This document shows positions 1-64,000 of a stretch of DNA of 64,000 nt, piece after piece. Every line of letters begins with the position of its first letter. Within the stretch, counting starts at the first letter, position 1. This DNA is from Dehalococcoidia bacterium (GTDB lineage: Bacteria > Chloroflexota > Dehalococcoidia > Lucifugimonadales > UBA2985). The notes under the pieces were generated by a model that did no database searches, was not told the origin of the DNA, and saw nothing but the letters and a program-made list of their open reading frames with translations. The DNA is taken from NCBI GenBank assembly GCA_034421015.1, contig DAOUKT010000003.1:5152-69151 (forward strand), written 5' to 3'. The translations under genes were made by a program, and so were the position numbers.

Positions 1-1893
1 CTCTCGCACGCCGGACGGCGGGTCTCCAAGCGCGTCCACCAGGGGGCGGGGATCGGAGCGGAGCGCCAGCAGGGACTCGTCATCAATCATGAACAGGGGA
101 GACCGCAGCGCCCCGACCAGAGCGATGGCGTCGTCAGGCTCGGCCAGCCAGCCCAGGAGGTTGGTCAGGTCCACCACCTCCTGCCGGGTGAAGTATCCCG
201 TCCCGGAGGCGGTCCTGTATGGAACGCCGCGGCTCTCCAGGGCCTGCTCGTAGAGGTGGACGTTGGCTAGGCGTCGCAGCAGAATCGCCACGTCCGAGGG
301 CGCGGCGGGCCGGGTCTTTTCGGGGTCATCCGGGTCTCTCTCCCAGACCGGGGCGCCGGAGTCCAGCAGCGACTTGATCTCGGCGGCGACAGCGTCGGCC
401 TCCACCCTCCGCTTCTCGACGTCCCTTGCCTTTCCGCCGCCGGGCATCTCGTTGGAGACCGTCTGGATCACGACGTGGGGCGCTACCGGCGATTCCGTCC
501 CTCGACCCTCCATTGCCTGCATGGCCGCCTCAAAGTCCCGGCGTGGGTCCTGGAAGACGCCTTCAAAGAGCGTGTTCAGGCATTCGACAAGGGGATTGTG
601 GGCGCGGAAGGAGCGGCTGAGGGCGTGAATGGAGCCCCCGGCCTCGGTCTCCTCCCGCAGCCTTGTGAAGCCGCGCACGTCGCTTCCCCGGAAGCGGTAG
701 ATTGCCTGCTTGACATCGCCGACCAGGAAGAGGCGCGGCCTGCCGGTTGCGGGTTCGTCGTGACCCGACAGAAGGCGGAGCAGCTCAATCTGGGGCGGGT
801 TCACGTCCTGGAGCTCGTCAACCATCAGGTGCCGGAATCTTGAGCGGTAGGCCGCGGCGATGTCCGGGTGCGACCTTAGAAGCTCAATTGCCTTCATCTC
901 CAGGTCCAGGTAGTCCAGGGCCGCGAGTTCTCTCTTGCGAGCCTCGTACCGGGCGCAGGCGTCCCTGAAGAGATCGTACAGGCGGTCCAGGACCTCCAGG
1001 GCAAGCTCGTCGTGATCGTTCCACCGCGGCAGCTTTCCCAGCTCTTCGCCGATGGCCCGCATACGGCGCATTCTGTCCCTGACTTCCCTTACGTCGTAGG
1101 CCCAGTTCCTGGCGGTCCCGCCTTGGAGGTTGATTCTCCCGCCTGTTGCTATCGCTCTCTCCAGCAGGTCGGCGCTGTCGCCTTGTCGCGGGTCGCCCAG
1201 GGCTTCGAGGGCGTTCTTCAAACTGCCGGAAAGGGGGTCATCCCCGCCGGTGTGGGCATCCCTCAGCCAGGAGGACAGCTCAACCAGCTCCGGTCGGACC
1301 TCTTCCACCGCCCCTTGAGCGCCCTCCTCCATCAGCCTGCGGATGCGAGCGGCCCGGTCGCCGTCGCCGTTCAACGCCGCGTACGACTCCTCCACTTCGT
1401 TGCGCCGTCTCACCATCCGCGGCAGGTTGACCGCTGCTGCGTAGACTCCAATCTCCAGCAGAGCCTTCGAGCGTTGGTCGTCCGCCTCCGCGGCCTCCTC
1501 CAGCGCGTCGGCGCACGCCTCCATCAGCTCAAGCTCCGCTTCGTCCTCGCTGAGGACGCCCGCCGCCGGGTCCAGGGCCGACTCCACAGGATGCTCCCTG
1601 AGAATACGAAGGCACAGGGAGTGGAACGTGCCGATTACGGCCTCGTCCAGGTCCCTCCGGTGGTCGTGCAGGTCCGGCTTCTCCTGCACCTGGCGTCTCA
1701 CACGCTCCCGCATCTCCGTGGCCGCGGCGTCGGTGAAGGTGACGGCGGCAATCTCCGGTATGCGGCACTCGTCAAGCAGGGCCAGGTAGCGCTCTACAAG
1801 GACGTGGGTCTTGCCGCTGCCCGCGCCCGCGGTGACGAGGATGTCGCTGCCGCGGTGGTTGACGATTTGCTCCTGTTCGGCCGTCAGCGCCAT
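1..1893 (-). CDS. addA: ATP-dependent helicase/nuclease AddA (UvrD/Rep SF1 family); C-terminal part runs off the window
   Basis: Own translation of the minus strand from ATG 1893-1891: MALTAEQEQIVNHRGSDILVTAGAGSGKTHVLVERY (Walker A), later RHLMVDELQDVNPPQ and FLVGDVKQAIYRFRGSD. I checked every triplet 1-1893 in this frame and found no stop, so the ORF leaves the window, which explains its absence from the ORF track. The start overlaps the addB stop by 10 nt. Confidence 0.8.
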   Translation of the reverse strand, partial: MALTAEQEQIVNHRGSDILVTAGAGSGKTHVLVERYLALLDECRIPEIAAVTFTDAAATEMRERVRRQVQEKPDLHDHRRDLDEAVIGTFHSLCLRILREHPVESALDPAAGVLSEDEAELELMEACADALEEAAEADDQRSKALLEIGVYAAAVNLPRMVRRRNEVEESYAALNGDGDRAARIRRLMEEGAQGAVEEVRPELVELSSWLRDAHTGGDDPLSGSLKNALEALGDPRQGDSADLLERAIATGGRINLQGGTARNWAYDVREVRDRMRRMRAIGEELGKLPRWNDHDELALEVLDRLYDLFRDACARYEARKRELAALDYLDLEMKAIELLRSHPDIAAAYRSRFRHLMVDELQDVNPPQIELLRLLSGHDEPATGRPRLFLVGDVKQAIYRFRGSDVRGFTRLREETEAGGSIHALSRSFRAHNPLVECLNTLFEGVFQDPRRDFEAAMQAMEGRGTESPVAPHVVIQTVSNEMPGGGKARDVEKRRVEADAVAAEIKSLLDSGAPVWERDPDDPEKTRPAAPSDVAILLRRLANVHLYEQALESRGVPYRTASGTGYFTRQEVVDLTNLLGWLAEPDDAIALVGALRSPLFMIDDESLLALRSDPRPLVDALGDPPSGVRE

Positions 1894-4811
1894 CTCTTGT
1901 CCCTGCTGAACTGGTTTACCCTGCAGGCGTGCTTGAAGGCGCAGTATGCGGGGCAGATGTCCACTTGGGGAAACACCCTGAAATCGCCCGACTCCACGGA
2001 GTTGCGCACCTCTCCCGCGACAGTGACCACGTTCTCCAGGATTGCAGCGTCCTCCGGCTTGGAGGAGTCGATGTTCCACTGGCGTATGCCGGGGTCCAGC
2101 CAGGCGTAACGGGCGATGATCCTGCCGGCCCCGGTCTCCTTCCGGCCCAGGTACCCGTAAAGCTGAAGCTGCAGGCGTCGGCCGTCGGCCACCTCGGCCC
2201 TCCGTATCTGGCGGCCGGACTTGTAGTCCACGATGACGACAACGCCGCTGCCCTCGTCCAGCCTGTCGATTCCGGCGGTGACTCGCATGGGTGGATCAAG
2301 GTCCAGCGAGGCCAACACCTGCTTCTCGGCGCCAAGGATGCGTGTTACGCCCGCGGCTTCGCTCAGCCCGGCCTCCGTCTCCAGAAGCATCTCTATCTGC
2401 TGAAGGGTCGCATCCGCCTCCAGCCGCCACAGGGCGGCGCGCCCGAAGCCCATATCGGCCGGCGCCCGGTCCCATATCTCCCTGCCATTGGAGCGAAGGC
2501 GCGAGAGGGCTTCGCCCAGGTTCGCTTGAGTGAGGGCCCGTCCCTCGCTGATGAGAGGGTCCAGGGCGTCCTGAAGGATTTCGTGGACAACCGTGCCGCG
2601 CGTGGCGGCGTCCGCCTCGTCCATCTCCTCATCCACCTCCTGAAGGCGCAGGGCGTAGCGGCTGAAGAACTGGAAGGCGCACGTCCGATAGGACTCAAGA
2701 CGGCTGGCGCTCCACACGGCGTCCGGCCCGGTGAGGCGGGGCACGCGATCACTGGGCAGGACGCCCTCGTACTCACCGGCGTCACCAAAGGAGCGCCTGC
2801 GCTGCTCGATGTGGAACGCCTTTCTTGCGACGTGCCAGGCGTTGAGATTAGCGGGGCGAAGGACGCCGCCTTCGGGCCACTGCCGGGCGCAGGCGATGGC
2901 TAGCTCCCGGCGGGAGGCTGTCTGCTCGGGCGTCGGCTCGACGGCCGTGAGGCGCAAGTCCGGTTTGACCCGGTCCAGGTAGTAGGAAGCCGCCGCGGGA
3001 CGCCCCCTATCGTCCAGGCGAGTCTTCCACAGCGCCATCTCGCCCTCCGCCCGGCTGGACACGGCGTTCCAGAGCTCGTCCTCCGAGAGGCGGGGATCCG
3101 GCGGTAGCTCGAGGCCGGCGCGGCCCAGCGCCTCCATTGCCGCGCCGTCGAGAAGGGAAGTCGACGTGCGAGGGGCCGGGAACTCGCCCTCCACCAGCCC
3201 GCCCACGGCCACGAAGTCGAAGCGCAGGCCGTGGAGCGTGTGCATCGGAGCGAGGAACACGCCGCCCGGCTGGCCGATGAGGACGGCCGGGGCCTCCAGC
3301 CTGGCCTCCAGTCTGAGAAGGAAGGCCTCCAATGGCTCAGGTTCGCCGCCGAGAAACTCGTGTACGGAGACTATCTCCCGGAGATAGCCCCGAAGGGTCT
3401 CAAGCTCCGAGTCCACTCCGTTGAGACGCCGCGATCCGGGGTCGACGAGGGGCTGGCTGCCAAACAGGACCTCCTCCAACCTCCGAGCGTGCCCGGCCGG
3501 TGTGTCGGGGGGCTGCTCCAGCAGGTCGCGCAGCTCGCCTATTGCTGTCCTCATCCCGGCGGCGGCCCGTCGCATATCATAGCGGGCGTGGTCGGGCGTA
3601 CTGCCCTCGTCGGCCTCGCTCATCAGGCCTTCCGAGGCCCGCTCCAGGGCTTCCAGTCCCGCCCAGTTGTGATTCCTCCGGGCCCTCCGGGCGAATCGCG
3701 TCACGTCCTCCCGGGACATCTGCCAGCGCGCAAGATCGACGAACCCGCTGGAGAGCGCGCCAACCAGATCCTGGAGGCGCCAGCCGTCCTGGGCCAGGCG
3801 CAGCAGGCGTCGGAGCCACGCTCCCAGGGGACGGCTGCTGAGGCGTTCGCCGGCGGCTGGGTCAAGGGGCAGGTCGTACTCGGCGAAGACCTGCCGGGCC
3901 AGGCTGAGGTGAGGCGATACCTGGCGAAAAGTGACAGCGAAGTCGGACGGGCGCAGCGACGGGTTGTCCGTCAGGCGCTGCTTGATCTGGCGGGCGATGG
4001 CGCGCATCTGGCCTTCGCGGTCGGCTGCGCTGCCCGCGACCACAGTCGGAGTGTTCGGTGGAGCGTCTTCCAGGCGTTCCAGGTTGGCATTGGGGAAGAG
4101 GTTGACGAGCCTGGCGTAGTCGTGCCTGGACCGATGACCCGCGTCCGGGTCAAAGGTGATGTACAGCTCACTCCCCTCAGCCAGGGCCCTCAGAAGCTTC
4201 AGCTCCGTGCCGCGAAACAGCTGGAACCCGTCCACCAGGACTACGGGCGGCAGGGCCGCGCCCACATCCACAGCGTCCGCCGCCACCTCTGCAGCCTGCG
4301 AGGGGTGCGCCCACTGCCTCTCGGAAAGCTCGGCGACGTATGCCGCGTGGATGGCCGCGAGAGCCGCCAGGCTGCTTGAGCCGGTCCTGCCCGCGGCCTC
4401 CGAGAAGGCTTGCGGCTCGATGCCCTCGGCCAGCAAGTCGCGGATTGCGGCTCCCAGAAGCCCCACAAGGCCCCGGGATGAAGCAATTGGCTCGAAATAG
4501 GCCGCGGGCCCGCTGCGGATCTCACGCCGTATCGTCCGCGCCAGAAGCTCCTCGGCCACCGCCGCCGATGGAATGCTGGCATCGGAAGCCAGGTGGCGGC
4601 TGAACTGCCCGATGGTGGACACGCGCAGGCGGAGGGCAACTCCGCAGCTGGCAACCAGCCGCCGGCGGAACTGGTCGCCGTGGCGCAGCGTGGGCGTCAG
4701 CACAACGGCTTCGGCGAAGGGGTCGGCGTTGTAGAGGGCCGTCAGCCTTGCTATGACGGCGTCCGTCTTCCCGCTGCCGGGCCCGCCGGTGATGATTGTT
4801 GGGTTGGGCAT
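1884..4811 (-). CDS. addB: AddB-like helicase-nuclease subunit (Walker A N-terminus, C-terminal nuclease/Cys-cluster region)
   Basis: ORF track 1884-5522, with the start trimmed to ATG 4811 (MPNPTIITGGPGSGKTDAV). The 237 upstream residues are Gly/Val-rich antisense of the Pro/Thr linker of the neighbouring gene. The C-terminus ...VFPQVDICPAYCAFKHACRV resembles the AddB Fe-S Cys motif. The gene lies immediately upstream of addA with overlapping stop and start. Confidence 0.75.
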   Translation of the reverse strand: MPNPTIITGGPGSGKTDAVIARLTALYNADPFAEAVVLTPTLRHGDQFRRRLVASCGVALRLRVSTIGQFSRHLASDASIPSAAVAEELLARTIRREIRSGPAAYFEPIASSRGLVGLLGAAIRDLLAEGIEPQAFSEAAGRTGSSSLAALAAIHAAYVAELSERQWAHPSQAAEVAADAVDVGAALPPVVLVDGFQLFRGTELKLLRALAEGSELYITFDPDAGHRSRHDYARLVNLFPNANLERLEDAPPNTPTVVAGSAADREGQMRAIARQIKQRLTDNPSLRPSDFAVTFRQVSPHLSLARQVFAEYDLPLDPAAGERLSSRPLGAWLRRLLRLAQDGWRLQDLVGALSSGFVDLARWQMSREDVTRFARRARRNHNWAGLEALERASEGLMSEADEGSTPDHARYDMRRAAAGMRTAIGELRDLLEQPPDTPAGHARRLEEVLFGSQPLVDPGSRRLNGVDSELETLRGYLREIVSVHEFLGGEPEPLEAFLLRLEARLEAPAVLIGQPGGVFLAPMHTLHGLRFDFVAVGGLVEGEFPAPRTSTSLLDGAAMEALGRAGLELPPDPRLSEDELWNAVSSRAEGEMALWKTRLDDRGRPAAASYYLDRVKPDLRLTAVEPTPEQTASRRELAIACARQWPEGGVLRPANLNAWHVARKAFHIEQRRRSFGDAGEYEGVLPSDRVPRLTGPDAVWSASRLESYRTCAFQFFSRYALRLQEVDEEMDEADAATRGTVVHEILQDALDPLISEGRALTQANLGEALSRLRSNGREIWDRAPADMGFGRAALWRLEADATLQQIEMLLETEAGLSEAAGVTRILGAEKQVLASLDLDPPMRVTAGIDRLDEGSGVVVIVDYKSGRQIRRAEVADGRRLQLQLYGYLGRKETGAGRIIARYAWLDPGIRQWNIDSSKPEDAAILENVVTVAGEVRNSVESGDFRVFPQVDICPAYCAFKHACRVNQFSRDKRWR

Positions 4812-4844
4812 GGAGCGTTTTCCTGGTGAAGGAGTAGAGACTCC

Positions 4845-4850
4845 ATTATA
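4845..4850 (-). promoter_or_regulatory. TATAAT -10 box upstream of addB
   Basis: Minus-strand reading is GGTCTATAATGG, about 34 nt upstream of ATG 4811. Confidence 0.3.
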
Positions 4851-5013
4851 GACCACCCCTGCGGGCGGCTCAAAGCGTGAGGCGGGTGGTTGCAGTGGCG
4901 GCGCGCGGCGCACCGGGAGTGGGCTGGACGTGACGCAATCGCCAGGCAAATGGAGTATGCTTGGAAACAATTGCAAAACCCATTGGTTTTCGCTTGCAGG
5001 AAGAGGGGTACTC

Positions 5014-7881
5014 ATGAATAAGCTGGCCGTAGGAACGCTTTTGGTTCTGGTCTTGGCCTTGGTACTCGGCTGCACCTCAACGCCTGATTCCACGACGGTT
5101 CCTGAACCTGCTTCAACTTCAGTCCCCACTCTGGCCCCAAGGCCGACCCCTACTGTTGCCTCCGCGCCGGCGCCAACGTTAACTCCAATTCCTATGGACA
5201 CGGAGATACCCGCAACTATCTCCTCCGACGCGCTGGCGCCCACTGCGACGGATGTGCCCAAACCCTTACCTACACCAACTCCCATCCCGCCACCTACCGC
5301 TACCTCTACACCAACGCCGACACCGCTCCCAACTGCGACTCCCACCCCAGATCCAATACTTGCTCGAATTGAAGAGGCGCTCTCGGCCATCGAAGATTTG
5401 TCATGGGTGCAGGACGGCGTTTCGGAGTTGGAGAACGGTTCTGTTGAGTACTTGAGGTCAATCGCACATTCATCTCCGGACGCTCTTGAGAGGTTGATGC
5501 TGAAGCCGTGGCTGGACGCCACCGGCGATGACCCTCACTACTCTGAGCCGGCCGTCATCCGACACCTCGCTCAAATGCTGAGGTATGATCATGAAGTAAC
5601 AATTAGGGTCTTCGAACTGGGTTTTCTGGATACCATTGAGCTCGAGGACCCTGGCCTGCTTGAATATTTCCTTGATCTCCTCACCTCTGACCCGGAGGGA
5701 CTCAGGCAGTTGCTTGAGCATCCGGAATTGTCCGTTGACTCCGTGGACACCGAGAGAAGGCCCATTCCGTTGTTGTACCTGGAATCTAAAGACCGGGAAT
5801 CGGCAGAGTCGATTGAGGCATTGCCCTGGGTGCAGGACGGGATGCAGGGCTTCGAAATCTGGTCTGTTATGCACTTGGCGGATCTGGCGTTGGTTTCTCA
5901 GCAGGTGTTCCATGCGCTGCTCGAAAGAGAACTGAACTGGCTGCCACCGGATCCTGATAGCTGGGCCCATGGGGATGCCCTTGACTCCATAGTCTCAATA
6001 AGCGAATCGGACGAGGGGGCGGCCCTAATGATTTTGGACATGCCGTTTCTCAAGACCCTTGATCACGCCGGCTTTGAGGCGCTGAGGCTTCTGGCCGACT
6101 TGGCCGCATCTGATTCGAGACAACTCAGGCATTTGCTGTCCCACAATGTGCTGAGTGGAGGCCCGGAAGAGAATCCGGGAGTCGCGGTCGCTCTTCTTGA
6201 CCTGAGGAGGAGGGATGCGGAGGCCGCCGATCAGATTGAGGCCTTGGCCTGGGTCCAGAATGGCATAGGCAAACCCGCATACGAAAACGTGAGTCTTGCC
6301 AATCCTGACCCAGCCGAGTACGAGCAAGGCGTGGTGTTGGACCTCATCAACCTGGCGGCGCAGTCACGGGACGTGTTTACGGCGTTGGTGAGCAAGCCTT
6401 GGATGCAGGACAGCCTGAACCAATCGGAAAATGAAGTGGTGGACGGGATAGTTGGTATTGCAGCCCGCGGCAGTGAACATGCCCTGAAGCTATTGGGAAT
6501 GCCATTCCTGGAAACTATAGAAAGAGACGACGACTGGATGCTTGAGATAGTTGTTGAGCTGGCAAGGTATGATCCGAATGCCGTCGAAACGCTCCTGTCC
6601 CATCCGGAACTCAAGGGTGGAATAGAGGATGGCCAAGTAGCTGTGTTGAACGGAGTGTCGCTTGAGATTCGAGACCCTGAGGCGGCATCGGCCATCAACG
6701 CGTTGTCCTGGGTGAGTGACGGTATAAGCCCCGCTGAGGACAATGGACTGATTCATTTGCAATTTGCTGCGCTGCAATCCAGTCAGATATTTCTGGTTTT
6801 GATGGAGAAGCCATGGGTGCAGGACGGCCTGAATGAAAACGAGTCGTCCACCATTGGTCATCTCTTGGTGTTGTCCAGCGTTTTGCCTACCGACCGTGCG
6901 GAAACAGTGGTGTTGGGTCTCTTGGCTATGCCGTTCCTTGAATCCGTGGATCGTGTGGATGCAGTGGCAATGGACTCTCTCAATGCTCTGTATTTTGAGG
7001 AAGACGGCGTCCACTTGCATCAGACTCTAACCCATCCTTTTCTTCAGGACGGAATCACTGATGACAAGGCAGTGGTCGTTTCCGTGCTGAGCATGGTGGC
7101 TCGGGAGCGCCCGGAGCTGCTGGATGTCCTTCTGGACCCGGAGCTTACGACTGTGGAAAAGCGCGTCGTCTCCCTTCCGCTGGCGGGTGACGTGATACTG
7201 GCGGTCGTGAGCGTCGAGGCCGGAGCGGCAGGCCATCTTGATTTGTTTGAGAGAATTGTCAGGATCCAAGAGGAGATAATGGGCGTACCATTTCCAAGGC
7301 AGTACGCCGCCCTGCTGGTGGCAGAAGCTTCGAGGTTTGGTGGGCAGGGAAGCTCCCGCGGAATAATCACCGTAGACCCATCGCTGGTAGAGGGTTCCGG
7401 TGTACTTGCCCACGAGATCGCCCACATCTACTGGTCTTATGGCAATGTCTGGATTTCGGAAGGTGGTGCGGAACTTATCCGTGAAATCACCCAAATCAAA
7501 ATGTCCGGCAGAGCGCTCATTCCGTTTGAGGCTTCCTGCTCCCTGGCGGGCAACATTGGCGACCTGGAACGACTTGCATTTGATCTGACCACTGTTGACT
7601 CCGTTAGCGCCAGTGAAACCATATACTGGTCTGGTTGTATGTACACCCTTGGCCTTGGTCTCTTTATGGAACTGTATCAGGAGCTGGGGACGGAAACGTT
7701 CCGGCAGGGATTCGGCAGCCTCTATCTGAAGCTGGAGGCCGAAGAGCACAGCGAGTGCACCGGACTGGAGCGGGGCCTGTGCTACGTGAGGGCAGCCTTC
7801 GTGGACGACGCCCCACCGAAGGCCGCGGCCGTTGCGGAGGAGATCATCCACAAGTGGTACTACGGCAATCCCATTCCCTGA
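5014..7881 (+). CDS. exported (lipobox-like signal) repeat-containing zinc metallopeptidase (HExxH gluzincin)
   Basis: ORF track 4930-7881, with the start moved to ATG 5014 (MNKLAVGTLLVLVLALVLGC, signal peptide ending in Cys). It has a Pro/Thr-rich linker and four roughly 150-aa internal repeats. The C-terminal HEIAHIYWSYGNVWISEGGAE matches the HExxH...WxxEG motif of MA-clan peptidases. Confidence 0.6.
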   Translation: MNKLAVGTLLVLVLALVLGCTSTPDSTTVPEPASTSVPTLAPRPTPTVASAPAPTLTPIPMDTEIPATISSDALAPTATDVPKPLPTPTPIPPPTATSTPTPTPLPTATPTPDPILARIEEALSAIEDLSWVQDGVSELENGSVEYLRSIAHSSPDALERLMLKPWLDATGDDPHYSEPAVIRHLAQMLRYDHEVTIRVFELGFLDTIELEDPGLLEYFLDLLTSDPEGLRQLLEHPELSVDSVDTERRPIPLLYLESKDRESAESIEALPWVQDGMQGFEIWSVMHLADLALVSQQVFHALLERELNWLPPDPDSWAHGDALDSIVSISESDEGAALMILDMPFLKTLDHAGFEALRLLADLAASDSRQLRHLLSHNVLSGGPEENPGVAVALLDLRRRDAEAADQIEALAWVQNGIGKPAYENVSLANPDPAEYEQGVVLDLINLAAQSRDVFTALVSKPWMQDSLNQSENEVVDGIVGIAARGSEHALKLLGMPFLETIERDDDWMLEIVVELARYDPNAVETLLSHPELKGGIEDGQVAVLNGVSLEIRDPEAASAINALSWVSDGISPAEDNGLIHLQFAALQSSQIFLVLMEKPWVQDGLNENESSTIGHLLVLSSVLPTDRAETVVLGLLAMPFLESVDRVDAVAMDSLNALYFEEDGVHLHQTLTHPFLQDGITDDKAVVVSVLSMVARERPELLDVLLDPELTTVEKRVVSLPLAGDVILAVVSVEAGAAGHLDLFERIVRIQEEIMGVPFPRQYAALLVAEASRFGGQGSSRGIITVDPSLVEGSGVLAHEIAHIYWSYGNVWISEGGAELIREITQIKMSGRALIPFEASCSLAGNIGDLERLAFDLTTVDSVSASETIYWSGCMYTLGLGLFMELYQELGTETFRQGFGSLYLKLEAEEHSECTGLERGLCYVRAAFVDDAPPKAAAVAEEIIHKWYYGNPIP

Positions 7882-7941
7882 ACGCTCGTGGGCTGACCAT
7901 CCCTCCTCACAGCCTGGAAGTAGCGCTCAGCCGCACGCCCG

Positions 7942-7950
7942 TGCTATCCT
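7942..7950 (+). promoter_or_regulatory. extended -10-like element TGCTATCCT upstream of rmuC
   Basis: GTGCTATCCT lies 50 nt upstream of ATG 8000. It is a member of the recurrent TGCTATnnT motif described in the findings. Confidence 0.3.
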
Positions 7951-7999
7951 GTAGACCTGTGGAAGAAGTCAACAACTGCTTGAACAGGAGGGTCGCCCT

Positions 8000-9247
8000 A
8001 TGGAGCTGATAGCTGCGCTGGTATTGGGTCTAGCGGTAGGGGGAGCGGCGTGCTGGTTCGTGCAGGGGTCTCGGGCCAGGGGACAACTGGTCGAGCAGGA
8101 CGCGGACCACCGGGAGACGGTGGCAGGCCTTCGGGGTCAGCTTGAGCAGAGGGACAACGCCGACAAGATACTGCAGTCGGCAAAGGAGCAGCTGAGCGAG
8201 GCCTTCCAGGCCACGGCCAGTCGCGCCCTGCAGAACAACACCGATATGTTCATGACCGTCGCCAACGAGAACCTGGGGAAGACCCTGGAGTCTGCCAAGG
8301 GGGACTTCAAGCAGCGTCACGAGCAGTTTGAGGCGCTGGTGAAGCCCTTGACCCAGAACTACGAGAAGCTCAACCCGCAGATTGAGTCCCTAATCCAACA
8401 GAGCCGGAACCTCGCCGCCGAGACCGGAAAGCTCTCCAGCGCCCTCACCAACAACCGCCAGATTGGCAGCTGGGGCGAGGTGCAGCTGCGCAGAGTCGTG
8501 GAGCTGGCGGGGATGACCGAGCATTGCGACTTCATGGAGCAGGCCGCCATCCCCGGCTCCGGCGAGCGGCCCGACCTGACCGTCCGGCTGCCAGAGAGAC
8601 GCGCAGTGGTGGTCGACGCCAAGGCGTCTACGGCGGCGTACATGGAGGCTTATGAGTCGGAGGACGAAGCCGGGCAGAGCGAGGCAATGATGCGCCACGC
8701 CCGGGCCCTGCGGTCCCAGGTGGACGACCTGGCCGGGAAGAACTACGGCGCGCAGGTGGAGGGATCGCTGGACTTCGTGGTCATGTTCGTGCCCGGCGAC
8801 CAGTTCCTGGCGGCGGCACTGAGCGCCAACCCCAACCTCGTCGAGTACGCCATGAGCAGGAGGGTGGCAATCGCTACCCCGGCCTCGCTGGTCTCCCTCC
8901 TGTGGGCCGTGGCCAACGGCTGGCAGCGGCACCGCATCGCGGAGAATGCGGAGGCCATTCGCCAGGCGGGGGAGGAGATGCACCAGCGCATGCAGACCTT
9001 CATCAACCACTACCAGGGCGTGGGCCGGGAGCTGAAGTCTGCCGTGGACGCCTTCAACAGGTCCATTGGCTCCTTTGACAACCGGGTTGTTCCCCAAGGG
9101 CGAAGGTTCGCCCAGCTTGTGCATGACGATGAGGACAGGTTTCCGCAGCTCCAGGCCATCGAGGAGGCGGTGTCGACGTCCCGATACGCCGACTCGCCCC
9201 CGGCCGCCCTGCCCTCCGACGACCCATCCCGCTCGGATACGCCCTGA
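8000..9247 (+). CDS. rmuC: DNA recombination protein RmuC
   Basis: ORF track. It has an N-terminal TM helix and coiled coil, then GSWGEVQLRRVVELAGM...PDLTVRLPERRAVVVDAKAS...FVVMFVPGDQFLAAAL, typical of the RmuC family. Confidence 0.85.
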   Translation: MELIAALVLGLAVGGAACWFVQGSRARGQLVEQDADHRETVAGLRGQLEQRDNADKILQSAKEQLSEAFQATASRALQNNTDMFMTVANENLGKTLESAKGDFKQRHEQFEALVKPLTQNYEKLNPQIESLIQQSRNLAAETGKLSSALTNNRQIGSWGEVQLRRVVELAGMTEHCDFMEQAAIPGSGERPDLTVRLPERRAVVVDAKASTAAYMEAYESEDEAGQSEAMMRHARALRSQVDDLAGKNYGAQVEGSLDFVVMFVPGDQFLAAALSANPNLVEYAMSRRVAIATPASLVSLLWAVANGWQRHRIAENAEAIRQAGEEMHQRMQTFINHYQGVGRELKSAVDAFNRSIGSFDNRVVPQGRRFAQLVHDDEDRFPQLQAIEEAVSTSRYADSPPAALPSDDPSRSDTP

Positions 9248-9329
9248 GTCCGGCACGCGGCCGTCCTGTCACCCAGGCGGTGTCCCGTGATAACATGGTG
9301 TTCGCTTGGAATACCTTGCAGTGAACAAT

Positions 9330-9348
9330 TGCTATAAATTGCTATACA
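9330..9348 (+). promoter_or_regulatory. tandem TGCTATAAA / TGCTATACA extended -10-like boxes upstream of the OsmC-like gene
   Basis: A direct 10-nt repeat AATTGCTATA AATTGCTATA lies 11-29 nt upstream of ATG 9359, followed by a CAGGAGG RBS. Confidence 0.3.
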
Positions 9349-9358
9349 GGAGGCAACC

Positions 9359-9799
9359 ATGACTACGACTCGTAGATCTGAGGCGGTATGGAACGGCGAC
9401 CTGGTTTCCGGCAGCGGAGTGGTGAGCGCTGTCAGCAGCGGCGCTTTCACGGACCTGCCGGTAACGTGGGTGTCCAGGACGGAGGCGGCAGGCGGCAAGA
9501 CTAGCCCTGAGGAGCTGGTGGCCTCGGCACACGCCGCCTGCTACTGCATGGCGCTGTCCTATGGTCTGGCCGGGGCAGGCACGCCTCCCACCAGGCTGGA
9601 GGTGAGCGCGACGGTGACCTTTGAGCTGGGCGCCGGTGGCCCCAGGGTCGCCTCCAGCGCCCTGACCGTGCGCGGAGATGTCCCCGGCGTCGATGAGGCG
9701 GCGTTCAAAGCTGCGGCGGAGGCCGCCAAGGACGGCTGCCCCATATCCCAGGCCCTGAAGGGCAACGTTGATCTGAGCGTGGAAGCTACCTTGGCGTAG
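9359..9799 (+). CDS. OsmC/Ohr family peroxiredoxin-like protein
   Basis: ORF track. Contains AVWNGDL..GSG...SPEELVASAHAACYCMAL...DGCPISQAL, the two-Cys pattern of the OsmC family. Confidence 0.8.
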   Translation: MTTTRRSEAVWNGDLVSGSGVVSAVSSGAFTDLPVTWVSRTEAAGGKTSPEELVASAHAACYCMALSYGLAGAGTPPTRLEVSATVTFELGAGGPRVASSALTVRGDVPGVDEAAFKAAAEAAKDGCPISQALKGNVDLSVEATLA

Positions 9800-9811
9800 G
9801 AGGCTGGGCCG

Positions 9812-10525
9812 GTGAACCTCACGGAAGTCAAAGCCCTGACCTTTGACGTGTTTGGCACCGTGGTGGACTGGCGCGGCAGCGTCATCCGCGAGTGCCAGCA
9901 GCTTGGCAGGGCAAAGGGCATCGAAGTGGACTGGGCCGCGTTCGCCGACAGGTGGCGGGGCGGTTATGCCCCCGCAATGGCCCGGGTACGGAGCGGTGAG
10001 CTGCCCTGGACCAAGATTGACGTTCTGCATCGCAAGATACTGGACGGCCTGCTGGAGGAGTTTGGCATCACAGTCCTCAGCGAGAATGAGAAGGACCACT
10101 TGAACCGGGCGTGGCACAGGCTCGCGCCCTGGCCGGACTCCGTGGCCGGCCTGAGCCGCCTGCGCGAGCGCTACGTTGTTGCCACCCTGTCCAATGGCAA
10201 CGTGGCCCTGCTCACCAACATGGCCAAGCACGCAGCCTTGCCTTGGGACTGCATCCTCTCGGCTGAGCTGATGAGGCGCTACAAGCCGGACCCGGAGACT
10301 TACCTGGGCGCTGCCGACCTCCTGGGCCTGCGGCCGGAGGAGGTCATGATGGTGGCAGCCCACAAGAGAGATCTGAGGTCGGCGCAGGAGGTGGGCCTCA
10401 GGGCTGCCTTTGTCGCCAGGCCCCGTGAGTTCGGCCCGGACATCGACGTGGACACGACGCCCGAGCCGGATTTCGACGTAAACGCCTCGGACATCGGGGA
10501 CCTGGCTAGCAAGCTGGGCTGTTGA
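9812..10525 (+). CDS. haloacid dehalogenase type II (HAD superfamily hydrolase)
   Basis: ORF track (GTG start). Contains LTFDVFGTVVDW (HAD motif I) and ...LSNGN...YKPDPETY. Confidence 0.75.
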   Translation: MNLTEVKALTFDVFGTVVDWRGSVIRECQQLGRAKGIEVDWAAFADRWRGGYAPAMARVRSGELPWTKIDVLHRKILDGLLEEFGITVLSENEKDHLNRAWHRLAPWPDSVAGLSRLRERYVVATLSNGNVALLTNMAKHAALPWDCILSAELMRRYKPDPETYLGAADLLGLRPEEVMMVAAHKRDLRSAQEVGLRAAFVARPREFGPDIDVDTTPEPDFDVNASDIGDLASKLGC

Positions 10526-10582
10526 CCAGGCAGCGCGTTGACGTGGTTACCACCAGTACTCAAGGTAGCTTATGCGCGGAAA

Positions 10583-10611
10583 TTGACAGTCGCGAGCGCT
10601 TGTGATACTGT
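10583..10611 (+). promoter_or_regulatory. sigma70-like promoter TTGACA-17 nt-TACTGT for NYN gene copy 1
   Basis: Consensus -35 with 17-nt spacing. The same architecture (TTGACA-17-TAATCT) sits at the same distance upstream of the paralogue at 42039-42067. Confidence 0.45.
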
Positions 10612-10646
10612 CAGTTTACAACCCCTATCGCCTCGGCGTTAGGGTC

Positions 10647-10679
10647 GAGACCACCTTTTGAGGTGGTCTCTGTCTTTGT
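10647..10679 (+). terminator. terminator-like/attenuator hairpin in the 5' leader of NYN copy 1
   Basis: GAGACCACC-UUUUGA-GGUGGUCUC (9-bp stem) followed by UGUCUUUGU. It lies between the predicted promoter and the TTG start. The paralogous leader keeps the stem through a compensatory A-U to G-C change. Confidence 0.4.
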
Positions 10680-10692
10680 GAGTGAGCAACGG

Positions 10693-11322
10693 TTGATCAC
10701 TAATCTCTATATTGATGGGTTCAATCTCTACTACCGCGCCCTGCGCGGAACACCGTTCAAATGGCTGGATCTGAGTAAACTGGCTGTAGTCCTGTTTCCC
10801 GGGGATACCATTAACCGTATCTGCTATTTCACCGCCCTCCTTGAAGCTCGTCCTGACGATCCAAGCCAACCTCAAAGACAACAGGCCTACCTCAGAGCAC
10901 TTGCTACCCAGCCGGATGTTGCCATCTACTACGGAAACTTCCGGTCAGGCGTCAAGCGCCGACCACTGGCTCAGCCAGTGCCTGGCCTTCCCACATACGT
11001 GCAGGTAAGGGACTCAGAGGAGAAGGGTTCGGACGTAAACTTGGCTACTCAGCTTCTCGTAGACGGTTTCAACGGCGAATATCAGCAGGCGGTAGTTGTG
11101 TCCAACGACGCGGATTTCGCCGGAGCGATGAGATACGTGCGAGATTTCCTGGGCCATCGAGTAACCCTGGTCAATCCAGACCCTAGACACCCAAGCTCCA
11201 GAGACCTGGCGATGGCTGCAACATACGTAAGACGCCTCTGGAAAAGCCACTTGAGGGCGAGTCAGTTCCCGGAGACTCTCGCGGACTCAGTCGGTGTCAT
11301 CACGAAACCTGCAGGCTGGTGA
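10693..11322 (+). CDS. NYN-domain (LabA/DUF88-like, PIN-related) putative ribonuclease, copy 1
   Basis: ORF track 10663-11322. The start is probably TTG 10693 (LITNLYIDGFNLYY), which is shared with the paralogue. ...EEKGSDVNLATQLL...AVVVSNDADFAGAMRYV matches the NYN acidic-residue pattern. Confidence 0.7.
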   Translation: MITNLYIDGFNLYYRALRGTPFKWLDLSKLAVVLFPGDTINRICYFTALLEARPDDPSQPQRQQAYLRALATQPDVAIYYGNFRSGVKRRPLAQPVPGLPTYVQVRDSEEKGSDVNLATQLLVDGFNGEYQQAVVVSNDADFAGAMRYVRDFLGHRVTLVNPDPRHPSSRDLAMAATYVRRLWKSHLRASQFPETLADSVGVITKPAGW

Positions 11323-11383
11323 CTTCTCACGATCGAGCTTGGGCGGCGCCATCGACGAGAGAACCCTTCCGACGTAGGAGCTG

Positions 11384-12187
11384 CTAGTGTCGCGTGGCCC
11401 GGCCTTTGAGCGCCATGAAGGCAAGTCCCATGCTGACTACGCCTACCAGCAGCACCGCTCCGATGCCCCTCAGCAGCACCTCCGGCTCCCATCCGACGGT
11501 GATCAGCGACCTCAGCGCCTCCAGAAGGTAGGTGACAGGGTTGTAGTCGGCCACAGTCGCCAGCCAGTCCGTCATCGCCTCCTGGGGCAGGAACAGGGTT
11601 GTCATGAACAGGAACGGGAAGAACAGAAGGAAGGTCAGGTTGACGGCGGCGATGTTTCCGGTCTTCAGGGCAATTGCGTACGGAAACCCGGCAAATATGA
11701 GACCCCATAGACCGCCCATGAACATGAACGCAAGAATGCCAAGCACGCCCGTCTCGAATCGTATCCCCACGGCGTAGCCCATTATGACGGTGGGAATTGT
11801 GAGCGCAACCACCAGCACAAAGTCGGCCAGCATCAGCCCTATCAGGAGCGCCAGGCGGTTCACCGGCGATATGACCAGCCGGTCGAAGTATCCGCTCTGA
11901 ATGTCCAAGACTACCGTCGTCGCGCGGGAGATCCCGGTCACGGCGAACAGCACTGCAACCGGCAGCTGGAAGGCCTTGTAGTCCAGGCCGGGGATCTGCT
12001 CTGCGAAATCGGCAAGCGCGCCGATGTTCAGGAAGAAGAAGAAGGGTGGTATGACAAGCGCCGATATGGTTATCTCCGGGTCTCTGGCCACTGAGCGTGT
12101 GGCCCGCTCAGCGACGGAGATTATGTCCCGCAGGAATCCCGCCCTGCGGGCCCGGACCAGTGCGATTGTGGTTGCTTGGGATGCCAA
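11384..12187 (-). CDS. ABC-2 type transporter permease
   Basis: ORF track. Six hydrophobic segments, located downstream of the ABC ATPase on the same strand. Confidence 0.75.
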   Translation of the reverse strand: MASQATTIALVRARRAGFLRDIISVAERATRSVARDPEITISALVIPPFFFFLNIGALADFAEQIPGLDYKAFQLPVAVLFAVTGISRATTVVLDIQSGYFDRLVISPVNRLALLIGLMLADFVLVVALTIPTVIMGYAVGIRFETGVLGILAFMFMGGLWGLIFAGFPYAIALKTGNIAAVNLTFLLFFPFLFMTTLFLPQEAMTDWLATVADYNPVTYLLEALRSLITVGWEPEVLLRGIGAVLLVGVVSMGLAFMALKGRATRH

Positions 12188-12261
12188 TGCAGACTCCTTT
12201 GTAATGGTTTGACGCTGTTTTTGACGGCCTGGCTAGAAGGCGCTCAGGGCAGGCAGGCGCA

Positions 12262-13275
12262 TCAGGGCGCGGCTGTGTCGTCCTCTTCCGGCTGTTGCCA
12301 GTCGCCGGCGTCGCCCTGCAGCCGCTCGCCGGTCACCTGCAGAAACACGTCGTCCAGGGTGGGGGTGCGCAGGGTCAGCTCCTGGACGCCGATGCCGCTG
12401 TGGTCGAGGGCCAGGGCCACTGCGCTGACCAGCGCCGCGCCGTTGGCGACGCTCGCCGTGAGCTCGTTGCCGTGCACCTCGACTCTGTTCACGCGTCCGG
12501 TGCCTTTGACCGCTTCAACGGCGGCGTCCACGTCCCCATCCACCTTGGCAATGATCAGGTCGGACCCGCGAGCCCTCTTCAGCTCCGACGGGGTTCCCTG
12601 GGCGGCCAGCTCCCCGCGATTTATGATGCCGACCCTGTGCGCCAGGGCGTCGGCCTCCTCCAGGTACTGGGTTGTCAGGAAGATGGTGACGCCCAGCTTC
12701 GAGTTGATGTCCCGCACCTCCTGCCAGACGCGGGAGCGGCTGGCGGGGTCGAGTCCGGTGGTCGGCTCATCCAGGAAGAGCACCTCCGGGTTGTGGATCA
12801 GGGCGGCCGCCAGGTCCAGGCGGCGCTTCATGCCGCCGGAGTAGGTTCCTATCAGCCGGTCCATCGCAGCCCCGATGTCCACAAGGTTGGAGAGGTCGGC
12901 TATGCGCTGCTGCACCTGCCTGCGGGGGAGTCCGTAAAGCTGGCCCTGCAGCCGAAGGAGCTCCCGGCCCGTCTGCTTGGCGTCCAGGGCGGCGTCCTGA
13001 AGGGCCGCGCCTATGCGCAGCCGCACCTCGTTCGGCTGGTTCACGGCATCATATCCCGCAACCTTTATGCGTCCCGCCGTGGGCGCAAGGAGGGTGATGA
13101 GCATCCTGATGACCGTGGTCTTGCCCGCGCCGTTGGGTCCCAGGAACCCGAATATCTCCCCCTTGTGCACGTTGAGGTCTACGCCGTTGACTGCCCTGAC
13201 CTCGCCAAAGTGGCGGACCAGGCCTTCAACGGCAATGGCGTAGTCGTTGTCAGATGTGACAGTCATAATTCGCAC
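12262..13275 (-). CDS. ABC transporter ATP-binding protein (DrrA-like exporter ATPase)
   Basis: ORF track. Walker A GPNGAGKTT, signature YSGGMKRRL, Walker B LFLDEPTTGLD. Confidence 0.85.
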   Translation of the reverse strand: MRIMTVTSDNDYAIAVEGLVRHFGEVRAVNGVDLNVHKGEIFGFLGPNGAGKTTVIRMLITLLAPTAGRIKVAGYDAVNQPNEVRLRIGAALQDAALDAKQTGRELLRLQGQLYGLPRRQVQQRIADLSNLVDIGAAMDRLIGTYSGGMKRRLDLAAALIHNPEVLFLDEPTTGLDPASRSRVWQEVRDINSKLGVTIFLTTQYLEEADALAHRVGIINRGELAAQGTPSELKRARGSDLIIAKVDGDVDAAVEAVKGTGRVNRVEVHGNELTASVANGAALVSAVALALDHSGIGVQELTLRTPTLDDVFLQVTGERLQGDAGDWQQPEEDDTAAP

Positions 13276-13388
13276 GTCGTCAGGGAGCAGCGAAACGGCA
13301 GTCGACCGTCCCGTTGTTCCCGGCCTTTAGGGTCTCTCAGATTTCTCGTTGCAGAGAGTGGGGCATACTATAGAGCCAGGGTCAGTCC

Positions 13389-14474
13389 CTAGTCAAACAT
13401 CAGGACGGTGCGGGCAACCTCCCCGGCCTTCATCGCGCGAAACGCCTCGTTCACGTCCTCCAGCCGGCCGCGGCGGGTGATCATCTCGTCCAGCAGCAGG
13501 CGGCCCTGGCGGTAGAAGTCGATAAGCCGCGGCATGTCCGTGCGGAACCGGTTGGAACCCATGCCGCTGCCCTGTATCTTCCGCTCGCTGAGGAACATCC
13601 GCCCCTCGATTTCCACCTTCTGGCCCTGGGGGATTATGCCGATGACCGTTGCGGTGCCGCCAGGCGTCAGGGAGTAGAAGCACTGCTCGGCGGCGGTCTT
13701 GGATCCAATGGCTTCGAAGGAGTAGTCCACTCCGCCGCCCGTCATGTTCTGGATAGTCTCCACCGGGTCCTGTGACGAGGCGTCAACTACGTGGGTCGCG
13801 CCCACATCCAGGGCGTACTTGAGCTTCGGCTCCACTACGTCTACGGCGATGATCTGCCGGGCTCCGGCGATGCGCGCGCCCTGGACGGCCGAGAGGCCGA
13901 CGCCCCCCAGCCCAAAGACGGCGACGGTGGTTCCGGGTTCGATCTTGGCCGTGTTGATGACGGCCCCCACTCCCGTTATTACGCCGCAGCCGATGAGGGC
14001 TGCGCAGTCCAGCGGCATATCGTCGTCTATCTTGACCAGGGCGTTCTCGTGGACCAGCATCCGCTCTGCGAAGCTGGACAGGTTGAAGACCTGGTTGATG
14101 GGCGTCCCGCTTCCGGCGTAGCTGAGGCGCGGCGGGTCCGACTCCGTGCGGCGGGGTCGCTGGGAGCACCGGTTGGGATGGCCCGTCAGGCACTGGTGGC
14201 AGGTCCCGCAGAAGACGGACAGGCACCCTATAACGTGGTCGCCCGGCTTGAGGTAGGTGACTTGGTCGCCAACCGCTTCCACAATGCCGGCAGTCTCGTG
14301 GCCCAGTATGGCCGGGGGTGTCGTATTGGAGACGCCGTCCAGATAGTGGAGGTCGCTGTGGCAGACGCCACTGGCGGCTGTGCGCACCACGACCTCCCTT
14401 GGCATAACCTTGTCGATGTTGACCTCTTCAATGGTCAAAGGGGTGTGCGCTGCGTTGAAAACTGCCGCCTTCAT
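13389..14474 (-). CDS. zinc-dependent alcohol dehydrogenase (MDR family)
   Basis: ORF track. Contains GVCHSDLH, GHETAGIVEAVG, a C-x2-C-x2-C-x7-C structural zinc site and a GLGGVG Rossmann motif. Confidence 0.85.
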   Translation of the reverse strand: MKAAVFNAAHTPLTIEEVNIDKVMPREVVVRTAASGVCHSDLHYLDGVSNTTPPAILGHETAGIVEAVGDQVTYLKPGDHVIGCLSVFCGTCHQCLTGHPNRCSQRPRRTESDPPRLSYAGSGTPINQVFNLSSFAERMLVHENALVKIDDDMPLDCAALIGCGVITGVGAVINTAKIEPGTTVAVFGLGGVGLSAVQGARIAGARQIIAVDVVEPKLKYALDVGATHVVDASSQDPVETIQNMTGGGVDYSFEAIGSKTAAEQCFYSLTPGGTATVIGIIPQGQKVEIEGRMFLSERKIQGSGMGSNRFRTDMPRLIDFYRQGRLLLDEMITRRGRLEDVNEAFRAMKAGEVARTVLMFD

Positions 14475-14506
14475 AACGATTCTCTCCTCAAAGTGACTTG
14501 GCGGTC

Positions 14507-14515
14507 ATTATAGCA
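14507..14515 (-). promoter_or_regulatory. extended -10 promoter TGCTATAAT upstream of the ADH gene
   Basis: Minus-strand reading is GCGTGCTATAATGACC, 33 nt upstream of ATG 14474. Confidence 0.45.
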
Positions 14516-14541
14516 CGCAACTTAGGAGATTCCGCCAGTGG

Positions 14542-15867
14542 CTATCTGGCGCTGGAGGCAAGCTCCTGCCCCTTGTCGCCGGCCTTCGCCGGTGGCTTGG
14601 GGGGCGCGGCCGTGAGCATCAGGAGGCCGCACAGAATCCACGCGGTCCCGTAGACCACAAACGCGAGGTCGTAGGTCCCGTAGCGGTCCCAGATGAAGCC
14701 GCCCAGTAAGGGGCTGGAGGCGCCGACCACATTGCCTATTGGGGTCACGAACCCCCGGATGGCTCCCTGGTGCTGGCGCCCGAAGTAGGACGCCCAGGCC
14801 AGGTTGTTGATGGTGGGCCATCCCCCCATTGTGAGGCCGAAGAACACCGCGTACACGTAGAGCATGGTGAGGCTCTCGGCGATGATGAGGGAGTAGAGCG
14901 AGAAGCCGGCAGGTATGACGCACATTGGGATGACCCATCGGATGTGGATGCGCTCCGAAGTAAGCCCCCAGATGGGCTTTGCGAGAATGGCGAAGAAGGC
15001 CACCGTCGCCGCCACTGCCGTAGCCGTAGCAAGGTTGAAGCCCTTGTCCTGGAAATATGCCACCTGGTGGAAGATGACGGGCATCAGCCCCATGCTGCCG
15101 AAGGACTGGACCAGGAGCATTATCCACAGCGTCCGCGTTCTGAAGGCCTCCTTGACTGTCCAGGGGTACTCGGTCGCGCCCTGGCCTCCCGGGCCGCCGG
15201 CTCCGCCACCTGCTTTATCTGGCGAGTCCCCGTCCGGCAGGAGGCCGATGTCCTCCGGCTGGCGTCGCATGAATAGGGCGGCCATCGGCGTGATCGCCAG
15301 CATCAGGAACATGCCGAGCAGCACCCAGGCCGTCCGCCACCCGAACTCGCCCACGAACCAGCCCGCCATCGGCGCTATGATGAAGCCGCCGGTGGATATG
15401 CCCATTGTCCCTATCGCCATTGCCCTGCCGCGTTTCCTGATGAACCACTTGGAGATTACGGCCGGTCCCACCAGCTGACCGCCCATTGTGAACATCGCCA
15501 GGCCGAATATCACGCCGTACAGGAGGTAGAAGTGCCACAGCTCCTGCACCAGGGACGTGGACATGAGCACAATCCCGGAGAGGATGCTGCCTACGGTTAT
15601 CAGGATTCTGGGGCCGTGTTTCCTGTCTACCAGCAGGCCCAGGAATGGCAGGAGCGGGAGCAGGGCTACGCGAAAGACGGCGATGGCCGAGAACTCCGTT
15701 CGGGAGATGCCCAGGTCCTCGCTCATGGGGACAATGAAGAAGGAGAGGCCGTAGCCGCTGATGCCGGCCGTGGTCATAGCGGTGCTGAAGGTTATGAGGA
15801 CAATGATCCAGCCGTAGAAGAACCGCTTGCCTATCAGACTCTGCGCTAACCTGTCGGGACTTGCCAT
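14542..15867 (-). CDS. MFS transporter
   Basis: ORF track. About 12 hydrophobic helices with a central Gly/Pro-rich cytoplasmic loop. Confidence 0.8.
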   Translation of the reverse strand: MASPDRLAQSLIGKRFFYGWIIVLITFSTAMTTAGISGYGLSFFIVPMSEDLGISRTEFSAIAVFRVALLPLLPFLGLLVDRKHGPRILITVGSILSGIVLMSTSLVQELWHFYLLYGVIFGLAMFTMGGQLVGPAVISKWFIRKRGRAMAIGTMGISTGGFIIAPMAGWFVGEFGWRTAWVLLGMFLMLAITPMAALFMRRQPEDIGLLPDGDSPDKAGGGAGGPGGQGATEYPWTVKEAFRTRTLWIMLLVQSFGSMGLMPVIFHQVAYFQDKGFNLATATAVAATVAFFAILAKPIWGLTSERIHIRWVIPMCVIPAGFSLYSLIIAESLTMLYVYAVFFGLTMGGWPTINNLAWASYFGRQHQGAIRGFVTPIGNVVGASSPLLGGFIWDRYGTYDLAFVVYGTAWILCGLLMLTAAPPKPPAKAGDKGQELASSAR

Positions 15868-15954
15868 GGCACCTCACTGCCGTGATGAATGAGCCAATGA
15901 TACGCCAACGGCATGGGGCATGGAAGGGGCGGCGAAGGGGCTAGGCGAAGCCGT

Positions 15955-17766
15955 CTAGCTGCTCAGCTGTCCCAGGATGCTGGAGACTGAAGCGTGATCG
16001 TAGTTCTGACTGGCGACGTACTTCCATGTAATCACGCCGTCGGTGTTCACAATGAATGTCGCCGGCGCTGCGAGGCCGTCGCCGAGGAGGTTGAAAACTC
16101 CGTACGTCCGGGGCACCTGGGTCGAGGTGTCATACAGTACAGGGAAAGGGATGCCAAGCTGCTCCACAACTCCTGAGGCCCCACTAAGGTCGTCAACGCT
16201 GACGGCAGCCACTTCAGCGTTGAGGGCGGTTATGTCGCTGTATCTGCTTGTCAGCTCAACGAGCTGAGAGCGGCAGAATGTTCACCAGAAAGCTCTATAG
16301 AAGACCACGACCACCTGCTTGTCACCCCTGAAGGACTCCAGGGCGATGTCCACGCCTTCCGAGGACGGCAGCGTGAAGCCCGGGGCGAGCTCTCCTACGG
16401 CGGTGCCCACCGTAGGGGCGGGCGTCGGGGTAGGTGTGGGCGTCGGAGCGACGGTAGGCGTGGGTGGTGGCGTTGGAGTAGGAGTAGGAGTAGGAGGTGC
16501 AGTCGGTATCGGAAGTGCCGTTGGCGGCGCTAAAGTAGGTGTTGGTGTGGGCATTACATCAGCGGTAGGAAGAGAGACGTGTGTAGACAGCGCCGATAGC
16601 TGGGCCTGAATCTCCGAGAAGGGAGGCATGTCGCCAATGGCTCCGGCAACGTACTTCCACGTTATGACTCCCTGCTTGTCTACAATGAAGGTTGAAGGTG
16701 TACCGAGGCCGTCGTCCAGAAGGTCAAAGACCTCGTAGGACTGGGTCACGACAGTCGAGGGGTCGTACAGGATGGGGAAGGGGAATCCCAACTGCTCAAC
16801 CACCTTGGAGGCAGCCTCCAGGTCATCCACGCTTATCGCGAGGACCTCGGCGTCCAGCGCCTCTATTGTGTCGTAGTTCCTTGTCAGCTCAACGAGCTGG
16901 TCCCGGCAGTGGGTTCACCAGAAGGCCCGGTAGAAGGCCAAAACTACGTTCTTTTCGCCCCTGTAGGACTCCAGGGACTGGTCCATCCCGGCGGTGGACG
17001 GCAGCGTGAAGCCGGGCGCCAGGTCTCCAACGTCTGTGCCTACCACAAGGTCAGGCGTCGGAGTGGCCGCCGGCTCCGGCGTGGTGACCATCTCGACCGA
17101 CTGCAATCCGGCCAGCTGCTCCTTGACGGTGGACAGCTCCGGCCGGTCGCCGGCTCTGTCGCCAATGTACTTCCACCTGATAGTCCCCTCGGTGTCGATG
17201 ATGAACACGGAGGGGGCTGCGAGGTCATCGTCCAGGAGGTTGTACACCTGGTAGGACTGCGTCACCTCCGTTGAAGTGTCGTACAGGACTGGGAAGGTGA
17301 CCTGCCACTCTTGCACCACGGTGACGGCGTCCAGGAGGTCGTTGACGCTGACGGCCAGGACCTCTGCGTTGAGCGCCCTGATGTCCTCGTGGGCCTCTGT
17401 CAGCTCAACGAGCTGATCGTGGCAGAATCCTCAGAAGGAGCCTCTGTAGTAGACCAGGACAACGTTCCTGTCGCCACGGTAGGACTCCAGGGACACGTCC
17501 GTGCCGGAGGCTGAGGGCAGGGTGAAGCCGGGCGCCGCGTCGCCTACTTCTGCGCTGGGCTGCATATCCGGTTCGGGCGTAGAGGCGGGAGCCCGGGTTA
17601 CGGTGGCCGCGGGAGTTTCGCCGGAAACCGGCAATGGAGCGGGCGTCGCCGTTGGCGCAGTGGTCGCGGTCGGGATAGTGGTTGGCGTGGGTTCCTCGGA
17701 GCCGCACGCGACCGCCGTCGCGATCGCGATGGCGCTTATCACCAGTAGCAGGGCTGCTCTGCGCAT
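15955..17766 (-). CDS. exported three-domain PRX_like2/AhpC-TSA-type thioredoxin-fold protein with three in-frame UGA codons read as selenocysteine (UxxC x3)
   Basis: Four same-frame ORFs (17431-17799, 16915-17319, 16282-16830, 15955-16212) are separated only by the single TGA codons 17431-33, 16915-17 and 16282-84. I translated the gaps and found no other stops. The TGA context is YYRGSF-U-GFC, FYRAFW-U-THC and FYRAFW-U-TFC. The N-terminus is a signal peptide, [21 protein letters not shown], and Pro/Thr linkers separate the domains. The start is either ATG 17766 or GTG 17799. Confidence 0.7.
16249..16284 (-). other. UGA codon 3 plus candidate bacterial SECIS hairpin
   Basis: Same 18-nt CAGCUCGUUGAGCUGACA element starting 16 nt after the UGA. 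Confidence 0.55.
16882..16917 (-). other. UGA codon 2 plus candidate bacterial SECIS hairpin
   Basis: Same 18-nt CAGCUCGUUGAGCUGACA element starting 16 nt after the UGA. Confidence 0.55.
17398..17433 (-). other. UGA codon 1 plus candidate bacterial SECIS hairpin
   Basis: UGA is followed by 15 nt and then CAGCUC-GUU-GAGCUG-ACA. The 18-nt element is identical in all three modules. Confidence 0.55.
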
Positions 17767-17938
17767 ACAGATATAGTAACCCAAACGTCGGGCAGTCACA
17801 ATGCCGCGCGTGCCTACATCGTTGTTCAGCTGATGCGCTAAACTGGGACTCGCAAGCGTATCCCGATGGCCGCGAGCGCGCCCGTCGGTGGATTGTCGTC
17901 AAAATAGAGGTTTCCGCGCTTGTGTTTGTTCAATTAAG

Positions 17939-17947
17939 TGATATACT
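17939..17947 (+). promoter_or_regulatory. extended -10 TGATATACT (with TTGTGT -35, 16-nt spacer) upstream of the acyl-CoA dehydrogenase gene
   Basis: Read directly from the sequence, about 70 nt upstream of ATG 18017. Confidence 0.35.
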
Positions 17948-18016
17948 ACGGGGCAGATGCTCTCAGGGTGGAGAAGAAAGAACAGGTGGAGAGTATTCGC
18001 AGAAAAGGAGGTTGAC

Positions 18017-19258
18017 ATGGACTTTTCGCTGCCCTATACGGAGGAACAGGAGACGTTTCGGAAGGAGGTTCGCGCTTGGCTCGAGGCCAACACTCCCGAA
18101 GAGATGAAGATACCCATAGACGCCAACGACACCACTCAGGAGATGCGGACCTTCTGGGCGGAGAAGCACCTGGAGTTGGGCAGAAAGGGATGGCTGTACC
18201 CCACCTATCCCAAGGAGTACGGCGGCGGCGGGCTTTCCGCCGACCACGAGACCATTCTGGACGAGGAGTTCGCCAGGGCCAGGGCGCCCCGCTCCTATGG
18301 CAACACCTACTCCTTCGGCAGCATCATGGTGTGGGGCACCGAGGAGCAGAAGCAGAAGTTCCTCGTTCCCTTCATGAAGGGTGAGAAGAAGACCCACCAG
18401 AGGCTGACCGAGCCCCAGGGCGGCGCCGACCTGGCAAACGTCCAGGGCAGGGCCGTCCGCGACGGCGACGACTGGCTGCTCACGGGCCAGAACGTCTTCA
18501 TCAGCTGCTGGGGCGACGAAGACTACTACCCCGGCGTGATGATGACCGACCCGGAGGCTCCTCGCCACCGAAACCTCGGTTTCTTCATGGTCCCGAACAA
18601 CGTTCCGGGCCTGGAGATCCGGGCGATGGACCTGCTTCCCTCTTCTGGCCGCAGCCCGGGACCGGGGCAGAAGGCCATCTTCATGGACAACGTGCGAGTG
18701 CCCGCTGACCACATGATCGGCGGAGACCACCAGGGGTGGCAGGTTATGCAGACGCTCCTGGAGGCCGAGCACGGCGGCCGCGGCCGGGCGTTCCCCAGGG
18801 ACGACAACGTGGACAGCTTCGTTAACTACGTCAAGGAGACGGATCACGACGGCGGGAAGCTGGGTTGCGATCCCGTAGTCCAGCAGAACACCATGGACGC
18901 CGTAATCGACGCCCACGTCCAGAACCTGTTCCAGCGGCATACCTACTGGATGTACCAGAACCGCATGGAGATGAGGGGGGAGAACAACTACACCAACGTC
19001 CACAGCCGGGAGTCCGACCTGCGGAATTCCCGAAGGTTCCGGGACGTCATGGGGCTGTACGCCTTCCTCAACACCAAGGAGCCCAACGCTCCTGAGGGCG
19101 GGATGCACGAGGTGAACCAGCGCTCCACGGCGGGCCAGCGCCACGCCGGCGGCAGCACCAACATCGCCAAGGTCATCCTGGCGCGGCGCATCGGCATCAG
19201 CCGCACCCAGGAGAGGGCGGCCCCCACGGCCTCCACGGCGACCAACCTCGGCAGCTAG
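18017..19258 (+). CDS. acyl-CoA dehydrogenase
   Basis: ORF track 17957-19258. The start was moved to ATG 18017, which follows an AAGGAGG RBS. ...LTEPQGGADLANVQGRAVRDGDDWLLTGQNVFIS matches the ACAD middle-domain pattern. Confidence 0.85.
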   Translation: MDFSLPYTEEQETFRKEVRAWLEANTPEEMKIPIDANDTTQEMRTFWAEKHLELGRKGWLYPTYPKEYGGGGLSADHETILDEEFARARAPRSYGNTYSFGSIMVWGTEEQKQKFLVPFMKGEKKTHQRLTEPQGGADLANVQGRAVRDGDDWLLTGQNVFISCWGDEDYYPGVMMTDPEAPRHRNLGFFMVPNNVPGLEIRAMDLLPSSGRSPGPGQKAIFMDNVRVPADHMIGGDHQGWQVMQTLLEAEHGGRGRAFPRDDNVDSFVNYVKETDHDGGKLGCDPVVQQNTMDAVIDAHVQNLFQRHTYWMYQNRMEMRGENNYTNVHSRESDLRNSRRFRDVMGLYAFLNTKEPNAPEGGMHEVNQRSTAGQRHAGGSTNIAKVILARRIGISRTQERAAPTASTATNLGS

Positions 19259-19278
19259 CTCCAAGCTACCGAACGCAG

Positions 19279-19320
19279 AAGAAGGGCAGTACCTGCATGG
19301 TGCTGCCCTTCTTGGTTTGC
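19279..19320 (+). terminator. rho-independent terminator after the acyl-CoA dehydrogenase gene
   Basis: An 11-bp stem AAGAAGGGCAG/CUGCCCUUCUU with a 13-nt loop, followed by GGUUUGC, 20 nt after the stop. Confidence 0.5.
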
Positions 19321-19368
19321 ATGGCGCGCTGTAGAATCGTATGTGATAAAATGGGACTGGAGGGTCTC

Positions 19369-19650
19369 ATGGACGTAAAAGAAGCGGTGAGAACGGCGAA
19401 AGACTACATCTCAGAGTTATTCGATGGCGAGGAAATCACCTTCGTTGGTTTAGAAGAGGTGGTGTTCGACGAAGAGTCGCATAACTGGAAAATCACCATA
19501 GGCTTCTCTCGCCCCTGGAACAATAGAAGCGCCTTTGCTACCCCCGCAGGCGATTGGCGTACTATGCGTTCCTACAAGGTACTCTCCATAAACGGCAATA
19601 GCGGCCGCGTGGAGTCTCTTACAGACCGTGTGTTGAATGATTCCAAGTGA
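19369..19650 (+). CDS. small hypothetical protein (putative partner of the downstream PIN-like gene)
   Basis: ORF track 19297-19650. The start was moved to ATG 19369 after a GGAGGG RBS, because the upstream part overlaps the terminator hairpin. It overlaps the next gene by 14 nt in an AT-richer islet. I recognised no family. Confidence 0.5.
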   Translation: MDVKEAVRTAKDYISELFDGEEITFVGLEEVVFDEESHNWKITIGFSRPWNNRSAFATPAGDWRTMRSYKVLSINGNSGRVESLTDRVLNDSK

Positions 19651-20116
19651 CCCCAAAGCCCGTCAAGGGTACTTCATCGATGCGAATCTTCTTGTGTTGC
19701 TTGTTGTGGGCCGTACAGGGCGAGACCTGATAGCAAAGCATCGAAGATTGCAGGAATACACCGTCGAGGACTTTGACACCCTGGCTAACCTGCTTCGCGC
19801 GGTTGACGAGACTTACGTAACTCCTAACACTCTTACGGAGGCTTCCAATCTGCTTGCTCAACACGCAGAGCCGGAGCGGTCTCTCTTCTTGGAAAACCTC
19901 CGGATCCTTATTGAAGGAAGCAGGGAAAACCTGGTCGAGAGTATGCGGGCATCAAGCAACCAAGCCTTTATTCGCCTTGGACTGACAGACGCGGCACTCC
20001 TTGAAGTCATCTCAGAGGACATCTCGTTGCTTACTGTGGACTTGGATTTGTACTTGGCGGCCTTGGATAGAGGAGTACATAACGCCGTCAACTTCAGGCG
20101 TCTTCGGCAATCCTGA
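19637..20116 (+). CDS. PIN-like domain protein (putative toxin/ribonuclease)
   Basis: ORF track. Acidic residues are spaced as in PIN folds: YFIDANLL, TLTEASNLL, GLTDAALL, LLTVDLDL. Confidence 0.5.
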   Translation: MIPSDPKARQGYFIDANLLVLLVVGRTGRDLIAKHRRLQEYTVEDFDTLANLLRAVDETYVTPNTLTEASNLLAQHAEPERSLFLENLRILIEGSRENLVESMRASSNQAFIRLGLTDAALLEVISEDISLLTVDLDLYLAALDRGVHNAVNFRRLRQS

Positions 20117-20139
20117 CCGGACCGTGGCTCCACTCACCC

Positions 20140-20418
20140 CTACCGGTCCGCGTGGCCCAGGACTTTCTCAGGCGCTATGCGGTCTCGCACAAGCTGCTTG
20201 AGCTCCTTGGGCTGCGGGAAGCGGCCCTCCCCCTTGAGTGACCAGATGGTCTGCCCATTGGCGCGCACCTCGAAGACGCCGCCGCTGCCAGGTATCAGCG
20301 CCACCTCCCCAATCTCCGCCTCGAACGTCGAGAGCAGTTCCTGGGCCGTCCACCCGGCGCGCATCATCCATCGGCACTGGGTGCAGTATTCTATCTCTAC
20401 TCTTGCCTCTGCAGTCAT
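20140..20418 (-). CDS. Rdx family (SelW/SelT/SelH-like) CxxC thioredoxin-fold protein
   Basis: ORF track 20140-20439, with the start probably at ATG 20418. VEIEYCTQCRWMMRAGW is the Rdx-family CxxC signature (Cys form). Confidence 0.65.
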   Translation of the reverse strand: MTAEARVEIEYCTQCRWMMRAGWTAQELLSTFEAEIGEVALIPGSGGVFEVRANGQTIWSLKGEGRFPQPKELKQLVRDRIAPEKVLGHADR

Positions 20419-20487
20419 TTCGTTCTTGCCCCCATCCAACCTTCCCCCGTCAGGCGGGGAAAGGGATTGTAGGTATTCCCTCTGAGG

Positions 20488-22947
20488 CTAGTAAAGCGCC
20501 TTCTCCGCCACCAGCCGCTCTATCTCCTGGTCCGTCAGGCCCAGCAGCCCGCCGAACACCTCTCTGTTGTGCTGCCCCATCTCCGGGCATGGTCCCACCA
20601 CGCGGCTGGGCGTTTCTGACAGCCGGATTGTAGGTCCCGGGTGCTCCAGCACGTCGAAGGCGGGCCGGTGGTCTACGGTCAGGACGTAGTCCCGAGCGCG
20701 GAGATTGAGGTCGTAGTACAGGTCCTCGGCGTTGGACACCACGCCCGAAGGCACGCCGCCTTTCTGCAGCGTGCGCATCGCCTCGTAAGGCGTGCGTTCG
20801 CCGGTCCACTGGCCTATGCGGGCGTTCATCTCGTCCAGGTTGGCGAGCCTACCCTCCAGCGTGGCGAATTTGTCGTCTCTGGCCCAGTCCGGGTCCTCCA
20901 TAGCGGTGACCAGCGACCGCCAGTGCTCGTCCGTGTAGCAGGCGATGGCGCACCACGCGTCGTAGCCCTGGCAGGGGAACACGTCGTGGGGAGCGGCGTT
21001 GGGGTTGCGGTTGCCGGTGGGCTCCCAGATGTGGCCGTTGAGGGAGTAGTCGGCGAAGGCCACGCCCATCGTCGCCACCAGCCCCTCCAGCTGCGCCATC
21101 TCGATCATCTGGCCCTTGCCGGTGCGGTCCCGGTACTCCAGGGCCGAGAGCAGGGCACTGGCGCCGGCGGCCGCGGCGATGAAGTCAGGCAGGGGCACCT
21201 TGGGCCGCGTGCGTCCGTCCGACTCCGGGTGCGCCCACAGATTCATCAGGCCGGTGTAGGCCAGCAGGCTCTGGCCGTAGGAAAGCTGGTCCACGTTGGG
21301 GCCTGAGTTGCCGAAACCGGGCATGCTCAGGTAGATGATGCGGGGGTTGATCTCCTTCATGCGCTCGTAGCCAACGCCCCATCCCTCAAGGACGCCGGAG
21401 CGGAAGTTCTCCACAACGCAGTCGCACTCCTTCAGCAGCTTCTCCGCGAGGGCGATTCCCTCCCTGTCGGCCATGTTGAGGGTGATGGAGCGCTTGCCCC
21501 GCTGGATCTCGGCGAAGTTGAAGCTGAACGCCCCCTGCGCCTGCCCGCGATCGGGGAGCATGTGCGACTCGACCTTGAACACCTCCGCGCCAAGCTCGGC
21601 CAGGTAGCGAGTCATGAACGGCCCGGCCCAGACGCGGCTGAAGTCCAGGATGCGCATTCCCTTTAGAGGCAGGGGCGGCTCGGCGTCATGGGCTGGCGCA
21701 GCCGGCTCGGGAGACTCGCTCTTTCGCGGCGACTCTGACCACTCCTTGATCACGGTCTCGGTGTGCTCGCCCAGGAGCGGCGCGGGGCGGTATAGCCGCC
21801 AGGGGCTTTCCCCCATTCGGAACGGCGCGCCGGGTATCTCGTAATGGCCCGCGGCGGGATGCTCCACGCTGACGAAGTAGTCGCGGACCCGCAGGTGTTC
21901 GTCTTCAAGCAGGTCCTTTATGGTCATCAGAGGCGATGCCGGGATATGGCGACGCTGCGCCTCCCGGTAGAAATCCATCTTGGTGAACTGCTCGGAGAAC
22001 TCCGAGACAAGCGCGGAGAGGACATCGCTGTTCTCCCGGCGGAAGTCCCGGTCCTTCCAGATGTCGTCCTTGAGCGCGTCGTTGTCCATCCACTCGTAGA
22101 GGGCCTCCACGTGGCGCGGGTAGCCGGGCTGCATGTACACGAAGCCGTCCATGCAGGGGTAGGTGTTTGTCGGGGCGAGGTTTGTGGTTGCGCCAACCCG
22201 ACGGTTGATCTGGACGCTGTTGGCGTATCGCCCGAAGTAGGCCAGGATGTTGGCAAGCACCTCCTGGATCGACACCTCGATGCGCTGGCCCCGGCCGGAC
22301 TCGTTTCGATACCGGAGCGCCGTGAGGCTGGCCATAGCCGCGTGCTGGGCCGCAAGCTGGTATCCCTGGGCCAGGGGCGCAAGGACGGGCCTCATGTCCG
22401 GGTCTCCGTAGCCGTACATCAGCCCGCCAAGGGCCTGCACAATCAGCTCGCCGCCCGGATAGCCGCTGTAGGGGCCCCATAGCCCAAAGGGCGAGATGGT
22501 AGTGTAGATAAGGCCGGGGTTGATTTCCTTGAGGGCGTCGTAGCCCAGGCCCAACGAGTCCAGGTCCCAGGACGTCCCGTCCTCCAGCAGGAAGTCGGCG
22601 GCGGCTGCCAGCGACCGGAAGCGTTCCCGGTCGGCGGGTTCATCCAGGTCCAGGACGATGCCGCGCTTGTTGAGGTTATACGTGAGGAAGGTGATGCTGC
22701 GCTCCGGGTCGGGGTTGCCGCCCGCGTAGGGCGCAAGACGCCTACCATCGTCGCCTGCCGGTGGCTCCACCCGGACGACGTCCGCGCCCAGGTCTGCCAT
22801 CAGCCGGCCGCAGTACTGGGACCCGGGCCCCGTGAGGTCCAGGACCCGGAGGTGGGCCAGCGCTCCGCCCACGTCAGCGTCGCATATATCGCAGGCCCTG
22901 GCGTCTACGGGTATGTCCTTTTCGCAGATTGTACAATGCTTGTTCAT
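20488..22947 (-). CDS. tandem double-domain family III (CaiB/BaiF) CoA-transferase with N-terminal Cys4 knuckle
   Basis: ORF track, 819 aa. The N-terminus is MNKHCTICEKDIPVDARACDICD (CxxC-x10-CxxC). Two CoA-transferase halves follow (LRVLDLTGPGSQYCGRLMADLGADVVRVEPP and MRILDFSRVWAGPFMTRYLAELGAEVFKVES), joined by a Pro/Glu/Ser-rich linker. Confidence 0.85.
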   Translation of the reverse strand: MNKHCTICEKDIPVDARACDICDADVGGALAHLRVLDLTGPGSQYCGRLMADLGADVVRVEPPAGDDGRRLAPYAGGNPDPERSITFLTYNLNKRGIVLDLDEPADRERFRSLAAAADFLLEDGTSWDLDSLGLGYDALKEINPGLIYTTISPFGLWGPYSGYPGGELIVQALGGLMYGYGDPDMRPVLAPLAQGYQLAAQHAAMASLTALRYRNESGRGQRIEVSIQEVLANILAYFGRYANSVQINRRVGATTNLAPTNTYPCMDGFVYMQPGYPRHVEALYEWMDNDALKDDIWKDRDFRRENSDVLSALVSEFSEQFTKMDFYREAQRRHIPASPLMTIKDLLEDEHLRVRDYFVSVEHPAAGHYEIPGAPFRMGESPWRLYRPAPLLGEHTETVIKEWSESPRKSESPEPAAPAHDAEPPLPLKGMRILDFSRVWAGPFMTRYLAELGAEVFKVESHMLPDRGQAQGAFSFNFAEIQRGKRSITLNMADREGIALAEKLLKECDCVVENFRSGVLEGWGVGYERMKEINPRIIYLSMPGFGNSGPNVDQLSYGQSLLAYTGLMNLWAHPESDGRTRPKVPLPDFIAAAAGASALLSALEYRDRTGKGQMIEMAQLEGLVATMGVAFADYSLNGHIWEPTGNRNPNAAPHDVFPCQGYDAWCAIACYTDEHWRSLVTAMEDPDWARDDKFATLEGRLANLDEMNARIGQWTGERTPYEAMRTLQKGGVPSGVVSNAEDLYYDLNLRARDYVLTVDHRPAFDVLEHPGPTIRLSETPSRVVGPCPEMGQHNREVFGGLLGLTDQEIERLVAEKALY

Positions 22948-23000
22948 AGGTCACAGGCCCTCTTCATCAAGGCTATGGTCAGGGTTAATGGAAGCTGCCG

Positions 23001-23777
23001 TCACTCCTGCAAAGACGACAGGAACCCGTACAGGCGGCTGTTGAAGGTCTCAGGCTCCTCCCTGTGAACCTCGTGGCCGACGCCCGGGAACAGGTCCAGC
23101 GCAGACCCCTGGATGGAGTCTCGGACCATAAGGGCGTGCTCGACTCCGCCCCACTCGTCCTCTTCTCCCTGGACTATCAGGGTTGGGCAGCGGATCATAT
23201 CCAGCCGGTTGCCAACGAGGTTGGCCTCGGTCTCGTAGATGCGCTCTGCACTGGCTACGTAGTCGTCCACCAGCCGCTCCCAGTAGGGCGAGCCGTGGCT
23301 GCGAGCCAGGGCGCGCTGAAGGCCGTCCGGGAGGCTGTCGGCTGGGGCCAGCTTGCGCGTCACCTCCATCGCCTTCTCGTCCAGGACCGCCTGCGCGCCA
23401 ATGAGCGTCAGGGACCGAAGGTGATCGGGATAGTCCCCGGCGAGTATCATCGATACCACAGCGCCATCGCTGAACCCGCACAGGTTTACGGGAGGCAACT
23501 CCAGGTTCCGTATCAGGGCCGCAATGTCCTCCGCGTCCTTCTCGTAGAAGTTCTCGAAGGAGGGCCGCCGATCCGAGGCGCCGTAGCCCAGGAAGTCCGG
23601 GACTATCACCTGGTAGTCGGCGGCGAACTCGTTGATCTGGTGCCGGAAGTGGGCGCGGCCGGTCCCCAGCGCGCCATGAAGAAACACAAGCGGCGGGCCA
23701 TCGCCCTGCACAATGCAGTGCAGACGGCCGTGCTTGGCCATCACGTCTATCTCTCTTGGCTCTTGACCTGAAGTCAA
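23001..23777 (-). CDS. alpha/beta hydrolase
   Basis: ORF track. Contains PLVFLHGALGTG and the nucleophile elbow GFSDG. The start is uncertain (23777 or 23741). Confidence 0.8.
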   Translation of the reverse strand: MTSGQEPREIDVMAKHGRLHCIVQGDGPPLVFLHGALGTGRAHFRHQINEFAADYQVIVPDFLGYGASDRRPSFENFYEKDAEDIAALIRNLELPPVNLCGFSDGAVVSMILAGDYPDHLRSLTLIGAQAVLDEKAMEVTRKLAPADSLPDGLQRALARSHGSPYWERLVDDYVASAERIYETEANLVGNRLDMIRCPTLIVQGEEDEWGGVEHALMVRDSIQGSALDLFPGVGHEVHREEPETFNSRLYGFLSSLQE

Positions 23778-23824
23778 TTGACACCTCCACGTCTGGGTGT
23801 CCCGGGAATCGCGGCGTAGTTGGC

Positions 23825-24220
23825 CTAGCCGCCCTCCCGGGGGTCCGGAACGTTTACCACCAGGAACTCCGTGGAGTTTCTGGCTACTATCAGCTCCGCC
23901 TGTTCCGTCTCGCTGAGGTTCTCCTCCACGTGGATGGTCTCAGGCGGCACGTACAGGAAGTCACCCGCCTCCGCTATGAGCGACTTTTGCAGCTTCTCGC
24001 CGAAGAGGAACTTCAGCCTGCCCTTGACCACGTAGATGCCGGACTCGGCGGTGCCGTGGTGATGCGCTCCGCCCGCGCCCGGCGGCGCAGAAACGAAGCC
24101 GATCCACAGTCCCTTGCTGCCGCACTGCTCCTCGGCCACGCCGGCCTGTCGCACCATGCCCGGCGTTTGCGCAGTGTTGAGGCCCCGTTGATCGGGCTTG
24201 ACCAGCACTATGTCTTCCAT
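23825..24220 (-). CDS. cupin domain protein
   Basis: ORF track. Contains GGAHHHGTAESGIYVVKG...GDFLYVPPETIHVE, the two cupin motifs. Confidence 0.7.
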   Translation of the reverse strand: MEDIVLVKPDQRGLNTAQTPGMVRQAGVAEEQCGSKGLWIGFVSAPPGAGGAHHHGTAESGIYVVKGRLKFLFGEKLQKSLIAEAGDFLYVPPETIHVEENLSETEQAELIVARNSTEFLVVNVPDPREGG

Positions 24221-24374
24221 TGTCCTCCTTACCCGTTCTCGTCATTCCCGCCTCCAAGCGGGAATCTAGTGGTTGTACTTCACCGCCGACAGGCGCCTTA
24301 GATTCCTGCTTTCGCAGGAATGACGGATGGGCGCTGGTTTCCGTTTCGTGCCTTTCGTGTCTGTTTTCGCTCTC

Positions 24375-25085
24375 TTAGTCCAGTTTGAAGTAGCGGAAGG
24401 CCTCGGCGTACTTCATGCCCTGGGCCTTGCCGTTCTCCTCCCGCCACATGCGCATATACCGCTCGGCGTCCTCCGGCGTTACCTGGCTCTCGTGCCTCTT
24501 GAGCGCCTCAATTGCTGTGTCAATGGAGTCCGTGACGTCGATCCACCTGGTGGCGTTCTCGCTCCGGTCGATCACGAGCACTTCTCGCACCTTGTGAGGC
24601 TCCAGACCCTCCGCCAGCAGCTCAGGGAAAGTGAGCCTGTCCCGCGCCGCCGGAAAGACCGCCGACAGCGCGGCTTCACCCGCCGCAAAGTGGTCCGGGT
24701 GTCCTATGTACTGCACGCTGTCCAGCGTGCGAAAGGGGCCGGTTGTTATGAGTATCTCCGGCTTGAACTTCCGAATCTGCCGGACGATGTCCCGCCGCAG
24801 CTCAAGCGTCGGTTGGAGCATTGCGTCCTCGTAGCCAAGGAAGACGACCTCTTTCAGTCCAAGCACCTCGCCCGCTGCTATCTGCTCGTCCCGGCGGATT
24901 TGGGCCAGGCGCTCGGAGGTCATCTCCGGGTCGTCGCTGCCCTTGCTGCCGTCGGTGCACACGACGTAGACCACCTCCATGCCCTGCTTGCACCAGAGGG
25001 CAACCGTGCCTGAGCACGACCAATCGGCGTCGTCGGCATGGGCGAAGACCACCATGCCCCTTTCCGGCGTCTTATCCTCGGTCAT
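24375..25085 (-). CDS. PIG-L/LmbE family deacetylase
   Basis: ORF track. Contains MVVFAHADDADWSCSG and ...HPDH. Confidence 0.8.
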   Translation of the reverse strand: MTEDKTPERGMVVFAHADDADWSCSGTVALWCKQGMEVVYVVCTDGSKGSDDPEMTSERLAQIRRDEQIAAGEVLGLKEVVFLGYEDAMLQPTLELRRDIVRQIRKFKPEILITTGPFRTLDSVQYIGHPDHFAAGEAALSAVFPAARDRLTFPELLAEGLEPHKVREVLVIDRSENATRWIDVTDSIDTAIEALKRHESQVTPEDAERYMRMWREENGKAQGMKYAEAFRYFKLD

Positions 25086-25285
25086 AGGCTATGCACCTCC
25101 GCAGCCTCACGCAGGAGGCGGTTTCTGCTGGGGCCCGTAATCGACTTGCCTGAGTCGGCCCTATATCTAAAGGCTTGAGCAGGATGTATGATGGAGACGG
25201 CAGCCTTCAGGAAGGGGCGCGAGCAAAGGTACGCTGGTCGATCTGACCCTTGGAAATAATACATTGAAAACACAGAGCAGGCAAC

Positions 25286-26554
25286 TTGAGCGCTGAGAGC
25301 CGCGGCCAGGACGCGCCGCCCACCTCAGAGGCCCGGAACCAGCCCTCCAGCCAGCGCCAGCCCCGGTACTCCTGGGTTGTCATGGGGCAGCTGTGGGGCA
25401 TGGACCTGATGAACGTCATAGTGTTCGCGTCCATCGGGGTGTTGCTGCCATACTGGCAGGAGGACCTGGGTGTTACTCCCCTTCAGGCGGGCATTCTGGG
25501 AGCGGCGGGGTTTCTCGGATTCGGGGTCATGGCGCTCCCGGCGAGCATCTGGCTCACCCGGTACAATCCCCGCCTGGTGACCCTGGTCGCCGCCCTCCTC
25601 ATGGCCGCCACGGCCCTGGGACAGGCCCTGGCCCCCTCAGTCCTGGTCCTCATAGTAACCCGGTTCTTCTTTGTGCTCGTTTCAGTGTGCCGCATCCAGA
25701 TGCAGGTAATCTTCATCCAGCAGTGGTTCCAGCCCAGGCTGTACGCTATGATAAACAGCTTGGACTTCACCAACCGGTCCCTGGGCCAGACCATTGGCCT
25801 CGCCGCGATGCCGCCGCTGATAGGCCTGCTGGGAAGCTGGCGCAACTCCTATATCGGCGTAGCCATTATGCTGGCTGTGCTCTCCGTCGTCTGGGTAATC
25901 TTCGGCAGGGAGCGGCGGCGCACTCAGCAGGAGGGTGGCCCCCCGCCCCAGGTGGGCAACCCGGCAGGCGTCCTCCGGCGTCACAAGGTGCTGTGGGTTG
26001 TGGCGGGTTGCCAGATAGGGGCGGCCGTGTGCTTCGCCTCCTTCCTCACCTTCTACCCCTCCTACGCCATCGACTCCATGGGAATCTCCAGGACTGTCGC
26101 CGGCTTCACAATGGGTCTGTTCTCCATGGGAGCGATGGTCGGGTCGCTGGCGGCCGGCCCTCTTTCGCAGATGACGGGGCGCAGAAAACCGTTCATCTGG
26201 GCGCCGGGCCTCATCCTGCCGTTGTGCTACATCGCGCTCCTGCAGGTTGACACCGTCACCTTTGCCATGGCGCTGCTGTTCGTGGCCGGCATCTGCGCTA
26301 TGGCGGTGCCGCCCGTGATAGCCACGGTCCCCCTGGACATGCAGCTGCCTCCCAGGGAGGTGGCGGTGGCGATTGGCCTCACCCGCACCCTGTTCCCCTT
26401 CAGCGCGACCATAGGGCCATTGGTCGTTGGGGCGATTGCAGGCGTGACCGGCTCCCTGTTCATTGGCCTGCTGGTTGTCTCGCCGATGGCCATTACGCTG
26501 TTCATTGGGGGCAAGCTCATGCCGGAGACCGGGCCAAAGGGGAATCGGGAGTAA
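25286..26554 (+). CDS. MFS transporter
   Basis: ORF track (TTG start, uncertain). Multiple hydrophobic helices. Confidence 0.75.
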   Translation: MSAESRGQDAPPTSEARNQPSSQRQPRYSWVVMGQLWGMDLMNVIVFASIGVLLPYWQEDLGVTPLQAGILGAAGFLGFGVMALPASIWLTRYNPRLVTLVAALLMAATALGQALAPSVLVLIVTRFFFVLVSVCRIQMQVIFIQQWFQPRLYAMINSLDFTNRSLGQTIGLAAMPPLIGLLGSWRNSYIGVAIMLAVLSVVWVIFGRERRRTQQEGGPPPQVGNPAGVLRRHKVLWVVAGCQIGAAVCFASFLTFYPSYAIDSMGISRTVAGFTMGLFSMGAMVGSLAAGPLSQMTGRRKPFIWAPGLILPLCYIALLQVDTVTFAMALLFVAGICAMAVPPVIATVPLDMQLPPREVAVAIGLTRTLFPFSATIGPLVVGAIAGVTGSLFIGLLVVSPMAITLFIGGKLMPETGPKGNRE

Positions 26555-26818
26555 CGGCCCAATCTCGGACTTGCCGTTGCTGTGCCACCAAATCCCTCTA
26601 AGGTAGGGAGGTGGACACAGCCTCTAATAGGTTTTGCCCTTTGAGTGTGGTTTCGGTAGAATTGAGTCGTAACCTCGGCCAGTAAAGTAAGATTCGCTGG
26701 TAGGTGCGAGCCCCGCCGTGGAACATTGGACGGGTTTCGGAGCGATTGTAAAAATCCGTTGACAACCCGCGCCCGGGGTGTAAGGATTAAAGTGGCAATC
26801 CCGCGCTGGAGGGTTAAG

Positions 26819-27181
26819 GTGGTTAGCGGACAGCCATATCGGGAGCAGAGTCGAGTGTTCTTGGAACAGGCGAGCATTGAGCTTGCAAATGGAGACTTGT
26901 ATCAAGCATCCGAAAAGGGTTGGGGTGCGGCTGCTCAGATAGTCAAAGCTGTGGCGAGTCAGCGTGGCTGGGAACACAATATCCATTCAGATCTCTTTAG
27001 CGTCGTGGACCGGCTAGTCAAGGAGACCGGCAATGACGACCTACGAACCGAATTCGGCCTTGCGAATCAGTTGCATAAGAATTTCTACGAGGGGACGCGT
27101 CTCTATGACACCATCCTCCACCATCTTTTTCATACAGCTAGGTTTGTAGACCTAGTAGAGGACTTGCTGAAGAAGGAATGA
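26819..27181 (+). CDS. PaREP1-like HEPN-superfamily protein, copy 1
   Basis: ORF track 26726-27181. The start was moved to GTG 26819 after a GGAGGG RBS. It shares QASEKGWGAAAQ(I/M)VKAVA..RGW.HN.H (Rx6H) ...LHKNFYE with 54465-54824. Confidence 0.55.
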   Translation: MVSGQPYREQSRVFLEQASIELANGDLYQASEKGWGAAAQIVKAVASQRGWEHNIHSDLFSVVDRLVKETGNDDLRTEFGLANQLHKNFYEGTRLYDTILHHLFHTARFVDLVEDLLKKE

Positions 27182-27185
27182 GAAG

Positions 27186-27467
27186 ATGCAGTTTGTAAGA
27201 GACAGCAAAATCTACGACACAGAGAAATCGAAACATATACACAGCGCTCCGACGTCTACGCCCTTAGTCGGTATCCCCGCCACCCGCACAAATAGCCTTT
27301 ACCGAAGCGCTAAGGGGCAGTATTTTAGTGTTGTCATAGATACCTTTAGCCAGCAGGCGGTGGAGTTTATATTGCTGACTACCGAAGGGGTGACGGCATG
27401 GCTTGAAGAATTCAACGCTCCTCCGGCGGCTTACAAAGAAGTTGGTATCCCACTTGAGGAAGGATGA
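27186..27467 (+). CDS. hypothetical protein (possible partner of the HEPN-like gene)
   Basis: ORF track. It starts 4 nt after the preceding stop in the same AT-richer islet. I recognised no family. Confidence 0.45.
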   Translation: MQFVRDSKIYDTEKSKHIHSAPTSTPLVGIPATRTNSLYRSAKGQYFSVVIDTFSQQAVEFILLTTEGVTAWLEEFNAPPAAYKEVGIPLEEG

Positions 27468-27658
27468 CGTCTGAGCTTCGTTAGCTCCTTGTTGTACCGA
27501 ACGTTGGCTCAGAGCTGCTGGTCACAACCCTCCCGTTTCGTATGTACTGAACCAGTACGCGCGCTTGCCATTTGACCCCGAAATTTGCATAATAGCCCTC
27601 GTATGCCGCCTGACCCTTGTCCGGCGGCGCAAATCCCGGATGTAGAGGTCCTGCAGCA

Positions 27659-28309
27659 GTGTACATAGACATGCACGTCCACTCCAAGCAGTCCGATGAC
27701 GCCGGAGGCACGGTTGAAGGCTACCTGAAGTGGATAAACGTCATCCGCAGGAAGGGCTACCAGGTGGACGGCATTGTTCTGACGGAGCACAGGGGCTTCG
27801 ACTTTGAAATCGACTACTCCGGCCTCGCCGAGCAGTACGGCGTGGTGGTTATGAAGGGGGCGGAGATTGAGACGAACCTGGGCCACGTGCTGACCTACGG
27901 CATAACCCGGGCCATGACCGAGGAGTTCGACTTCAAGAACATCACACTGCCCGCAAGCGAGGTGCTGAGGTGCGTTCGCAGGGAGAACGCCTACGCCATC
28001 GCAGCGCACCCCGGCCGTCCCCGCATTGGGCTGTGGCAGCACATCCAGAATGGGGCCTCGCCGGCCGGCTTCGAGACCATTGAGCTGCTGAACGGCGGGA
28101 GCAGCGCCGAGGAGAATGGCCTCGCAAAGCAGCTTGCCGACACCTACGGCTTCCAATGCGTCGGTGGCAGTGACTCCCACTACGTCAGCACCATTGGCCG
28201 TTGCATCACCCGCTTCAAGCGTCCCGTGACCTGCATTGAGGAGCTGGTGGAGGAGCTTCATACGGGGGACTTTGAGCCGGCGCTGCTTGAGGATACAAAG
28301 GCGTCATAG
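27659..28309 (+). CDS. PHP-domain metal-dependent phosphoesterase
   Basis: ORF track 27617-28309. VYIDMHVHSKQSDD is the PHP motif I. The start is GTG 27659 or ATG 27671. Confidence 0.7.
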   Translation: MYIDMHVHSKQSDDAGGTVEGYLKWINVIRRKGYQVDGIVLTEHRGFDFEIDYSGLAEQYGVVVMKGAEIETNLGHVLTYGITRAMTEEFDFKNITLPASEVLRCVRRENAYAIAAHPGRPRIGLWQHIQNGASPAGFETIELLNGGSSAEENGLAKQLADTYGFQCVGGSDSHYVSTIGRCITRFKRPVTCIEELVEELHTGDFEPALLEDTKAS

Positions 28310-28361
28310 CGGCGACTGGGCCAGATCGCTACCGACCCATCTCTGCGCCAGGAGGTGACAC

Positions 28362-28832
28362 ATGGCGGAACAGAACCTTACGGACACCATCGACTTCGAC
28401 AGGAGCGTCCTGGGCGTCGACTACGACGTGGGCACGTATGAGGTCACCAAGGAGAAGATCATTGGCTACGCCAGGGCGCTGGGCGAGTCCAACCCCCTCT
28501 ACCTTGACGAGGAGGCGGCCAGGGCCGGGCCATACGGCGTCATCATCGCTCCGCCCCTCTTCTACAACATGATCAGCCTGCAGGCAGGCCCCGACCCCAA
28601 GGTGAACTTCGGCACGTCCGGCTTCGACGGCGGCCAGCACGTGGAGTTCTTTGAGCCCATCAAGGCCGGCGACACCATCTCCGCCAAGACCCAGATCGCG
28701 GACGTGTACGCCAAGACGGGCCGCACCGGGACTATGGTGTTCACCGTCAGGCGCACCACCTTCACCAACCAGGAAGGGGAGAAGAACATTGTGATGGACC
28801 GCATCAACGTGAGAAGGGACCTGAGCCAATGA
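28362..28832 (+). CDS. MaoC-N-type hotdog subunit (HadA-like), pair 1
   Basis: ORF track. It is paralogous to 29314-29787 and overlaps the next gene by ATGA. Confidence 0.7.
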   Translation: MAEQNLTDTIDFDRSVLGVDYDVGTYEVTKEKIIGYARALGESNPLYLDEEAARAGPYGVIIAPPLFYNMISLQAGPDPKVNFGTSGFDGGQHVEFFEPIKAGDTISAKTQIADVYAKTGRTGTMVFTVRRTTFTNQEGEKNIVMDRINVRRDLSQ

Positions 28833-29257
28833 GCCAGGTGTACTTCGAGGACGTGGAGCCGGGTTACGAGGTCGGCCCCGTGGTCAAGATGCCGACCCGG
28901 GAGCAGTTGGACGCATTCACAACGGTGTGGGGCTCGCAGACGGGCCGCTTCACCAGCGACGAGGCCGCCCAGAAAGAGGGGTTCTCCGGCGTCATCCTGC
29001 CGGGCAACATGAGCATGGCGCTCCTGGCCCAGGTCATCACCGAGTGGGCCGGGTCGGCCGGGAAGCTGAAGCGGCTGGAGTGCGACTTCCGGCGGTACGT
29101 GCAACCCGGCGACACACTAAACTGCATTGGCCTTGTCACTGATACGGAGACGGGGGACGACGAGAACCGGGTCATACTGGACGTGTACATAGAGAACCAG
29201 AAGGGGGAGAGGGCGCTGCAGGGGACGGCCCTGGTGCTGCTTCCCAACAGGCCATAG
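28829..29257 (+). CDS. MaoC-like (R)-specific hydratase hotdog subunit (HadB-like), pair 1
   Basis: ORF track. Contains GVILPGNMSMALLAQVITEWAG and is paralogous to 29784-30206. Confidence 0.7.
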   Translation: MSQVYFEDVEPGYEVGPVVKMPTREQLDAFTTVWGSQTGRFTSDEAAQKEGFSGVILPGNMSMALLAQVITEWAGSAGKLKRLECDFRRYVQPGDTLNCIGLVTDTETGDDENRVILDVYIENQKGERALQGTALVLLPNRP

Positions 29258-29313
29258 GGGGCAAGACCCCTTCTTGATACGGCAAAAATAGACCAAACAG
29301 AGGAGGAGGACAC

Positions 29314-29787
29314 ATGCCGGACGCAGAAGACATCATGGCAAACCTGGACTACAACCGGGACGTAGTCGGAGTTGACTACGACGTTGGGACCCACGAGGTT
29401 ACCGAAGAGCAGGTGGTCGGCTTCGCCAAGGCCATCGGCGAGACCAATCCCATGTACCTGGACAAGGAATTCGCCGCCAGAAGCCCCCACGGGACGCTCA
29501 TTGCTCCGCCTGCCTACTACACCTCCATACGGCTGGAGTCCGCGCCGGACGCCGAGGTCAAGTTCGGCACCACCGGATTCAACGCATCCCAGCACTGCGA
29601 GTTCTATGAGCCGATGAAGGTGGGCGACACCATATCGGCCAAGACCCAGGTCTCCCACGTCTACGCCAAGACCGGCCGGACCGGGACAATGGTGTTCACC
29701 GTGCGGCGCACCACCTACGCCAACCAGCATGGCCGCGACGTGATGATGGTGGAGAGCTCCATGGTGAGAAGGGACATGAACCAATGA
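29314..29787 (+). CDS. MaoC-N-type hotdog subunit (HadA-like), pair 2
   Basis: ORF track. An AGGAGGAGGA RBS precedes ATG 29314. Confidence 0.7.
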   Translation: MPDAEDIMANLDYNRDVVGVDYDVGTHEVTEEQVVGFAKAIGETNPMYLDKEFAARSPHGTLIAPPAYYTSIRLESAPDAEVKFGTTGFNASQHCEFYEPMKVGDTISAKTQVSHVYAKTGRTGTMVFTVRRTTYANQHGRDVMMVESSMVRRDMNQ

Positions 29788-30206
29788 GCCAGAGACACTA
29801 CGGAGAAGTGGAGCTTGGAGACGAGCTCGGCCCCCTGGTGAAGGAGCCAACCCGGGAGCAGATCCGGGACTACGTGGGGCTGTCGGAGGTGCGGATGGGC
29901 CGGTTCACCAGCGAGGAGGCGGCCCAGAGCGAAGGGCTGCGAGGCATCATTGTGCCGGGCAACATGAGCATGTCCTTCCTGTCCCAACTGCTCACGGACT
30001 GGGCTGGTGTCGAGGGACAGCTCACGAAGCTTGAGGTCAACTTCCGCCGGATGGTGGAGCCGGGCGACAGGCTGGAGTGCAAGGCCGTGGTCACTGACAT
30101 GCAGGAGATGGACGGGCGGAACGTGGTGACCCTGGACGCATTCATCGAGAACCAGAAGGGCGAGCGTCCCATCCAGGGCATAGCCGAGGTGGTGCTGCCA
30201 AGCTAG
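29784..30206 (+). CDS. MaoC-like hydratase hotdog subunit (HadB-like), pair 2
   Basis: ORF track. Contains GIIVPGNMSMSFLSQLLTDWAG and has an ATGA overlap with the preceding gene. Confidence 0.7.
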   Translation: MSQRHYGEVELGDELGPLVKEPTREQIRDYVGLSEVRMGRFTSEEAAQSEGLRGIIVPGNMSMSFLSQLLTDWAGVEGQLTKLEVNFRRMVEPGDRLECKAVVTDMQEMDGRNVVTLDAFIENQKGERPIQGIAEVVLPS

Positions 30207-30226
30207 GGGCAAATCAACTATGCTAT

Positions 30227-30276
30227 AGAGCCTGGGGTCGAGCCTCTCAGCTCTGCTCCAGGCTCTGTGATTTTCC
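30227..30276 (+). terminator. rho-independent terminator after the MaoC operon
   Basis: A 9-bp stem AGAGCCUGG/CCAGGCUCU with an inner GAGC/GCUC pairing, followed by GUGAUUUUCC, 21 nt after the stop at 30206. Confidence 0.45.
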
Positions 30277-30317
30277 TGTCCGAACCAGGATGAACACTGA
30301 GGAGGAGTTTCCAAGCC

Positions 30318-30806
30318 ATGACGCCTGAGGAGAGGGCTCAGAAGATAGAGGAGTATGGGAACGGGCACGCGCTCCTGGTAGAGGCGCTGGATGAGTTCCC
30401 GGAGGAGATGCGGCAGTGGAGGGACGAGCAGGGGCGCTGGAGTGTCCACGAGCACTATGTCCACGTCACCGACAGCGAGGTCAACAGCTACGTCCGGTGC
30501 CGCAGGCTGATTGCCGAGCAGGGCGGGACGATCATGGCCTACGACCAAGACAAGTGGGCTTCACAGTTGAACTACCACGAACAGAGCATCGATGATGCGC
30601 TGGCGCTGTTCAAGGCGCTTCGTCAGCAGAGCTACAGGCTGATCAAGACGCTGCCGGAACCCGTCTGGGCGCATACCGCCATCCATTCCGAGGACGGCGA
30701 GGTGAGCCTGGACGACTGGCTGGACACCTACACGAGACACGTCGCCGAACACATTGGCTACATGCGTGAGAGCCTGGAGGCGTGGAAAGCGGCCGGGAAC
30801 GGCTGA
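30318..30806 (+). CDS. DinB family (DinB_2/YfiT-like) metal-dependent protein
   Basis: ORF track. His residues are spaced as in the DinB four-helix bundle (HVTDSE..., HTAIH, HVAEHIGYM). Confidence 0.7.
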   Translation: MTPEERAQKIEEYGNGHALLVEALDEFPEEMRQWRDEQGRWSVHEHYVHVTDSEVNSYVRCRRLIAEQGGTIMAYDQDKWASQLNYHEQSIDDALALFKALRQQSYRLIKTLPEPVWAHTAIHSEDGEVSLDDWLDTYTRHVAEHIGYMRESLEAWKAAGNG

Positions 30807-30844
30807 GGCTGCGGGGAGGACGTATGTGGAAAAACCTGAAGTGA

Positions 30845-30885
30845 GTCATCAACTGGCTCCGTCGTAGACGGGCCTGCAGCTAGCC
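30845..30885. repeat. repeat A, copy 1 (core CGTAGACGGGCCTGCAGC)
   Basis: An 18-nt identical core plus similar flanks, shared with 34815-34855. Both copies lie just downstream of a plus-strand stop codon. Confidence 0.5.
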
Positions 30886-31021
30886 TCAGCGGCCTTACCT
30901 GGCGGCGCTTGTTCAGAGCCGGTAGAGCGGGGACTCATCTGAGATGATGCAGATGTAGCGCCTCCGTCTAATCTGGCAGGACGGTGATGGGAAGCCGAGT
31001 GTCCACCTTCCAGACGGCGAA

Positions 31022-32761
31022 TCAGGCGCCGCGCTCGACCTGGACCGTTACGATATCCACGCCGTGGAATTTCTGGTGGCGCACGGCAGAGGCGTAGAAT
31101 CGCAACAGCCGGAGTGAAAGATCGTCTACTGCCGGTATGTGGGCTTCGTCGGTCAGATACGCCAGCTGGTCCTCGACGTTCTCCTGTCGCGTAGTGGCGA
31201 CAAACTCCAGTTCCACCATAGTCGCTTGTGGCCGCGCGTCGATGATCAGCCGCGCCTTCTCCGAGCCGTCGGCGTCGTCCCCCTGCGGCTGCAGGCTGGC
31301 GAGGGTCTCTTCGCCGGCGGCGCGCAGTCGCAGCGCGGAGGCTTCGTTCCATGCCAGGTTGGCGGCCAGTCGCGTAAGGAACTCATCGATCGCGGGCAGC
31401 GAGGCCATGTCCAGAGTGACCTCGAGGCGCGAGCGGCGTGCGCTGGTCGCCTCAAGAATGAGCGTCATGCCTATCGCAACCACAGCGCCAATGGTCACTC
31501 CATTACCGAGCAGTCCGCCAAGCTCGTCGCCAAGCAGGTCGCTCATGATGGGGTGATTGTGGAGACCCAGGCCCAGCGCGCTGGCAAGGGCAACCACCAG
31601 CACGCGCCTGGGGTCCAGGCCCTCCCGCAGGATGGTCTGCCATCCGCTGACGAATAGCATTCCCATGGCGAGCATCAGGTAGGCGCCCAGCACAGGCCCG
31701 GGGATCATCAGCAGCAGGGCGGCAAGTTTTGAGAAGAGCGCCAGCACAATCAGGACGACCGCCACGCCGATGCCAACCCTGCGGGCGGCGACGCCGGTGA
31801 GGTTGATAAGCGAGAGGCTGAATGAGGAGTAGCTCATCGGTGGCAGGGTGCTCGTGATGCCGGCAAGCAGCATGCCAACGCCGTTCACACTCACCATGCC
31901 CTGGATCTGGCGGAAATCGATTGCCCGCGGCCCTCGCCATGACCCCTGCTGGATTGCAATGCCGTCGCTTATCGTCTTGATCCCCAGCACCAGGGTGAGA
32001 ATTGCGAAAGACGGCAGAAGCGCCCAGAACTCCCTTCCGAACGTGAGGTCGAAACTCAGATCGGGCAGCTCGGGGATGCCGAACCAGGGCGCGCTGACGA
32101 TTCGGTCCGCGTCAATCAGGCCGAATGCAACGGCCACTGCGGACCCGGCCAGGATGCTGATGAACGGCCCGGCGAGACGCCAGCGTCCGGTGGCGCGCAA
32201 CGCCACTATCACCGAGACCAGCAGCGTCGTTCCGGCGACCGCAGGGCCCGAGACCGCGGGCGCGCCGTCTGGCAGGTCCTGAACGCTGTCGAAGGCAATT
32301 GGCAGAACGCTGACGGCTATAAGCATGGTCACAGTCCCGGTGACGACCGGCGTGAAGATGCGGCGCAGCGTTGGCAGCCACCAGGCGAGCGCGACCTGGA
32401 CCACACAGCAGACGGCCAGCAGGGTCATGAACATCGCCGGTCCGGCCGAAGAGACCGTTGCCACCATGATCGCGATAAACAACGCTGCAGGCGAGGTGAG
32501 CACAACGTGGCCTGAGCCGAACCGCCAGAACTGCAACGCTTGCAACGCGGTGACCGCCGCGCTGATCAGCAGCGCCGCAAAGACGCTCCAGGCCAGATAG
32601 CTGTCCTCCAGCCCGGAGGAGCGGACCGCTACCGCCACGTTCAGGGCCGTCGGCGCAAGCAGGAGAACGGCGCCCTGGAATCCGACCACCAATGCGACCC
32701 ACGGAGAGCAAGCCTCCTCGGGCTCAAATCGGATGGACTGGTCGGCGTTCCCGGCGCTCAA
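31022..32761 (-). CDS. NCS2-like (xanthine/uracil permease family) transporter with an extra C-terminal cytoplasmic domain
   Basis: ORF track. It has many TM helices and ...SLINLTGVAARRVG resembles the NCS2 signature region. The roughly 130-aa soluble C-terminal tail has unclear affinity. Confidence 0.6.
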   Translation of the reverse strand: MSAGNADQSIRFEPEEACSPWVALVVGFQGAVLLLAPTALNVAVAVRSSGLEDSYLAWSVFAALLISAAVTALQALQFWRFGSGHVVLTSPAALFIAIMVATVSSAGPAMFMTLLAVCCVVQVALAWWLPTLRRIFTPVVTGTVTMLIAVSVLPIAFDSVQDLPDGAPAVSGPAVAGTTLLVSVIVALRATGRWRLAGPFISILAGSAVAVAFGLIDADRIVSAPWFGIPELPDLSFDLTFGREFWALLPSFAILTLVLGIKTISDGIAIQQGSWRGPRAIDFRQIQGMVSVNGVGMLLAGITSTLPPMSYSSFSLSLINLTGVAARRVGIGVAVVLIVLALFSKLAALLLMIPGPVLGAYLMLAMGMLFVSGWQTILREGLDPRRVLVVALASALGLGLHNHPIMSDLLGDELGGLLGNGVTIGAVVAIGMTLILEATSARRSRLEVTLDMASLPAIDEFLTRLAANLAWNEASALRLRAAGEETLASLQPQGDDADGSEKARLIIDARPQATMVELEFVATTRQENVEDQLAYLTDEAHIPAVDDLSLRLLRFYASAVRHQKFHGVDIVTVQVERGA

Positions 32762-32863
32762 TTTGTAATGGTAACTCCAGAATCGGGCAAGATCACCGCA
32801 ATCTTACCACATGCGCGCAGCATACTCATTAACGCCAGCCGGATCATGTGACCCTTGTATCCT

Positions 32864-33060
32864 CGTTGCCATAATCATTGTTTATGCCATAATGTAGGGC
32901 GTCGGTTGATGCAGCAATGGAGGGATGCGCCGCCATGATTGAGACTGGCATGACTTCAAATTGTCAGACCACCCTATAACCGGGCGATTCACTGGACACG
33001 TACGAGAGGCACACCCAGAGAACATAGAGCATATGCGGGAGAAGCTGTAAGCCTCGATGG
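32864..33060 (+). pseudogene. decayed copy of the vapB promoter plus 5' coding region (repeat B, copy 1)
   Basis: TTGCCA-16-CATAAT, then GGAGGGA and ATG 32935 giving MIETGMTSNCQTTL-stop. This aligns by eye with 34877-34989 (TTGCCA-17-CATAAT, MIESGITSKGQTTLPK...). Weaker similarity continues, so the 3' limit is fuzzy. Confidence 0.45.
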
Positions 33061-33137
33061 CAGCGGCAGGGGTCGCTGCAGTCTCCCGCCTGCAACCAGT
33101 GTCCGCGGGAACTTAATTCTGTGGGAGGAGACATCCA

Positions 33138-34805
33138 ATGAAGACTCAGACCATCGGGCTAGGCGCACTGGCCGGCGTCTTGCTCATTGCGCCTATAGTT
33201 GCAGTGATGTACGTGGCGGACCACTGGCTCGACTTCTCGTTTGCGCCCTATGACGTCTTCGACTGGGTTGCCCGAATTCTGCCCGGGCCGGTCATTACAT
33301 TCGGCATTGACCTGATGATTGACAGCCTGGAAATGCTGGGACTCAACGTCGCTGCCACGGCGAAGACTGCCGAACATATCCAAGCGGTGCTGGCGTTCGG
33401 CATGGCCGGAGTGGCGGCAAGCATCATCGTGTACATTGTTGTTGGACGCTGGCCTGCCCGCAGCGGACCCAGTCTTGGCCTCCTGGCGGGCGCTGTCCTG
33501 GGCTTGCCCATCGCGATGATCTCGGCAAGCATGTCCCAGGTCTCGACCGCCCCGTCGATCGTCTTCCTGTGGGTCCTTGGCTTGTTTTGCGTCTGGGGCG
33601 TCACAACGGTCGCCACGGCCCGCAGGCTGCTGCCCCAGTTCTCCTCAACGACCGGCGGTCCGTCGTCATCGGAGCTTGAGGCGAACTCCGTGCAGGTCGT
33701 CGGCAGGCGGCAGTTTCTCATCCAGATGGGGGCGGCAACGGCCACCATCACGGTTGCAGGCGCCGGCCTCGGGCGCGTCCTCGAAATCAACGAACGCAAT
33801 CGCCTGGAAGCCGAACTGGAGGAGATGAAGGCCTACCAGTCCGCGCCCCCGTCGGGTATCGAGCTGCCCAACGAAGACGCCGCTGTCAAACCTGCCCTGG
33901 GCACGCGGCCCGAGTATACCGCCGTTAGAGACCACTACAAGGTCTTCATCCGGTCGGAGCCAACGGTGATAGATGGTGAAACGTGGACCCTGCCGATTAC
34001 CGGACTCGTGGACAACCCGGTCACCCTAACCCTGGACGACCTGCGCACAAGGTACGAGGCCCGCGATGAGTTCGTCACTCTGAGCTGCATCTCCAACCGG
34101 GTGGGCGGCCCCCTGATAGGCACCACCTACTGGACCGGCGCCAGCCTGCAGGACATCCTTGCCGACGTGAGTCCCCAGGAGGACGCCCGCTACCTGTACA
34201 TAACCTGCGGCGACGGCTTTCATGAGACAGTCGATCTTGACTTGATCAACTCCGACAAGCGGGTCATGCTCGCTTACAACTGGGACGGCAGACCGATTCC
34301 GTTCGATCACGGGTTCCCGCTGCGGATCTGGATTCCGGACCGCTTCGGCATGAAGCAGCCCAAGTGGATCACCGGAATAGAGGTGATAGCCGACTATGAG
34401 CTGGGCTACTGGGTCAGTCGCGGCTGGTCAGTGGAGGCGCTGGTCAAGGCCACGTCTGTGATTGATACCGTGGCCGTTGACTCGGTGATCGAGGACGGCG
34501 ACCGGAAGCTGGTCCCGATTGGTGGAATCGCCTATGCCGGAGCGCGAGGCATCTCCAGGGTGGAGGTGCTTGTTGACAACGAACCGGAGTGGCGCATCGC
34601 GGATCTGCGCACCCCGCTCTCAGATGTTTCCTGGGTAATATGGCGTCTCGATTGGCCGTTCGAAGAGGGACGCCACGACTTCCAGGTCCGCTGCGTGGAG
34701 GCGGACGGGACTCCGCAGATCAAGTTTGTGGGCCCCCCCAGACCGGACGGAGCAACCGGAATCCACCGCAAGTCAGAAAGGCTGAGAGACATAGAGACGA
34801 CTTGA
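33138..34805 (+). CDS. molybdopterin-dependent oxidoreductase (sulfite-oxidase fold) with N-terminal membrane domain
   Basis: ORF track. It has about 5 N-terminal TM helices. DEFVTLSCISNRVGGPLIGTTYWTGASL and GFPLRIWIPDRFGMKQPKWI are typical of SUOX-fold Moco domains. Confidence 0.8.
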   Translation: MKTQTIGLGALAGVLLIAPIVAVMYVADHWLDFSFAPYDVFDWVARILPGPVITFGIDLMIDSLEMLGLNVAATAKTAEHIQAVLAFGMAGVAASIIVYIVVGRWPARSGPSLGLLAGAVLGLPIAMISASMSQVSTAPSIVFLWVLGLFCVWGVTTVATARRLLPQFSSTTGGPSSSELEANSVQVVGRRQFLIQMGAATATITVAGAGLGRVLEINERNRLEAELEEMKAYQSAPPSGIELPNEDAAVKPALGTRPEYTAVRDHYKVFIRSEPTVIDGETWTLPITGLVDNPVTLTLDDLRTRYEARDEFVTLSCISNRVGGPLIGTTYWTGASLQDILADVSPQEDARYLYITCGDGFHETVDLDLINSDKRVMLAYNWDGRPIPFDHGFPLRIWIPDRFGMKQPKWITGIEVIADYELGYWVSRGWSVEALVKATSVIDTVAVDSVIEDGDRKLVPIGGIAYAGARGISRVEVLVDNEPEWRIADLRTPLSDVSWVIWRLDWPFEEGRHDFQVRCVEADGTPQIKFVGPPRPDGATGIHRKSERLRDIETT

Positions 34806-34814
34806 TCAGGCTCT

Positions 34815-34855
34815 GTGCTCAACGTGATCTGGCGTAGACGGGCCTGCAGCCAGCC
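34815..34855. repeat. repeat A, copy 2
   Basis: See 30845-30885. In this copy it is directly adjacent to the intact vapBC promoter. Confidence 0.5.
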
Positions 34856-34878
34856 GAATCGTCAGCTTCCTTTCGGCA

Positions 34879-34907
34879 TTGCCATGAGCATTGCTTTGGC
34901 CCATAAT
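34879..34907 (+). promoter_or_regulatory. vapBC promoter TTGCCA-17 nt-CATAAT
   Basis: Read directly from the sequence. It is duplicated, with a 16-nt spacer, at 32866-32893. Confidence 0.4.
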
Positions 34908-34948
34908 GTAAGGCGTTGGTTGATTTAGCAATGGAGGGAGGCGCCGCC

Positions 34949-35182
34949 ATGATAGAGTCCGGCATTACTTCCAAGGGCCAGACCACGCTGCCCAAGGCCG
35001 TCCGGGAGGCGCTGTCCGTCCAGGCCGGGGACCGGATAAGGTACGTAATCGAGGGCAGCGAGGTCCGCATCCTGCCCGTGCGCCCCATCGACAGGCTGTA
35101 CGGCGCGCTGCAATATGATGGCCCGACCGTCACGCTGGAGGACATGGAACGCGCCATCGTCGACGGGGCTGCCCAGGCGTGA
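34949..35182 (+). CDS. vapB: AbrB/MazE/SpoVT-type antitoxin (VapB-like)
   Basis: ORF track 34916-35182. The start was moved to ATG 34949, 7 nt after GGAGGGAGG. MIESGITSKGQTTLPKAVREAL is the SpoVT/AbrB swapped-hairpin motif. Confidence 0.75.
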   Translation: MIESGITSKGQTTLPKAVREALSVQAGDRIRYVIEGSEVRILPVRPIDRLYGALQYDGPTVTLEDMERAIVDGAAQA

Positions 35183-35586
35183 TAGCCGTTGACACCAACG
35201 TCCTGCTCCGCTACCTGGTGCGCGACGACGCTGATCAGGCAGAAGCGGCCCGGTTGCTTCTTGAGGGAATATCGTCCGAGAGGCCGGGCTTCATCTGTCG
35301 TGAAGTCGCAATCGAGGTGGTCTGGGTGCTGGAGAGGGCCTACAAGTTCACGCGGGCACAGATAGCGGATGTGATTATTGAGTTGGCGGCTACGGACGGC
35401 GTTGTCATTGAAGAGGCGGAGGACGTGATGCGCGCCGCCATCCGCTACCGGCAGACCAACGCCGACTTCTCAGACCTGATGATTCTCGCCGCCGCAGAAC
35501 GCGCCGGCGCCGGGCCCCTCTACACCTTCGACCGCAGGCTTGCGCGGCTGGTGGGCGCGGCGCTGGTGGGGGCTGGTGAGGTGTGA
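35179..35586 (+). CDS. vapC: PIN-domain toxin VapC
   Basis: ORF track. Contains IAVDTNVLLRYL...SDLMILAAAERAG and overlaps vapB by 4 nt. Confidence 0.8.
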   Translation: MIAVDTNVLLRYLVRDDADQAEAARLLLEGISSERPGFICREVAIEVVWVLERAYKFTRAQIADVIIELAATDGVVIEEAEDVMRAAIRYRQTNADFSDLMILAAAERAGAGPLYTFDRRLARLVGAALVGAGEV

Positions 35587-35608
35587 GGGTGGCGGTGGAG
35601 GTGGAGGT

Positions 35609-35629
35609 GGGGGGGGGGGGGGGGGGGGG
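35609..35629. repeat. 21-nt poly-G homopolymer preceded by a (GGN)n tract
   Basis: Counted directly. GGTGGCGGTGGAGGTGGAGGTGG is followed by G x21 (counting the final GG), then TGGATTGGATCTAGCTAGC. It marks the left edge of the AT-richer islet. Confidence 0.9.
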
Positions 35630-35731
35630 TGGATTGGATCTAGCTAGCATTTCTGTCTGCTGCGCGAAAGCAATGCGGAGGAGCCAAAAGTTTTCTCATT
35701 GCCTATACTTCATCGCTGTCCAGAGAAGTCC

Positions 35732-36790
35732 ATGAGTTTACCATTCCCAGAAAGACATGTCGGCGAGACAGACTCCGTATACCGGAGACTGCCTCACCAT
35801 GTTTTCGTCATGAAGCCCTCCCCGCAAGGCACTGATATGAAGGAGTTTCGGGGCCTCGTCGAAGATTTCAAGCACGGCATTGTCGCAAAATCGTTGCTCG
35901 AAAATGAAACTATTCCTCACCATTCACTGGGCGGCCAGGAATTATCACTCCAATCTCTGAAGGAAATGGTCACTAACATTTTGATCGCCAGTTCAATCGA
36001 GTGGATTCGTGGTTGTGTAGGTGTTTGCATAATGTACCATCCCGAACAACGAGGGAAATTAATCTCTCTGCTGTCTAGGCTAGTCGATTCTGGCGGGCCT
36101 CCAGGCGAGAAGCTACTAGGCGTATCGCACGGAAATGAAGCGTTCGCTTTCAAGGTCAAACGCCACGAGGCTAGACTCATGCCTACTGACAGCATGTTTA
36201 TTTGGCTTGAGAATCCATCGGATCCCGTCGCTGAGATTATCGTTCCGAGTGACCGTCGTGGGCCGCTAACCCTAACCACCATCTACGAAAGTAAACAGAA
36301 GGTGGAAAATTTCGCTATGGTGTCATTGTGTACACACCTAGTCGCGGAAGGCGATACCACACCTGACGAGCTGAGTTTCCGATACGAACCTCTCGGGAAC
36401 GCCTTCCCTGATTTTGAACTGCTTGTACGTGACCAGGAGTGGGCAGTTGAAATAACACGCATTGAGACAGGAATGGTCTCATACCTTCGAGTGTCCGAGC
36501 CGATGGAGAAGCACTCCTTCGACAAAGCTGCCCAGAGACAGGTAACTGAGTCCGGGATCATCGAGGCTTTGACTAAAGCAATAGACGACAAAACGAGGAT
36601 ACGAGAGGAGTGTTCTCGTTATTCTCGTGCCTGCCTCCTCTTGGTGGATGTAGTGGATTATGTGGATGAAGTGTCCCCTGACGTCTGGAGCGGCCTCGAC
36701 CTATCTGCGTTCAACGTCGTAGCGTTGGTCAAGTTGGATGGCAGAGTGAATTTTATTAAGGGGACTCATGCTTTTGGGTCTGTGTGGTAG
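35732..36790 (+). CDS. hypothetical protein (islet gene A); weak PD-(D/E)xK-like pattern in the C-terminal half
   Basis: ORF track 35699-36790. The start is uncertain (TTG 35699, ATG 35732, 35810 or 35837). FPDFELLVRDQEWAVEITRIE is loosely nuclease-like. I recognised no confident family. It is AT-richer than its surroundings. Confidence 0.5.
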   Translation: MSLPFPERHVGETDSVYRRLPHHVFVMKPSPQGTDMKEFRGLVEDFKHGIVAKSLLENETIPHHSLGGQELSLQSLKEMVTNILIASSIEWIRGCVGVCIMYHPEQRGKLISLLSRLVDSGGPPGEKLLGVSHGNEAFAFKVKRHEARLMPTDSMFIWLENPSDPVAEIIVPSDRRGPLTLTTIYESKQKVENFAMVSLCTHLVAEGDTTPDELSFRYEPLGNAFPDFELLVRDQEWAVEITRIETGMVSYLRVSEPMEKHSFDKAAQRQVTESGIIEALTKAIDDKTRIREECSRYSRACLLLVDVVDYVDEVSPDVWSGLDLSAFNVVALVKLDGRVNFIKGTHAFGSVW

Positions 36791-36815
36791 ATTGCGAGGA
36801 GATTGGAGGTTCTGC

Positions 36816-37580
36816 ATGTCCGCAAGGTCAGACAACAACTGCTGCGATTGTGAGGAACGACACCCTCGGCAAGCTTTCATTTCCCATGCCGGGAAGGACG
36901 CAGAAATCGTAAGAGAAATCGCTAAATCATGCTGCGCCGCTCAAATCACCCCGTACCTGTTCGAGTACAGTGCTGAATTTTCTCAGTCCAATATAGACAA
37001 GGCTAGGACGATTGCAAATGAGATTAACAACAGTGATATATTCTTAGTTGTCCTAGGTCCGTCCGTATCGAATGCCTATTGGACTCAAGCTTGGATAGGC
37101 TTTGAGATTGGCGTATCTATAGGTGTAGACTTAGCGTCCGACAAAACTCGGGAAAGGGATTATTTCTCCAGTAAAATCTTCGTTCTTCGGGACATCCACC
37201 AGGAAATCAAGGTCTCGGTGCCACGAGTAGACGTTCTCTTCCTCTACGACTTCAGCCAAAGCTGGGATGATATTCGCGACCTACTGACATTTATGTCAGC
37301 CTATATTTCTGCATCGGGCGCTCAGGTGTTCCAACTTGGTAACGCGTTGAGACAGCGGATCATGACGGGGAAGGCAAAGTGCGAGAACGCAACCTGTGAA
37401 GGCGATTATGACGTGGTGATTCCCTTTAATAGTGCGAGGGCACTCGAATCTTGGGAGCAATGCAATGACAAGGAGTTCAAAAAGTTGCAGTGGATCAAGA
37501 AGGAGTTTCAGGCGAAATTCAACCTTAGTTGTCCATCATGTGGGAAGAAGGTGCATTGCGAAATCTCTCGGTCGCTCTAG
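36816..37580 (+). CDS. TIR-like domain protein with C-terminal zinc ribbon (islet gene B)
   Basis: ORF track 36768-37580. The start was moved to ATG 36816 after a GGAGG RBS. AFISHAGKDAEIVREIA...SDIFLVVLGPSVSNAYWTQAWIGFEIG matches the bacterial TIR pattern (FISxxxxD ... lvvlSp..s.S.W...E). The C-terminus has CENATC...CPSCGKKVHC. Confidence 0.6.
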   Translation: MSARSDNNCCDCEERHPRQAFISHAGKDAEIVREIAKSCCAAQITPYLFEYSAEFSQSNIDKARTIANEINNSDIFLVVLGPSVSNAYWTQAWIGFEIGVSIGVDLASDKTRERDYFSSKIFVLRDIHQEIKVSVPRVDVLFLYDFSQSWDDIRDLLTFMSAYISASGAQVFQLGNALRQRIMTGKAKCENATCEGDYDVVIPFNSARALESWEQCNDKEFKKLQWIKKEFQAKFNLSCPSCGKKVHCEISRSL

Positions 37581-37710
37581 TCGGAGGAAAATGCTTCTAA
37601 GTGATGACTTGCTGTTCGCGGGCATGACCACATATGGCTTTGACTTGACTTTGGCCCCCAAGCGATGACTTGTTGGGAAAGCTGGCTCGTGGGGATATTA
37701 CCAACTCCCC

Positions 37711-40278
37711 CTACCGCACGTGGTCTGCGTAGTCCATGCCGATGTGGCCCAGGTCCTTGAGGTTGTCGTACTCCGCCTCTGACAGGCCCAGCACCTCATG
37801 GTACACGTAGTCGTTGTCCTCGCCCAGGCGCACGGGCGGCTTGCGCACCTCAAAGGGAATCCCCGTCATCCTGAACGAGGTGCTTGGGTAGAGGTGCGTG
37901 CCCACCTCCGGCGCAGTGATGGGCACAAAGAACCCCCGCTCCTTCAGGTGCGGGTCGTTGAAGACGTGGTCCTCGTGCATCAGGTACCCCGCCGGAATGC
38001 CCTCGCCCTGGAGGCGGTGGAACAGGTCGATGGAGTCGTGGCTTGAGGTCCAGGCCGCAATGATATCGTCCACGGCGTCGTGGTTGGCGCGCAGGGAGTC
38101 GATATCGACAAAGCGGTTGTCCTCAATCAGGTCCGGTCGCCCCATGAGGCGGCAGAGGGCCTGCCACTGCTCGATGCGGCCGATGGAGATGGCGATCCAC
38201 TCGTCGTCGCCGTCGCACGGGTAGGCGTTCTGCACGTGCCACCAGTCGCGGTTGCCCGGCGGCCCGGCCACGCGCCCGTTGATGGTGTAGTCCATGTAAA
38301 GCTCCCCCAGGTGGGGCAGGAAATTCTCGCCCAGGGAGATGTCGATGTACATGCCCCGGCCCGTCTTCTCCCGCTGGTGGAGGGCGAGCATTGCGGCGAT
38401 TGCGACCGTCACGCCGGATGAGGCGTCAGTCGCCACCGAGCCGGGCGCGCCGTCGATGCCCATGTCCGGGTAGCCCGACACCGATGCGTGGCCCACGGCC
38501 GCTTCGAACTGCGTCCCGATGCCCCGGTACCAGCTCCACGGGCCGGTCTGCCCGAAGCCGCAGACGGAGATCATGATGAGGCGGGGGTTCCACTTGCTGA
38601 CCACGTCCCAGGAGACGCCCAGGCGGGCCATTGAGCCGGCGGCGTTGTTCTCAATGAAGAGGTCGCTCACCTCCACCAGGCGGCGGAAGACGTCCTTTGC
38701 CTCCGGCTGCCCAAGCTCCAGGGTCATGCCGGACTTGTTGCGAGAGTGGGCGTTGAAGTTGGCGGCGCGGTTCCAGGGCCGCGGGCCGGGGTCGCGGTCG
38801 GGGTAGGGCGACGTGAGGGCCGACATCTGCGACTCCTTGCTGGGCCGTGCGAACTGGCCGCGGCTGGTGGCAGGGAGGTGGTTGAGGGTCTCGACCCGGA
38901 TGCACTCCGCGCCCATGTCCGCCAGGAACATTGTCCCGTAGGGCCCGGCAAAGATGACTGTCATATCGATGATGCGGACGCCGTCCAGGGGGAACCGCTT
39001 CTCGGCGGGCGGCTTGCCCTGAGCCGCCGGCGACGTGCTCAGCCCGGCAGTCGCGCTTGATGCCGGTCTGTCGGACTCCTCCCAAGGCGAGCCGACACCC
39101 TCCAGCGCCTCCCTGTTGTGCTGGCCGAGGGTCGGCGCGGGCCGTCGGATTCGCCACCAGCGGCCCTTGGTGAGGATGGGCGCGCCCGGGTATCGGAAAC
39201 TTCCGGCCACCGGGTGGTCGATCTCAGTGAAGTAGCCCCGGAAGTCAAGCTGCGGGTTGTCGTCCACAACCTCGTCTACGGGCATGTTCGCGCCGATGAG
39301 CAATCCAGCCACCTGGCACTCGGCCACCGCCTGCTGCTTGGTGCGGGCCATGAGCCAGGGCAGCCAGATGTCCCTCTCAAACTCCTCCTTGCCCTCCATG
39401 CTCTGCTGCCCGAATGGAGGCGCAAAGCGGGGGTCCTCCAGAAGCTCCGGCATGCCCAGGGCCGCGACGGTCAGGGGCCAGCGCTGGCCCCCGCCGGATA
39501 CGGAGATGTAGCCGTCCTTGCACGGGTAGTGGCCCTGGGGATAGCCGCCCCTGGTGCTGGGCCCGCGACGCTGGCCGCGCTCGCCGTTGTACTGGTAGTT
39601 CACAAGGCTGGTCAGCCTGCCGTTGATGGAGCACATCTGCGTCTCGTGTATCGATACGTCGATGTGCTGGCCGCCCAGGCCCTCGTACCGCTGGCCGTGC
39701 CAGGCGAAGAGGGTGGCCATCGCGGCGTTGTTGCCGGCCTGGAACTGGACGTGGTTGCCGCCAAGCTTCAGGGGGTAACGCTCCGGCAGGCCCAGGGCGT
39801 GCATACGGCCGCCCATCCCGAACAGCGTCAGCTCCGAAGCCTCGTAGTCACTGTAGGGGCCGGTCTGCCCGAAGTTGGAGATGGAAGTCACGACCAGGTT
39901 TGGGTTGACGGCCTTGAGCGCGTCGTAGCCCAGGCCCAGGCGGGCCATGACTCCCGGCCGGAAGCTCTCCACAAGGACGTCGGCGTCCTTGACCAGGGCC
40001 TTCAGGGCGTCGACGCCCTCCGGCGTCTTGAGATCAAGGGTGATGCCCCGCTTGTTGGTGTTCAGGAACAGGAAGAGGCCGCTCTTTTCGGGATGAGGCG
40101 CGTCGCCGGGGAAGGGGCCGAGGGCGCGGGCGTAGTCGCCGGAGCCGGGCCGCTCGATCTTGATGACGTCGGCCCCGAAGTCGGCCAGGAGCTTGGTGCA
40201 GTAGGGGCCTGCAATGCCGTGAGTAAGATCTACGATACGAATATCGGAGAGGGGCTGGGGTTCCGTGCGCTCTTCCAT
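37711..40278 (-). CDS. tandem double-domain family III CoA-transferase (N-type half plus C-type half)
   Basis: ORF track, 855 aa. IRIVDLTHGIAGPYCTKLLADFGADVIKIERPGSGDYAR starts half 1 and VRIIDMTVIFAGPYGTMFLADMGAECIRVETL starts half 2. It is a close paralogue of 43775-46294. Confidence 0.85.
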   Translation of the reverse strand: MEERTEPQPLSDIRIVDLTHGIAGPYCTKLLADFGADVIKIERPGSGDYARALGPFPGDAPHPEKSGLFLFLNTNKRGITLDLKTPEGVDALKALVKDADVLVESFRPGVMARLGLGYDALKAVNPNLVVTSISNFGQTGPYSDYEASELTLFGMGGRMHALGLPERYPLKLGGNHVQFQAGNNAAMATLFAWHGQRYEGLGGQHIDVSIHETQMCSINGRLTSLVNYQYNGERGQRRGPSTRGGYPQGHYPCKDGYISVSGGGQRWPLTVAALGMPELLEDPRFAPPFGQQSMEGKEEFERDIWLPWLMARTKQQAVAECQVAGLLIGANMPVDEVVDDNPQLDFRGYFTEIDHPVAGSFRYPGAPILTKGRWWRIRRPAPTLGQHNREALEGVGSPWEESDRPASSATAGLSTSPAAQGKPPAEKRFPLDGVRIIDMTVIFAGPYGTMFLADMGAECIRVETLNHLPATSRGQFARPSKESQMSALTSPYPDRDPGPRPWNRAANFNAHSRNKSGMTLELGQPEAKDVFRRLVEVSDLFIENNAAGSMARLGVSWDVVSKWNPRLIMISVCGFGQTGPWSWYRGIGTQFEAAVGHASVSGYPDMGIDGAPGSVATDASSGVTVAIAAMLALHQREKTGRGMYIDISLGENFLPHLGELYMDYTINGRVAGPPGNRDWWHVQNAYPCDGDDEWIAISIGRIEQWQALCRLMGRPDLIEDNRFVDIDSLRANHDAVDDIIAAWTSSHDSIDLFHRLQGEGIPAGYLMHEDHVFNDPHLKERGFFVPITAPEVGTHLYPSTSFRMTGIPFEVRKPPVRLGEDNDYVYHEVLGLSEAEYDNLKDLGHIGMDYADHVR

Positions 40279-40323
40279 AGTCTACCCTCCTGTGCGCGGG
40301 GCTTTCCTGAAAGATACCCTCGT

Positions 40324-40332
40324 AGCATAGCA
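40324..40332 (-). promoter_or_regulatory. extended -10-like TGCTATGCT upstream of CoA-transferase 37711-40278
   Basis: Minus-strand reading is GTATGTGCTATGCTACG, 46 nt upstream of ATG 40278. Confidence 0.35.
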
Positions 40333-40393
40333 CATACGGGGCGCGGGCGTCCTGCTGTTTGCGATGTGCTAAACTTGTGCAAGGAGGTTGGAT

Positions 40394-40579
40394 ATGCGAA
40401 CCATTGAGGTGGTGCTGTACAGGGAAAAGACGGCCTGGGTAGCTCAGGCTCTCAACGTGGACGTCTCATCATTCGGCGACACGCGGCAGGAGGCGCGGGC
40501 GGCCATTCAAGAGGCCCTGGAGCTCTACTTTGAAGATGCGCCGGACGCGGAGGTCTTGATCAGCGAGGTGTCGTCTTAG
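40394..40579 (+). CDS. HicB-like (UPF0150) antitoxin-family protein with no hicA seen
   Basis: ORF track 40388-40579. ATG 40394 follows an AAGGAGG RBS. VAQALNVDVSSFGDTRQEARAAIQEALELYFE matches the HicB N-domain pattern. Confidence 0.6.
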   Translation: MRTIEVVLYREKTAWVAQALNVDVSSFGDTRQEARAAIQEALELYFEDAPDAEVLISEVSS

Positions 40580-40611
40580 TGCACTGGTAGAGTTTGGAGA
40601 AAGGAGCCAAG

Positions 40612-41199
40612 ATGCTAAATCCAGAGGATGTTAAAGAACTCAATCCAATATTTGAGGCAATCCATCAGAGACTTGGGATTGCCCTTGAGGGAAGTGAGCA
40701 AGAGATTACGGAAGAAGCTTGTGGCCACTACATAGCAGCGTTGCTTCTGATGGAAGAGCTTGTTGAACAAGTAACCCAGGAAGAAGGCCATAGCGTAAAG
40801 GAAGCTTTGAAACGCGTAGTTGATGCAGCCAACTCACCTGAAGGAGCCGGGGTGGCAGGAGGACTGGGAGGAGCGGCAGCGGCATTGTCTTTCACTGGGC
40901 TTGGAGGATTCGGAATAGCTGCCGGAGGAACGGCTGTTGGTGTATCGGGATTGGCTGGGGCTACAGTGGCATCAGGGGGCGCAGCGCTTGCTGGTGCGGC
41001 CGCGTTGTATCTGGCGTACAAGGGAGGCGCTGCGGCTTTGGAGACTGAACTGGGACAGAAGGCCGCTGGTCAAGTGGCGGATGCGGGCAATAAAGCTGCT
41101 GACCAAGCCAAATCTGCCGGAAATAGAGCGAAAGAGGGCTTTAGCAGATTTCGAGACAGGTTCTCCAAGTCTGAATCCAAGGAAACTACTGAAGACTGA
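40612..41199 (+). CDS. hypothetical Gly/Ala-rich (glycine-zipper-like) membrane protein
   Basis: ORF track 40594-41199. ATG 40612 follows an AAAGGAG RBS. The central GVAGGLGGAAAALSFTGLGGFGIAAGGTAVGVSGLAGATVASGGAALAGAAALYLAY region is followed by a Lys/Ala-rich charged tail. It lies in an AT-richer islet. Confidence 0.5.
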   Translation: MLNPEDVKELNPIFEAIHQRLGIALEGSEQEITEEACGHYIAALLLMEELVEQVTQEEGHSVKEALKRVVDAANSPEGAGVAGGLGGAAAALSFTGLGGFGIAAGGTAVGVSGLAGATVASGGAALAGAAALYLAYKGGAAALETELGQKAAGQVADAGNKAADQAKSAGNRAKEGFSRFRDRFSKSESKETTED

Positions 41200-41249
41200 T
41201 ATTGAGTTGCTTCAACCCGTATTGAGAATAGCCATTACCGGGCCTCAGT

Positions 41250-41279
41250 TTGACATTCATTGGGTATTAGTCATACTAT
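41250..41279 (+). promoter_or_regulatory. candidate promoter TTGACA-18 nt-TACTAT for phd-vapC
   Basis: Read directly from the sequence, 30 nt upstream of ATG 41309. Confidence 0.35.
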
Positions 41280-41308
41280 TAGCTAAGCAGATTGAAGGGG
41301 AGCGGGCA

Positions 41309-41545
41309 ATGGCAACGGTGAACGTCCACGAAGCAAAGACCCATCTGTCGCGCCTGCTGAAGCAGGTTGAGGCTGGTGAGGAGGTCATCATCGCCCGCAA
41401 CGGGGAGCCAGTGGCCCGTTTGGTGAGCAGCAAAACGCGCCGCAGGCGGCAACCCGGTTCCATGAAAGGCATCATAGAGATAGACGACCGCTTTTTTGAA
41501 CCGCTGTCGGAAGAGGAGCTGGCGGCCTGGGAGGGCAACGCCTAG
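41309..41545 (+). CDS. Phd/YefM-family antitoxin
   Basis: Internal ATG of ORF 40937-41545. MATVNVHEAKTHLSRLLKQVEAGEEVIIARNGEPVARLV is a typical Phd N-terminus. Confidence 0.8.
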   Translation: MATVNVHEAKTHLSRLLKQVEAGEEVIIARNGEPVARLVSSKTRRRRQPGSMKGIIEIDDRFFEPLSEEELAAWEGNA

Positions 41546-41548
41546 CGG

Positions 41549-41935
41549 ATGCGGCTCCTTCTGGACACCCACGCCTTTCTGTGGTGGATAGTCGATAGCG
41601 AGCGGTTGTCCCGGGCTGCCAGGCGGGCAATAGCGGACGAAGGCAATGAAGCGCAGATAAGCGCGGCGTCGGCCTGGGAGATTGCGACCAAGCACAGAAC
41701 GGGCAAAATGCCGGAGGCGGAGGCGTTAACCCTGGATATTGCCGGCGCTATGGTCAGCCAGGGCTTTGATGAGCTGCCAATTACCGTGGCCGACGCCGCC
41801 CGTGCGGGCGCACTTCCGGGTCCGCTCCGTGATCCCTTTGACCGGATGCTCATCGCGCAGACATTGTCGCGCGACCTTGTTCTCGTATCTAACGAGTCCC
41901 TCTTTGATAGGTACGGCGTGCGCCGCCTGTGGTAA
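41549..41935 (+). CDS. vapC: PIN-domain toxin VapC
   Basis: ORF track. Contains LLLDTHAFLWW...SAASAWEIATK...DPFDRMLIAQ. Confidence 0.8.
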   Translation: MRLLLDTHAFLWWIVDSERLSRAARRAIADEGNEAQISAASAWEIATKHRTGKMPEAEALTLDIAGAMVSQGFDELPITVADAARAGALPGPLRDPFDRMLIAQTLSRDLVLVSNESLFDRYGVRRLW

Positions 41936-42038
41936 CAGGAAAACGCACGCCGTCAAGGCATCCCTGAAATGGGGCAGGATTGCCAGAAAGGTACCCTCCC
42001 AGCATAGCGCATGCGGGTGTCTGCGTATCTCATTGCAG

Positions 42039-42067
42039 TTGACAGGCGGAATAGAACATGCTAATCT
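42039..42067 (+). promoter_or_regulatory. sigma70-like promoter TTGACA-17 nt-TAATCT for NYN gene copy 2
   Basis: Same architecture and spacing as 10583-10611. Confidence 0.45.
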
Positions 42068-42103
42068 TCTGCATACCACCCCTATCGCTTCGCCGGTAGG
42101 GTC

Positions 42104-42135
42104 GAGACCGCCCTCAAAGGCGGTCTCTGTCTTTG
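42104..42135 (+). terminator. terminator-like/attenuator hairpin in the 5' leader of NYN copy 2
   Basis: GAGACCGCC-CUCAAA-GGCGGUCUC followed by UGUCUUUG. The stem is preserved relative to copy 1 by a compensatory change. Confidence 0.4.
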
Positions 42136-42149
42136 CAAGAGAACGAAGT

Positions 42150-42779
42150 TTGATCACGAACGTCTACATTGATGGCTTTAATCTATATTACCGCGCCCTT
42201 AAAGACACCCCGTTCAGATGGTTAGATTTGAGGAAGCTGGCTGAGACTCTCTTTCCTGAGGATACGATTCAGAGGATATGCTATTTCACTGCAAGGCTCG
42301 ATACGCGCACCGGTAATCCTGGCCAACCGAGGCGTCAGCTCATATACCTGAGAGCCTTGGCCACGTTGCCGGGTTTTGAGATTCACTACGGAGTATTCCG
42401 CTCAGGCGTCAAGCGCCGCCCGCTGGCTGAACCGACGCCGGGTCTGCCGCCCTATGTTCTGGTGAGGGACTCGGAAGAGAAGGGATCAGACGTTAACCTG
42501 GCTACGCGCCTCTTGGTAGACGGGTTCAGCGGGGAATACGAGCAGGCGGTGGTCGTGTCCAACGATGCGGATTTTGCCGGCGCGATGAGATACGTGAGGG
42601 ACAACCTGAATTTGCGTTTAACACTGGTCAACCCGGACGCTAGGAGAGCAAGCCCGCTGGACCTGTCCAACGCCGCAACATACGTCAAGCGCCTGTGGAA
42701 GAGCCATCTGCGGCAAAGCCAGCTTCCAGACACGCTGGTGGATGAGGTTGGTGCCATTGCCAAGCCACCCGCTTGGTGA
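42150..42779 (+). CDS. NYN-domain putative ribonuclease, copy 2
   Basis: C-terminal 210 aa of ORF 41739-42779. TTG 42150 is the first canonical start after the promoter. The product is collinear with copy 1 (LITNVYIDGFNLYY...EEKGSDVNLATRLL...VVVSNDADFAGAMRYV). Confidence 0.7.
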   Translation: MITNVYIDGFNLYYRALKDTPFRWLDLRKLAETLFPEDTIQRICYFTARLDTRTGNPGQPRRQLIYLRALATLPGFEIHYGVFRSGVKRRPLAEPTPGLPPYVLVRDSEEKGSDVNLATRLLVDGFSGEYEQAVVVSNDADFAGAMRYVRDNLNLRLTLVNPDARRASPLDLSNAATYVKRLWKSHLRQSQLPDTLVDEVGAIAKPPAW

Positions 42780-42884
42780 TTCTGTAGGTCTTTCGCCGCA
42801 CGGAACTCTCTTTGGATGCCCGTACCCAATCTGCTATACTCCCAACCAGCAAGTTGAACTATCGAGTTTCTATGAAGGAGACGC

Positions 42885-43742
42885 ATGGTAGAGATCAAGA
42901 AGACGCCTGACGGAATCGAGATACCGCCGCCGGGGCCGGACGATGTGCTGTACGAGAAGGGGGACGGCTTCGCGCGCATCACCCTCAACCGCCCCACGGT
43001 GCTGAATGCCATGAACAAGAACGTACAGCGTCTGCTGAACGCCGCGCTGGAGCGGGCGGAGGATGACGACGAGGTCAAGGCCGTTATCCTGACCGGCGCC
43101 GGACGCGCTTTCACCGCCGGCGGCGACCTCTACTCCCACCTCTACCCGGACGACGACCCCGCGCCAAGCGGGATGGACAACCAGATGAAGATATGGTCGT
43201 TGCTCAAGCCTGTTATCGCGGCGGTCCGGGGCCATGCCGTGGGCCAGGGGTTCGAGTTCGCCGGCGTGTGCGACTTCACCATAGCGGCCGAGGACGCGCG
43301 GTTCGGCGAGATCCAGATTCGCCACGGCGGCTCCCCTCCCGTGCTCATCACGCCATACATGCTGGGCCTCAAGAGCGCCAAGGAGGTCCTGCTCCTGGGC
43401 GAGCAGATAGGCGCGCAGGACGCCCTCAGGATGGGCATCGTCAACAAGGTTGTGCCCGTTGACCAGCTTCAGGAGGAGGCCGAGGCGTGGGCGAAGAAGA
43501 TCGCCGCTCTGCCGCCGGCCGCCGTCATGCGCAACAAGTTCCTGGTCAACCGCGTCTACGACCTGGCGGGCTTCCGCGAGGGGCTGGCCTACAGCGATGA
43601 TCCGGCGGTCAAGGCCCTGTCAGAGAGCGCGGACGACGACCGGCTCACCAGGGAGCGCCGCCAGCGACTCCAGGAGACTGGCTGGGGCGCGTTCAAGGAC
43701 GAGAGGGACGCCGCTTTCAGGGGAGACGCGCCGAAGACGTAG
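42885..43742 (+). CDS. enoyl-CoA hydratase/isomerase (crotonase family)
   Basis: ORF track. Contains ITLNRPTVLNAM...LTGAGRAFTAGGDL...GHAVGQGFEFAGVCDF. Confidence 0.85.
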   Translation: MVEIKKTPDGIEIPPPGPDDVLYEKGDGFARITLNRPTVLNAMNKNVQRLLNAALERAEDDDEVKAVILTGAGRAFTAGGDLYSHLYPDDDPAPSGMDNQMKIWSLLKPVIAAVRGHAVGQGFEFAGVCDFTIAAEDARFGEIQIRHGGSPPVLITPYMLGLKSAKEVLLLGEQIGAQDALRMGIVNKVVPVDQLQEEAEAWAKKIAALPPAAVMRNKFLVNRVYDLAGFREGLAYSDDPAVKALSESADDDRLTRERRQRLQETGWGAFKDERDAAFRGDAPKT

Positions 43743-43774
43743 GGGCGGGCTTGTTCTTCACGTCAGGTCACTGA

Positions 43775-46294
43775 CTACCGGACGTGGTCCGCGTAGTCCA
43801 TCCCTATGTGGCCCTTGGCCTTCAGGTTATCGTACTCATCCTCCGTGAGCCTGAGCACCTCGCGGTAGATGAAGTCGTTGTCCTCGCCCAGCCTTACGGC
43901 CGGCTTGCGCACCTTGAACTCCATGCCGGACATCTTGAAGGTCAGGCCAGGGTACAGGTGCGTGCCAATTTCCGGGTGGGTGACCTGCGTCAGGACGCCG
44001 CGCTCCCTGACGTGGGGGTCGTTGAGCGCGTGGGCGTCGTGCATCAGGTATCCGGCGACTACCCCCGCCCTCTGCAGCTCGTGGAACAGGGCAACGGGCT
44101 CCTTGTCGGCGGTCCACTCCCCGATGATCCTATCTACCTCGTCGTGATGCTCGCGCAGCGCTGCCATGCTCTCGAAGCGCGGGTCGTCAGCCAGCCCCGG
44201 CCTGTTCATCAGGCGGCAGAGAGTCGCCCACTGCTCCTGCTTGCCAATGGAGATGGCGACCCACTCGTCGTCACCAGCGCAGGGGTACGCGCCCTGCACC
44301 AGCGCCCACTGGTCGCGGTTGCCGGGGGAGCCGGCCACGCGCCCGTTGATGGTGTAGTCCATGAAAAGCTCGCCAAGGTGGGGCAGGAAGTTCTCGCCCA
44401 GGGAGATGTCGATGAACGCGCCTCTGCCGGTCTTCTCACGCTGGTGCAGGGCTATGGTGGCCGCCATAGCGACGGTGACTCCGGTGCAGGCGTCCGCGGG
44501 GACTGTGAGGGGCACACCCTCCGGCCCCATGTCCGGGTAGCCCATGACGGAGGCGTGGCCGTACGCCGCCTCAAAGGAGGTGCCGATGCCCCGGTACGCG
44601 GCCCAGGGCCCGGTCTGCCCAAAGCCGGTGATTGATATCATTATCAACCTGGGGTTCCACTCGCTGACCACGTCGTAGGTGAAGCCGAGGCGGGCTATGG
44701 AGCCAACGGCGTTGTTCTCGATGAACAGGTCGCTCATCTCGATCAGCTTGCGGAAGACATCCTTGCCCTCCGGCGTCCGCAGGTCGACCGTGATGCCGTA
44801 CTTGTTGCGTCCGTGGGCGTTGAACCCGGCGTAACGGTTCCAGGGCCTTTCGCCCGGGTCCTTGTCCGGGTACATGGACATTGGCGCGTTGGCCTCGGCC
44901 TCCCTGCTGGGCCTGGCGAACTGGCCCCGGCTGGTGGCCGAAAGCTGCTGCAACGTCTCCACGCGGACCACCTGCGCTCCCAAGTCTCCCAGGAACATGG
45001 TGCCGTAAGGCCCCGCCAGCACCACCGTCAGGTCAGCGATGCGGATGTCCTCCAGGGGAAGCTCCGCGCCGGAAGACCCGCCTGGGGTTGCGGGAGCGAC
45101 CGCCGATCTCTGACGCGGGGCGGCGGTCTCGTTCAAGACTTCCTCGGTGTGCTGTCCCAGGAGTGGCGCAGGTCTCCTTATGCGCCACCAATTGTCCTTC
45201 GTGAACACCGGCGATCCCGGGTACTTGAGCTTGCCTGCGACCGGGTGGTCGATCTCGGTGAAGTACTCCCGGAAGTCAAGCTGCGGGTTGTTGTCCACCA
45301 CCTCGTCTATGGTGTTGTATGGGGTGCACAGAAGCTCGCTGGCCTGGCACTCCTGGACAACCTCCTCCTTGGTCCGCTGCATGAGCCAGGGTATCCAGAT
45401 GGTGGTCTCGAACTCTTCCTTGAATGCGGAGTCCTGCGCGCCTTTGGCAACGCCGTATCGGGGGTGCTCGACCAGCTCCGGCCGGCCCAGAGACGCGGCG
45501 ACGCGAGGGAACCGCTGTCCGCCACCGGCAACGGAGATGTAGCCGTCCTTGCATGGGTACACCCCGTTGGGATAGCCGATCACACCCGTCCCAAGGCGCC
45601 GGCCCCTCATGCCGTTGTACTGGTAGGAGATTATGGTCATCATGCGCCCGTTGATGGAGCCCATCTGCGTATCGTGTATGGACACGTCGACGTACTGCCC
45701 GCCCATGCCCCGGTGTTTCTGTGCGTACCAGGCGAACATCGTTGCCATCGCCGCGTTGTTCCCTGCCTGGTACTGGACGTGGTTGCCACCAAGCTTCAGG
45801 GGGTAGCGGTCCGGCAGGCCGAGCCTGGTCATGCTGTTGCCCATTCCGAACAGCGTCAGCTCCGACGCCTTGTAGTCGCGGTATGGGCCGGTCTGCCCGA
45901 AGTTGGACACTGAGGTCATCACGAGGCCGGGGTTGATTGCCTTGAGCGCGTCGTAGTCCAGCCCCAGGCGGGCCATGACTCCCGGCCGGAAGCTCTCCAC
46001 CAGCACGTCGGCGTCCCTGACCAGGGACTTGACGGCATCGACGCCCTCCGGCGTCTTGAGGTCAAGGGTGACGCTCCGCTTGTTGGTGTTGAGGAACAGG
46101 AAGAGGCCGCTCTTTTCCGGGTGCGGCTCGTCGCCGGGGAAGGGGCCGAGGGCGCGGGCGTAGTCGCCGGAGCCGGGCCTCTCAACCTTGATGACATCGG
46201 CCCCGTAGTCGGCCAGGAGCTTGGTGCAGTACGGCCCAGCTATGCAGTGGGTCAGGTCTATGATGCGCAGGTCAGACAGAGGTTGCTCTTCCAT
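43775..46294 (-). CDS. tandem double-domain family III CoA-transferase (N-type half plus C-type half)
   Basis: ORF track, 839 aa. It is collinear with 37711-40278 along the whole length. Confidence 0.85.
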   Translation of the reverse strand: MEEQPLSDLRIIDLTHCIAGPYCTKLLADYGADVIKVERPGSGDYARALGPFPGDEPHPEKSGLFLFLNTNKRSVTLDLKTPEGVDAVKSLVRDADVLVESFRPGVMARLGLDYDALKAINPGLVMTSVSNFGQTGPYRDYKASELTLFGMGNSMTRLGLPDRYPLKLGGNHVQYQAGNNAAMATMFAWYAQKHRGMGGQYVDVSIHDTQMGSINGRMMTIISYQYNGMRGRRLGTGVIGYPNGVYPCKDGYISVAGGGQRFPRVAASLGRPELVEHPRYGVAKGAQDSAFKEEFETTIWIPWLMQRTKEEVVQECQASELLCTPYNTIDEVVDNNPQLDFREYFTEIDHPVAGKLKYPGSPVFTKDNWWRIRRPAPLLGQHTEEVLNETAAPRQRSAVAPATPGGSSGAELPLEDIRIADLTVVLAGPYGTMFLGDLGAQVVRVETLQQLSATSRGQFARPSREAEANAPMSMYPDKDPGERPWNRYAGFNAHGRNKYGITVDLRTPEGKDVFRKLIEMSDLFIENNAVGSIARLGFTYDVVSEWNPRLIMISITGFGQTGPWAAYRGIGTSFEAAYGHASVMGYPDMGPEGVPLTVPADACTGVTVAMAATIALHQREKTGRGAFIDISLGENFLPHLGELFMDYTINGRVAGSPGNRDQWALVQGAYPCAGDDEWVAISIGKQEQWATLCRLMNRPGLADDPRFESMAALREHHDEVDRIIGEWTADKEPVALFHELQRAGVVAGYLMHDAHALNDPHVRERGVLTQVTHPEIGTHLYPGLTFKMSGMEFKVRKPAVRLGEDNDFIYREVLRLTEDEYDNLKAKGHIGMDYADHVR

Positions 46295-46356
46295 CGCTTA
46301 CCCTCCTGCCGGTGATGGCCCGGGAGCAATCGTCTTTGGATTGCCCACAGGCCCGA

Positions 46357-47307
46357 TTAGAAGACCGCTATGGGATTGACCGGAGAGCCGGTCCCGTAGC
46401 GGATGCGCAGGGGAGCGACGGTGAGCAGGAACTCCCATCTCCCCCGCTCGGCGCAGGCGGCGGCCAGCTCTTCCAGGTTGGCGTTGTCGATGAGCCACAG
46501 CCCCAGGTGCGGGATGCCTATCTGGTGAAAGGGCATTCGCAGGTTGGGATAGCTGCTGGGCATGGGGTCGCTCACGGTGTCGCCTCCCAGGACCGCCACG
46601 CCCCGCTCTCTGACCCAGGGCAGACAGGAGCCGTGAAGGCCCGGCCATCCGTCGTCTATCGGCCTGGGGCCTTCCTCGTTGCGACGGCGGAAGTGTCCCG
46701 TGCGCACGAAAAGGATGTCGCCCTCCCTTACGCTGACACCCTGGGCCTCCTCAATAGCGTCAAGCTCGGACGGCAGGATGGTCTCTCCCAGGTCCATCCA
46801 CTTGACACCCCTGTGACGGGGCGCGTCCAGCAGGACGCCGCGGCTGACCACGCCGTCCTGGAGCAGCTCTATGGACTCCGCCGTGGCCCCCTCGCTGCTG
46901 GTAATCAGCGCCGAGGACTGGCCGTTGTACATCTTGCCGTTCCAGAAGATGTGGCAGAGGGAGTCGATGTGGGTGATGCTGAAGCCGTGGAAGGCCAGGC
47001 CAATGAAGTCTCCGCTGCCCTGGTTGGGTGGGGGAAAGGTCTCCGGCTGGTTGGCAAACCCTTCGCCGGAGCGGGTCATGTAGTGTATGGCCACGGAGTT
47101 TGAGTCCGGGGCGCGCTCGTAGGTGATGGTCCTGGCGCAGGACACCGAAACGCCGTCCTTCACCAGCGCCGCCGCCTGCCTGCGCTGCTCCGGGCCTATG
47201 TGGTTTATGGTGCCCAGCTGGTCCTCCGGGCCCCACCGCCCCCAGTTGCTCAGCGTATTGACGTACTCAAAGACCTCTTCCTCAGAGGGAATCTGCGCCT
47301 GGGTCAT
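46357..47307 (-). CDS. cyclase family protein (kynurenine formamidase-like fold)
   Basis: ORF track. Contains NWGRWGPEDQLGT and FHGFSITHIDSLCH (an HxxxxxHxDxxxH-like metal motif). Confidence 0.75.
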   Translation of the reverse strand: MTQAQIPSEEEVFEYVNTLSNWGRWGPEDQLGTINHIGPEQRRQAAALVKDGVSVSCARTITYERAPDSNSVAIHYMTRSGEGFANQPETFPPPNQGSGDFIGLAFHGFSITHIDSLCHIFWNGKMYNGQSSALITSSEGATAESIELLQDGVVSRGVLLDAPRHRGVKWMDLGETILPSELDAIEEAQGVSVREGDILFVRTGHFRRRNEEGPRPIDDGWPGLHGSCLPWVRERGVAVLGGDTVSDPMPSSYPNLRMPFHQIGIPHLGLWLIDNANLEELAAACAERGRWEFLLTVAPLRIRYGTGSPVNPIAVF

Positions 47308-47349
47308 GTCGGCACCTCCTGGTCAGCAATCCTGGTGGAGGGTCAGCGT

Positions 47350-48207
47350 CTACGATACAGCGACTTCGGCCTTCGTCACTCGCTCAAGGAAAGGCAGGTA
47401 GATGGCCGCTCTGCGCTCGTGGCCCAGATCGACGAACCGGTCGGCGTCCTGCAGCCTGAGGCTCTCGGCCTCCTCGGGCGAGAATACGGGCGGGTGCAGC
47501 TCCGAGTGGGGCAGAATGCGATGAAGGTTCTCGCCAACGACTCTGGGGTGGACCTCGTCGTCTCCGGGTATGATGACCATCGGGACGTTGATGCTCCTGA
47601 GCTCCTCCTCGGTCGCGCCGATCACGGGCTTGTCCGCCGTGAAGAAGGCGCGCCACCTGCGCATGACGCTGATGAATTCGCCGACGTCCATCGCCAGGAG
47701 CCTGTCGCGGTTGGACGGGTTCTCAGCGATGCGCTCAGCAAAGAAGTCGCTGTCCGCGACCGCCTGCATTCCGCCGCGCTCCGCCGCCTCAATGAACTGC
47801 TCGTAGTAGTTGTAGCCCAGCCTCTCCGCGGCCACCGCGCCGCCGGTGACGTGCCACAGCAGCAGGCCCTTGACTGCCTCCGGATGGCGCAGGGCCAGGA
47901 GCAGCGACACCCGGCATCCGGCGGAGCCGCCACCCACGTAAGCGGGCGAAGCGTCCAGACTGTTGAGAAGCTCGTTCAGGTCCTCCGCCCATATCTCCTG
48001 CTCCGACAGGTCGCCGCCGATGACCACGTCGGATGCGCCGCAGTTGCGGCGGTCGTAGATGATGACCCGGTAGCTGGGCGCGAGGCGTTCGGCCAGTCCC
48101 CTGACGGCCTCCATGCCACTTCTGCCGCCCGGCGTGAGGACAACCGGCTCGCCGCTGCCCATCTCCTCGTACTTGATGCTGACGCCGTCGATGAGAATGG
48201 AAGGCAT
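47350..48207 (-). CDS. alpha/beta hydrolase
   Basis: ORF track 47350-48303. The start was moved to ATG 48207 after an AGGAGG RBS. The nucleophile elbow is GGSAG. Confidence 0.8.
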   Translation of the reverse strand: MPSILIDGVSIKYEEMGSGEPVVLTPGGRSGMEAVRGLAERLAPSYRVIIYDRRNCGASDVVIGGDLSEQEIWAEDLNELLNSLDASPAYVGGGSAGCRVSLLLALRHPEAVKGLLLWHVTGGAVAAERLGYNYYEQFIEAAERGGMQAVADSDFFAERIAENPSNRDRLLAMDVGEFISVMRRWRAFFTADKPVIGATEEELRSINVPMVIIPGDDEVHPRVVGENLHRILPHSELHPPVFSPEEAESLRLQDADRFVDLGHERRAAIYLPFLERVTKAEVAVS

Positions 48208-48253
48208 GACAACCTCCTGGAAACGACTTGTGGGTTCAATGGGTGGTGCAGGT

Positions 48254-48262
48254 ACGATAGCA
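48254..48262 (-). promoter_or_regulatory. extended -10-like TGCTATCGT upstream of the hydrolase-cyclase-CoA-transferase operon
   Basis: Minus-strand reading is TACTGCTATCGTACC, 47 nt upstream of ATG 48207. Confidence 0.35.
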
Positions 48263-48463
48263 GTATATTTGCAGGCCAATGCTGAGGTCAATACGACACC
48301 CATTGTGGTGAGAAGCAGTCCGTAGCAACTAATGTTGGATTCATTGCCTTTCTGTCACTTAGATATGTCGGGAGAGACTTGTCTCCGAGTAGCGGGGTTT
48401 GACAAAAATGTAGTAACTAACTAAAGTAATAATACACGAAAATTGATAAAGGGAAGTGGCGAT

Positions 48464-48871
48464 ATGGCAATAGACCAAAAGCAAAGGTTCCGTGAAAGAG
48501 CCAGCCGGGGCAAATACCAAAGGCTTTACACCTACCTTTGCGGTCTCCCGACCGAGGAATGGAGGACGTCCTTTAGCGAGATTGAGAGAATACTCGGTTT
48601 CTCGTTGCCGAATGCGGCTCGTGATTTTCGGCCGTGGTGGGCAAACCAGAAAGACGTAAGCAGCCGCGCGCAAGCCCTCGCCTGGAGCGCCGCCGGATGG
48701 GAGACTGCAGAGGTCGACATGATTGCAGAGACACTGCTGTTCAGAAGACGGAAGGGTGATGACCTCGAACCCCTTCGGAGTCTGGACGAGATATTGCCCC
48801 CTCATCCCACGGCAGTATGGCCGGAGGGGCTTAGCCTCAGGCGGGAAGATATGTACGAGGACAGGATTTAG
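48464..48871 (+). CDS. hypothetical protein, putative antitoxin partner of the downstream VapC
   Basis: ORF track 48443-48871, with ATG at 48464. It ends 7 nt before the PIN gene. I recognised no antitoxin family. Confidence 0.45.
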   Translation: MAIDQKQRFRERASRGKYQRLYTYLCGLPTEEWRTSFSEIERILGFSLPNAARDFRPWWANQKDVSSRAQALAWSAAGWETAEVDMIAETLLFRRRKGDDLEPLRSLDEILPPHPTAVWPEGLSLRREDMYEDRI

Positions 48872-48878
48872 TCTGCCC

Positions 48879-49295
48879 ATGTTTGTGGATACAAACGTCC
48901 TGATCAACTATCGAATTCCTGGCGCCCCGCATTACGAATTTGCACGGGCACGGTTGGACGGCGCTTTTGAGAATAGTGAGGCAGTCAGAATCAGCCGTCA
49001 GGTGTTGCGTGAGTATCTGGCAGTGCTCACCAGGCCACAGGCTTGGCGGATGGCGGTATCCAGGGAAGAGGCTCTAGAAGACGTGAGCAGAATGGCGCGG
49101 CGGCTTCCTGTGCTCGAGGACGGTCCGGAGGTGACCGAGATGTTTATCAGGCTGTGCCGGGAGGTCCCGGTTGGCGGTCGGCAGATCCATGACGCCAACA
49201 TCGTTGCAACGATGCTCGCGCATGGCGAGCACAGGCTGCTCACCTTCAACACGTCGGACTTTCGCCGATACGGAGAGCGCATTGAGCTGGTTTGA
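48879..49295 (+). CDS. vapC: PIN-domain toxin VapC
   Basis: Internal ATG of ORF 48723-49295. Contains MFVDTNVLINY...QVLREYLAV...HDANIVATMLAHG...TFNTSDF. Confidence 0.75.
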   Translation: MFVDTNVLINYRIPGAPHYEFARARLDGAFENSEAVRISRQVLREYLAVLTRPQAWRMAVSREEALEDVSRMARRLPVLEDGPEVTEMFIRLCREVPVGGRQIHDANIVATMLAHGEHRLLTFNTSDFRRYGERIELV

Positions 49296-49337
49296 ATCGA
49301 CTGGAATGGCTAGGCTACTACCGAACGGAGGAGCGTG

Positions 49338-50696
49338 ATGCCGGATATTGACGACCTGCTTGCGCAGGTGGAGTCCAGCAGAGACGAGATTCTCGCTGTC
49401 CACAGGGACCTGGTTGGCATACCATCGGTGAACACGGGGTTTATGCCCACGGGCAACGAGACGCCGGTGTGCGAGTACGCCCGGGACCTGCTGGCCCGGG
49501 ACGGCATCCGCTCCGAGATACTGGAGTCGGCCCCGGGCCGGGGCAACCTGATTTCCGGCCTGGACGGAGCCTCCGGCAGGCCGGGCCTTATGTTCATGTC
49601 CCACACCGACGTTGTGCCCATCGGCGACGAGGGCAAGTGGCGCTTTCCTCCCTTCAGCGCGACTCTGTCGGGCAGCCGCATCTACGGCCGGGGCGCTTAC
49701 GACTGCAAGGGGCTGCTCACCGCCCAGCTCATGGCGACGCTCGTGCTTAAGCGCAACGGCGTGGCCCTCAGGGACAGCCTCATTCTGGCCGCGGGCGCAG
49801 ACGAGGAGCACGGCGGCAGGTACGGCTTCGGGTGGCTGGCCGATAAACACCCTGAGAAGATAACCGCGCCCTATGCGGTGAACGAGGGCGGCGGGGTGCC
49901 CATCAAGGTGGGCCAGGGCTTCGTCTATGCGCTGGGTGTGGGGGAGAAAGGCCGGCTGCAGATAGAGATAGACGTCAAGGGGGCCAGCGCCCACGCCTCC
50001 ATACCCTGGCGGGGCGACAACGCTCTCTACCCGCTGGCCCAGGTCCTGACGCGTCTCCAGGCGTACGAGGCTGAGCGCGATACATCGACTGAACTGTTCA
50101 ACCACCTGTCTACCCTTGCCATTGAGCACATGGCCGCGCCGGACAACGTCGATGAGATCATCGCTGAGCTGGAGACGGACAATCCGCCCCTCGCCTCCGT
50201 GCTGCGCGCGCTGTCGCGCATGACCGTGACGCCCACGATGGTGCAGGGCGGCGTCAAGTCGAACAGCGTTCCTGAGACCATTCGCCTCACCTGCGACGTG
50301 AGAATCCTGCCACACCAGACCGAGGACTACATGCGGCAGGAGCTTGACCGCGTGCTTGACGGGATTCCCGGCGTGGAGTACGAGGTAGACTACATGGCGG
50401 TCCCCAACTCGTCGCCCTTTGAGACGCCCTTTGCCGAGCATATCAGGGGAGCGACCGCCCGCGCCCTGGGAATGGACGGCGTTGAGATGGTCCCGTCCCT
50501 CAACACCGGCTTCACCGACTCCAGGTTCACCCGCAACCTTGGAGTCGTGACCTACGGCTTCAACGCTGCTCACCCGGACGACGACCATTCGCTCACCAAC
50601 GCCCATGGCACGGACGAGTCCATTGGGGTGGCCAGCCTGATGAACAGCACAAAGGTGATGCTGGCGCTGGCCTACGACATGCTGGCAGCCCGGTAG
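49338..50696 (+). CDS. M20 family metallopeptidase (ArgE/DapE/ACY1/CPG2-type)
   Basis: ORF track 49335-50696. Contains SHTDVVP, GRGAYDCKG and ADEEHGG. Confidence 0.8.
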   Translation: MPDIDDLLAQVESSRDEILAVHRDLVGIPSVNTGFMPTGNETPVCEYARDLLARDGIRSEILESAPGRGNLISGLDGASGRPGLMFMSHTDVVPIGDEGKWRFPPFSATLSGSRIYGRGAYDCKGLLTAQLMATLVLKRNGVALRDSLILAAGADEEHGGRYGFGWLADKHPEKITAPYAVNEGGGVPIKVGQGFVYALGVGEKGRLQIEIDVKGASAHASIPWRGDNALYPLAQVLTRLQAYEAERDTSTELFNHLSTLAIEHMAAPDNVDEIIAELETDNPPLASVLRALSRMTVTPTMVQGGVKSNSVPETIRLTCDVRILPHQTEDYMRQELDRVLDGIPGVEYEVDYMAVPNSSPFETPFAEHIRGATARALGMDGVEMVPSLNTGFTDSRFTRNLGVVTYGFNAAHPDDDHSLTNAHGTDESIGVASLMNSTKVMLALAYDMLAAR

Positions 50697-50697
50697 C

Positions 50698-52224
50698 CTA
50701 CGTCTGCCCGCGCCGAAGGGCCGACCGCAATTCACGCCAGGACGCGTTCAGCGCGCCCAGCTTCTCGCCGGACGCCTCCACGCCGCCGTACCGCTCCTGA
50801 ATGTAGGCCTCGGTGATGGCCTGAAGCGCCTCCTCCTCCGACTCCAAGCCGGCCTCCAGCCTGCCCCGGTACTCGGTGGGCGTCTCCGGCCTCCGGCGGG
50901 GGAATCCGACACTGCGGGCCTCCCACAGCAGCCCGCGATAGATGTCCCGCACGCTGAACACCGCGCCCGTGTCCGAGTCTCTGGCTGTCGAGAGAGGGGG
51001 AGATGTGGCCGCTGCCGGGACGCTCGCCTTCTTCCTCCGGAACCTGGCCAGCAGGTTCGAAAGGAATGAACGAAGATCGGCCTTGAAGCCGTCCCACGTC
51101 CACAGCGATTCGCTGACCTCTTCCGTTTCCTCGTCGCGCCGCCTGCCCCTGCCGTACCTGAGCATGGCTCGCGCAAGGATGAACAACACCAGCAGCACGA
51201 CCAGGGCAACGAGGCCCCACTTGAGAACCAGCGCCGCTTCTGGCGGGAAGCCCCGCGTCCCCTGGCCCTCCACAATCTCCTGCACCTCCGCCGGCCCGGG
51301 GATGCTCAGCGGCTGAGGCGTCTGCCCCCTTGGAAGAAGGCTTGCCAGGAACCGGAATAAGTAAATGAGCACAGTGGCAATGATCCCCAGTGGTAAGGCG
51401 ACCAGGTACACGAACGCCGTGACCAGCAAGTCGGCCGCCAGACTCAGGGGTTGCAGCAGCGCAGACGCCAGATTGAATGAAAAGACGCTCGCGACCACCA
51501 GGGAGACCGCCATTGTGGCGACGACGACGCCCAGCAGCATGGAGAACCACCTCCGGCCTACCGCGCCGGACGCCTCGTCCCGCCGCTGCATCTCCTCCCA
51601 TATCGCCTTCAGGTTGACCAGGCCCATCGATAGCAGCCCCGCGATCAGGAACCCGGCCACGTAGAAGCCCGTAGACCGGAGGGCGCTGCGGACCTCGTCG
51701 CCCCCGTCGATGAAGCCGCTGAGGGCCAGCAGCGAGACCAGGGCCGCCAGCCCAAAGAGGAACCTGCGATAGATGGCCTCAAAGGAAGGCGTTTCCATCC
51801 CGATGGTTATCCCTCGCCACAGTAGGTACACTCCAAATGCCAGGCTGCCGATTACTGCCGACCGCTGGTCTACTGCGTATGACCACCAGCCGGTGTCCCA
51901 GACGGGACGGCCTCCGCCCACCTCTAGTCGCACCACCAGGGCCGTCAGGATCAGCAGGGCGGGCAGAGCGACAAGCAGAATTCTGGCGGCAGGCCACCCG
52001 CGGGCAATGGCGGCACGCGAGACCAGGATTGCTGCGACCGGAAGGAGGATGGCGCTCGCCAGGGTCACCAGCGGCTCGGACCAGTCCACAAACTCCAGGC
52101 CGCCAATCCACACGAACCAGGGGTACGCCCACATAGTCTCCATGAGCGCCGCCAGGAGCGGGATGGCGCGTGCCGAGTCCCATTGCAGCGCCCAGTGGAA
52201 CCTGGACCGGCGTTCCTCAGCCAC
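50698..52224 (-). CDS. membrane protein with C-terminal DUF4129-like domain
   Basis: ORF track (GTG start). It has many TM helices, and the C-terminal ...DIYRGLLWEARSVGFPRRRPETPTEY...EAYIQERYGG resembles DUF4129. It is the third gene of the MoxR operon. Confidence 0.6.
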   Translation of the reverse strand: MAEERRSRFHWALQWDSARAIPLLAALMETMWAYPWFVWIGGLEFVDWSEPLVTLASAILLPVAAILVSRAAIARGWPAARILLVALPALLILTALVVRLEVGGGRPVWDTGWWSYAVDQRSAVIGSLAFGVYLLWRGITIGMETPSFEAIYRRFLFGLAALVSLLALSGFIDGGDEVRSALRSTGFYVAGFLIAGLLSMGLVNLKAIWEEMQRRDEASGAVGRRWFSMLLGVVVATMAVSLVVASVFSFNLASALLQPLSLAADLLVTAFVYLVALPLGIIATVLIYLFRFLASLLPRGQTPQPLSIPGPAEVQEIVEGQGTRGFPPEAALVLKWGLVALVVLLVLFILARAMLRYGRGRRRDEETEEVSESLWTWDGFKADLRSFLSNLLARFRRKKASVPAAATSPPLSTARDSDTGAVFSVRDIYRGLLWEARSVGFPRRRPETPTEYRGRLEAGLESEEEALQAITEAYIQERYGGVEASGEKLGALNASWRELRSALRRGQT

Positions 52225-53465
52225 TAGAGCGCCCCGTTCTCCGTGCCATGCAGCGTCACCGACTCCAGCTCCCGGGTGTACACGTCCTCCGAGACCCGGT
52301 ACACGGGCAGGCCGTTCAGCGCGTAGTCAAGCTCGCGCTCACCCACCAGTATCAGCGCAACCCGCCTGCCGGCGCGCCTGAACCGGTTCAAGGTCGCCAG
52401 CAGGGACTCGGTTGGCTCTGCGGTGATGACCGCCAGCGTCGCAGAGCCATGCAGGTTTCGGGCCTCACGGTTGAGCAGCCGCTCCAGTGGCATTGTGGGC
52501 CATCCCTGCACCTGGGCAAGAGCCTCTAGGGTGCGCTGAAGCTGGTCCGGGTGGTCGGACGGAGGCAGCCTGATCGATCCCTCTGTGTACAGGTAGGGCT
52601 CGTTGGCGTACAGGCCGACCCTGTAGCCGCTCTTCAGCGCGTGATTGGCGATGGACGCGGCTGTCATCACCCCAGTCTCCAGGAGGCTTTCGACGCGTCC
52701 CCAGATACGCACTCCGACGGTGCGCGCGTCCAGGAACAGCGCCAGGTCGACCGTGGTCGTCGGCTCAAATACGCGGCTCTGCAGTCGCTGGAGGCGTGCG
52801 CTCGCCTTCCAGTGGATGCGCTTCAGAGGATCGCCCGGGGCGTACTCGCGGGTCGATACCACGCGAACTGGGTCTTCGTGCAGGTGTCGCCTCACTCGCA
52901 GGTCGCCGAATGGGTCCCTCGACGGGATGCCCAGGTCCTCCAGGGCCACAACCTTGGGGTACACCAGCAGGTAGTCGCGCTTCTCCTCCTCCATCTCCCT
53001 GTGAAAGAAGCCGAAGAGGTCCCCGGAGCGCACGGTGGCCGGCCCGAAGGAGAAGTATCCACGCCTGAGACACTGTACCGGAAAACGACGGGTGAGGCGG
53101 TGGTACCACATGAGCGACAGGAAGCTGGTGAGGAATGCCCGGCCTGTCTTGTGCCCCGGCGACGTTCGCGTGGTGAGGAAGGTCAGGTCATCGGGCACGT
53201 CGTCCTGGACCTGGACCCAGGGCATTGGCAGGATCTTGGCGTTGGAGACGCGCATGTCCAGCGTAATCGTCTCGCCGAAGAAAGCCTTGGTCGCGCTGAG
53301 GCGGCGGCTGTACTCCACGCGCTCCAGGGCGTAGCGGGCCCACAGCCGGGCAACGCCGGAGGCGATGAGGAAGAACATGGCGATGAGCAGGAGCATCGCG
53401 TGCTGCAGGGCGACGGCCGCCGCAATGATGCCAAGCGCGATGAACAGCCAGGCTCTGCCCAGCAC
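52224..53465 (-). CDS. DUF58 domain protein
   Basis: ORF track 52224-53540. A more likely start is GTG 53465, just after the MoxR stop. TREYAPGDPLKRIHWKASARL is the DUF58 signature. Confidence 0.75.
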   Translation of the reverse strand: MLGRAWLFIALGIIAAAVALQHAMLLLIAMFFLIASGVARLWARYALERVEYSRRLSATKAFFGETITLDMRVSNAKILPMPWVQVQDDVPDDLTFLTTRTSPGHKTGRAFLTSFLSLMWYHRLTRRFPVQCLRRGYFSFGPATVRSGDLFGFFHREMEEEKRDYLLVYPKVVALEDLGIPSRDPFGDLRVRRHLHEDPVRVVSTREYAPGDPLKRIHWKASARLQRLQSRVFEPTTTVDLALFLDARTVGVRIWGRVESLLETGVMTAASIANHALKSGYRVGLYANEPYLYTEGSIRLPPSDHPDQLQRTLEALAQVQGWPTMPLERLLNREARNLHGSATLAVITAEPTESLLATLNRFRRAGRRVALILVGERELDYALNGLPVYRVSEDVYTRELESVTLHGTENGAL

Positions 53466-53467
53466 TG

Positions 53468-54454
53468 CTAGTCCCCGGGGCCCGCGTCTGCCGTCTCTTC
53501 CTCCTCGACGGGTACTGGGACCGAGTCCAGCACCTCGCACAGGATATCGGCGGCGGTGTGGCCTCGCAGGTGGCTCTGGGAGTGGGGGATGACCCGGTGC
53601 TCCAGAACGTAGGGCGCAAGCTGCTTCACGTCGTCGGGTATTACAAAGCCGCGGCCCTTGATGGCCGCGAGGGCCTGGGCCGTGTGGAGCATCCCCAGCA
53701 TCGCACGCGGGCTTGCGCCCAGCTCCACCTGGGGATGCTGCCGCGTGGCGTGGACCAGCTTGATGATGTACTGCCGGACGTCGGCGTCCACGATCACGTC
53801 CCGGCAGGCGCGCTGCAACTCCAGCAACTGCTCCGCCGAGACCACCGAGTCAAGCTCCCCGATGGGGTTGCCCTGGGCAAAGCGCTCCATAATGAGCTCG
53901 TCCTCCGCCTCGTCCGGGTAGCCCATGCGGACGCGCATCAGGAAGCGGTCAAGCTGCGCCTCTGGGAGTGGGAACGTGCCCTCAAGCTCAACGGGGTTCT
54001 GGGTCGCCAGCACCAGGAAGGGGCGATGAAGAGGCCGCGTTTCGCCCTCTACCGTAATCTGCCGCTCCTCCATTGCCTCCAGAAAAGCCGACTGAGTGCG
54101 CGGCGTTGCCCTGTTGATCTCGTCTGCGAGGAGGACCTGGGCGAAGACGGGGCCGGAGCGGAACTCGAAGTCGTTGGTCTTCTGGTTGTAGATGTAGGTT
54201 CCGGTAACGTCCGAAGGAAGCAGGTCCGGGGTGCACTGGATGCGGTTGAAAGTGCAGCCCAGGGAGCGGGCGATGGACCTCGCCAGCATGGTCTTGCCGA
54301 TGCCGGGCACGTCCTCAATCAGGATGTGGCCCTCGCAGAGAATGGCCACCAGCGCCAGCTCCACCACGTCAGACTTGCCGACGATGACCCGCGCAATGTT
54401 GTCGTGGATCTCCCGGGCCGTGCTGGCGATCCTGCCCACTGAGGTGTCAGTCAT
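53468..54454 (-). CDS. MoxR-like AAA+ ATPase
   Basis: ORF track. Contains ILIEDVPGIGKT, LLADEINRA and the ATQNP..EGTFPLPEAQLDRF motifs. Confidence 0.9.
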   Translation of the reverse strand: MTDTSVGRIASTAREIHDNIARVIVGKSDVVELALVAILCEGHILIEDVPGIGKTMLARSIARSLGCTFNRIQCTPDLLPSDVTGTYIYNQKTNDFEFRSGPVFAQVLLADEINRATPRTQSAFLEAMEERQITVEGETRPLHRPFLVLATQNPVELEGTFPLPEAQLDRFLMRVRMGYPDEAEDELIMERFAQGNPIGELDSVVSAEQLLELQRACRDVIVDADVRQYIIKLVHATRQHPQVELGASPRAMLGMLHTAQALAAIKGRGFVIPDDVKQLAPYVLEHRVIPHSQSHLRGHTAADILCEVLDSVPVPVEEEETADAGPGD

Positions 54455-54464
54455 CTAGCCCGCT

Positions 54465-54824
54465 CTACTCCTCCAGCATCATCTGTAGGTGCTCCAGCAG
54501 CAACTCCACATACTCCAGGTCTCTATGCACTGACGGCGCCGGCATCCAGTTTTCGTAGAAGTTCTTGTGAAGGCCGTCTGCCACTTTGAATAGTTCGGCC
54601 AGATCCTCCTCTGCGGGGTCCGCCGACAGATCCCTGATTGCGCGCCACAACAGGCCGTGGCTGTTGTGGCCCCATCCCCTCTTTTCTGCAACCGCTTTTA
54701 CCATCTGAGCCGCCGCGCCCCAACCTTTTTCCGACGCTTGCCGGAGGTCACCCGCGGCCCACTCGCTGTACCCTTGGCGCAGCAGGTCCCACGCCGCCGC
54801 CTGATACGTCATCTCCGTCGTCAT
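54465..54824 (-). CDS. PaREP1-like HEPN-superfamily protein, copy 2
   Basis: ORF track. It shares the QASEKGWGAAAQMVKAVAEKRGWGHNSH...LHKNFYE block with 26819-27181. Confidence 0.55.
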   Translation of the reverse strand: MTTEMTYQAAAWDLLRQGYSEWAAGDLRQASEKGWGAAAQMVKAVAEKRGWGHNSHGLLWRAIRDLSADPAEEDLAELFKVADGLHKNFYENWMPAPSVHRDLEYVELLLEHLQMMLEE

Positions 54825-55171
54825 TTCTTCCCCATCAGCGCTTGTTCCTCAGGATGTAGCAGGATATCAAGCGTCTGCTCTGCGTGCTCCGGCCCAATGA
54901 TCCAGTCCCAGTAACCGTTTTCCTGGCGGCGCGTCACTCCCTTGTTGGCCAAGTAATCCTTCAGGGGCTTGGGGAAGAAGGTGGCTTTCCCGGCAATCCG
55001 GGCTATGTCACCCCGCTCTTCATCCCGAAAGTAGACGGTAGCTCGCGGGCGGTAGTGGAACTTCCAGCACGAGCCGAACCTGCCCTCACCCCCCATGCCT
55101 TCCTGGCGCTTCCACTTTATCCTGTTCGGGTAGGCTTCCCAGAATTTGTCCTTTACTGTCCTGTACGTCAT
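54821..55171 (-). CDS. hypothetical protein (partner upstream of HEPN-like copy 2)
   Basis: ORF track 54821-55183 (TTG). ATG 55171 is more likely. It overlaps the HEPN-like gene by ATGA. I recognised no family. Confidence 0.45.
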   Translation of the reverse strand: MTYRTVKDKFWEAYPNRIKWKRQEGMGGEGRFGSCWKFHYRPRATVYFRDEERGDIARIAGKATFFPKPLKDYLANKGVTRRQENGYWDWIIGPEHAEQTLDILLHPEEQALMGKK

Positions 55172-55276
55172 CTCTCTACTCAACTGTCTCTAGTGTAGCA
55201 GGCTTGGAGTCTATCTTCCAAGACAATGAGTGAGTTGCGTCTTCCGGTACGATGTTGCATAGATGGGCGAATCCCA

Positions 55277-56596
55277 TCAGCTGAGAGCCTCCAGGACGTC
55301 CATGCCGATGTGTCCCTCCGCCTCCAGACGGGCGTACTCCTCGTCCGAAAGGCCCAGCACGTCACGGTATACGTAGGGGTTGTGCTCTCCCAGGAGGGGC
55401 GGCGCCTTGCGCAGCGGGTTCGGCGTTTTGGACATTTGCCAGAGGGGGCCGTGGTACTTGATTGTGGGCATCTCCGCGTGTTCAAGTGGCTGGTAGTAGC
55501 CCCGGTCCACCATGTGTGGGTCCTCCAGCACCTCGAGCTCATCCAGGATGGGGCCGGAGGGCACGCCGCGGGCCTGGAGCCTGTGAAACACCTCCCGGTG
55601 GTTCTGCCGGCGCGTCCACTCGACAATGATGGGGTCAAGCTCGTCCTGGTTCTTCCAGCGGGCGTCCTGGTCGCAGAAGCGCGGGTCTGCCGTCAGCTCA
55701 AGGTCGCCCATCACCTCGCACAGGCCACGCCATTCCTCGTCGCTGCCCACTGCCAGCGTAATCCACTTGTCCTCGCCCTGGCAGGGGTACACGCCATGGG
55801 GCGCCATCCAACTGTCCCTGTTGCCCATGCTCGCCCGGACGCGCCCGTTCATCGTGTAGTCCATAATCGAGTCCGTCATGAACGGGATGAAGTTCTCCGC
55901 AAGGGGCATCTCGATCATCTGCCCCTTGCCCGTGCGCTTGCGATACCACAGCGCGGCGAACACCGCGAAGGCTCCGCCCGCTCCGGCGGCCGCGTCGGCT
56001 GCCACTGTATCTCCCCGACGGTGGGGCTCTTCGTCCGGGTAGCCCCGGGTGTGGGAGTGGCCCGATACGCCGTCAACGTGCATTCCCAGGCATCGGAAGT
56101 TGGTGTAAGGCCCCGAAAGGCCGAAGGCCGGCATCCGCACCATTATGATTTGGGGGTTCCACTCCCGGAGCCAGTCGTAGGTGATCTTCAGCTTGTCCAT
56201 GGTCTCCGGCACGTTGTTCTCGATGAACACGTCCGACTTTGCTATCAGATTACCAAGGATCTCCAGGCCCTCCGGCCTCAGCAGGTCCACGGTCATGCTC
56301 TTCTTGTTCCGCCCCGTGGACGTCATGCTGGTGGCCCGGTTCCAGGGACGAGGCCCCGGGTCCCAGTTTGGGAACACCATTCCGGCGCCCGTTCCAGATG
56401 CCTTGGCCTGTTCAATCATCTCCTTGGACACCTTGGCGTACTGGCCGCGGGTGCCCAGGACCAGCGATTGAATTGTCTCCAGGCGTATGAGATCGGCTCC
56501 CCAGTCGGCCAGGTGCATTGTGGCATACGGGCCTGCAAAGATGTGGGTCAGCTCCACAATCCTTACTCCCTCCAGAGGCAGCTTACTCATGTGCAT
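55277..56596 (-). CDS. family III CoA-transferase, C-type (stand-alone homologue of the second half of the fused genes)
   Basis: ORF track, 439 aa. It is collinear with residues ~430-855 of 37711-40278, including the GPRPWNR insertion and the EGHIGMD C-terminus. Confidence 0.85.
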   Translation of the reverse strand: MHMSKLPLEGVRIVELTHIFAGPYATMHLADWGADLIRLETIQSLVLGTRGQYAKVSKEMIEQAKASGTGAGMVFPNWDPGPRPWNRATSMTSTGRNKKSMTVDLLRPEGLEILGNLIAKSDVFIENNVPETMDKLKITYDWLREWNPQIIMVRMPAFGLSGPYTNFRCLGMHVDGVSGHSHTRGYPDEEPHRRGDTVAADAAAGAGGAFAVFAALWYRKRTGKGQMIEMPLAENFIPFMTDSIMDYTMNGRVRASMGNRDSWMAPHGVYPCQGEDKWITLAVGSDEEWRGLCEVMGDLELTADPRFCDQDARWKNQDELDPIIVEWTRRQNHREVFHRLQARGVPSGPILDELEVLEDPHMVDRGYYQPLEHAEMPTIKYHGPLWQMSKTPNPLRKAPPLLGEHNPYVYRDVLGLSDEEYARLEAEGHIGMDVLEALS

Positions 56597-56621
56597 CTCC
56601 TCCCGGGGCCTTGCGACCCGA

Positions 56622-57839
56622 CTAGATTACGCCCAATCCCCGCAGGCGCGCCAGTCCCTGGCTGTCGTAGCCAAGGGTTTGTCCGAAAACCTCTTCGTTG
56701 TGCTCTCCAAGCTGGGGCGCAGGTCGTCGAAGCTGCCAGGGCGACTCGCCCATGATTATGGGCCGCCCGGGATACGTCTGACGCCCGGCGACGGCGTGGT
56801 CGATGTCGACCCACATCCCCCGGTCCCTGAAGTGGTTGTCCTCCATCAGCGCCCTGGAGTTGTAGATGGGGCCGGACAGGACGTGGGCCTTTTGCGCCAG
56901 CGTCCACACCTCCTGCATGGTGTGCTGCATGAGCCAGGGCATCAGGAACTCCCGGTTGAAGGACTCCGCGTTCTCCGTGTTCAACCTGGCGTCCGGCGTT
57001 GCAAACCGGGGGTCTTCGATGAGGTCCGGCCTGCCCAGCATCTCAAGGGCCCTGGGAAAGCGGCTCCCTCCGCCGGTGACGTTGACGTAGCCGTCCCTGC
57101 AGGGGAACGTCCCGGACGCCATTGTGGCCCCGGGGGCGCGGCGCGGGAAGACCTGGTTCACGAACTGTGCCGTCATGAGCTGGGGCGCTCTCCGGTCCTG
57201 GGAGCCTGCCTGTGTCTCGACGATTGCGACATCGACGTGCTCGCCCTCGCCGCCGCGCGCCTCGCGGGTGAAGAGCGCGGCCATCGTCGCCCCGGCTCCG
57301 ATGAGGCCCGCCTGTCGGAGGGCAACGTGGCTCCCGTACTTGACCGGCTCGCGTTCCGGCAGCCCCAGGCTCCGAAGATTGCCGCCAATGCCGTGAAGGA
57401 CAATCTCGCTGGCCTTGTAGTCCCGGTACGGCCCCGTCTGCCCGAAGTTGGATATTGAGACCAGGATCACCCCGGCGTTTATCTGCTCCAGGTCCTCGTA
57501 TGCCAGGCCCAGGGACGGCATCACCCTCGGAGCGAAGTTCTCCACCACGATGTCCACCTGCTTGACAAGCTCCAGCAGCATTCCGCGGCCGGTGGAGGTC
57601 TTGAGGTTGAGGGTCACGCCCCGCTTGTTGGTGTTGAGGTGCAGGAAGAGGCCGCTCTTCTCCGGGTGCGGCGTGTCGTCCGGGAAGGGGCCCATGCGCC
57701 GGGTGACGTCGCCACCGTCAGGACGCTCCACCTTGACGACGTCTGCGCCGTAGTCGGCCAGCATCTTGGTGCAGTAGGGACCGGCGACGTGCCGGGTCAG
57801 GTCCAGGATGCGCACGTCTGAAAGCGCCATGTCCGACAT
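56622..57839 (-). CDS. family III CoA-transferase, N-type (stand-alone homologue of the first half of the fused genes)
   Basis: ORF track, 405 aa. VRILDLTRHVAGPYCTKMLADYGADVVKVERPDGGDVTR...NFGQTGPYRDYKASE is collinear with the first halves. Confidence 0.85.
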   Translation of the reverse strand: MSDMALSDVRILDLTRHVAGPYCTKMLADYGADVVKVERPDGGDVTRRMGPFPDDTPHPEKSGLFLHLNTNKRGVTLNLKTSTGRGMLLELVKQVDIVVENFAPRVMPSLGLAYEDLEQINAGVILVSISNFGQTGPYRDYKASEIVLHGIGGNLRSLGLPEREPVKYGSHVALRQAGLIGAGATMAALFTREARGGEGEHVDVAIVETQAGSQDRRAPQLMTAQFVNQVFPRRAPGATMASGTFPCRDGYVNVTGGGSRFPRALEMLGRPDLIEDPRFATPDARLNTENAESFNREFLMPWLMQHTMQEVWTLAQKAHVLSGPIYNSRALMEDNHFRDRGMWVDIDHAVAGRQTYPGRPIIMGESPWQLRRPAPQLGEHNEEVFGQTLGYDSQGLARLRGLGVI

Positions 57840-57898
57840 CAGGCCACCTCCGGCTGCCCTGGCGAGTGTGGGAGAGCGGGGCTGGAAATCGTGCGGAT

Positions 57899-57907
57899 AT
57901 TATAGCA
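57899..57907 (-). promoter_or_regulatory. extended -10 promoter TGCTATAAT upstream of the split CoA-transferase pair
   Basis: Minus-strand reading is CCGTGCTATAATATCC, 60 nt upstream of ATG 57839. Confidence 0.45.
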
Positions 57908-58083
57908 CGGGAAGAAGGGGAAGGGGGCGTTTCCGCAAAGGAGGGTTGGTGTCGAGTCGATTGATGAGCGCAGGCAGCGGAAACATCTTCAAACCCCGTC
58001 AATCCTTGACTCCAGAGCAACATAAACGCGGAGGGAATGAACTATAATGTCAGGGATGGTCAACTGATGACAGGAGGATCCTG

Positions 58084-58359
58084 ATGGCGGGCGCGATCGA
58101 TGAGTCTGGAGAGGTAACGGCAATTGGAGAGGCCATTTACAAGGAGAAAATCCGCTCCAAAGTTGAGCCAGCTCAGAAGGGGAAGTTCGTGGTCATAGAC
58201 GTTGAGAGCGGCGATTACGAGATTGACACAGATGACGCATCAGCCACGCGGCGATTGTTAAAGCGGAGGCCGGACGCCGTGACTTACGGGGTGCGCGTTG
58301 GGTATCGGGCTGCATACAGCCACCTCGGTGGGTTTGGAACGCCTGATAGCGATGATTAA
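58084..58359 (+). CDS. small hypothetical protein preceding the retropepsin-like protease
   Basis: ORF track. It overlaps the next gene by 8 nt. Confidence 0.5.
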   Translation: MAGAIDESGEVTAIGEAIYKEKIRSKVEPAQKGKFVVIDVESGDYEIDTDDASATRRLLKRRPDAVTYGVRVGYRAAYSHLGGFGTPDSDD

Positions 58360-58732
58360 GGGGTGGGTAACTGAGAGTGGGCAGGCCACCATTACCCTGG
58401 AGATCGTTGACAGCAGGGGTCTGCAGCAGCCCGTGGAAGCTGTATTGGATACTGGATTCACAGGGTATCTGACACTTTCACGTGAATCGATTGAACGGCT
58501 CGGATTGATGTTCGTGGGACGGCGGACTTTTGAGTTGGCAAATGGAGACTTGTTTGAGTTTGAGGCGTATCTTGCGTCAGTTTCGTGGCAAGGGAGTCAA
58601 AGAGACGCCTTAGTACTTAGGTCGGACAGCGCTCCACTGTTGGGCATGACATTACTCTGGGGCAGCCGCATTACCATAGAGGCCGTGGCTGACGGCGAGG
58701 TTACAGTTGAGGAGATTTCAGGAGCTCTTTGA
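58352..58732 (+). CDS. retropepsin-like (clan AA) aspartic protease domain protein
   Basis: Internal ATG of ORF 58298-58732. It contains the AVLDTGFTGYLTL (D-T-G) motif and has the size of a single retropepsin lobe. Confidence 0.6.
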   Translation: MIKGWVTESGQATITLEIVDSRGLQQPVEAVLDTGFTGYLTLSRESIERLGLMFVGRRTFELANGDLFEFEAYLASVSWQGSQRDALVLRSDSAPLLGMTLLWGSRITIEAVADGEVTVEEISGAL

Positions 58733-58822
58733 GAAGCCAATCTGCATGTATGCCAATTATTGACAGTTTCTGCAGGGATAGACACTATTCTCTACAGCCT
58801 CGCAGGGCAAGAGAACTAGAGC

Positions 58823-59479
58823 ATGGTTACTAGAGAAGACTACTTGAACACTCTACCCACCCTTGACGAAGAGACGGCGCTTCTGGCCCTGGGCCACCGA
58901 GTCATCGCCGGCGTGGACGAGGCGGGCCGCGGGCCCCTCGCCGGGCCGGTGGTGGCCGGGGCGGTCGTGGTCCCGCCGGACTTTCGCCCTCCCTGGCTTG
59001 AGAACGTGCGGGACAGCAAGCTGATGACCCCGGCGCAGAGGGAGGCCGTCTTCGGGCAGATGGAGGAGTCCGGCATTGGCTGGGCGTACGGCGTGGCCTC
59101 CCCGGAGGACGTGGACTCCCTGGGCATTGTGGGCGCGACCAAGGAGGCCATGCTGCGGGCCATACGCGGACTGCCTGAATCCCCCGGCTATCTGCTCATC
59201 GACGCTCTGCCTCTCCCTGAGAGCGGCCTGCCGCTCAAGGCCATCGTCAAGGGCGACCGCAAGTGTGTTTCGATAGCGGCCGCGTCGATAGTCGCCAAGG
59301 TCACTAGAGACCGGCTGATGGCGGATGAGGACGCCAGGTATCCCGGCTACGGCTTTGCGCTGCACAAGGGGTATCCAACGAGGGCGCATTTGGAGCGGCT
59401 CCGCAGCCTTGGCCCCTGCCCCATACACCGGCGATCGTTCGCGCCGGTGCAGGCCGTGTTGGGCGGCGGCCATGCCTGA
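58823..59479 (+). CDS. rnhB: ribonuclease HII
   Basis: ORF track. Contains IAGVDEAGRGPLAGPVV...DSKL...IAAASIVAKVTRD. Confidence 0.9.
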   Translation: MVTREDYLNTLPTLDEETALLALGHRVIAGVDEAGRGPLAGPVVAGAVVVPPDFRPPWLENVRDSKLMTPAQREAVFGQMEESGIGWAYGVASPEDVDSLGIVGATKEAMLRAIRGLPESPGYLLIDALPLPESGLPLKAIVKGDRKCVSIAAASIVAKVTRDRLMADEDARYPGYGFALHKGYPTRAHLERLRSLGPCPIHRRSFAPVQAVLGGGHA

Positions 59480-59852
59480 CAGCGGACGCCGGGTGAGGCT
59501 GGGCGCGGCCGGCGAGAAAGCAGCCAGGAGCTATCTGGAGAGAAGCGGTTACGCCATCCTGGACACCAACTTCCGCTGTCCCCACGGCGAGGTGGACATC
59601 ATCGCGCTGGACGGGGACTGCCTGGTCTTTCTGGAGGTGCGCACACGCCGGGGCGGCAGCTTCGGGTCTCCGGAGGAGTCCATCACACCGGGCAAGGAGC
59701 GGAAGCTCATCGCCACTGCGGAGACGTACATGCAGTCCAGGGCCGACCTGCCGGAGCAGTGGCGCATCGACCTTGTGGCGGTGGACGTGGACGCCCAGGG
59801 GCGCATCACTCGCATAGAGCGGACGGAGAACGCCGTGGTCAGTCGCCTGTAG
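59472..59852 (+). CDS. yraN: YraN family (UPF0102) endonuclease-like protein
   Basis: Internal ATG of ORF 59325-59852. Contains GEKAARSYLERSGYAILDTNFRCPHGEVDIIALDGDCLVFLEVRTR. rnhB-yraN linkage is common. Confidence 0.8.
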   Translation: MPDSGRRVRLGAAGEKAARSYLERSGYAILDTNFRCPHGEVDIIALDGDCLVFLEVRTRRGGSFGSPEESITPGKERKLIATAETYMQSRADLPEQWRIDLVAVDVDAQGRITRIERTENAVVSRL

Positions 59853-59937
59853 CGTCGAATGGCCGCGGGTCATCCCTGGGCCTTGGTTTACCCTCCACCT
59901 GCTATGTGCTAGAATTTTCGTATCCGAGGAAGTATTC

Positions 59938-60288
59938 ATGCCCATCTACGAGTACCGTTGCCAGAGCTGCAGTCGCAAGTTTTCGGTCTTTTTCCGCAGC
60001 TTCTCCGAGACCGGCGACCCTTCCTGCACCCTCTGCGACAGTGCCGACGTGTACCGCGTCATCTCGCAGGTTGCGGTCATCAAGAGCCCGAACGAGTTCA
60101 TGGGCCACCTGCCCTCCTGGGAGACTATGACCGACTTCGACGAGGACGACCCGCGCAGCGTGGCTGAGATGATGCGCAGGATCAAGGATGATTCCGGCTA
60201 TGACATTGGGCCACAGGGCGAGGAGATGCTGGCGATGCTGGACGCTTCTGAGATGGTGCCCGACTCTGGAGATGACTCCGGCTTCTAG
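59938..60288 (+). CDS. FmdB family zinc-ribbon protein
   Basis: ORF track. Contains MPIYEYRCQSCSRKF...CTLCDS. Confidence 0.75.
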   Translation: MPIYEYRCQSCSRKFSVFFRSFSETGDPSCTLCDSADVYRVISQVAVIKSPNEFMGHLPSWETMTDFDEDDPRSVAEMMRRIKDDSGYDIGPQGEEMLAMLDASEMVPDSGDDSGF

Positions 60289-60303
60289 GGCCGGTTGTCG
60301 AGG

Positions 60304-60990
60304 ATGGCCAGAGAAATGACTATGGCCTCGCCGGAGCGGAAGGCATTGGCCGCAAAGGTCAATGGGCTGTACGTCATCATCGACGCGCAGGCCGCGAAGG
60401 GCAGGGAGCCGGTTGACCTGAGCCGCGCCGCTCTCCGGGGCGGGGCCAGGGTTCTGCAGCTCCGGGACAAGGTCAACGACAAGGGCGACGTGCTGCCCGC
60501 CGCACGCGCCATCCGGGCCCTGTGTGACGAGCACGACGCCCTGCTCATCATCAACGACCACGCCGACCTCGCTGTTGCCTGCAACGCCCACGGCCTGCAC
60601 CTGGGCCAGCACGACCTGCCCATAGAGGATGCCAGGGCCATACTGGGACCGCACCAGATAATCGGGACGTCCAACGCCCTGCTTGAGGAGGCGCAAAACT
60701 CGGAGAGGCGCGGGGCGGACTACCTGGCTGTCGGCGCTATGTTCCCGACCGACTCCAAGGAGAGGACCAGGCCGGCCGGGCTGGAGACCCTGGCAAGGGT
60801 CAGGGGCAGTACGTCCCTGCCGCTGGTCGCCATTGGCGGCATCAAGGAGGACAACATCGCGGGGGTGATTGGCGCAGGCGCGGACGCGGCGTGCGTCATC
60901 TCAGCCGTGGTCGGCGCCCCCGACCCGGAGGCGGCAGCCCGCCGCCTCGTGTCCGCAATTGAGGCCGCCAGGCCGGGGAGAGCGGGCTAG
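60304..60990 (+). CDS. thiE: thiamine-phosphate synthase
   Basis: ORF track 60295-60990. The start is uncertain (ATG 60304, 60316 or 60322). Contains LYVIID, LQLRDK, INDHADLA and GADYLAVGAMFPT. Confidence 0.8.
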   Translation: MAREMTMASPERKALAAKVNGLYVIIDAQAAKGREPVDLSRAALRGGARVLQLRDKVNDKGDVLPAARAIRALCDEHDALLIINDHADLAVACNAHGLHLGQHDLPIEDARAILGPHQIIGTSNALLEEAQNSERRGADYLAVGAMFPTDSKERTRPAGLETLARVRGSTSLPLVAIGGIKEDNIAGVIGAGADAACVISAVVGAPDPEAAARRLVSAIEAARPGRAG

Positions 60991-61076
60991 ACCGGCCAAT
61001 TGATTGTTGATGAAATGCGCGGCATGAAGTATCATGTTGTGTGACTGGAAGCACAATCAGCGGACACCCATAGGAC

Positions 61077-61544
61077 ATGGCACAGAGCACATACCAGGAT
61101 GACGCCTACGCCCTGCCGGAGCCGGTTGGGGAGAGCTCCGTCCGGACTCACCGGATGTGGTTCCTCACGGCGGGCGTCGTGTTCCTGATGGTTTTGGGAT
61201 ACCTTGGATTCGTCGCTTTCCAGAGCGCAAGCGCCTACTACCTTACGGTCGGTGAGCTTACGGCCAAGGGCGCCGATGCCTACGACAAGAACCTGCGGGT
61301 CAACGGCAAGCTGGTCCCTTCGTCTTTCGAGCGGGACGCCAGTGGCACGCTGATCCACTTCTCCCTGACCGACGGCGATGAGACCATCAGCGCAGTCCAC
61401 GACGGTGTGGTGCCTGACCTGTTCTTCAACGAGCACTCGGAGATTCTTCTGGAGGGCACCTACGGCCCGGAGGGCCTGTTTGACGCCCAAGCCATAATCG
61501 TAAAGTGCCCGTCCAAGTACCAGGCGCTGGAAGAGAACGTGTAG
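61077..61544 (+). CDS. ccmE: cytochrome c maturation haem chaperone CcmE, CxxxY variant
   Basis: ORF track. It has an N-terminal TM anchor and an OB-fold region (LRVNGKLVPSSF...). The C-terminus VKCPSKYQ carries C-x3-Y where canonical CcmE has H-x3-Y. Confidence 0.7.
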   Translation: MAQSTYQDDAYALPEPVGESSVRTHRMWFLTAGVVFLMVLGYLGFVAFQSASAYYLTVGELTAKGADAYDKNLRVNGKLVPSSFERDASGTLIHFSLTDGDETISAVHDGVVPDLFFNEHSEILLEGTYGPEGLFDAQAIIVKCPSKYQALEENV

Positions 61545-61575
61545 CGACCGGCGCCCAAAGGGATCGTCTAATGAG

Positions 61576-61613
61576 AAGCGCCCCTCTTCGAAAGAGGGGC
61601 GCTTGGCTTTTCC
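61576..61613 (+). terminator. rho-independent terminator between convergent ccmE and korB
   Basis: A 12-13-bp stem AAGCGCCCCUCUU/AAGAGGGGCGCUU followed by GGCUUUUCC. Confidence 0.65.
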
Positions 61614-61640
61614 GAGTCAATCGCGGCTTGCGGGGGTTGC

Positions 61641-62507
61641 CTAGATGGCGAACGCCTCCACCTGGTCCTCCAAGCTCCTGGGCCTGGCCTTCTGGGCCAT
61701 CACGTCTACGCGCTGGTCCATAGGCTCGGACGCCTCTCGCTGGTAGAGCAGACCCAGGGGAATGCCGCCCTCCTGCAGCAGGTTGAACGCCGCGCCCTTG
61801 TCCGAAGTGTCATGGTCATCCGGGATGTCCCATGCAATGGGAGCGATCTCCTTCTTGACGTTGCCCTTCAGCAGGTCGTAGTTGTCGTTGTAGGTTGTGC
61901 AGGGGGACTGCACGTGTACGATGGAGAACCCGGGGTAATCCATGCCCTGCTGGATGAGGCTCGCCAGTTCCCTGACCTTGCTGGAGAAGCCCGATGCGAT
62001 GAAGTTCACACCCATCGTCAGGTACATCTCCAAGGGGTTCATGGCGCTCTCAACCTTGCCGAAGGGAGTGGTAGGCGTGATCACGCCAAGCTCCGTGGTA
62101 GGAGAGCTCTGGCCCTTGGTCAGCCCGTAGACGCCGTTGTCCATGACAATGGCCGTCACGTTCAGGTTTCTCTGGGCCTGGGGGGCGATGTGCTCGCCGC
62201 CGATGCTCAGGAAGTCTCCGTCGCCGGACACGATTACTACGTTCAGGTCCGGCCGGCCCATCTTCACGCCGAAAGCCACCGGCAGCGTTCTGCCGTGCAG
62301 CCCGTGAATGCCGAAAGGTTGCACGCCGTCAAGCAGATGCACCAGGTTGCCAGAGCACCCGATGCCCGCCACGACAACCGTGCTGGTCATTGGCTGCTCA
62401 AGCTCTATGTTGCGCTTCTCGACGCCCATCTCCAGCGCACGCTTCACGCCGAAGTCGCCGCAACCCGGGCACCATTTGAAATCGTATTCGGGGTTCTTCT
62501 TGCTCAT
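61641..62507 (-). CDS. korB: 2-oxoacid:ferredoxin oxidoreductase beta subunit (TPP-binding)
   Basis: ORF track. Contains WCPGCGDFG and SGDGDFLSIGG. Confidence 0.85.
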   Translation of the reverse strand: MSKKNPEYDFKWCPGCGDFGVKRALEMGVEKRNIELEQPMTSTVVVAGIGCSGNLVHLLDGVQPFGIHGLHGRTLPVAFGVKMGRPDLNVVIVSGDGDFLSIGGEHIAPQAQRNLNVTAIVMDNGVYGLTKGQSSPTTELGVITPTTPFGKVESAMNPLEMYLTMGVNFIASGFSSKVRELASLIQQGMDYPGFSIVHVQSPCTTYNDNYDLLKGNVKKEIAPIAWDIPDDHDTSDKGAAFNLLQEGGIPLGLLYQREASEPMDQRVDVMAQKARPRSLEDQVEAFAI

Positions 62508-64000
62508 GCTCGCACCAACTCCTTCTGTCGGGCTTCGACTATCTCAGTTACCCTGGAGACCAGGTCTCTGACCTTGAAGGGCTTGCCTGTGTACTGGGTC
62601 AGGGCCTCGGCCTTCACTCCCTCCGCTCTCAGGATTGTGGCAAGCTGTCCCAGGTAGTTCAACTCCGGTACCAGGACCAGCTCCTTCTTCCTGAGCTCCT
62701 CCATCAGCTTTGGAGGCATCGGGTGAATCTGCATGGTGTAGTACCATCCGATGTTCAGCCCGTTTGCGGACATCTGGTCATAGGCCTCCCTGGCCGCGCC
62801 CTTGGAGCCGCCCCAGGGCAGCAGCGCAATCGGAGACTCGGAGTTCTCGGCTTCGTAGACGCCGTCCTCTAGCAGCTTCAGCTTGCTGAATCGCCGCTCG
62901 GTCATCTCTACGTGGCGGGTGGGCAGGTGGGTGGTGTCACCCATGCCGTCGTGCTCGCTAGCGTTGGCAACGTAGGGGCCGGGGCCGCCCGGGATTGGCA
63001 TGGGCGAAAGCTCCAGGCCGGCGTACCGTTCGTAGCCGTTGTCTCCCCGGTAGATGTTTCTCGGCTCCCGCACGACCTTGGTTACATCCGGCTTGGGGAT
63101 GTTCTGGGCCTGCTCCGAGAGGGCGTGGTCGCTGAGGAGGATCACCGGGCCCTGGTACTTCTCCGCCCAGTTGATGGCGTTGATTGCGGCGTAGTAGCAC
63201 TCCTCAACGGTGCCGGCGGCGATAATCGGCAGGCTGGCGTCGCCGTGAGCGGGGTGCAGCGCGGCGAACAGGTCAGACTGCTCAACCTTCGTGGGGAGTC
63301 CGGTGGCAGGGCCGCCCCTTTGAACGTCCACAACCACGCACGGAATCTCTGCCATCCACGCCATGCCCAAGCCCTCACTCATGAGGCTGAGCCCGGGGCC
63401 GGAGGTCGACGTCATCGACTTCTTGCCTGCGTAGCCTGCTCCCACAATCGCGTTTATGGACTCGATCTCGGAGCTGGCCTGGTAGACGAACTTGCCAGGG
63501 CCGACCAGGTTGCGCTCCATGTAGACAAGGATTGTAGTCGCCGGCGAAATGGGATAGCCGACGAAGAAGTCCAGGTCCGCCGCGAGCGCCCCGATGGCCA
63601 GGGCATCGTTGCCCTTGATCAGGACCTGCTCGTAGTCCGGGGGCGTCGGGTCGGCCAACTCGCCCAGGCTGAAGCCGCTCTTCTTGGCCTCCTCCCGGCC
63701 AAGGTCAAGGGCCATGATGTTGCCGCGGATGATCTCCTCGTCACCGGGGCGCCCCCTGCTGAACCGCTTGGTGACGAATTCCGGCAGGTAGTGCTCAGGC
63801 ATGTGCACCAAGTGAGCAATGGCTCCCAGGATTACCATGTTGGCCGCCCTGGGGTTCCCCGTAGACCTTGCCAGCTCATCAATCCGGATGCCGAAGCTCT
63901 TGCCGTCGTCTTCCAACTGGAAGTCCTCGGAGTTGTAGACGATGACTCCGCCCTCTCGTACCTCCTCCTGGTGGGTGTCGTAGGCCTCCCGGTCGAAGGC
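62504..64000 (-). CDS. korA: 2-oxoacid:ferredoxin oxidoreductase alpha subunit with fused gamma-like N-terminal region; 5' end outside the window
   Basis: ORF track 62504-63916. The frame stays open upstream to 64000 (AFDREAYDTHQEEVREGGVIVYNSEDFQLEDDGK by my own translation). It overlaps korB by 4 nt. Confidence 0.8.
   Translation of the reverse strand, partial: AFDREAYDTHQEEVREGGVIVYNSEDFQLEDDGKSFGIRIDELARSTGNPRAANMVILGAIAHLVHMPEHYLPEFVTKRFSRGRPGDEEIIRGNIMALDLGREEAKKSGFSLGELADPTPPDYEQVLIKGNDALAIGALAADLDFFVGYPISPATTILVYMERNLVGPGKFVYQASSEIESINAIVGAGYAGKKSMTSTSGPGLSLMSEGLGMAWMAEIPCVVVDVQRGGPATGLPTKVEQSDLFAALHPAHGDASLPIIAAGTVEECYYAAINAINWAEKYQGPVILLSDHALSEQAQNIPKPDVTKVVREPRNIYRGDNGYERYAGLELSPMPIPGGPGPYVANASEHDGMGDTTHLPTRHVEMTERRFSKLKLLEDGVYEAENSESPIALLPWGGSKGAAREAYDQMSANGLNIGWYYTMQIHPMPPKLMEELRKKELVLVPELNYLGQLATILRAEGVKAEALTQYTGKPFKVRDLVSRVTEIVEARQKELVRA

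Follow-up and report, generated by a model that had tools for sequence, protein, structure and literature searches.

Selenocysteine insertion sequences (SECIS) in bacteria act only locally, and elements from different genes usually have no sequence in common. Selenocysteine (Sec) decoding has been established in E. coli and Moorella, and this mechanism is the source of the steps that we propose below. The SECIS of E. coli fdhF carries a bulged U in its upper stem and presents G23 and U24 in a loop of 4-6 nt. The general bacterial model (bSECIS; bSECISearch, Zhang & Gladyshev 2005), in the form outlined in PMC13188914, has an upper stem of 4-16 bp that carries a loop of 3-9 nt, a G at one of the two leading loop positions, most often as N1-G-[G|U]-N-N2, a distance of 16-37 nt from UGA to loop, and a minimum free energy (MFE) of -7.5 kcal/mol or lower. 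The closest described proteins are the Prx-like thiol:disulfide oxidoreductase selenoproteins (PF00578, UxxC), which were described as 'Prx-like 1' in the GOS and Sargasso surveys (PMC2398784, PMC1088965) and for which the outline in PMC13188914 gives one or two Sec.

We investigated a locus on the minus strand of the window, the whole 64-kb stretch of DNA analysed here. Our analysis confirms that 17766..15955 is one gene, whose predicted product is a 603-residue selenoprotein with three Sec. Such a number in one bacterial protein is rare, yet inside the reported range. The gene encodes a lipoprotein-type signal peptide and three AhpC/TSA-Redoxin modules with Pro/Thr-rich linkers between them, and its three in-frame TGA codons share a single reading frame. 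Its features are as follows, with the U of each UGA counted as nt 1 of the hairpin numbering.

17766..15955, minus strand: selenoprotein gene of 604 codons, from the translation (ATG at 17766, TAG at 15957-15955)
17704..17766, minus strand: putative signal peptide with a lipobox-like AVAC then G, from a pattern in the translation
17101..17556, minus strand: Redoxin module 1
16591..17040, minus strand: Redoxin module 2
15955..16407, minus strand: Redoxin module 3, ending at the stop codon
17433-17431, minus strand: UGA 1, predicted Sec codon of module 1 (YYRGSF-U-GFC), in-frame TGA in the translation
16917-16915, minus strand: UGA 2, predicted Sec codon of module 2 (FYRAFW-U-THC), in-frame TGA in the translation
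16284-16282, minus strand: UGA 3, predicted Sec codon of module 3 (FYRAFW-U-TFC), in-frame TGA in the translation
17400..17416, minus strand: probable SECIS hairpin 1, U CAGCUC GUU GAGCUG A, nt 18-34, 7 bp including U18-A34, MFE -9.1 kcal/mol
16885..16899, minus strand: probable SECIS hairpin 2, CAGCUC GUU GAGCUG, nt 19-33, 6 bp, with C and A unpaired at 18:34, MFE -8.2 kcal/mol
16251..16267, minus strand: probable SECIS hairpin 3, U CAGCUC GUU GAGCUG A, nt 18-34, 7 bp, MFE -9.1 kcal/mol

The protein scores above threshold with the Pfam models AhpC-TSA (PF00578, 304 bits against a cut-off of 26) and Redoxin (PF08534, 222 bits), each in three stretches, and its nearest solved structure is M. 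tuberculosis AhpE. Every module has a thioredoxin fold, and its UGA opens a U-x-x-C redox motif. The gene has the fold and the Sec position of the Prx-like UxxC selenoproteins, and both the Pfam domain and a TGA at U-x-x-C with Cys homologues place it in that family. It differs in carrying three full tandem modules behind a lipoprotein signal, which amounts to three Sec and three SECIS. In an alignment to Prx, the motif Cys corresponds to the peroxidatic Cys and Sec to the conserved Thr of the Prx TxxC, whereas the Pro of classical Prx is replaced by Arg (FYR) in the modules of this gene. NF040769 (SelL-related redox protein) is the top NCBIfam model for each module. However, its cut-off is 120 bits, and single modules reach only 63-69 and align to no more than positions 3-101 of 173; the 177 bits of the whole protein are the sum of three partial matches. 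The gene is therefore a relative of NF040769, not a member.

The sequence-only reading of this locus had described an 18-nt hairpin element repeated downstream of the three UGA codons. We found CAGCTCGTTGAGCTGACA in three exact copies on the minus strand, at 16249-16266, 16882-16899 and 17398-17415, precisely where they had been reported and exactly 15 nt past the UGA in all three modules. No further copy with up to three mismatches was found in the window, and none of 100 dinucleotide shuffles contained three or more matches to the 18-mer. The codons next to the UGAs do differ, as had been observed (GAT, GAC and TCT before; GAG GCC, AGG AAC and AGC AGA after). The element is the longest invariant run in the three-module alignment, at 18 nt, and the second longest is 12 nt. 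Moreover, degenerate codons for the same amino acid are identical in all three modules in 6/6 cases inside the element vs 22/62 outside it (P ~0.002).

The proposed 6-bp stem with its GUU loop folds as described, and the suggested stability check came out in its favor: 21-nt segments have MFEs of -9.1, -8.2 and -9.1 kcal/mol in modules 1, 2 and 3, with z-scores from -2.5 to -3.7. The U-A extension of the stem that had been noticed in module 3 is present in module 1 as well. For hairpin 3, none of 200 shuffles was equally stable, and the 60-nt fold allows a lower stem, UCUGC/GCAGA. Scores are weaker in the 60-nt context, at -0.5 to -2.45, where the last value belongs to module 3 and modules 1 and 2 are unremarkable. 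Folding in the window leaves two alternatives, either a 3-nt loop on 6-7 bp of stem or a 5-nt loop on 5-6 bp. A crude scan of the window for other TGA codons by a Cys motif, with an open frame and a hairpin, gave nothing convincing beyond the three known sites.

How do these hairpins compare with known SECIS elements? They agree with all four criteria of the bSECIS model as outlined in PMC13188914. Each is a stem-loop within the coding sequence, just past a Sec-UGA, with a loop of 3-5 nt that opens with G-U or G-G and an upper stem of 6-7 bp. The loop reads C-GUU-G in the window, which fits N1-G-[G|U]-N-N2, the MFEs of -8.2 to -9.1 kcal/mol fit the -7.5 limit, and the distance from UGA to loop is 21 nt (15 of spacer and 6 of stem) in all three modules and nearly all homologues, within the range of 16-37. 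The element sits at the small end of the model, however, with five invariably paired base pairs across the family and without a conserved lower stem toward the UGA. It also differs from other bSECIS elements by conserving its sequence, CAGCUN-GKN-NAGCUG, from phylum to phylum. Like the elements of E. coli fdhF and fdnG, it lies at a short fixed distance 3' of the UGA and has an apical-loop G-U, here G25/U26 rather than G23/U24. Unlike fdhF, it has a fully paired stem lacking the bulged U, a loop of 3-5 nt and a shorter overall structure, so it is not of the fdhF type. Rfam gave no match at gathering threshold in the window, and no SECIS family appeared in 15900-17800 even at E up to 10.

We therefore consider it very probable that the three hairpins are bSECIS elements, one for each UGA, as the sequence-only reading had proposed. 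Support for this reading comes from a helix tied to the Sec forms, from covariation and from a codon control, in addition to the fit to the bSECIS model. The family-wide evidence was drawn from 123 homologous modules in ~80 genomes, mostly Dehalococcoidia, of which 112 were unique Sec modules; ~390 further tblastn-positive loci were not retained. The choice of query mattered, with the full 603-aa protein returning three matches, swamped by the Pro/Thr-rich linkers, and a single module returning 116.

A core helix of 5 bp (nt 19-23 with 29-33) is complete in 99/112 unique Sec modules. The helix is paired in 88-90% of cases, vs 15-45% when the 3' arm is shifted by one to three columns. Cells with a double change number 63, vs 22.9 ± 3.5 after shuffling, and 0/500 shuffles were as high; kinship among the sequences inflates this significance, a problem that is addressed by counting switches on a tree. 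Covariation, which had been suggested as a check, is clearest in the pairs 18:34 (GC 61, UA 16, CG 6) and 21:31 (GC 68, AU 29, GU 9), both in the helix register and together the top two column pairs by mutual information in a 100-nt region. On a neighbor-joining tree of the modules, each of these pairs underwent at least 11 independent compensatory switches, such as CAG/CUG to CAA/UUG. Codon choice follows the helix: Leu codon 5 ends in G in 108/112 modules vs a background of 57%, Leu codon 2 is CTC in 73% vs 26%, and Glu at codon 4 is written GAG 72 times and GAA once. The loop is G[G/U]N in 97/112 modules (G at position 1 in 104, G or U at position 2 in 102), the spacing from UGA to hairpin is 15 nt in almost every homologous module, and the 60-nt MFE is -7.5 kcal/mol or lower in 99% of members.

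Altogether, these data show that selection acts on the mRNA sense strand to maintain a GC-rich helix at nt 18/19-33/34 with a G[G/U]N cap, throughout a large family of selenoproteins. The earlier claim that the nucleotide sequence is constrained can be refined: family-wide it stands for the helix 18-23 with 29-34 and for the G[G/U]N loop, whose third base is free to vary, as is the ACA codon except for A34 where it pairs with U18. Only 59% of modules form the pair 24:28. No column pair outside 18-34 covaries in register as a conserved fdhF-like lower stem reaching the UGA would, and the extensions UUCUG/CAGAG and UCUGC/GCAGA seen in modules 1 and 3 were rejected as such a stem, as the family does not conserve them. 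In several phyla the helix persists through compensatory synonymous changes. Sec modules of other phyla that lack this register mostly have a hairpin in a shifted one (loci L049, L051, L055 and L062). RNAalifold returned an empty consensus for all 112 sequences, which we attribute to the shifted register in divergent clades; for the first 80 alignment rows, mostly Dehalococcoidia loci, it recovered the helix 18-23/29-34 at -7.95 kcal/mol.

Could the 18-nt identity simply reflect a conserved QLVELT peptide together with codon bias and either a recent duplication of modules or gene conversion over short tracts, with no function of the RNA? The three modules are indeed paralogues, with a mean column identity of 81% when their DNA is aligned, the conserved helix motif QL-x-EL has a counterpart in AhpE, where ELDQL occupies the same place, and the identical third loop base and ACA codon slightly exceed the family-wide constraint. 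In addition, the orthologous module 3 of locus L002 reads CAGCTA ggt AAGCTG gca between similar flanks, and local conversion is therefore possible in this lineage. However, when synonymous codons are redrawn from the same genes under an unchanged peptide, 31 ± 4.5 complete cores result, with a maximum of 47 in 2000 runs, far from the 99 observed, and the compensatory synonymous switches arose too often, at least 11 times, to fit this explanation. Homologues without Sec also speak against it. The 31 unique non-Sec sequences were drawn from 27 metagenomic VFYR[GA]FW-C-xx-C forms, two Asp forms and four Cys modules, and only 5/31 have the core helix, vs 99/112 Sec modules (Fisher p = 3e-14), which bears out the expectation that Cys homologues should not keep the hairpin. 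Helix and G[G/U] loop together occur in only 2/31 of these homologues vs 97/112, and they have lost the QLxEL peptide. Where Cys or Asp homologues do have the same or a similar peptide, their codons do not pair, as in QLAEL written CAGCTT..GAACTT. A compatible hairpin is retained in one Cys homologue, from Haliangium (L074). Gene conversion could account for the last 3-4 identical bases at most, not for the element, and we regard this explanation as largely refuted and highly improbable.

There are two further readings. The hairpin might be functional without binding SelB, as a translational pause that aids domain folding or export, as an element for mRNA stability or as a DNA palindrome with a protein bound to it. 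Its 5-7 bp certainly make it tiny and generic, the 20 window ORFs that were scanned include no SelB, and the counts of G-U and A-C in the helix, 21 vs 11, favor the sense RNA strand only mildly. Nevertheless, the structure is tied to the TGA forms and lost in the Cys and Asp forms, its 15-nt spacing is fixed in almost every module, and neither a pause hairpin nor a palindrome needs the G[G/U] loop, which makes a role of this kind very unlikely. It is also hardly credible that the UGAs are not decoded as Sec, whether through a pseudogene, three separate products, read-through by a near-cognate tRNA or a reassigned code. Public gene callers do break the gene up wherever a TGA occurs (fragments P0004-P0070), and Sec machinery was not seen in the window by the tRNA search or among the 20 ORFs. 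Yet the homologous site is TGA in 119/123 modules from ~80 genomes and several phyla, and TGC or TGT in the remaining four. The stop triplet at this redox-motif position is always TGA, never TAA or TAG, with the domain conserved in frame on both sides, a pattern unexpected for pseudogenes. TGA is a normal stop in 6/14 Pfam-supported genes of the window. Downstream of the TGAs there is neither a start codon nor a ribosome-binding context, and the Pro/Thr linkers stay in frame. Finally, Cys aligns with the UGA position in the rare non-Sec relatives, and metagenomic FW-C-xx-C forms also exist.

By analogy with the established systems, we infer that SelB binds the hairpins and that Sec is inserted at the three UGAs. 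With a UGA in the ribosomal A site, the hairpin would sit immediately outside the channel by which mRNA enters. SelB, carrying GTP and Sec-tRNA(Sec), would use its C-terminal winged-helix domain to bind the apical G-U/G-G loop, and this complex would deliver Sec in place of termination by release factor 2. The helix would next be unwound and translated as Gln-Leu-Val-Glu-Leu. Because bacterial SECIS act only locally, a protein of three modules needs three of them, and tandem duplication of a module would copy UGA and SECIS as a single unit. The predicted product is an exported, lipid-anchored protein with three U-x-x-C centers that could form selenenylsulfides, and its probable activity is that of a thiol:disulfide or peroxide reductase. 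No tRNA-Sec, or any other tRNA, was found within the 64-kb window, and selA, selB and selD were absent from the 20 window ORFs scanned; for this reason, the Sec competence of the genome is taken from the gene family only.

What does a gene with three SECIS elements add? The hairpin is real and under selection, yet such an element is to be expected in a gene of this known kind, and no new mechanism is revealed. A broader and more tentative idea, which we consider possible though doubtful, is that CAGCUN-GKN-NAGCUG is a portable UGA-plus-SECIS cassette specific to this family, that the need for the RNA fixed the peptide Q-L-[V/G]-[E/Q/K]-L, and that its compactness lets whole modules duplicate in tandem. 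The peptide is near-invariant in the Sec forms of Chloroflexota, Spirochaetota, Acidobacteriota, Gemmatimonadota and others, and decays in the Cys forms. If this idea is correct, exported proteins with two or three Sec may have arisen by tandem duplication, and Sec decoding in Dehalococcoidia would have to be unusually efficient, since a full-length chain requires three recoding events, whose efficiencies multiply. The 112 variants, with their 5-bp invariant core, G[G/U]N loop and fixed distance, form a very clean natural data set on the minimal needs of a bacterial SECIS. Moreover, a short element that costs only the peptide QLxEL could aid the design of compact SECIS tags for recombinant selenoproteins. 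More immediately, annotation needs correcting, for the fragmented public calls of this gene as well as for the 119 TGA-containing homologous modules, mostly from Dehalococcoidia.

One minus-strand reading frame of the window encodes the predicted selenoprotein, and three in-frame TGAs interrupt it, as follows.

15955-17766, minus strand: predicted selenoprotein gene of 604 codons, ATG at 17766 and TAG at 15957-15955, one reading frame by translation
17433-17431, minus strand: in-frame TGA 1, by translation
16917-16915, minus strand: in-frame TGA 2, by translation
16284-16282, minus strand: in-frame TGA 3, by translation

TGA is the ordinary stop in 6 of the 14 Pfam-supported genes of the window, so the three in-frame TGAs require specific recoding. 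The translation begins with a lipoprotein-type signal (…IATAVAC followed by G) and contains three AhpC/TSA-Redoxin modules (PF00578, 304 bits; PF08534, 222 bits; three stretches each) connected by Pro/Thr-rich linkers, a long one at 16408-16590 and shorter ones at 17563-17703 and 17041-17100, all on the minus strand. Around each TGA the motif is FYR-x-x-[WF]-U-x-x-C-x-x-QLVELT. When aligned to M. tuberculosis AhpE, the Cys of U-x-x-C lies opposite the peroxidatic Cys and Sec opposite a conserved Thr. Among predicted selenoproteins, the protein falls in the 'Prx-like thiol:disulfide oxidoreductase' class (PF00578, UxxC), a family given with 1-2 Sec in a review (PMC13188914). Because the same review reports one Sec in most prokaryotic selenoproteins and 2-3 in a small subset, three Sec per protein is rare, yet inside the known range. 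The best NCBIfam model, NF040769 (SelL-related), was reached only by adding up the three modules; we rejected membership because its cut-off is 120 bits and one module by itself reaches just 63-69.

Across the 64-kb window there are exactly three copies of the 18-mer CAGCTCGTTGAGCTGACA, at the positions given by the sequence-only reading, with no further match at up to 3 mismatches; three matches were reached in 0 of 100 shuffles. Each copy begins 15 nt past a TGA and, as had been claimed, is flanked by codons that differ among the modules. No other invariant stretch in the three-module alignment is as long as this element; the second longest has 12 nt. The proposal that constraint extends beyond the peptide also held: among degenerate codons whose amino acid is conserved in all three modules, 6/6 are identical inside the element versus 22/62 outside (P about 0.002). 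Folded as 21-nt segments, the hairpins have MFEs of -9.1, -8.2 and -9.1 kcal/mol (z = -2.5 to -3.7), and the z-scores are weaker in 60-nt context (-0.5 to -2.45). We therefore regard the 18-nt hairpin observation as confirmed.

When the whole protein served as query, low-complexity linkers dominated the word-based search. A single module retrieved 116 proteins, most of them fragments with …FYRAFW or …FYRGFW as their C-terminus, where the gene call had been cut off at TGA. Gene callers cut these genes at every TGA, and the public gene calls P0004-P0070 include chimeric 'proteins' in which the last two-thirds of a module run through a linker into the first third of the module after it. Such splitting affects dozens of MAG annotations. 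Scanning one genome per species returned 80 loci, the bulk from Dehalococcoidia/Chloroflexota MAGs and the remainder from Spirochaetia, Blastocatellia, Bryobacterales, Gemmatimonadota, Poribacteria, Rokuibacteriota and one deltaproteobacterium. An HMM and a regular-expression pass over six-frame translations located 123 homologous modules, one, two or three per gene, with TGA at the site in 119 and TGC or TGT in 4. In the closest genome (locus L002) both the three-module gene and its neighbourhood recur: a divergent acyl-CoA dehydrogenase and, downstream, genes for an MFS transporter and a zinc alcohol dehydrogenase.

13389-19258 of the window and 566-6567 of L002: conserved neighbourhood, from comparison of the two loci

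L002 also carries a Cys-form Rdx/SelW-like gene (CTQC) near the three-module gene. Elsewhere in the window, an 819-aa ORF (20488-22947, minus strand) with two CoA-transferase family III stretches (625 bits) is an apparent fused double domain, unrelated to the hairpins.

We analyzed RNA pairing in a gap-free alignment of 112 unique Sec modules, numbering from the U of UGA. Pairing is present in 95-100% of modules at 19:33, 20:32, 21:31, 22:30 and 23:29, and in only 59% at 24:28. This six-pair helix is 90.3% paired, versus 15-42% with the 3' arm slid by 1-3 columns, and contains 38 double-change cells versus 13.8 ± 2.6 in shuffles (0/500 as high). Covariation had been suggested as a check, and when every pair of columns over about 100 nt was ranked blindly by mutual information, the top two were 18:34 (GC 61, UA 16, CG 6) and 21:31 (GC 68, AU 29, GU 9), both in register with the helix. 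Adding 18:34 gives seven pairs, 88.4% paired, with 63 double-change cells versus 22.9 ± 3.5 in shuffles. By parsimony on an NJ tree of module proteins, 21:31 and 18:34 have each switched between GC and AU independently 11 times or more, and so the covariation signal is not a single inherited event. The switch at 21:31, CAG…CUG to CAA…UUG, is synonymous on both sides. RNAalifold predicted no structure on all 112 sequences; on the first 80 alignment rows, mostly Dehalococcoidia loci, it recovered helix 18-23/29-34, capped by a 5-nt loop, at -7.95 kcal/mol. Most register-breaking Sec modules from other phyla fold a hairpin a few nucleotides away, such as the 7 bp with a CGGGA loop in L049.

Could the encoded peptide, codon bias or gene conversion produce the same pattern? 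With amino acids held fixed and synonymous codons resampled from the usage of the same genes, complete 5-bp cores number 31 ± 4.5 (maximum 47 in 2000 runs) versus 99/112 observed, and complete 6-bp stems 10.6 ± 3 versus 63. Leu codon 5 is G-ending in 108/112 Sec modules versus a background of 57%, CTC stands at Leu codon 2 in 73% versus a background of 26%, and Glu at codon 4 is GAG in 72 and GAA in 1. The three copies, identical at 18/18, match slightly more closely than the family-wide constraint requires: other modules differ at the third loop base and in the ACA codon. The L002 orthologue of module 3, for example, reads CAGCTA-ggt-AAGCTG-gca. These last few identical bases may come from shared ancestry or from a short tract of gene conversion, but the hairpin element itself is explained by neither.

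Homologues without Sec were expected to lack the hairpin, and they largely do. Scanning metagenomes for VFYR[GA]FW-C-xx-C yielded 27 Cys forms, and we fetched the DNA of P0001 and P0002, the nearest two proteins without Sec. These (L110 2412, L111 1819; about 50% identity) have Asp rather than Cys at the Sec position (FYRA[YS]W-D-PFC), bear an N-terminal PPC-type domain, and have decayed hairpins (CAGATC..GAGTTG and CATCTC..GAATTG). Among 31 unique controls, comprising metagenomic Cys forms, the two Asp forms and four Cys modules of the genome set, the complete 5-bp core is present in 5 versus 99/112 Sec modules (Fisher p = 3e-14), and the core with a G[G/U] loop in 2 versus 97/112 (p = 5e-17). 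The peptide drifts in Cys forms (ELLSY, HLSAL, QLADL and others), and those retaining QLAEL often use non-pairing codons, e.g. CAGCTT…GAACTT. One Haliangium sp. MAG (L074, 3070-3140) has TGC, yet keeps a pairing-competent CAGTTC-ggc-GAGCTG at the SECIS position, which may be a 'fossil' SECIS from recent Sec-to-Cys replacement. In the UGA forms of the family, and specifically in these, the sense strand carries a conserved, covarying hairpin that lies a fixed distance from an in-frame UGA, itself conserved and part of a redox motif.

The published bacterial SECIS consensus, as quoted in PMC13188914, calls for a loop of 3-9 nt capping a stem of 4-16 bp, G within the first two loop positions (typically N1-G-[G/U]-N-N2, N1 paired with N2), 16-37 nt from UGA to loop, and an MFE no higher than -7.5 kcal/mol. 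The hairpins of the window (C-GUU-G, 6-7 bp, 21 nt, -8.2 to -9.1 kcal/mol) agree with it on four of four criteria. Unlike the E. coli fdhF element, they have neither a bulged U nor a long lower stem. Rfam gave no match in the window at the gathering threshold, and no SECIS family at E up to 10 in 15900-17800. Family covariation, the codon control, the non-Sec controls and the consensus fit support the earlier proposal that the three hairpins are SECIS elements, which they very probably are. By analogy with the established bacterial mechanism, SelB·GTP·Sec-tRNA(Sec) would bind the apical G-U/G-G loop with UGA in the A site and out-compete RF2, and the hairpin would then be melted and read as QLVEL. 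Since a bacterial SECIS element acts locally, every module would need a hairpin of its own, and UGA and SECIS would be copied together when a module duplicates in tandem. A tRNA search of the window was negative, and no sel genes are among the 20 window ORFs scanned. Both the element and the selenoprotein class are of known kinds, and the hairpins are a new, well-documented example whose main value lies in correct annotation and in the natural data that they offer on what a SECIS minimally requires.

Two variant Sec forms were also seen. Around 3100 of L058, L075, L079, L080 and L081 (Anaerolineales/Chloroflexota), the sequence FF[QE]RCG-U-GPD has Asp in place of the downstream Cys of U-x-x-C and a Cys two residues ahead of Sec, giving a C-x-U arrangement, and retains the hairpin as CAACUG-GUU-CAGUUG or CAACUC-GUG-(C/G)AGUUG. 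In two Poribacteria MAGs (L073 and L077, around 3088-3170), U-x-x-C gives way to U-x-x-S (TW-U-PNS) and the hairpin no longer keeps its canonical register; L073 instead folds a CGCC/GGCG hairpin slightly upstream.

Follow-up and report, generated by a model that had tools for sequence, protein, structure and literature searches.

A probable defence cassette encoding a TIR-like zinc-ribbon protein and a putative PD-(D/E)xK nuclease in a Dehalococcoidia genome

Introduction

Swarozyc, Evangelion, Vulcan and VstA share a layout in which an N-terminal TIR-like NADase domain is followed by a C-terminal auxiliary domain, and their catalytic glutamates are located at E97 (KpSwz), E87, E98 and E103, respectively (10.64898/2026.05.01.722283, 10.64898/2026.06.25.731849, 10.64898/2026.09.04.749371). 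The predicted effectors of Thoeris, another TIR-based system, include DNases (10.64898/2025.12.03.692087).

The locus compared here with these systems is an islet (35630-37580) located inside the window, which is the whole 64-kb stretch of DNA that was analysed. It contains two genes, A and B. The same A-B pair recurs in other Chloroflexota, where it is carried by mobile elements or located in defence islands, and because of this recurrence it most likely represents a rare variant, not described so far, of the known anti-phage systems based on TIR proteins.

Results and Discussion

Composition and borders of the islet

The GC content of the window falls from 0.62-0.65 to 0.47-0.51 over positions 35600-37600, approximately, and rises to 0.60-0.69 beyond them. 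Among all 1950-nt stretches of the window (mean 0.622, sd 0.034), the lowest GC content (0.491, about 3.9 sd lower) corresponds to 35631-37580, which bears out the drop in base composition between the poly-G tract and the CoA-transferase gene that was described in the initial annotation. The GC3 values were 0.54 for A and 0.56 for B, versus 0.77-0.90 for the vapB, vapC, Mo-oxidoreductase and CoA-transferase genes. The islet is foreign in composition and it may have been acquired by horizontal transfer. The ORF coordinates (Table 1) agree with the previous description of two co-directional genes separated by 25 nt, and all the peptides quoted in that description are present in the sequence. Genes coding for a MazE/AbrB-type antitoxin and a PIN toxin (vapBC) are located to the left of the islet, and a convergent gene with a double CoA_transf_3 domain is located to the right.

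Table 1. Coordinates of the features of the islet and its borders in the window.
Feature	Position	Strand	Basis or remark
Poly-G tract, 21 G	35609..35629	.	Left edge of islet
Leader / upstream region of A	35630..35731	+	Alignment with upstream regions of A homologues
Gene A, 352 aa	35732..36790	+	ORF; opens at TTG 35699
Putative PD-(D/E)xK domain of A, residues ~188-352	36293..36790	+	Secondary structure, conservation, weak fold matches
Ribosome-binding site of B, GGAGG	36805..36809	+	Sequence; 6 nt 5' of ATG, within 25-nt A-B spacer
Gene B, 254 aa	36816..37580	+	ORF; domain matches, model
TIR-like (TIR_2 / DUF4062-like) domain of B, residues ~18-165	36867..37310	+	Pfam, Foldseek, hhalign
Zinc-ribbon domain of B, beta-rich, residues ~180-254	37353..37577	+	Invariant Cys, model
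B to CoA-transferase spacer, 130 nt	37581..37710	.	Right edge of low-GC segment

The final ~60 nt of the leader are partly conserved in the alignment with the regions upstream of A homologues, and a AGGAGAAG-like ribosome-binding site is found within this conserved portion, about 6 nt 5' of the ATG of A. In the spacer that follows B, a 16-nt sequence is directly repeated (37599-37614 and 37660-37675). A promoter and terminator scan of 35400-37800 revealed no signal exceeding the shuffled expectation, and no sigma-70-like promoter was found in the leader. An Rfam scan of 34800-38000 gave no credible match, and a search across the window found no tRNA. Possible att sites, sought as direct or inverted repeats bracketing the islet, yielded short, chance-level matches only. 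Within 10 kb of the islet in the window, toxin-antitoxin pairs were the only such genes found, with no recombinase or recognised defence gene.

The islet had been described as wedged between vapBC and the CoA-transferase gene. On the right side this description holds, with the junction, GC contrast included, being identical in three assemblies. On the left side, the poly-G tract is the only homopolymer of at least 9 nt in the window, and two other assemblies start within it, with 51 G in the first (L013) and 24 G in the second (L014). At least one of these two assemblies derives from the same sample as the scaffold L015; in the ENA assembly of that sample, vapC is located at the end of this scaffold, which is different from that of the islet. 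Such breaks are consistent with an assembly artefact, in which poly-G reads generated by the two-colour sequencing chemistry would have mis-joined the islet to the vapBC contig. However, L015 runs through the G tract and ends just past it in ttgggatctggttggcattttt, a degraded copy of the ttggatctagctagcatttct of the islet, so that its tail matches, with many errors, the first ~20 nt of the islet. The join of the islet to vapBC is probably real, because the vapC scaffold crosses the G run into this error-laden islet start, and as far as contig overlap shows the islet is not a chimeric insert. In addition, the A and B genes of most other loci also lie amid flanks of higher GC content (the genes being 5-17 points under them in most loci, and about 3-6 points in L009 and L023). 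With these data and the constant right junction, a mis-joined islet is highly improbable.

Gene B encodes a TIR-like protein with a zinc ribbon

The B protein consists of an N-terminal CxxC...H knuckle (C9, C12 and H16), a TIR-like domain and a C-terminal zinc ribbon. It matched Pfam TIR_2 with 32.7 bits (cut-off 28) over residues 21-92 and, more weakly and marginally, DUF4062 with 27.2 bits (cut-off 24.7); TIR_2 was matched by 35 of the 39 members of the B family (E<=0.01) and DUF4062 by 17 of them. The AF2 model of B (pLDDT 86, pTM 0.85) displays beta-alpha alternation over residues 18-165. A Foldseek search against the PDB returned 16 matches at E<=1e-3, each one a chain from a TIR-containing entry, the best ones (from E 4e-5) being SPARTA TIR-APAZ, RPP1 and AbTir, with SpbK, TIR-STING, ThsB and MyD88 matched at weaker E values. 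Judged by these profiles and by the confident predicted structure, B is a TIR-like protein, in agreement with the initial annotation. It was barely recognised in PADLOC (2023), NCBIfam and PHROGs, with marginal scores for the PADLOC ThsB models (E 2e-4 to 1e-2, 12-19 bits).

The glutamate in the WIGFEIG motif, which had been proposed as catalytic, corresponds to E97 (codon 37104-37106) in W93-I-G-F-E97-I-G and is invariant in the alignment of the B family. In enzymatic TIR domains, the catalytic Glu opens helix C as part of a WxxxE motif. The profile-profile alignment carried out by hhalign with ten Thoeris TIR domains (prob 96.5%, E 8.8e-10) also favours this candidate, since it sets W93...E97-I-G on the Thoeris W...E-[IV]-G, with a 4-residue insertion. 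By contrast, the ungapped register places W93 on the Glu, and the HMMER alignments of B to AbTir and TIR_2 end just before the catalytic-Glu position. A duplicated W-x3-W-x3-E turn is present in B. The previously noted CxxxxC...CxxC zinc ribbon is also present, formed by C189 and C194 plus C239 and C242, and all four cysteines are invariant in the family. This C-terminal domain shows a beta-hairpin layout in the model, matches Zn_ribbon_8 in 6 of the 39 family members and is likely a sensor or auxiliary domain.

Several features of B are shared with the single-chain DUF4062/NIR TIR-like NADase defence proteins (Swarozyc, Evangelion, Vulcan and the VstA of Vesta), including an N-terminal TIR-like domain that scores over the DUF4062 threshold, a candidate Glu about 80 residues into this domain, a variable C-terminal auxiliary domain (180-254) after the NADase-like core (18-165) and a location on mobile elements or in defence islands, where B is sometimes encoded alone. 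However, the TIR_2 score of B is above its DUF4062 score and the N-terminal knuckle is extra. The auxiliary domain of B is a zinc ribbon, without homology to the Swz AUX domain or HEAT repeats, unlike those of Swarozyc, Evangelion, Vulcan and Vesta. As in Vesta, B is often closely linked to an enzyme partner, which may not be essential, but this partner is the nuclease-like A, which has no Pfam or NCBIfam match, instead of a phosphatase (VstB).

Gene A encodes a putative nuclease of an uncharacterised family

The A protein belongs to an uncharacterised family that is unnamed in Pfam, PADLOC 2023, NCBIfam and PHROGs, in which nothing matched it, and the comparison of the A profile with the PDB sequences gave chance-level matches only. 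The sequence search recovered A homologues in 96 clusters, and A-like proteins had 91 representatives among 1.84 billion. In the AF2 model (pLDDT 85.7, pTM 0.78), an N-terminal alpha/beta domain (residues ~1-180) precedes the C-terminal PD-(D/E)xK-like domain. The core elements of the latter are arranged in the order H188-206, E214-218, E228-232, E235-243, H273-293 and E300-306, that is, an alpha-beta-beta-beta-alpha-beta topology that fits the PD-(D/E)xK core. The candidate catalytic residues are E192, D227 (36410-36412), E240 (36449-36451) and K287 (36590-36592), all of them invariant throughout the alignment of the A family, as is the P226-D227 pair. In the A' clade (~400 aa, ~20% identical) the D, E and K residues are invariant and the E192 position is at least 90% conserved.

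The residue at E240+2 is Thr or Ala instead of Lys, and the invariant K287 on the next helix could stand in for the canonical (D/E)xK lysine; on the basis of this conservation pattern, A likely carries a relocated-lysine PD-(D/E)xK site. The best Foldseek E values for A were 5e-3 (PDB, Bax1) and 1.8e-3 (BFVD, MmcB-like), none reaching 1e-3, and almost all of these weak fold matches were PD-(D/E)xK nucleases (Bax1, FokI, EcoRV, CdiA-CT with prob 0.97, XisH-like, RecU, Hjc, MmcB-like and VRR-NUC). The initial annotation contained only a loose PD-(D/E)xK reading of A, which is strengthened by the core topology, the invariant residues and the nuclease-type fold matches. In comparison with the relocated-lysine enzymes (CdiA-CT Bp1026b toxin domain, XisH-like, Hjc/RecU), A displays the same order of core elements, a Glu on helix 1, a PD motif at the second strand and an acidic residue in the third, together with weak fold matches. 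However, it differs in the replacement of the ExK lysine and the position of the invariant Lys, and in that no match is statistically significant and its N-terminal 180 residues have no counterpart in those enzymes.

Distribution and genomic context of the A-B pair

The co-occurrence of A and B homologues as neighbours, put forward as a check in the initial annotation, was found in 10 distinct loci with defence or mobile contexts, with B adjacent to and following A on the same strand and a spacing of -17 to about +146 nt. In one of these pairs, A and B are only 23% and 38% identical to those of the window, respectively (hhalign for A, 99.4%). The pairing is facultative, with A found without B in 8 of its 18 loci and B without A in 3 loci. 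Some of the A-alone loci belong to OZ-series chromosome records that yielded no B homologue, and no B remnants were found when every ORF of 25 aa or more in the A-alone loci was searched with profiles. The B profile matched only 2 loci among metagenome contigs. An obligate A-B complex is unsupported, because about half of the A loci lack B and three B loci lack A, and each protein is apparently self-sufficient, given that other genomes encode either one without the other.

These solitary occurrences are compatible with A and B being independent modules, that is, two single-gene defence (or selfish) units carried as shared cargo without functional interaction, and defence genes are known to cluster for causes besides a common mechanism. 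Nevertheless, the A-then-B order, the strand and the tight spacing are constant in 10 of 10 pairs, including those with 17-nt overlaps (L012 and L023), the pairing outlasts the divergence indicated above and both families are very small; therefore, chance adjacency is negligible, and independent cargo is unlikely.

Defence genes were found in several neighbourhoods, such as GmrSD in L005 and L025, HsdR, Abi_C and SocA in L018, and Mrr and an AAA_15/21 ATPase with DUF4276 in L028. The position between hsdS and hsdR in Type I R-M operons is the classic site of latent abortive-infection nucleases of the PrrC/RloC type. In L004, this position within the Type I R-M operon is occupied by A, accompanied by a PIN gene. 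The arrangement is the same as that of PrrC/RloC, but it was seen in a single locus and the A sequence shows no relationship to PrrC or RloC.

Other neighbourhoods correspond to ICE/IME-like elements with large serine recombinases (L002, L008, L020 and L025/26), and in L025/26, L020/21, L002 and L008 the pair lies within an element or next to its genes (T4CP, Replic_Relax, NYN and large serine recombinase). Toxin-antitoxin genes flank A/B in the window, L001, L005 and L006. Both contexts would suit a function other than defence, in which the pair would serve its carrier element, for instance as an addiction/stabilisation module or by processing DNA during integration or transfer. However, the pair, or A alone, also occurs without nearby mobility genes (window, L024 and L027), A is found within the R-M operon of L004, and the bacterial TIR and DUF4062 domains have so far been overwhelmingly immune, so that a role limited to the carrier element is quite improbable.

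A gene coding for NYN is located directly upstream of the pair in L002, L007, L020/21 and L025/26. A three-gene NYN-A-B system was considered and rejected, and NYN is not a core component, because its conservation (77-88% identity) greatly exceeds that of A and B, two paralogues of it occur at non-adjacent positions of the window and the other pairs lack it. In L017, a 375-aa neighbour of B looked SIR2-like by eye (VFVLGAGF...) and was dropped because it had no Pfam match.

Proposed function

The islet is probably an uncharacterised defence cassette, with defence suggested by its context. Tentatively, and from sequence-based predictions, it may be described as a horizontally acquired two-gene anti-phage cassette of the abortive-infection type, formed by a TIR-like NADase and a PD-(D/E)xK nuclease. 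In the corresponding mechanism, for which we infer the NADase activity of B, the nuclease activity of A, which of them triggers the other and the defence phenotype, B would be a TIR-like NAD+-cleaving enzyme with an N-terminal NADase domain, E97 as catalytic Glu and the C-terminal zinc ribbon as trigger sensor. The A protein would be a metal-dependent PD-(D/E)xK-type nuclease (E192, D227 and E240), with its catalytic lysine provided by K287 on the following helix and with a family-specific N-terminal domain. Each protein would be able to act alone. When encoded in an operon, A and B would be co-translated and would probably act as one complex, in which two events would be coupled, A recognising or cutting the invading nucleic acid and B depleting NAD+, and this depletion would halt the infected cell.

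A Thoeris-like signalling system has also been considered. According to it, B (as ThsB analogue) would sense infection through the zinc ribbon and make an ADP-ribose-derived second messenger, and the signal would bind to the N-terminal domain of the effector A, releasing the C-terminal nuclease. The two-gene operon, with a small TIR protein and an adjoining enzyme with an extra domain, is the layout of Thoeris (types I-XI and the predicted DNase-effector types), and the TIR profile of B aligns with the Thoeris TIR domains, W...E[IV]G motif included, and weakly matches the PADLOC ThsB models. In addition, one contig carries both a solitary B (L018) and, about 12 kb away, an A'-B pair (L023), an arrangement that resembles the islands with multiple ThsB. 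On the other hand, a TIR-dependent effector should seldom be solitary, and the loci with A alone include OZ-series records. No SIR2, SLOG or Macro signal was found in A by Pfam, PADLOC or fold searches, as had been stated in the initial annotation, and its N-terminal ~180 residues, with no known relatives found, gave no SLOG, Macro, SAVED or CARF sensor fold among their fold matches. The conserved positions of this domain are mainly hydrophobic, Pro or Gly, and not phosphate-binding residues, so that A differs from the Thoeris partners in having no recognised signal-binding domain. The match of B to the ThsB models is marginal, the A-B pair is absent from PADLOC 2023, and the B motifs (QAWIG, WIGFE and others) were not found in the accessible part of the supplementary tables of the Thoeris survey, which counts only slightly against this relationship.

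The view of B as a ThsB with an uncharacterised ThsA-like partner agrees with the A-B adjacency, but it is neither the sole nor the best reading, because each of the two genes is also common on its own. Signalling of the Thoeris kind from B to A is rather unlikely. Equally doubtful is its broader form, in which A-B would constitute a new Thoeris-like type of TIR signalling, A and A' would carry a previously unknown receptor for TIR-derived nucleotides and a relocated-lysine nuclease, and solitary A would listen to TIR proteins encoded elsewhere.

Conclusions

To our knowledge, the phylum Chloroflexota, including Dehalococcoidia, is almost absent from experimental phage-defence work. If confirmed, the cassette would add a further configuration to TIR-based defence, in which the partner belongs to a family named in no current database. 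The likely relocated-lysine site of A and the duplicated W-x3-W-x3-E turn of B are small, testable structural curiosities, and the cassette, with its two apparently self-sufficient modules that are paired facultatively, would then be a useful case for the assembly of composite defence operons on integrative elements.

Composition and boundaries of the islet

The GC content fell from 0.62-0.65 to 0.47-0.51 after the poly-G tract and was back at 0.60-0.69 where the convergent CoA-transferase gene ends, as the initial annotation had described. With a GC content of 0.491, the 1950-nt islet is the minimum among same-size stretches across the window (mean 0.622, sd 0.034), and GC3 was 0.54 in gene A and 0.56 in gene B versus 0.77-0.90 in four neighbour genes. 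The region is compositionally foreign. The two co-directional genes initially proposed were both found as ORFs, and all the peptide strings quoted for them occur in these ORFs.

Location of the A-B islet and of other features in the window
Feature	Position	Strand	Description
NYN-domain gene	10663-11322		Amid housekeeping genes
MazE/AbrB-type antitoxin and PIN toxin (vapC)			Left flank of the islet
21-G run	35609-35629		Left edge of the islet
Low-GC islet	35630-37580		
Gene A	35732-36790	+	ORF, 352 aa
GGAGG	6 nt ahead of the B ATG, in the A-B gap	+	Sequence
Gene B	36816-37580	+	ORF, 254 aa; 25 nt downstream of A
16-nt direct repeat	37599-37614 and 37660-37675		AAG(T/C)GATGACTTG(C/T)TG, 61 nt apart
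CoA-transferase gene	37711-40278	-	Right flank; 855-aa tandem fusion, two family III CoA-transferase (CoA_transf_3) domains, two Pfam stretches
Second lower-GC stretch (0.52-0.57)	40394-42779		Also holds a 61-aa HicB-like ORF and a 195-aa Gly/Ala-rich ORF
Phd/YefM antitoxin	41309-41545		In second lower-GC stretch
PIN toxin	41549-41935		In second lower-GC stretch
NYN-domain gene	42150-42779		In second lower-GC stretch; paralogous to 10663-11322
Second tandem-type CoA-transferase gene	about 43775-46294		839 aa

The 16-nt direct repeat lies within the 130 nt that separate gene B from the stop codon of the convergent CoA-transferase gene, and could be a regulatory element or what is left of a recombination site. 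Because the second lower-GC stretch lies beyond the CoA-transferase gene, accessory islets are present on both sides of this high-GC gene.

The 21-G run is the sole homopolymer of at least 9 nt in the window. It lies directly 3' of the vapC stop codon, about 100 nt ahead of gene A, and follows a degenerate GGTGGAGGTGGAGGTG stretch. The length of the tract differs between assemblies, since a Logan contig with the islet starts in 24 G and the 416-kb scaffold with A and B in the ENA assembly starts in 51 G, vapC being there the end of a separate 42.5-kb scaffold; two other assemblies thus end at a point that the assembler of the window spanned. The vapC scaffold runs beyond the G tract into 'ttgggatctggttggcattttt', a miscalled copy of the first islet bases 'ttggatctagctagcatttct', which indicates that reads do cross the tract, and the join between vapC and the islet is probably real. 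All three assemblies agreed on the right junction and its GC step. At most of the other loci studied, the A/B homologues were 5-17 GC points under their flanks, L009 and L023 showing a smaller gap of about 3-6 points, and the foreign composition therefore belongs to the genes and not to the assembly of the window. The proposed position between vapBC and the CoA-transferase gene is supported by the right junction and by the reads that cross the G run, but the left edge is where two other assemblies break; that the islet is an assembly artefact is scarcely credible. If real, the G tract could be a slipped-strand (phase-variable) or G-quadruplex element upstream of the operon. No comparable tract was found at any homologous locus.

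Protein B

Protein B passed the Pfam thresholds of both TIR_2 (32.7 bits, threshold 28) and DUF4062 (27.2 bits, threshold 24.7), with 35 of the 39 aligned homologues matching TIR_2 and 17 matching DUF4062. The family alignment gave a confident AlphaFold2 model (pLDDT 86, pTM 0.85), in which a beta-alpha alternating domain spans residues 18-165 and a beta-rich domain residues 180-254. A Foldseek search of this model against the PDB gave 16 matches at E<=1e-3, every one a chain from a TIR-containing entry (SPARTA TIR-APAZ, RPP1, AbTir), with SpbK, TIR-STING, ThsB and MyD88 just short of this threshold, so that the TIR pattern initially noticed is borne out by both profiles and model. Residues F21, S23, H24, A25, D28, E50, W89, Q91, A92, W93, G95, E97 and G99 are invariant in the family, as are C189, C194, C239 and C242, the four cysteines of the C-terminal CxxxxC...CxxC zinc ribbon that had been proposed; an N-terminal C9-x2-C12-x3-H16 motif is nearly invariant.

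The B profile was compared with ten Thoeris TIR domains, whose sequences were taken from Table S1 of 10.64898/2025.12.03.692087 (profile-profile probability 96.5%, E 8.8e-10). This alignment placed W93-I-G-F-E97-I-G on the W-x3-E-[IV]-G catalytic motif with a four-residue insertion; in the register without the insertion, W89-x3-W93 falls on the motif and Trp replaces Glu. The HMMER alignments of B to TIR_2 and to AbTir both stop at residues 89-92. As E97 is one helical turn from W93 and on the same face, it is in either register the sole candidate acid at the site. The Glu of WIGFEIG, initially suggested as catalytic, is thus invariant and aligned with the Thoeris Glu, but only with the insertion, Trp otherwise occupying the site.

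Protein A

Gene A, which the initial annotation had failed to recognise, was without match in Pfam, PADLOC, NCBIfam and PHROGs, and nothing was found when its family profile was compared with PDB sequences. The family is real but small: clustering at 90% identity gave 96 clusters, 1.84 billion proteins yielded just 91 representatives at E<=1e-3, and the sister clade A' (about 400 aa, about 20% identical to A) adds 87 clusters.

The polar invariants of A are mostly in the C-terminal half (E192, E219-P-L-G, P226-D227-F, W237-A-V-E240-V-x-R243, E245, K287, C301-L-L-L-V-D306), and the helix-1 Glu, EPxG, FPD, ExT(R) and the helix Lys survive in A'. In the confident AlphaFold2 model (pLDDT 85.7, pTM 0.78), the order H188-206, E214-218, E228-232, E235-243, H273-293, E300-306 is that of a PD-(D/E)xK core, helix 1 bearing a Glu, strand 2 opening with PD and strand 3 carrying an acidic residue. 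Two positions past this acid, where Lys is usual, the A family has Thr or Ala, and the invariant K287 is on the next helix. Foldseek searches with this model gave no match better than E 1e-3 in the PDB or BFVD; the top of both lists was almost purely PD-(D/E)xK nucleases, with Bax1, FokI, EcoRV, CdiA-CT 4g6v (prob 0.97), XisH-like 2okf, RecU and Hjc from the PDB, and MmcB-like, 'nuclease', restriction endonuclease, CDI toxin and VRR-NUC entries from BFVD. The weak nuclease likeness initially reported for this half has therefore gained a core order and invariant acids, and A is read as a probable nuclease with a relocated lysine. Roughly the first 180 residues of A have no relatives, and conservation there falls mainly on hydrophobic residues, Pro and Gly, which is unlike a phosphate-binding signal receptor.

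Association of A and B across loci

In all, 21 distinct loci were collected by scanning genomes and metagenomic contigs and by looking up exact protein sequences; these and an indeterminate contig-end locus (L016) were screened by family profiles on six-frame ORFs. Homologues of both genes are neighbours in other genomes as well: A or A' was directly followed by B on the same strand in 10 loci (window, L002, L007, L008, L012, L020/21, L023, L025/26, L027, L028), with spacings from a 17-nt overlap to about 146 nt, whereas A or A' was alone in eight (L001, L003, L004, L005, L006, L009, L022, L024) and B in three (L017, L018, L019). No remnant of B was detected in the A-alone loci by family profiles, even among ORFs of at least 25 aa, and no B homologue was recovered from the OZ-series chromosome records carrying L001 and L009. 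In L012, B is 38% identical to that of the window and its partner is a 410-aa protein, 23% identical to A and clearly homologous to it (hhalign 99.4%, E 1.6e-21). In ten further A/B cluster pairs the longest contig has the same length for both clusters, and the two checked were both adjacent pairs. Some pairs are decaying, A being frameshifted in L007 and IS-interrupted in L008. In protein P0133 (443 aa; 8 contigs, the longest of 5.0 Mb), B residues 1-109, with WIGFEIG, are joined to the C-terminal half of a large serine recombinase, apparently by deletion between B and the recombinase gene next downstream in L002 and L008. For families as rare as these two, the association greatly exceeds chance, and it is ancient, but it is obligate neither for A nor for B; that A and B are merely co-travelling modules is judged decidedly unlikely.

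The defence setting initially suspected is found among the homologues, as are mobile elements. A without B lies between hsdS and hsdR of a Type I R-M operon in L004 (6566-15187; order HsdM, HsdS, A, unknown 156-aa ORF, PIN, HsdR), a GmrSD_N gene is upstream of A in L005, B is near HsdR, Abi_C and SocA_Panacea in L018, and A' is near an N6_N4 methylase, an IrrE-like peptidase and a PDDEXK_13 protein in L022. The L028 pair lies amid an AAA_15/21 ATPase with DUF4276, Mrr_cat, an integrase and IS21. In L025/26 the pair is cargo of an ICE/IME-like element (order T4CP, Replic_Relax, HTH, PAPS_reduct, NYN, A, B, x, large serine recombinase), which HEPN and GmrSD genes adjoin in L025. The NYN-A-B block also occurs in L002, L007 and L020/21, and serine recombinases are found downstream of B or, in L005 and L006, of A. 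A function of the pair for the mobile element itself is considered very improbable. The genes are bare islets amid metabolic genes in the window, L024 and L027, and about 60 nt of leader are partly conserved.

Neither NYN gene of the window is adjacent to the islet. Their products are 77% and 83% identical to the NYN protein encoded directly upstream of A-B in the four loci with the block, NYN being much better conserved than A or B. Unannotated ORFs of about 300 aa follow B in L025 (6833-7732) and L007 (11871-12836), without Pfam, NCBIfam or PHROG match; that of L007 is membrane protein-like. One genome carries, on a 4.8-Mb contig, an A'-B pair (L023, the genes overlapping by 17 nt) and, about 12 kb apart, the solitary B of L018, preceded by an unannotated 775-aa protein, both in an island with Type I HsdR, Abi_C and SocA_Panacea.

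Proposed function

In recent studies, DUF4062/NIR domains proved to be TIR-like NADases acting as abortive-infection effectors. Swarozyc (E97), Evangelion (E87) and Vulcan (E98) are single proteins with an N-terminal NADase and a C-terminal sensor, and VstA (E103) belongs to a two-gene system, its partner being a dispensable phosphatase (10.64898/2026.05.01.722283, 10.64898/2026.06.25.731849, 10.64898/2026.09.04.749371). B has exactly the N-terminal NADase-type and C-terminal auxiliary layout of the three single proteins and is sometimes encoded alone, which favours B as a self-contained sensor plus TIR-like NADase and A as an autonomous nuclease. By this analogy we tentatively prefer, at somewhat short of even confidence, a reading in which these putative activities would be coupled in one complex when the genes form an operon, nucleic-acid recognition or cleavage being linked to NAD+ depletion. 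The main rival, Thoeris-like signalling with B as ThsB and A as effector, would fit the two-gene layout and the alignment of B with Thoeris TIR domains, but many loci carry A only and A has no recognisable signal-binding domain, in line with the lack of known ThsA-partner features initially noted; it is regarded as unlikely.

TIR-based defence is well populated, with 11 Thoeris types, about 30 predicted effectors (10.64898/2025.12.03.692087) and several NIR systems, and a TIR-plus-nuclease operon per se is no surprise to the specialist. The A-B pair was not found in PADLOC 2023 or in the literature searched; what is new is a partner family, A, without name in any database, its facultative pairing with B, and the Chloroflexota setting.
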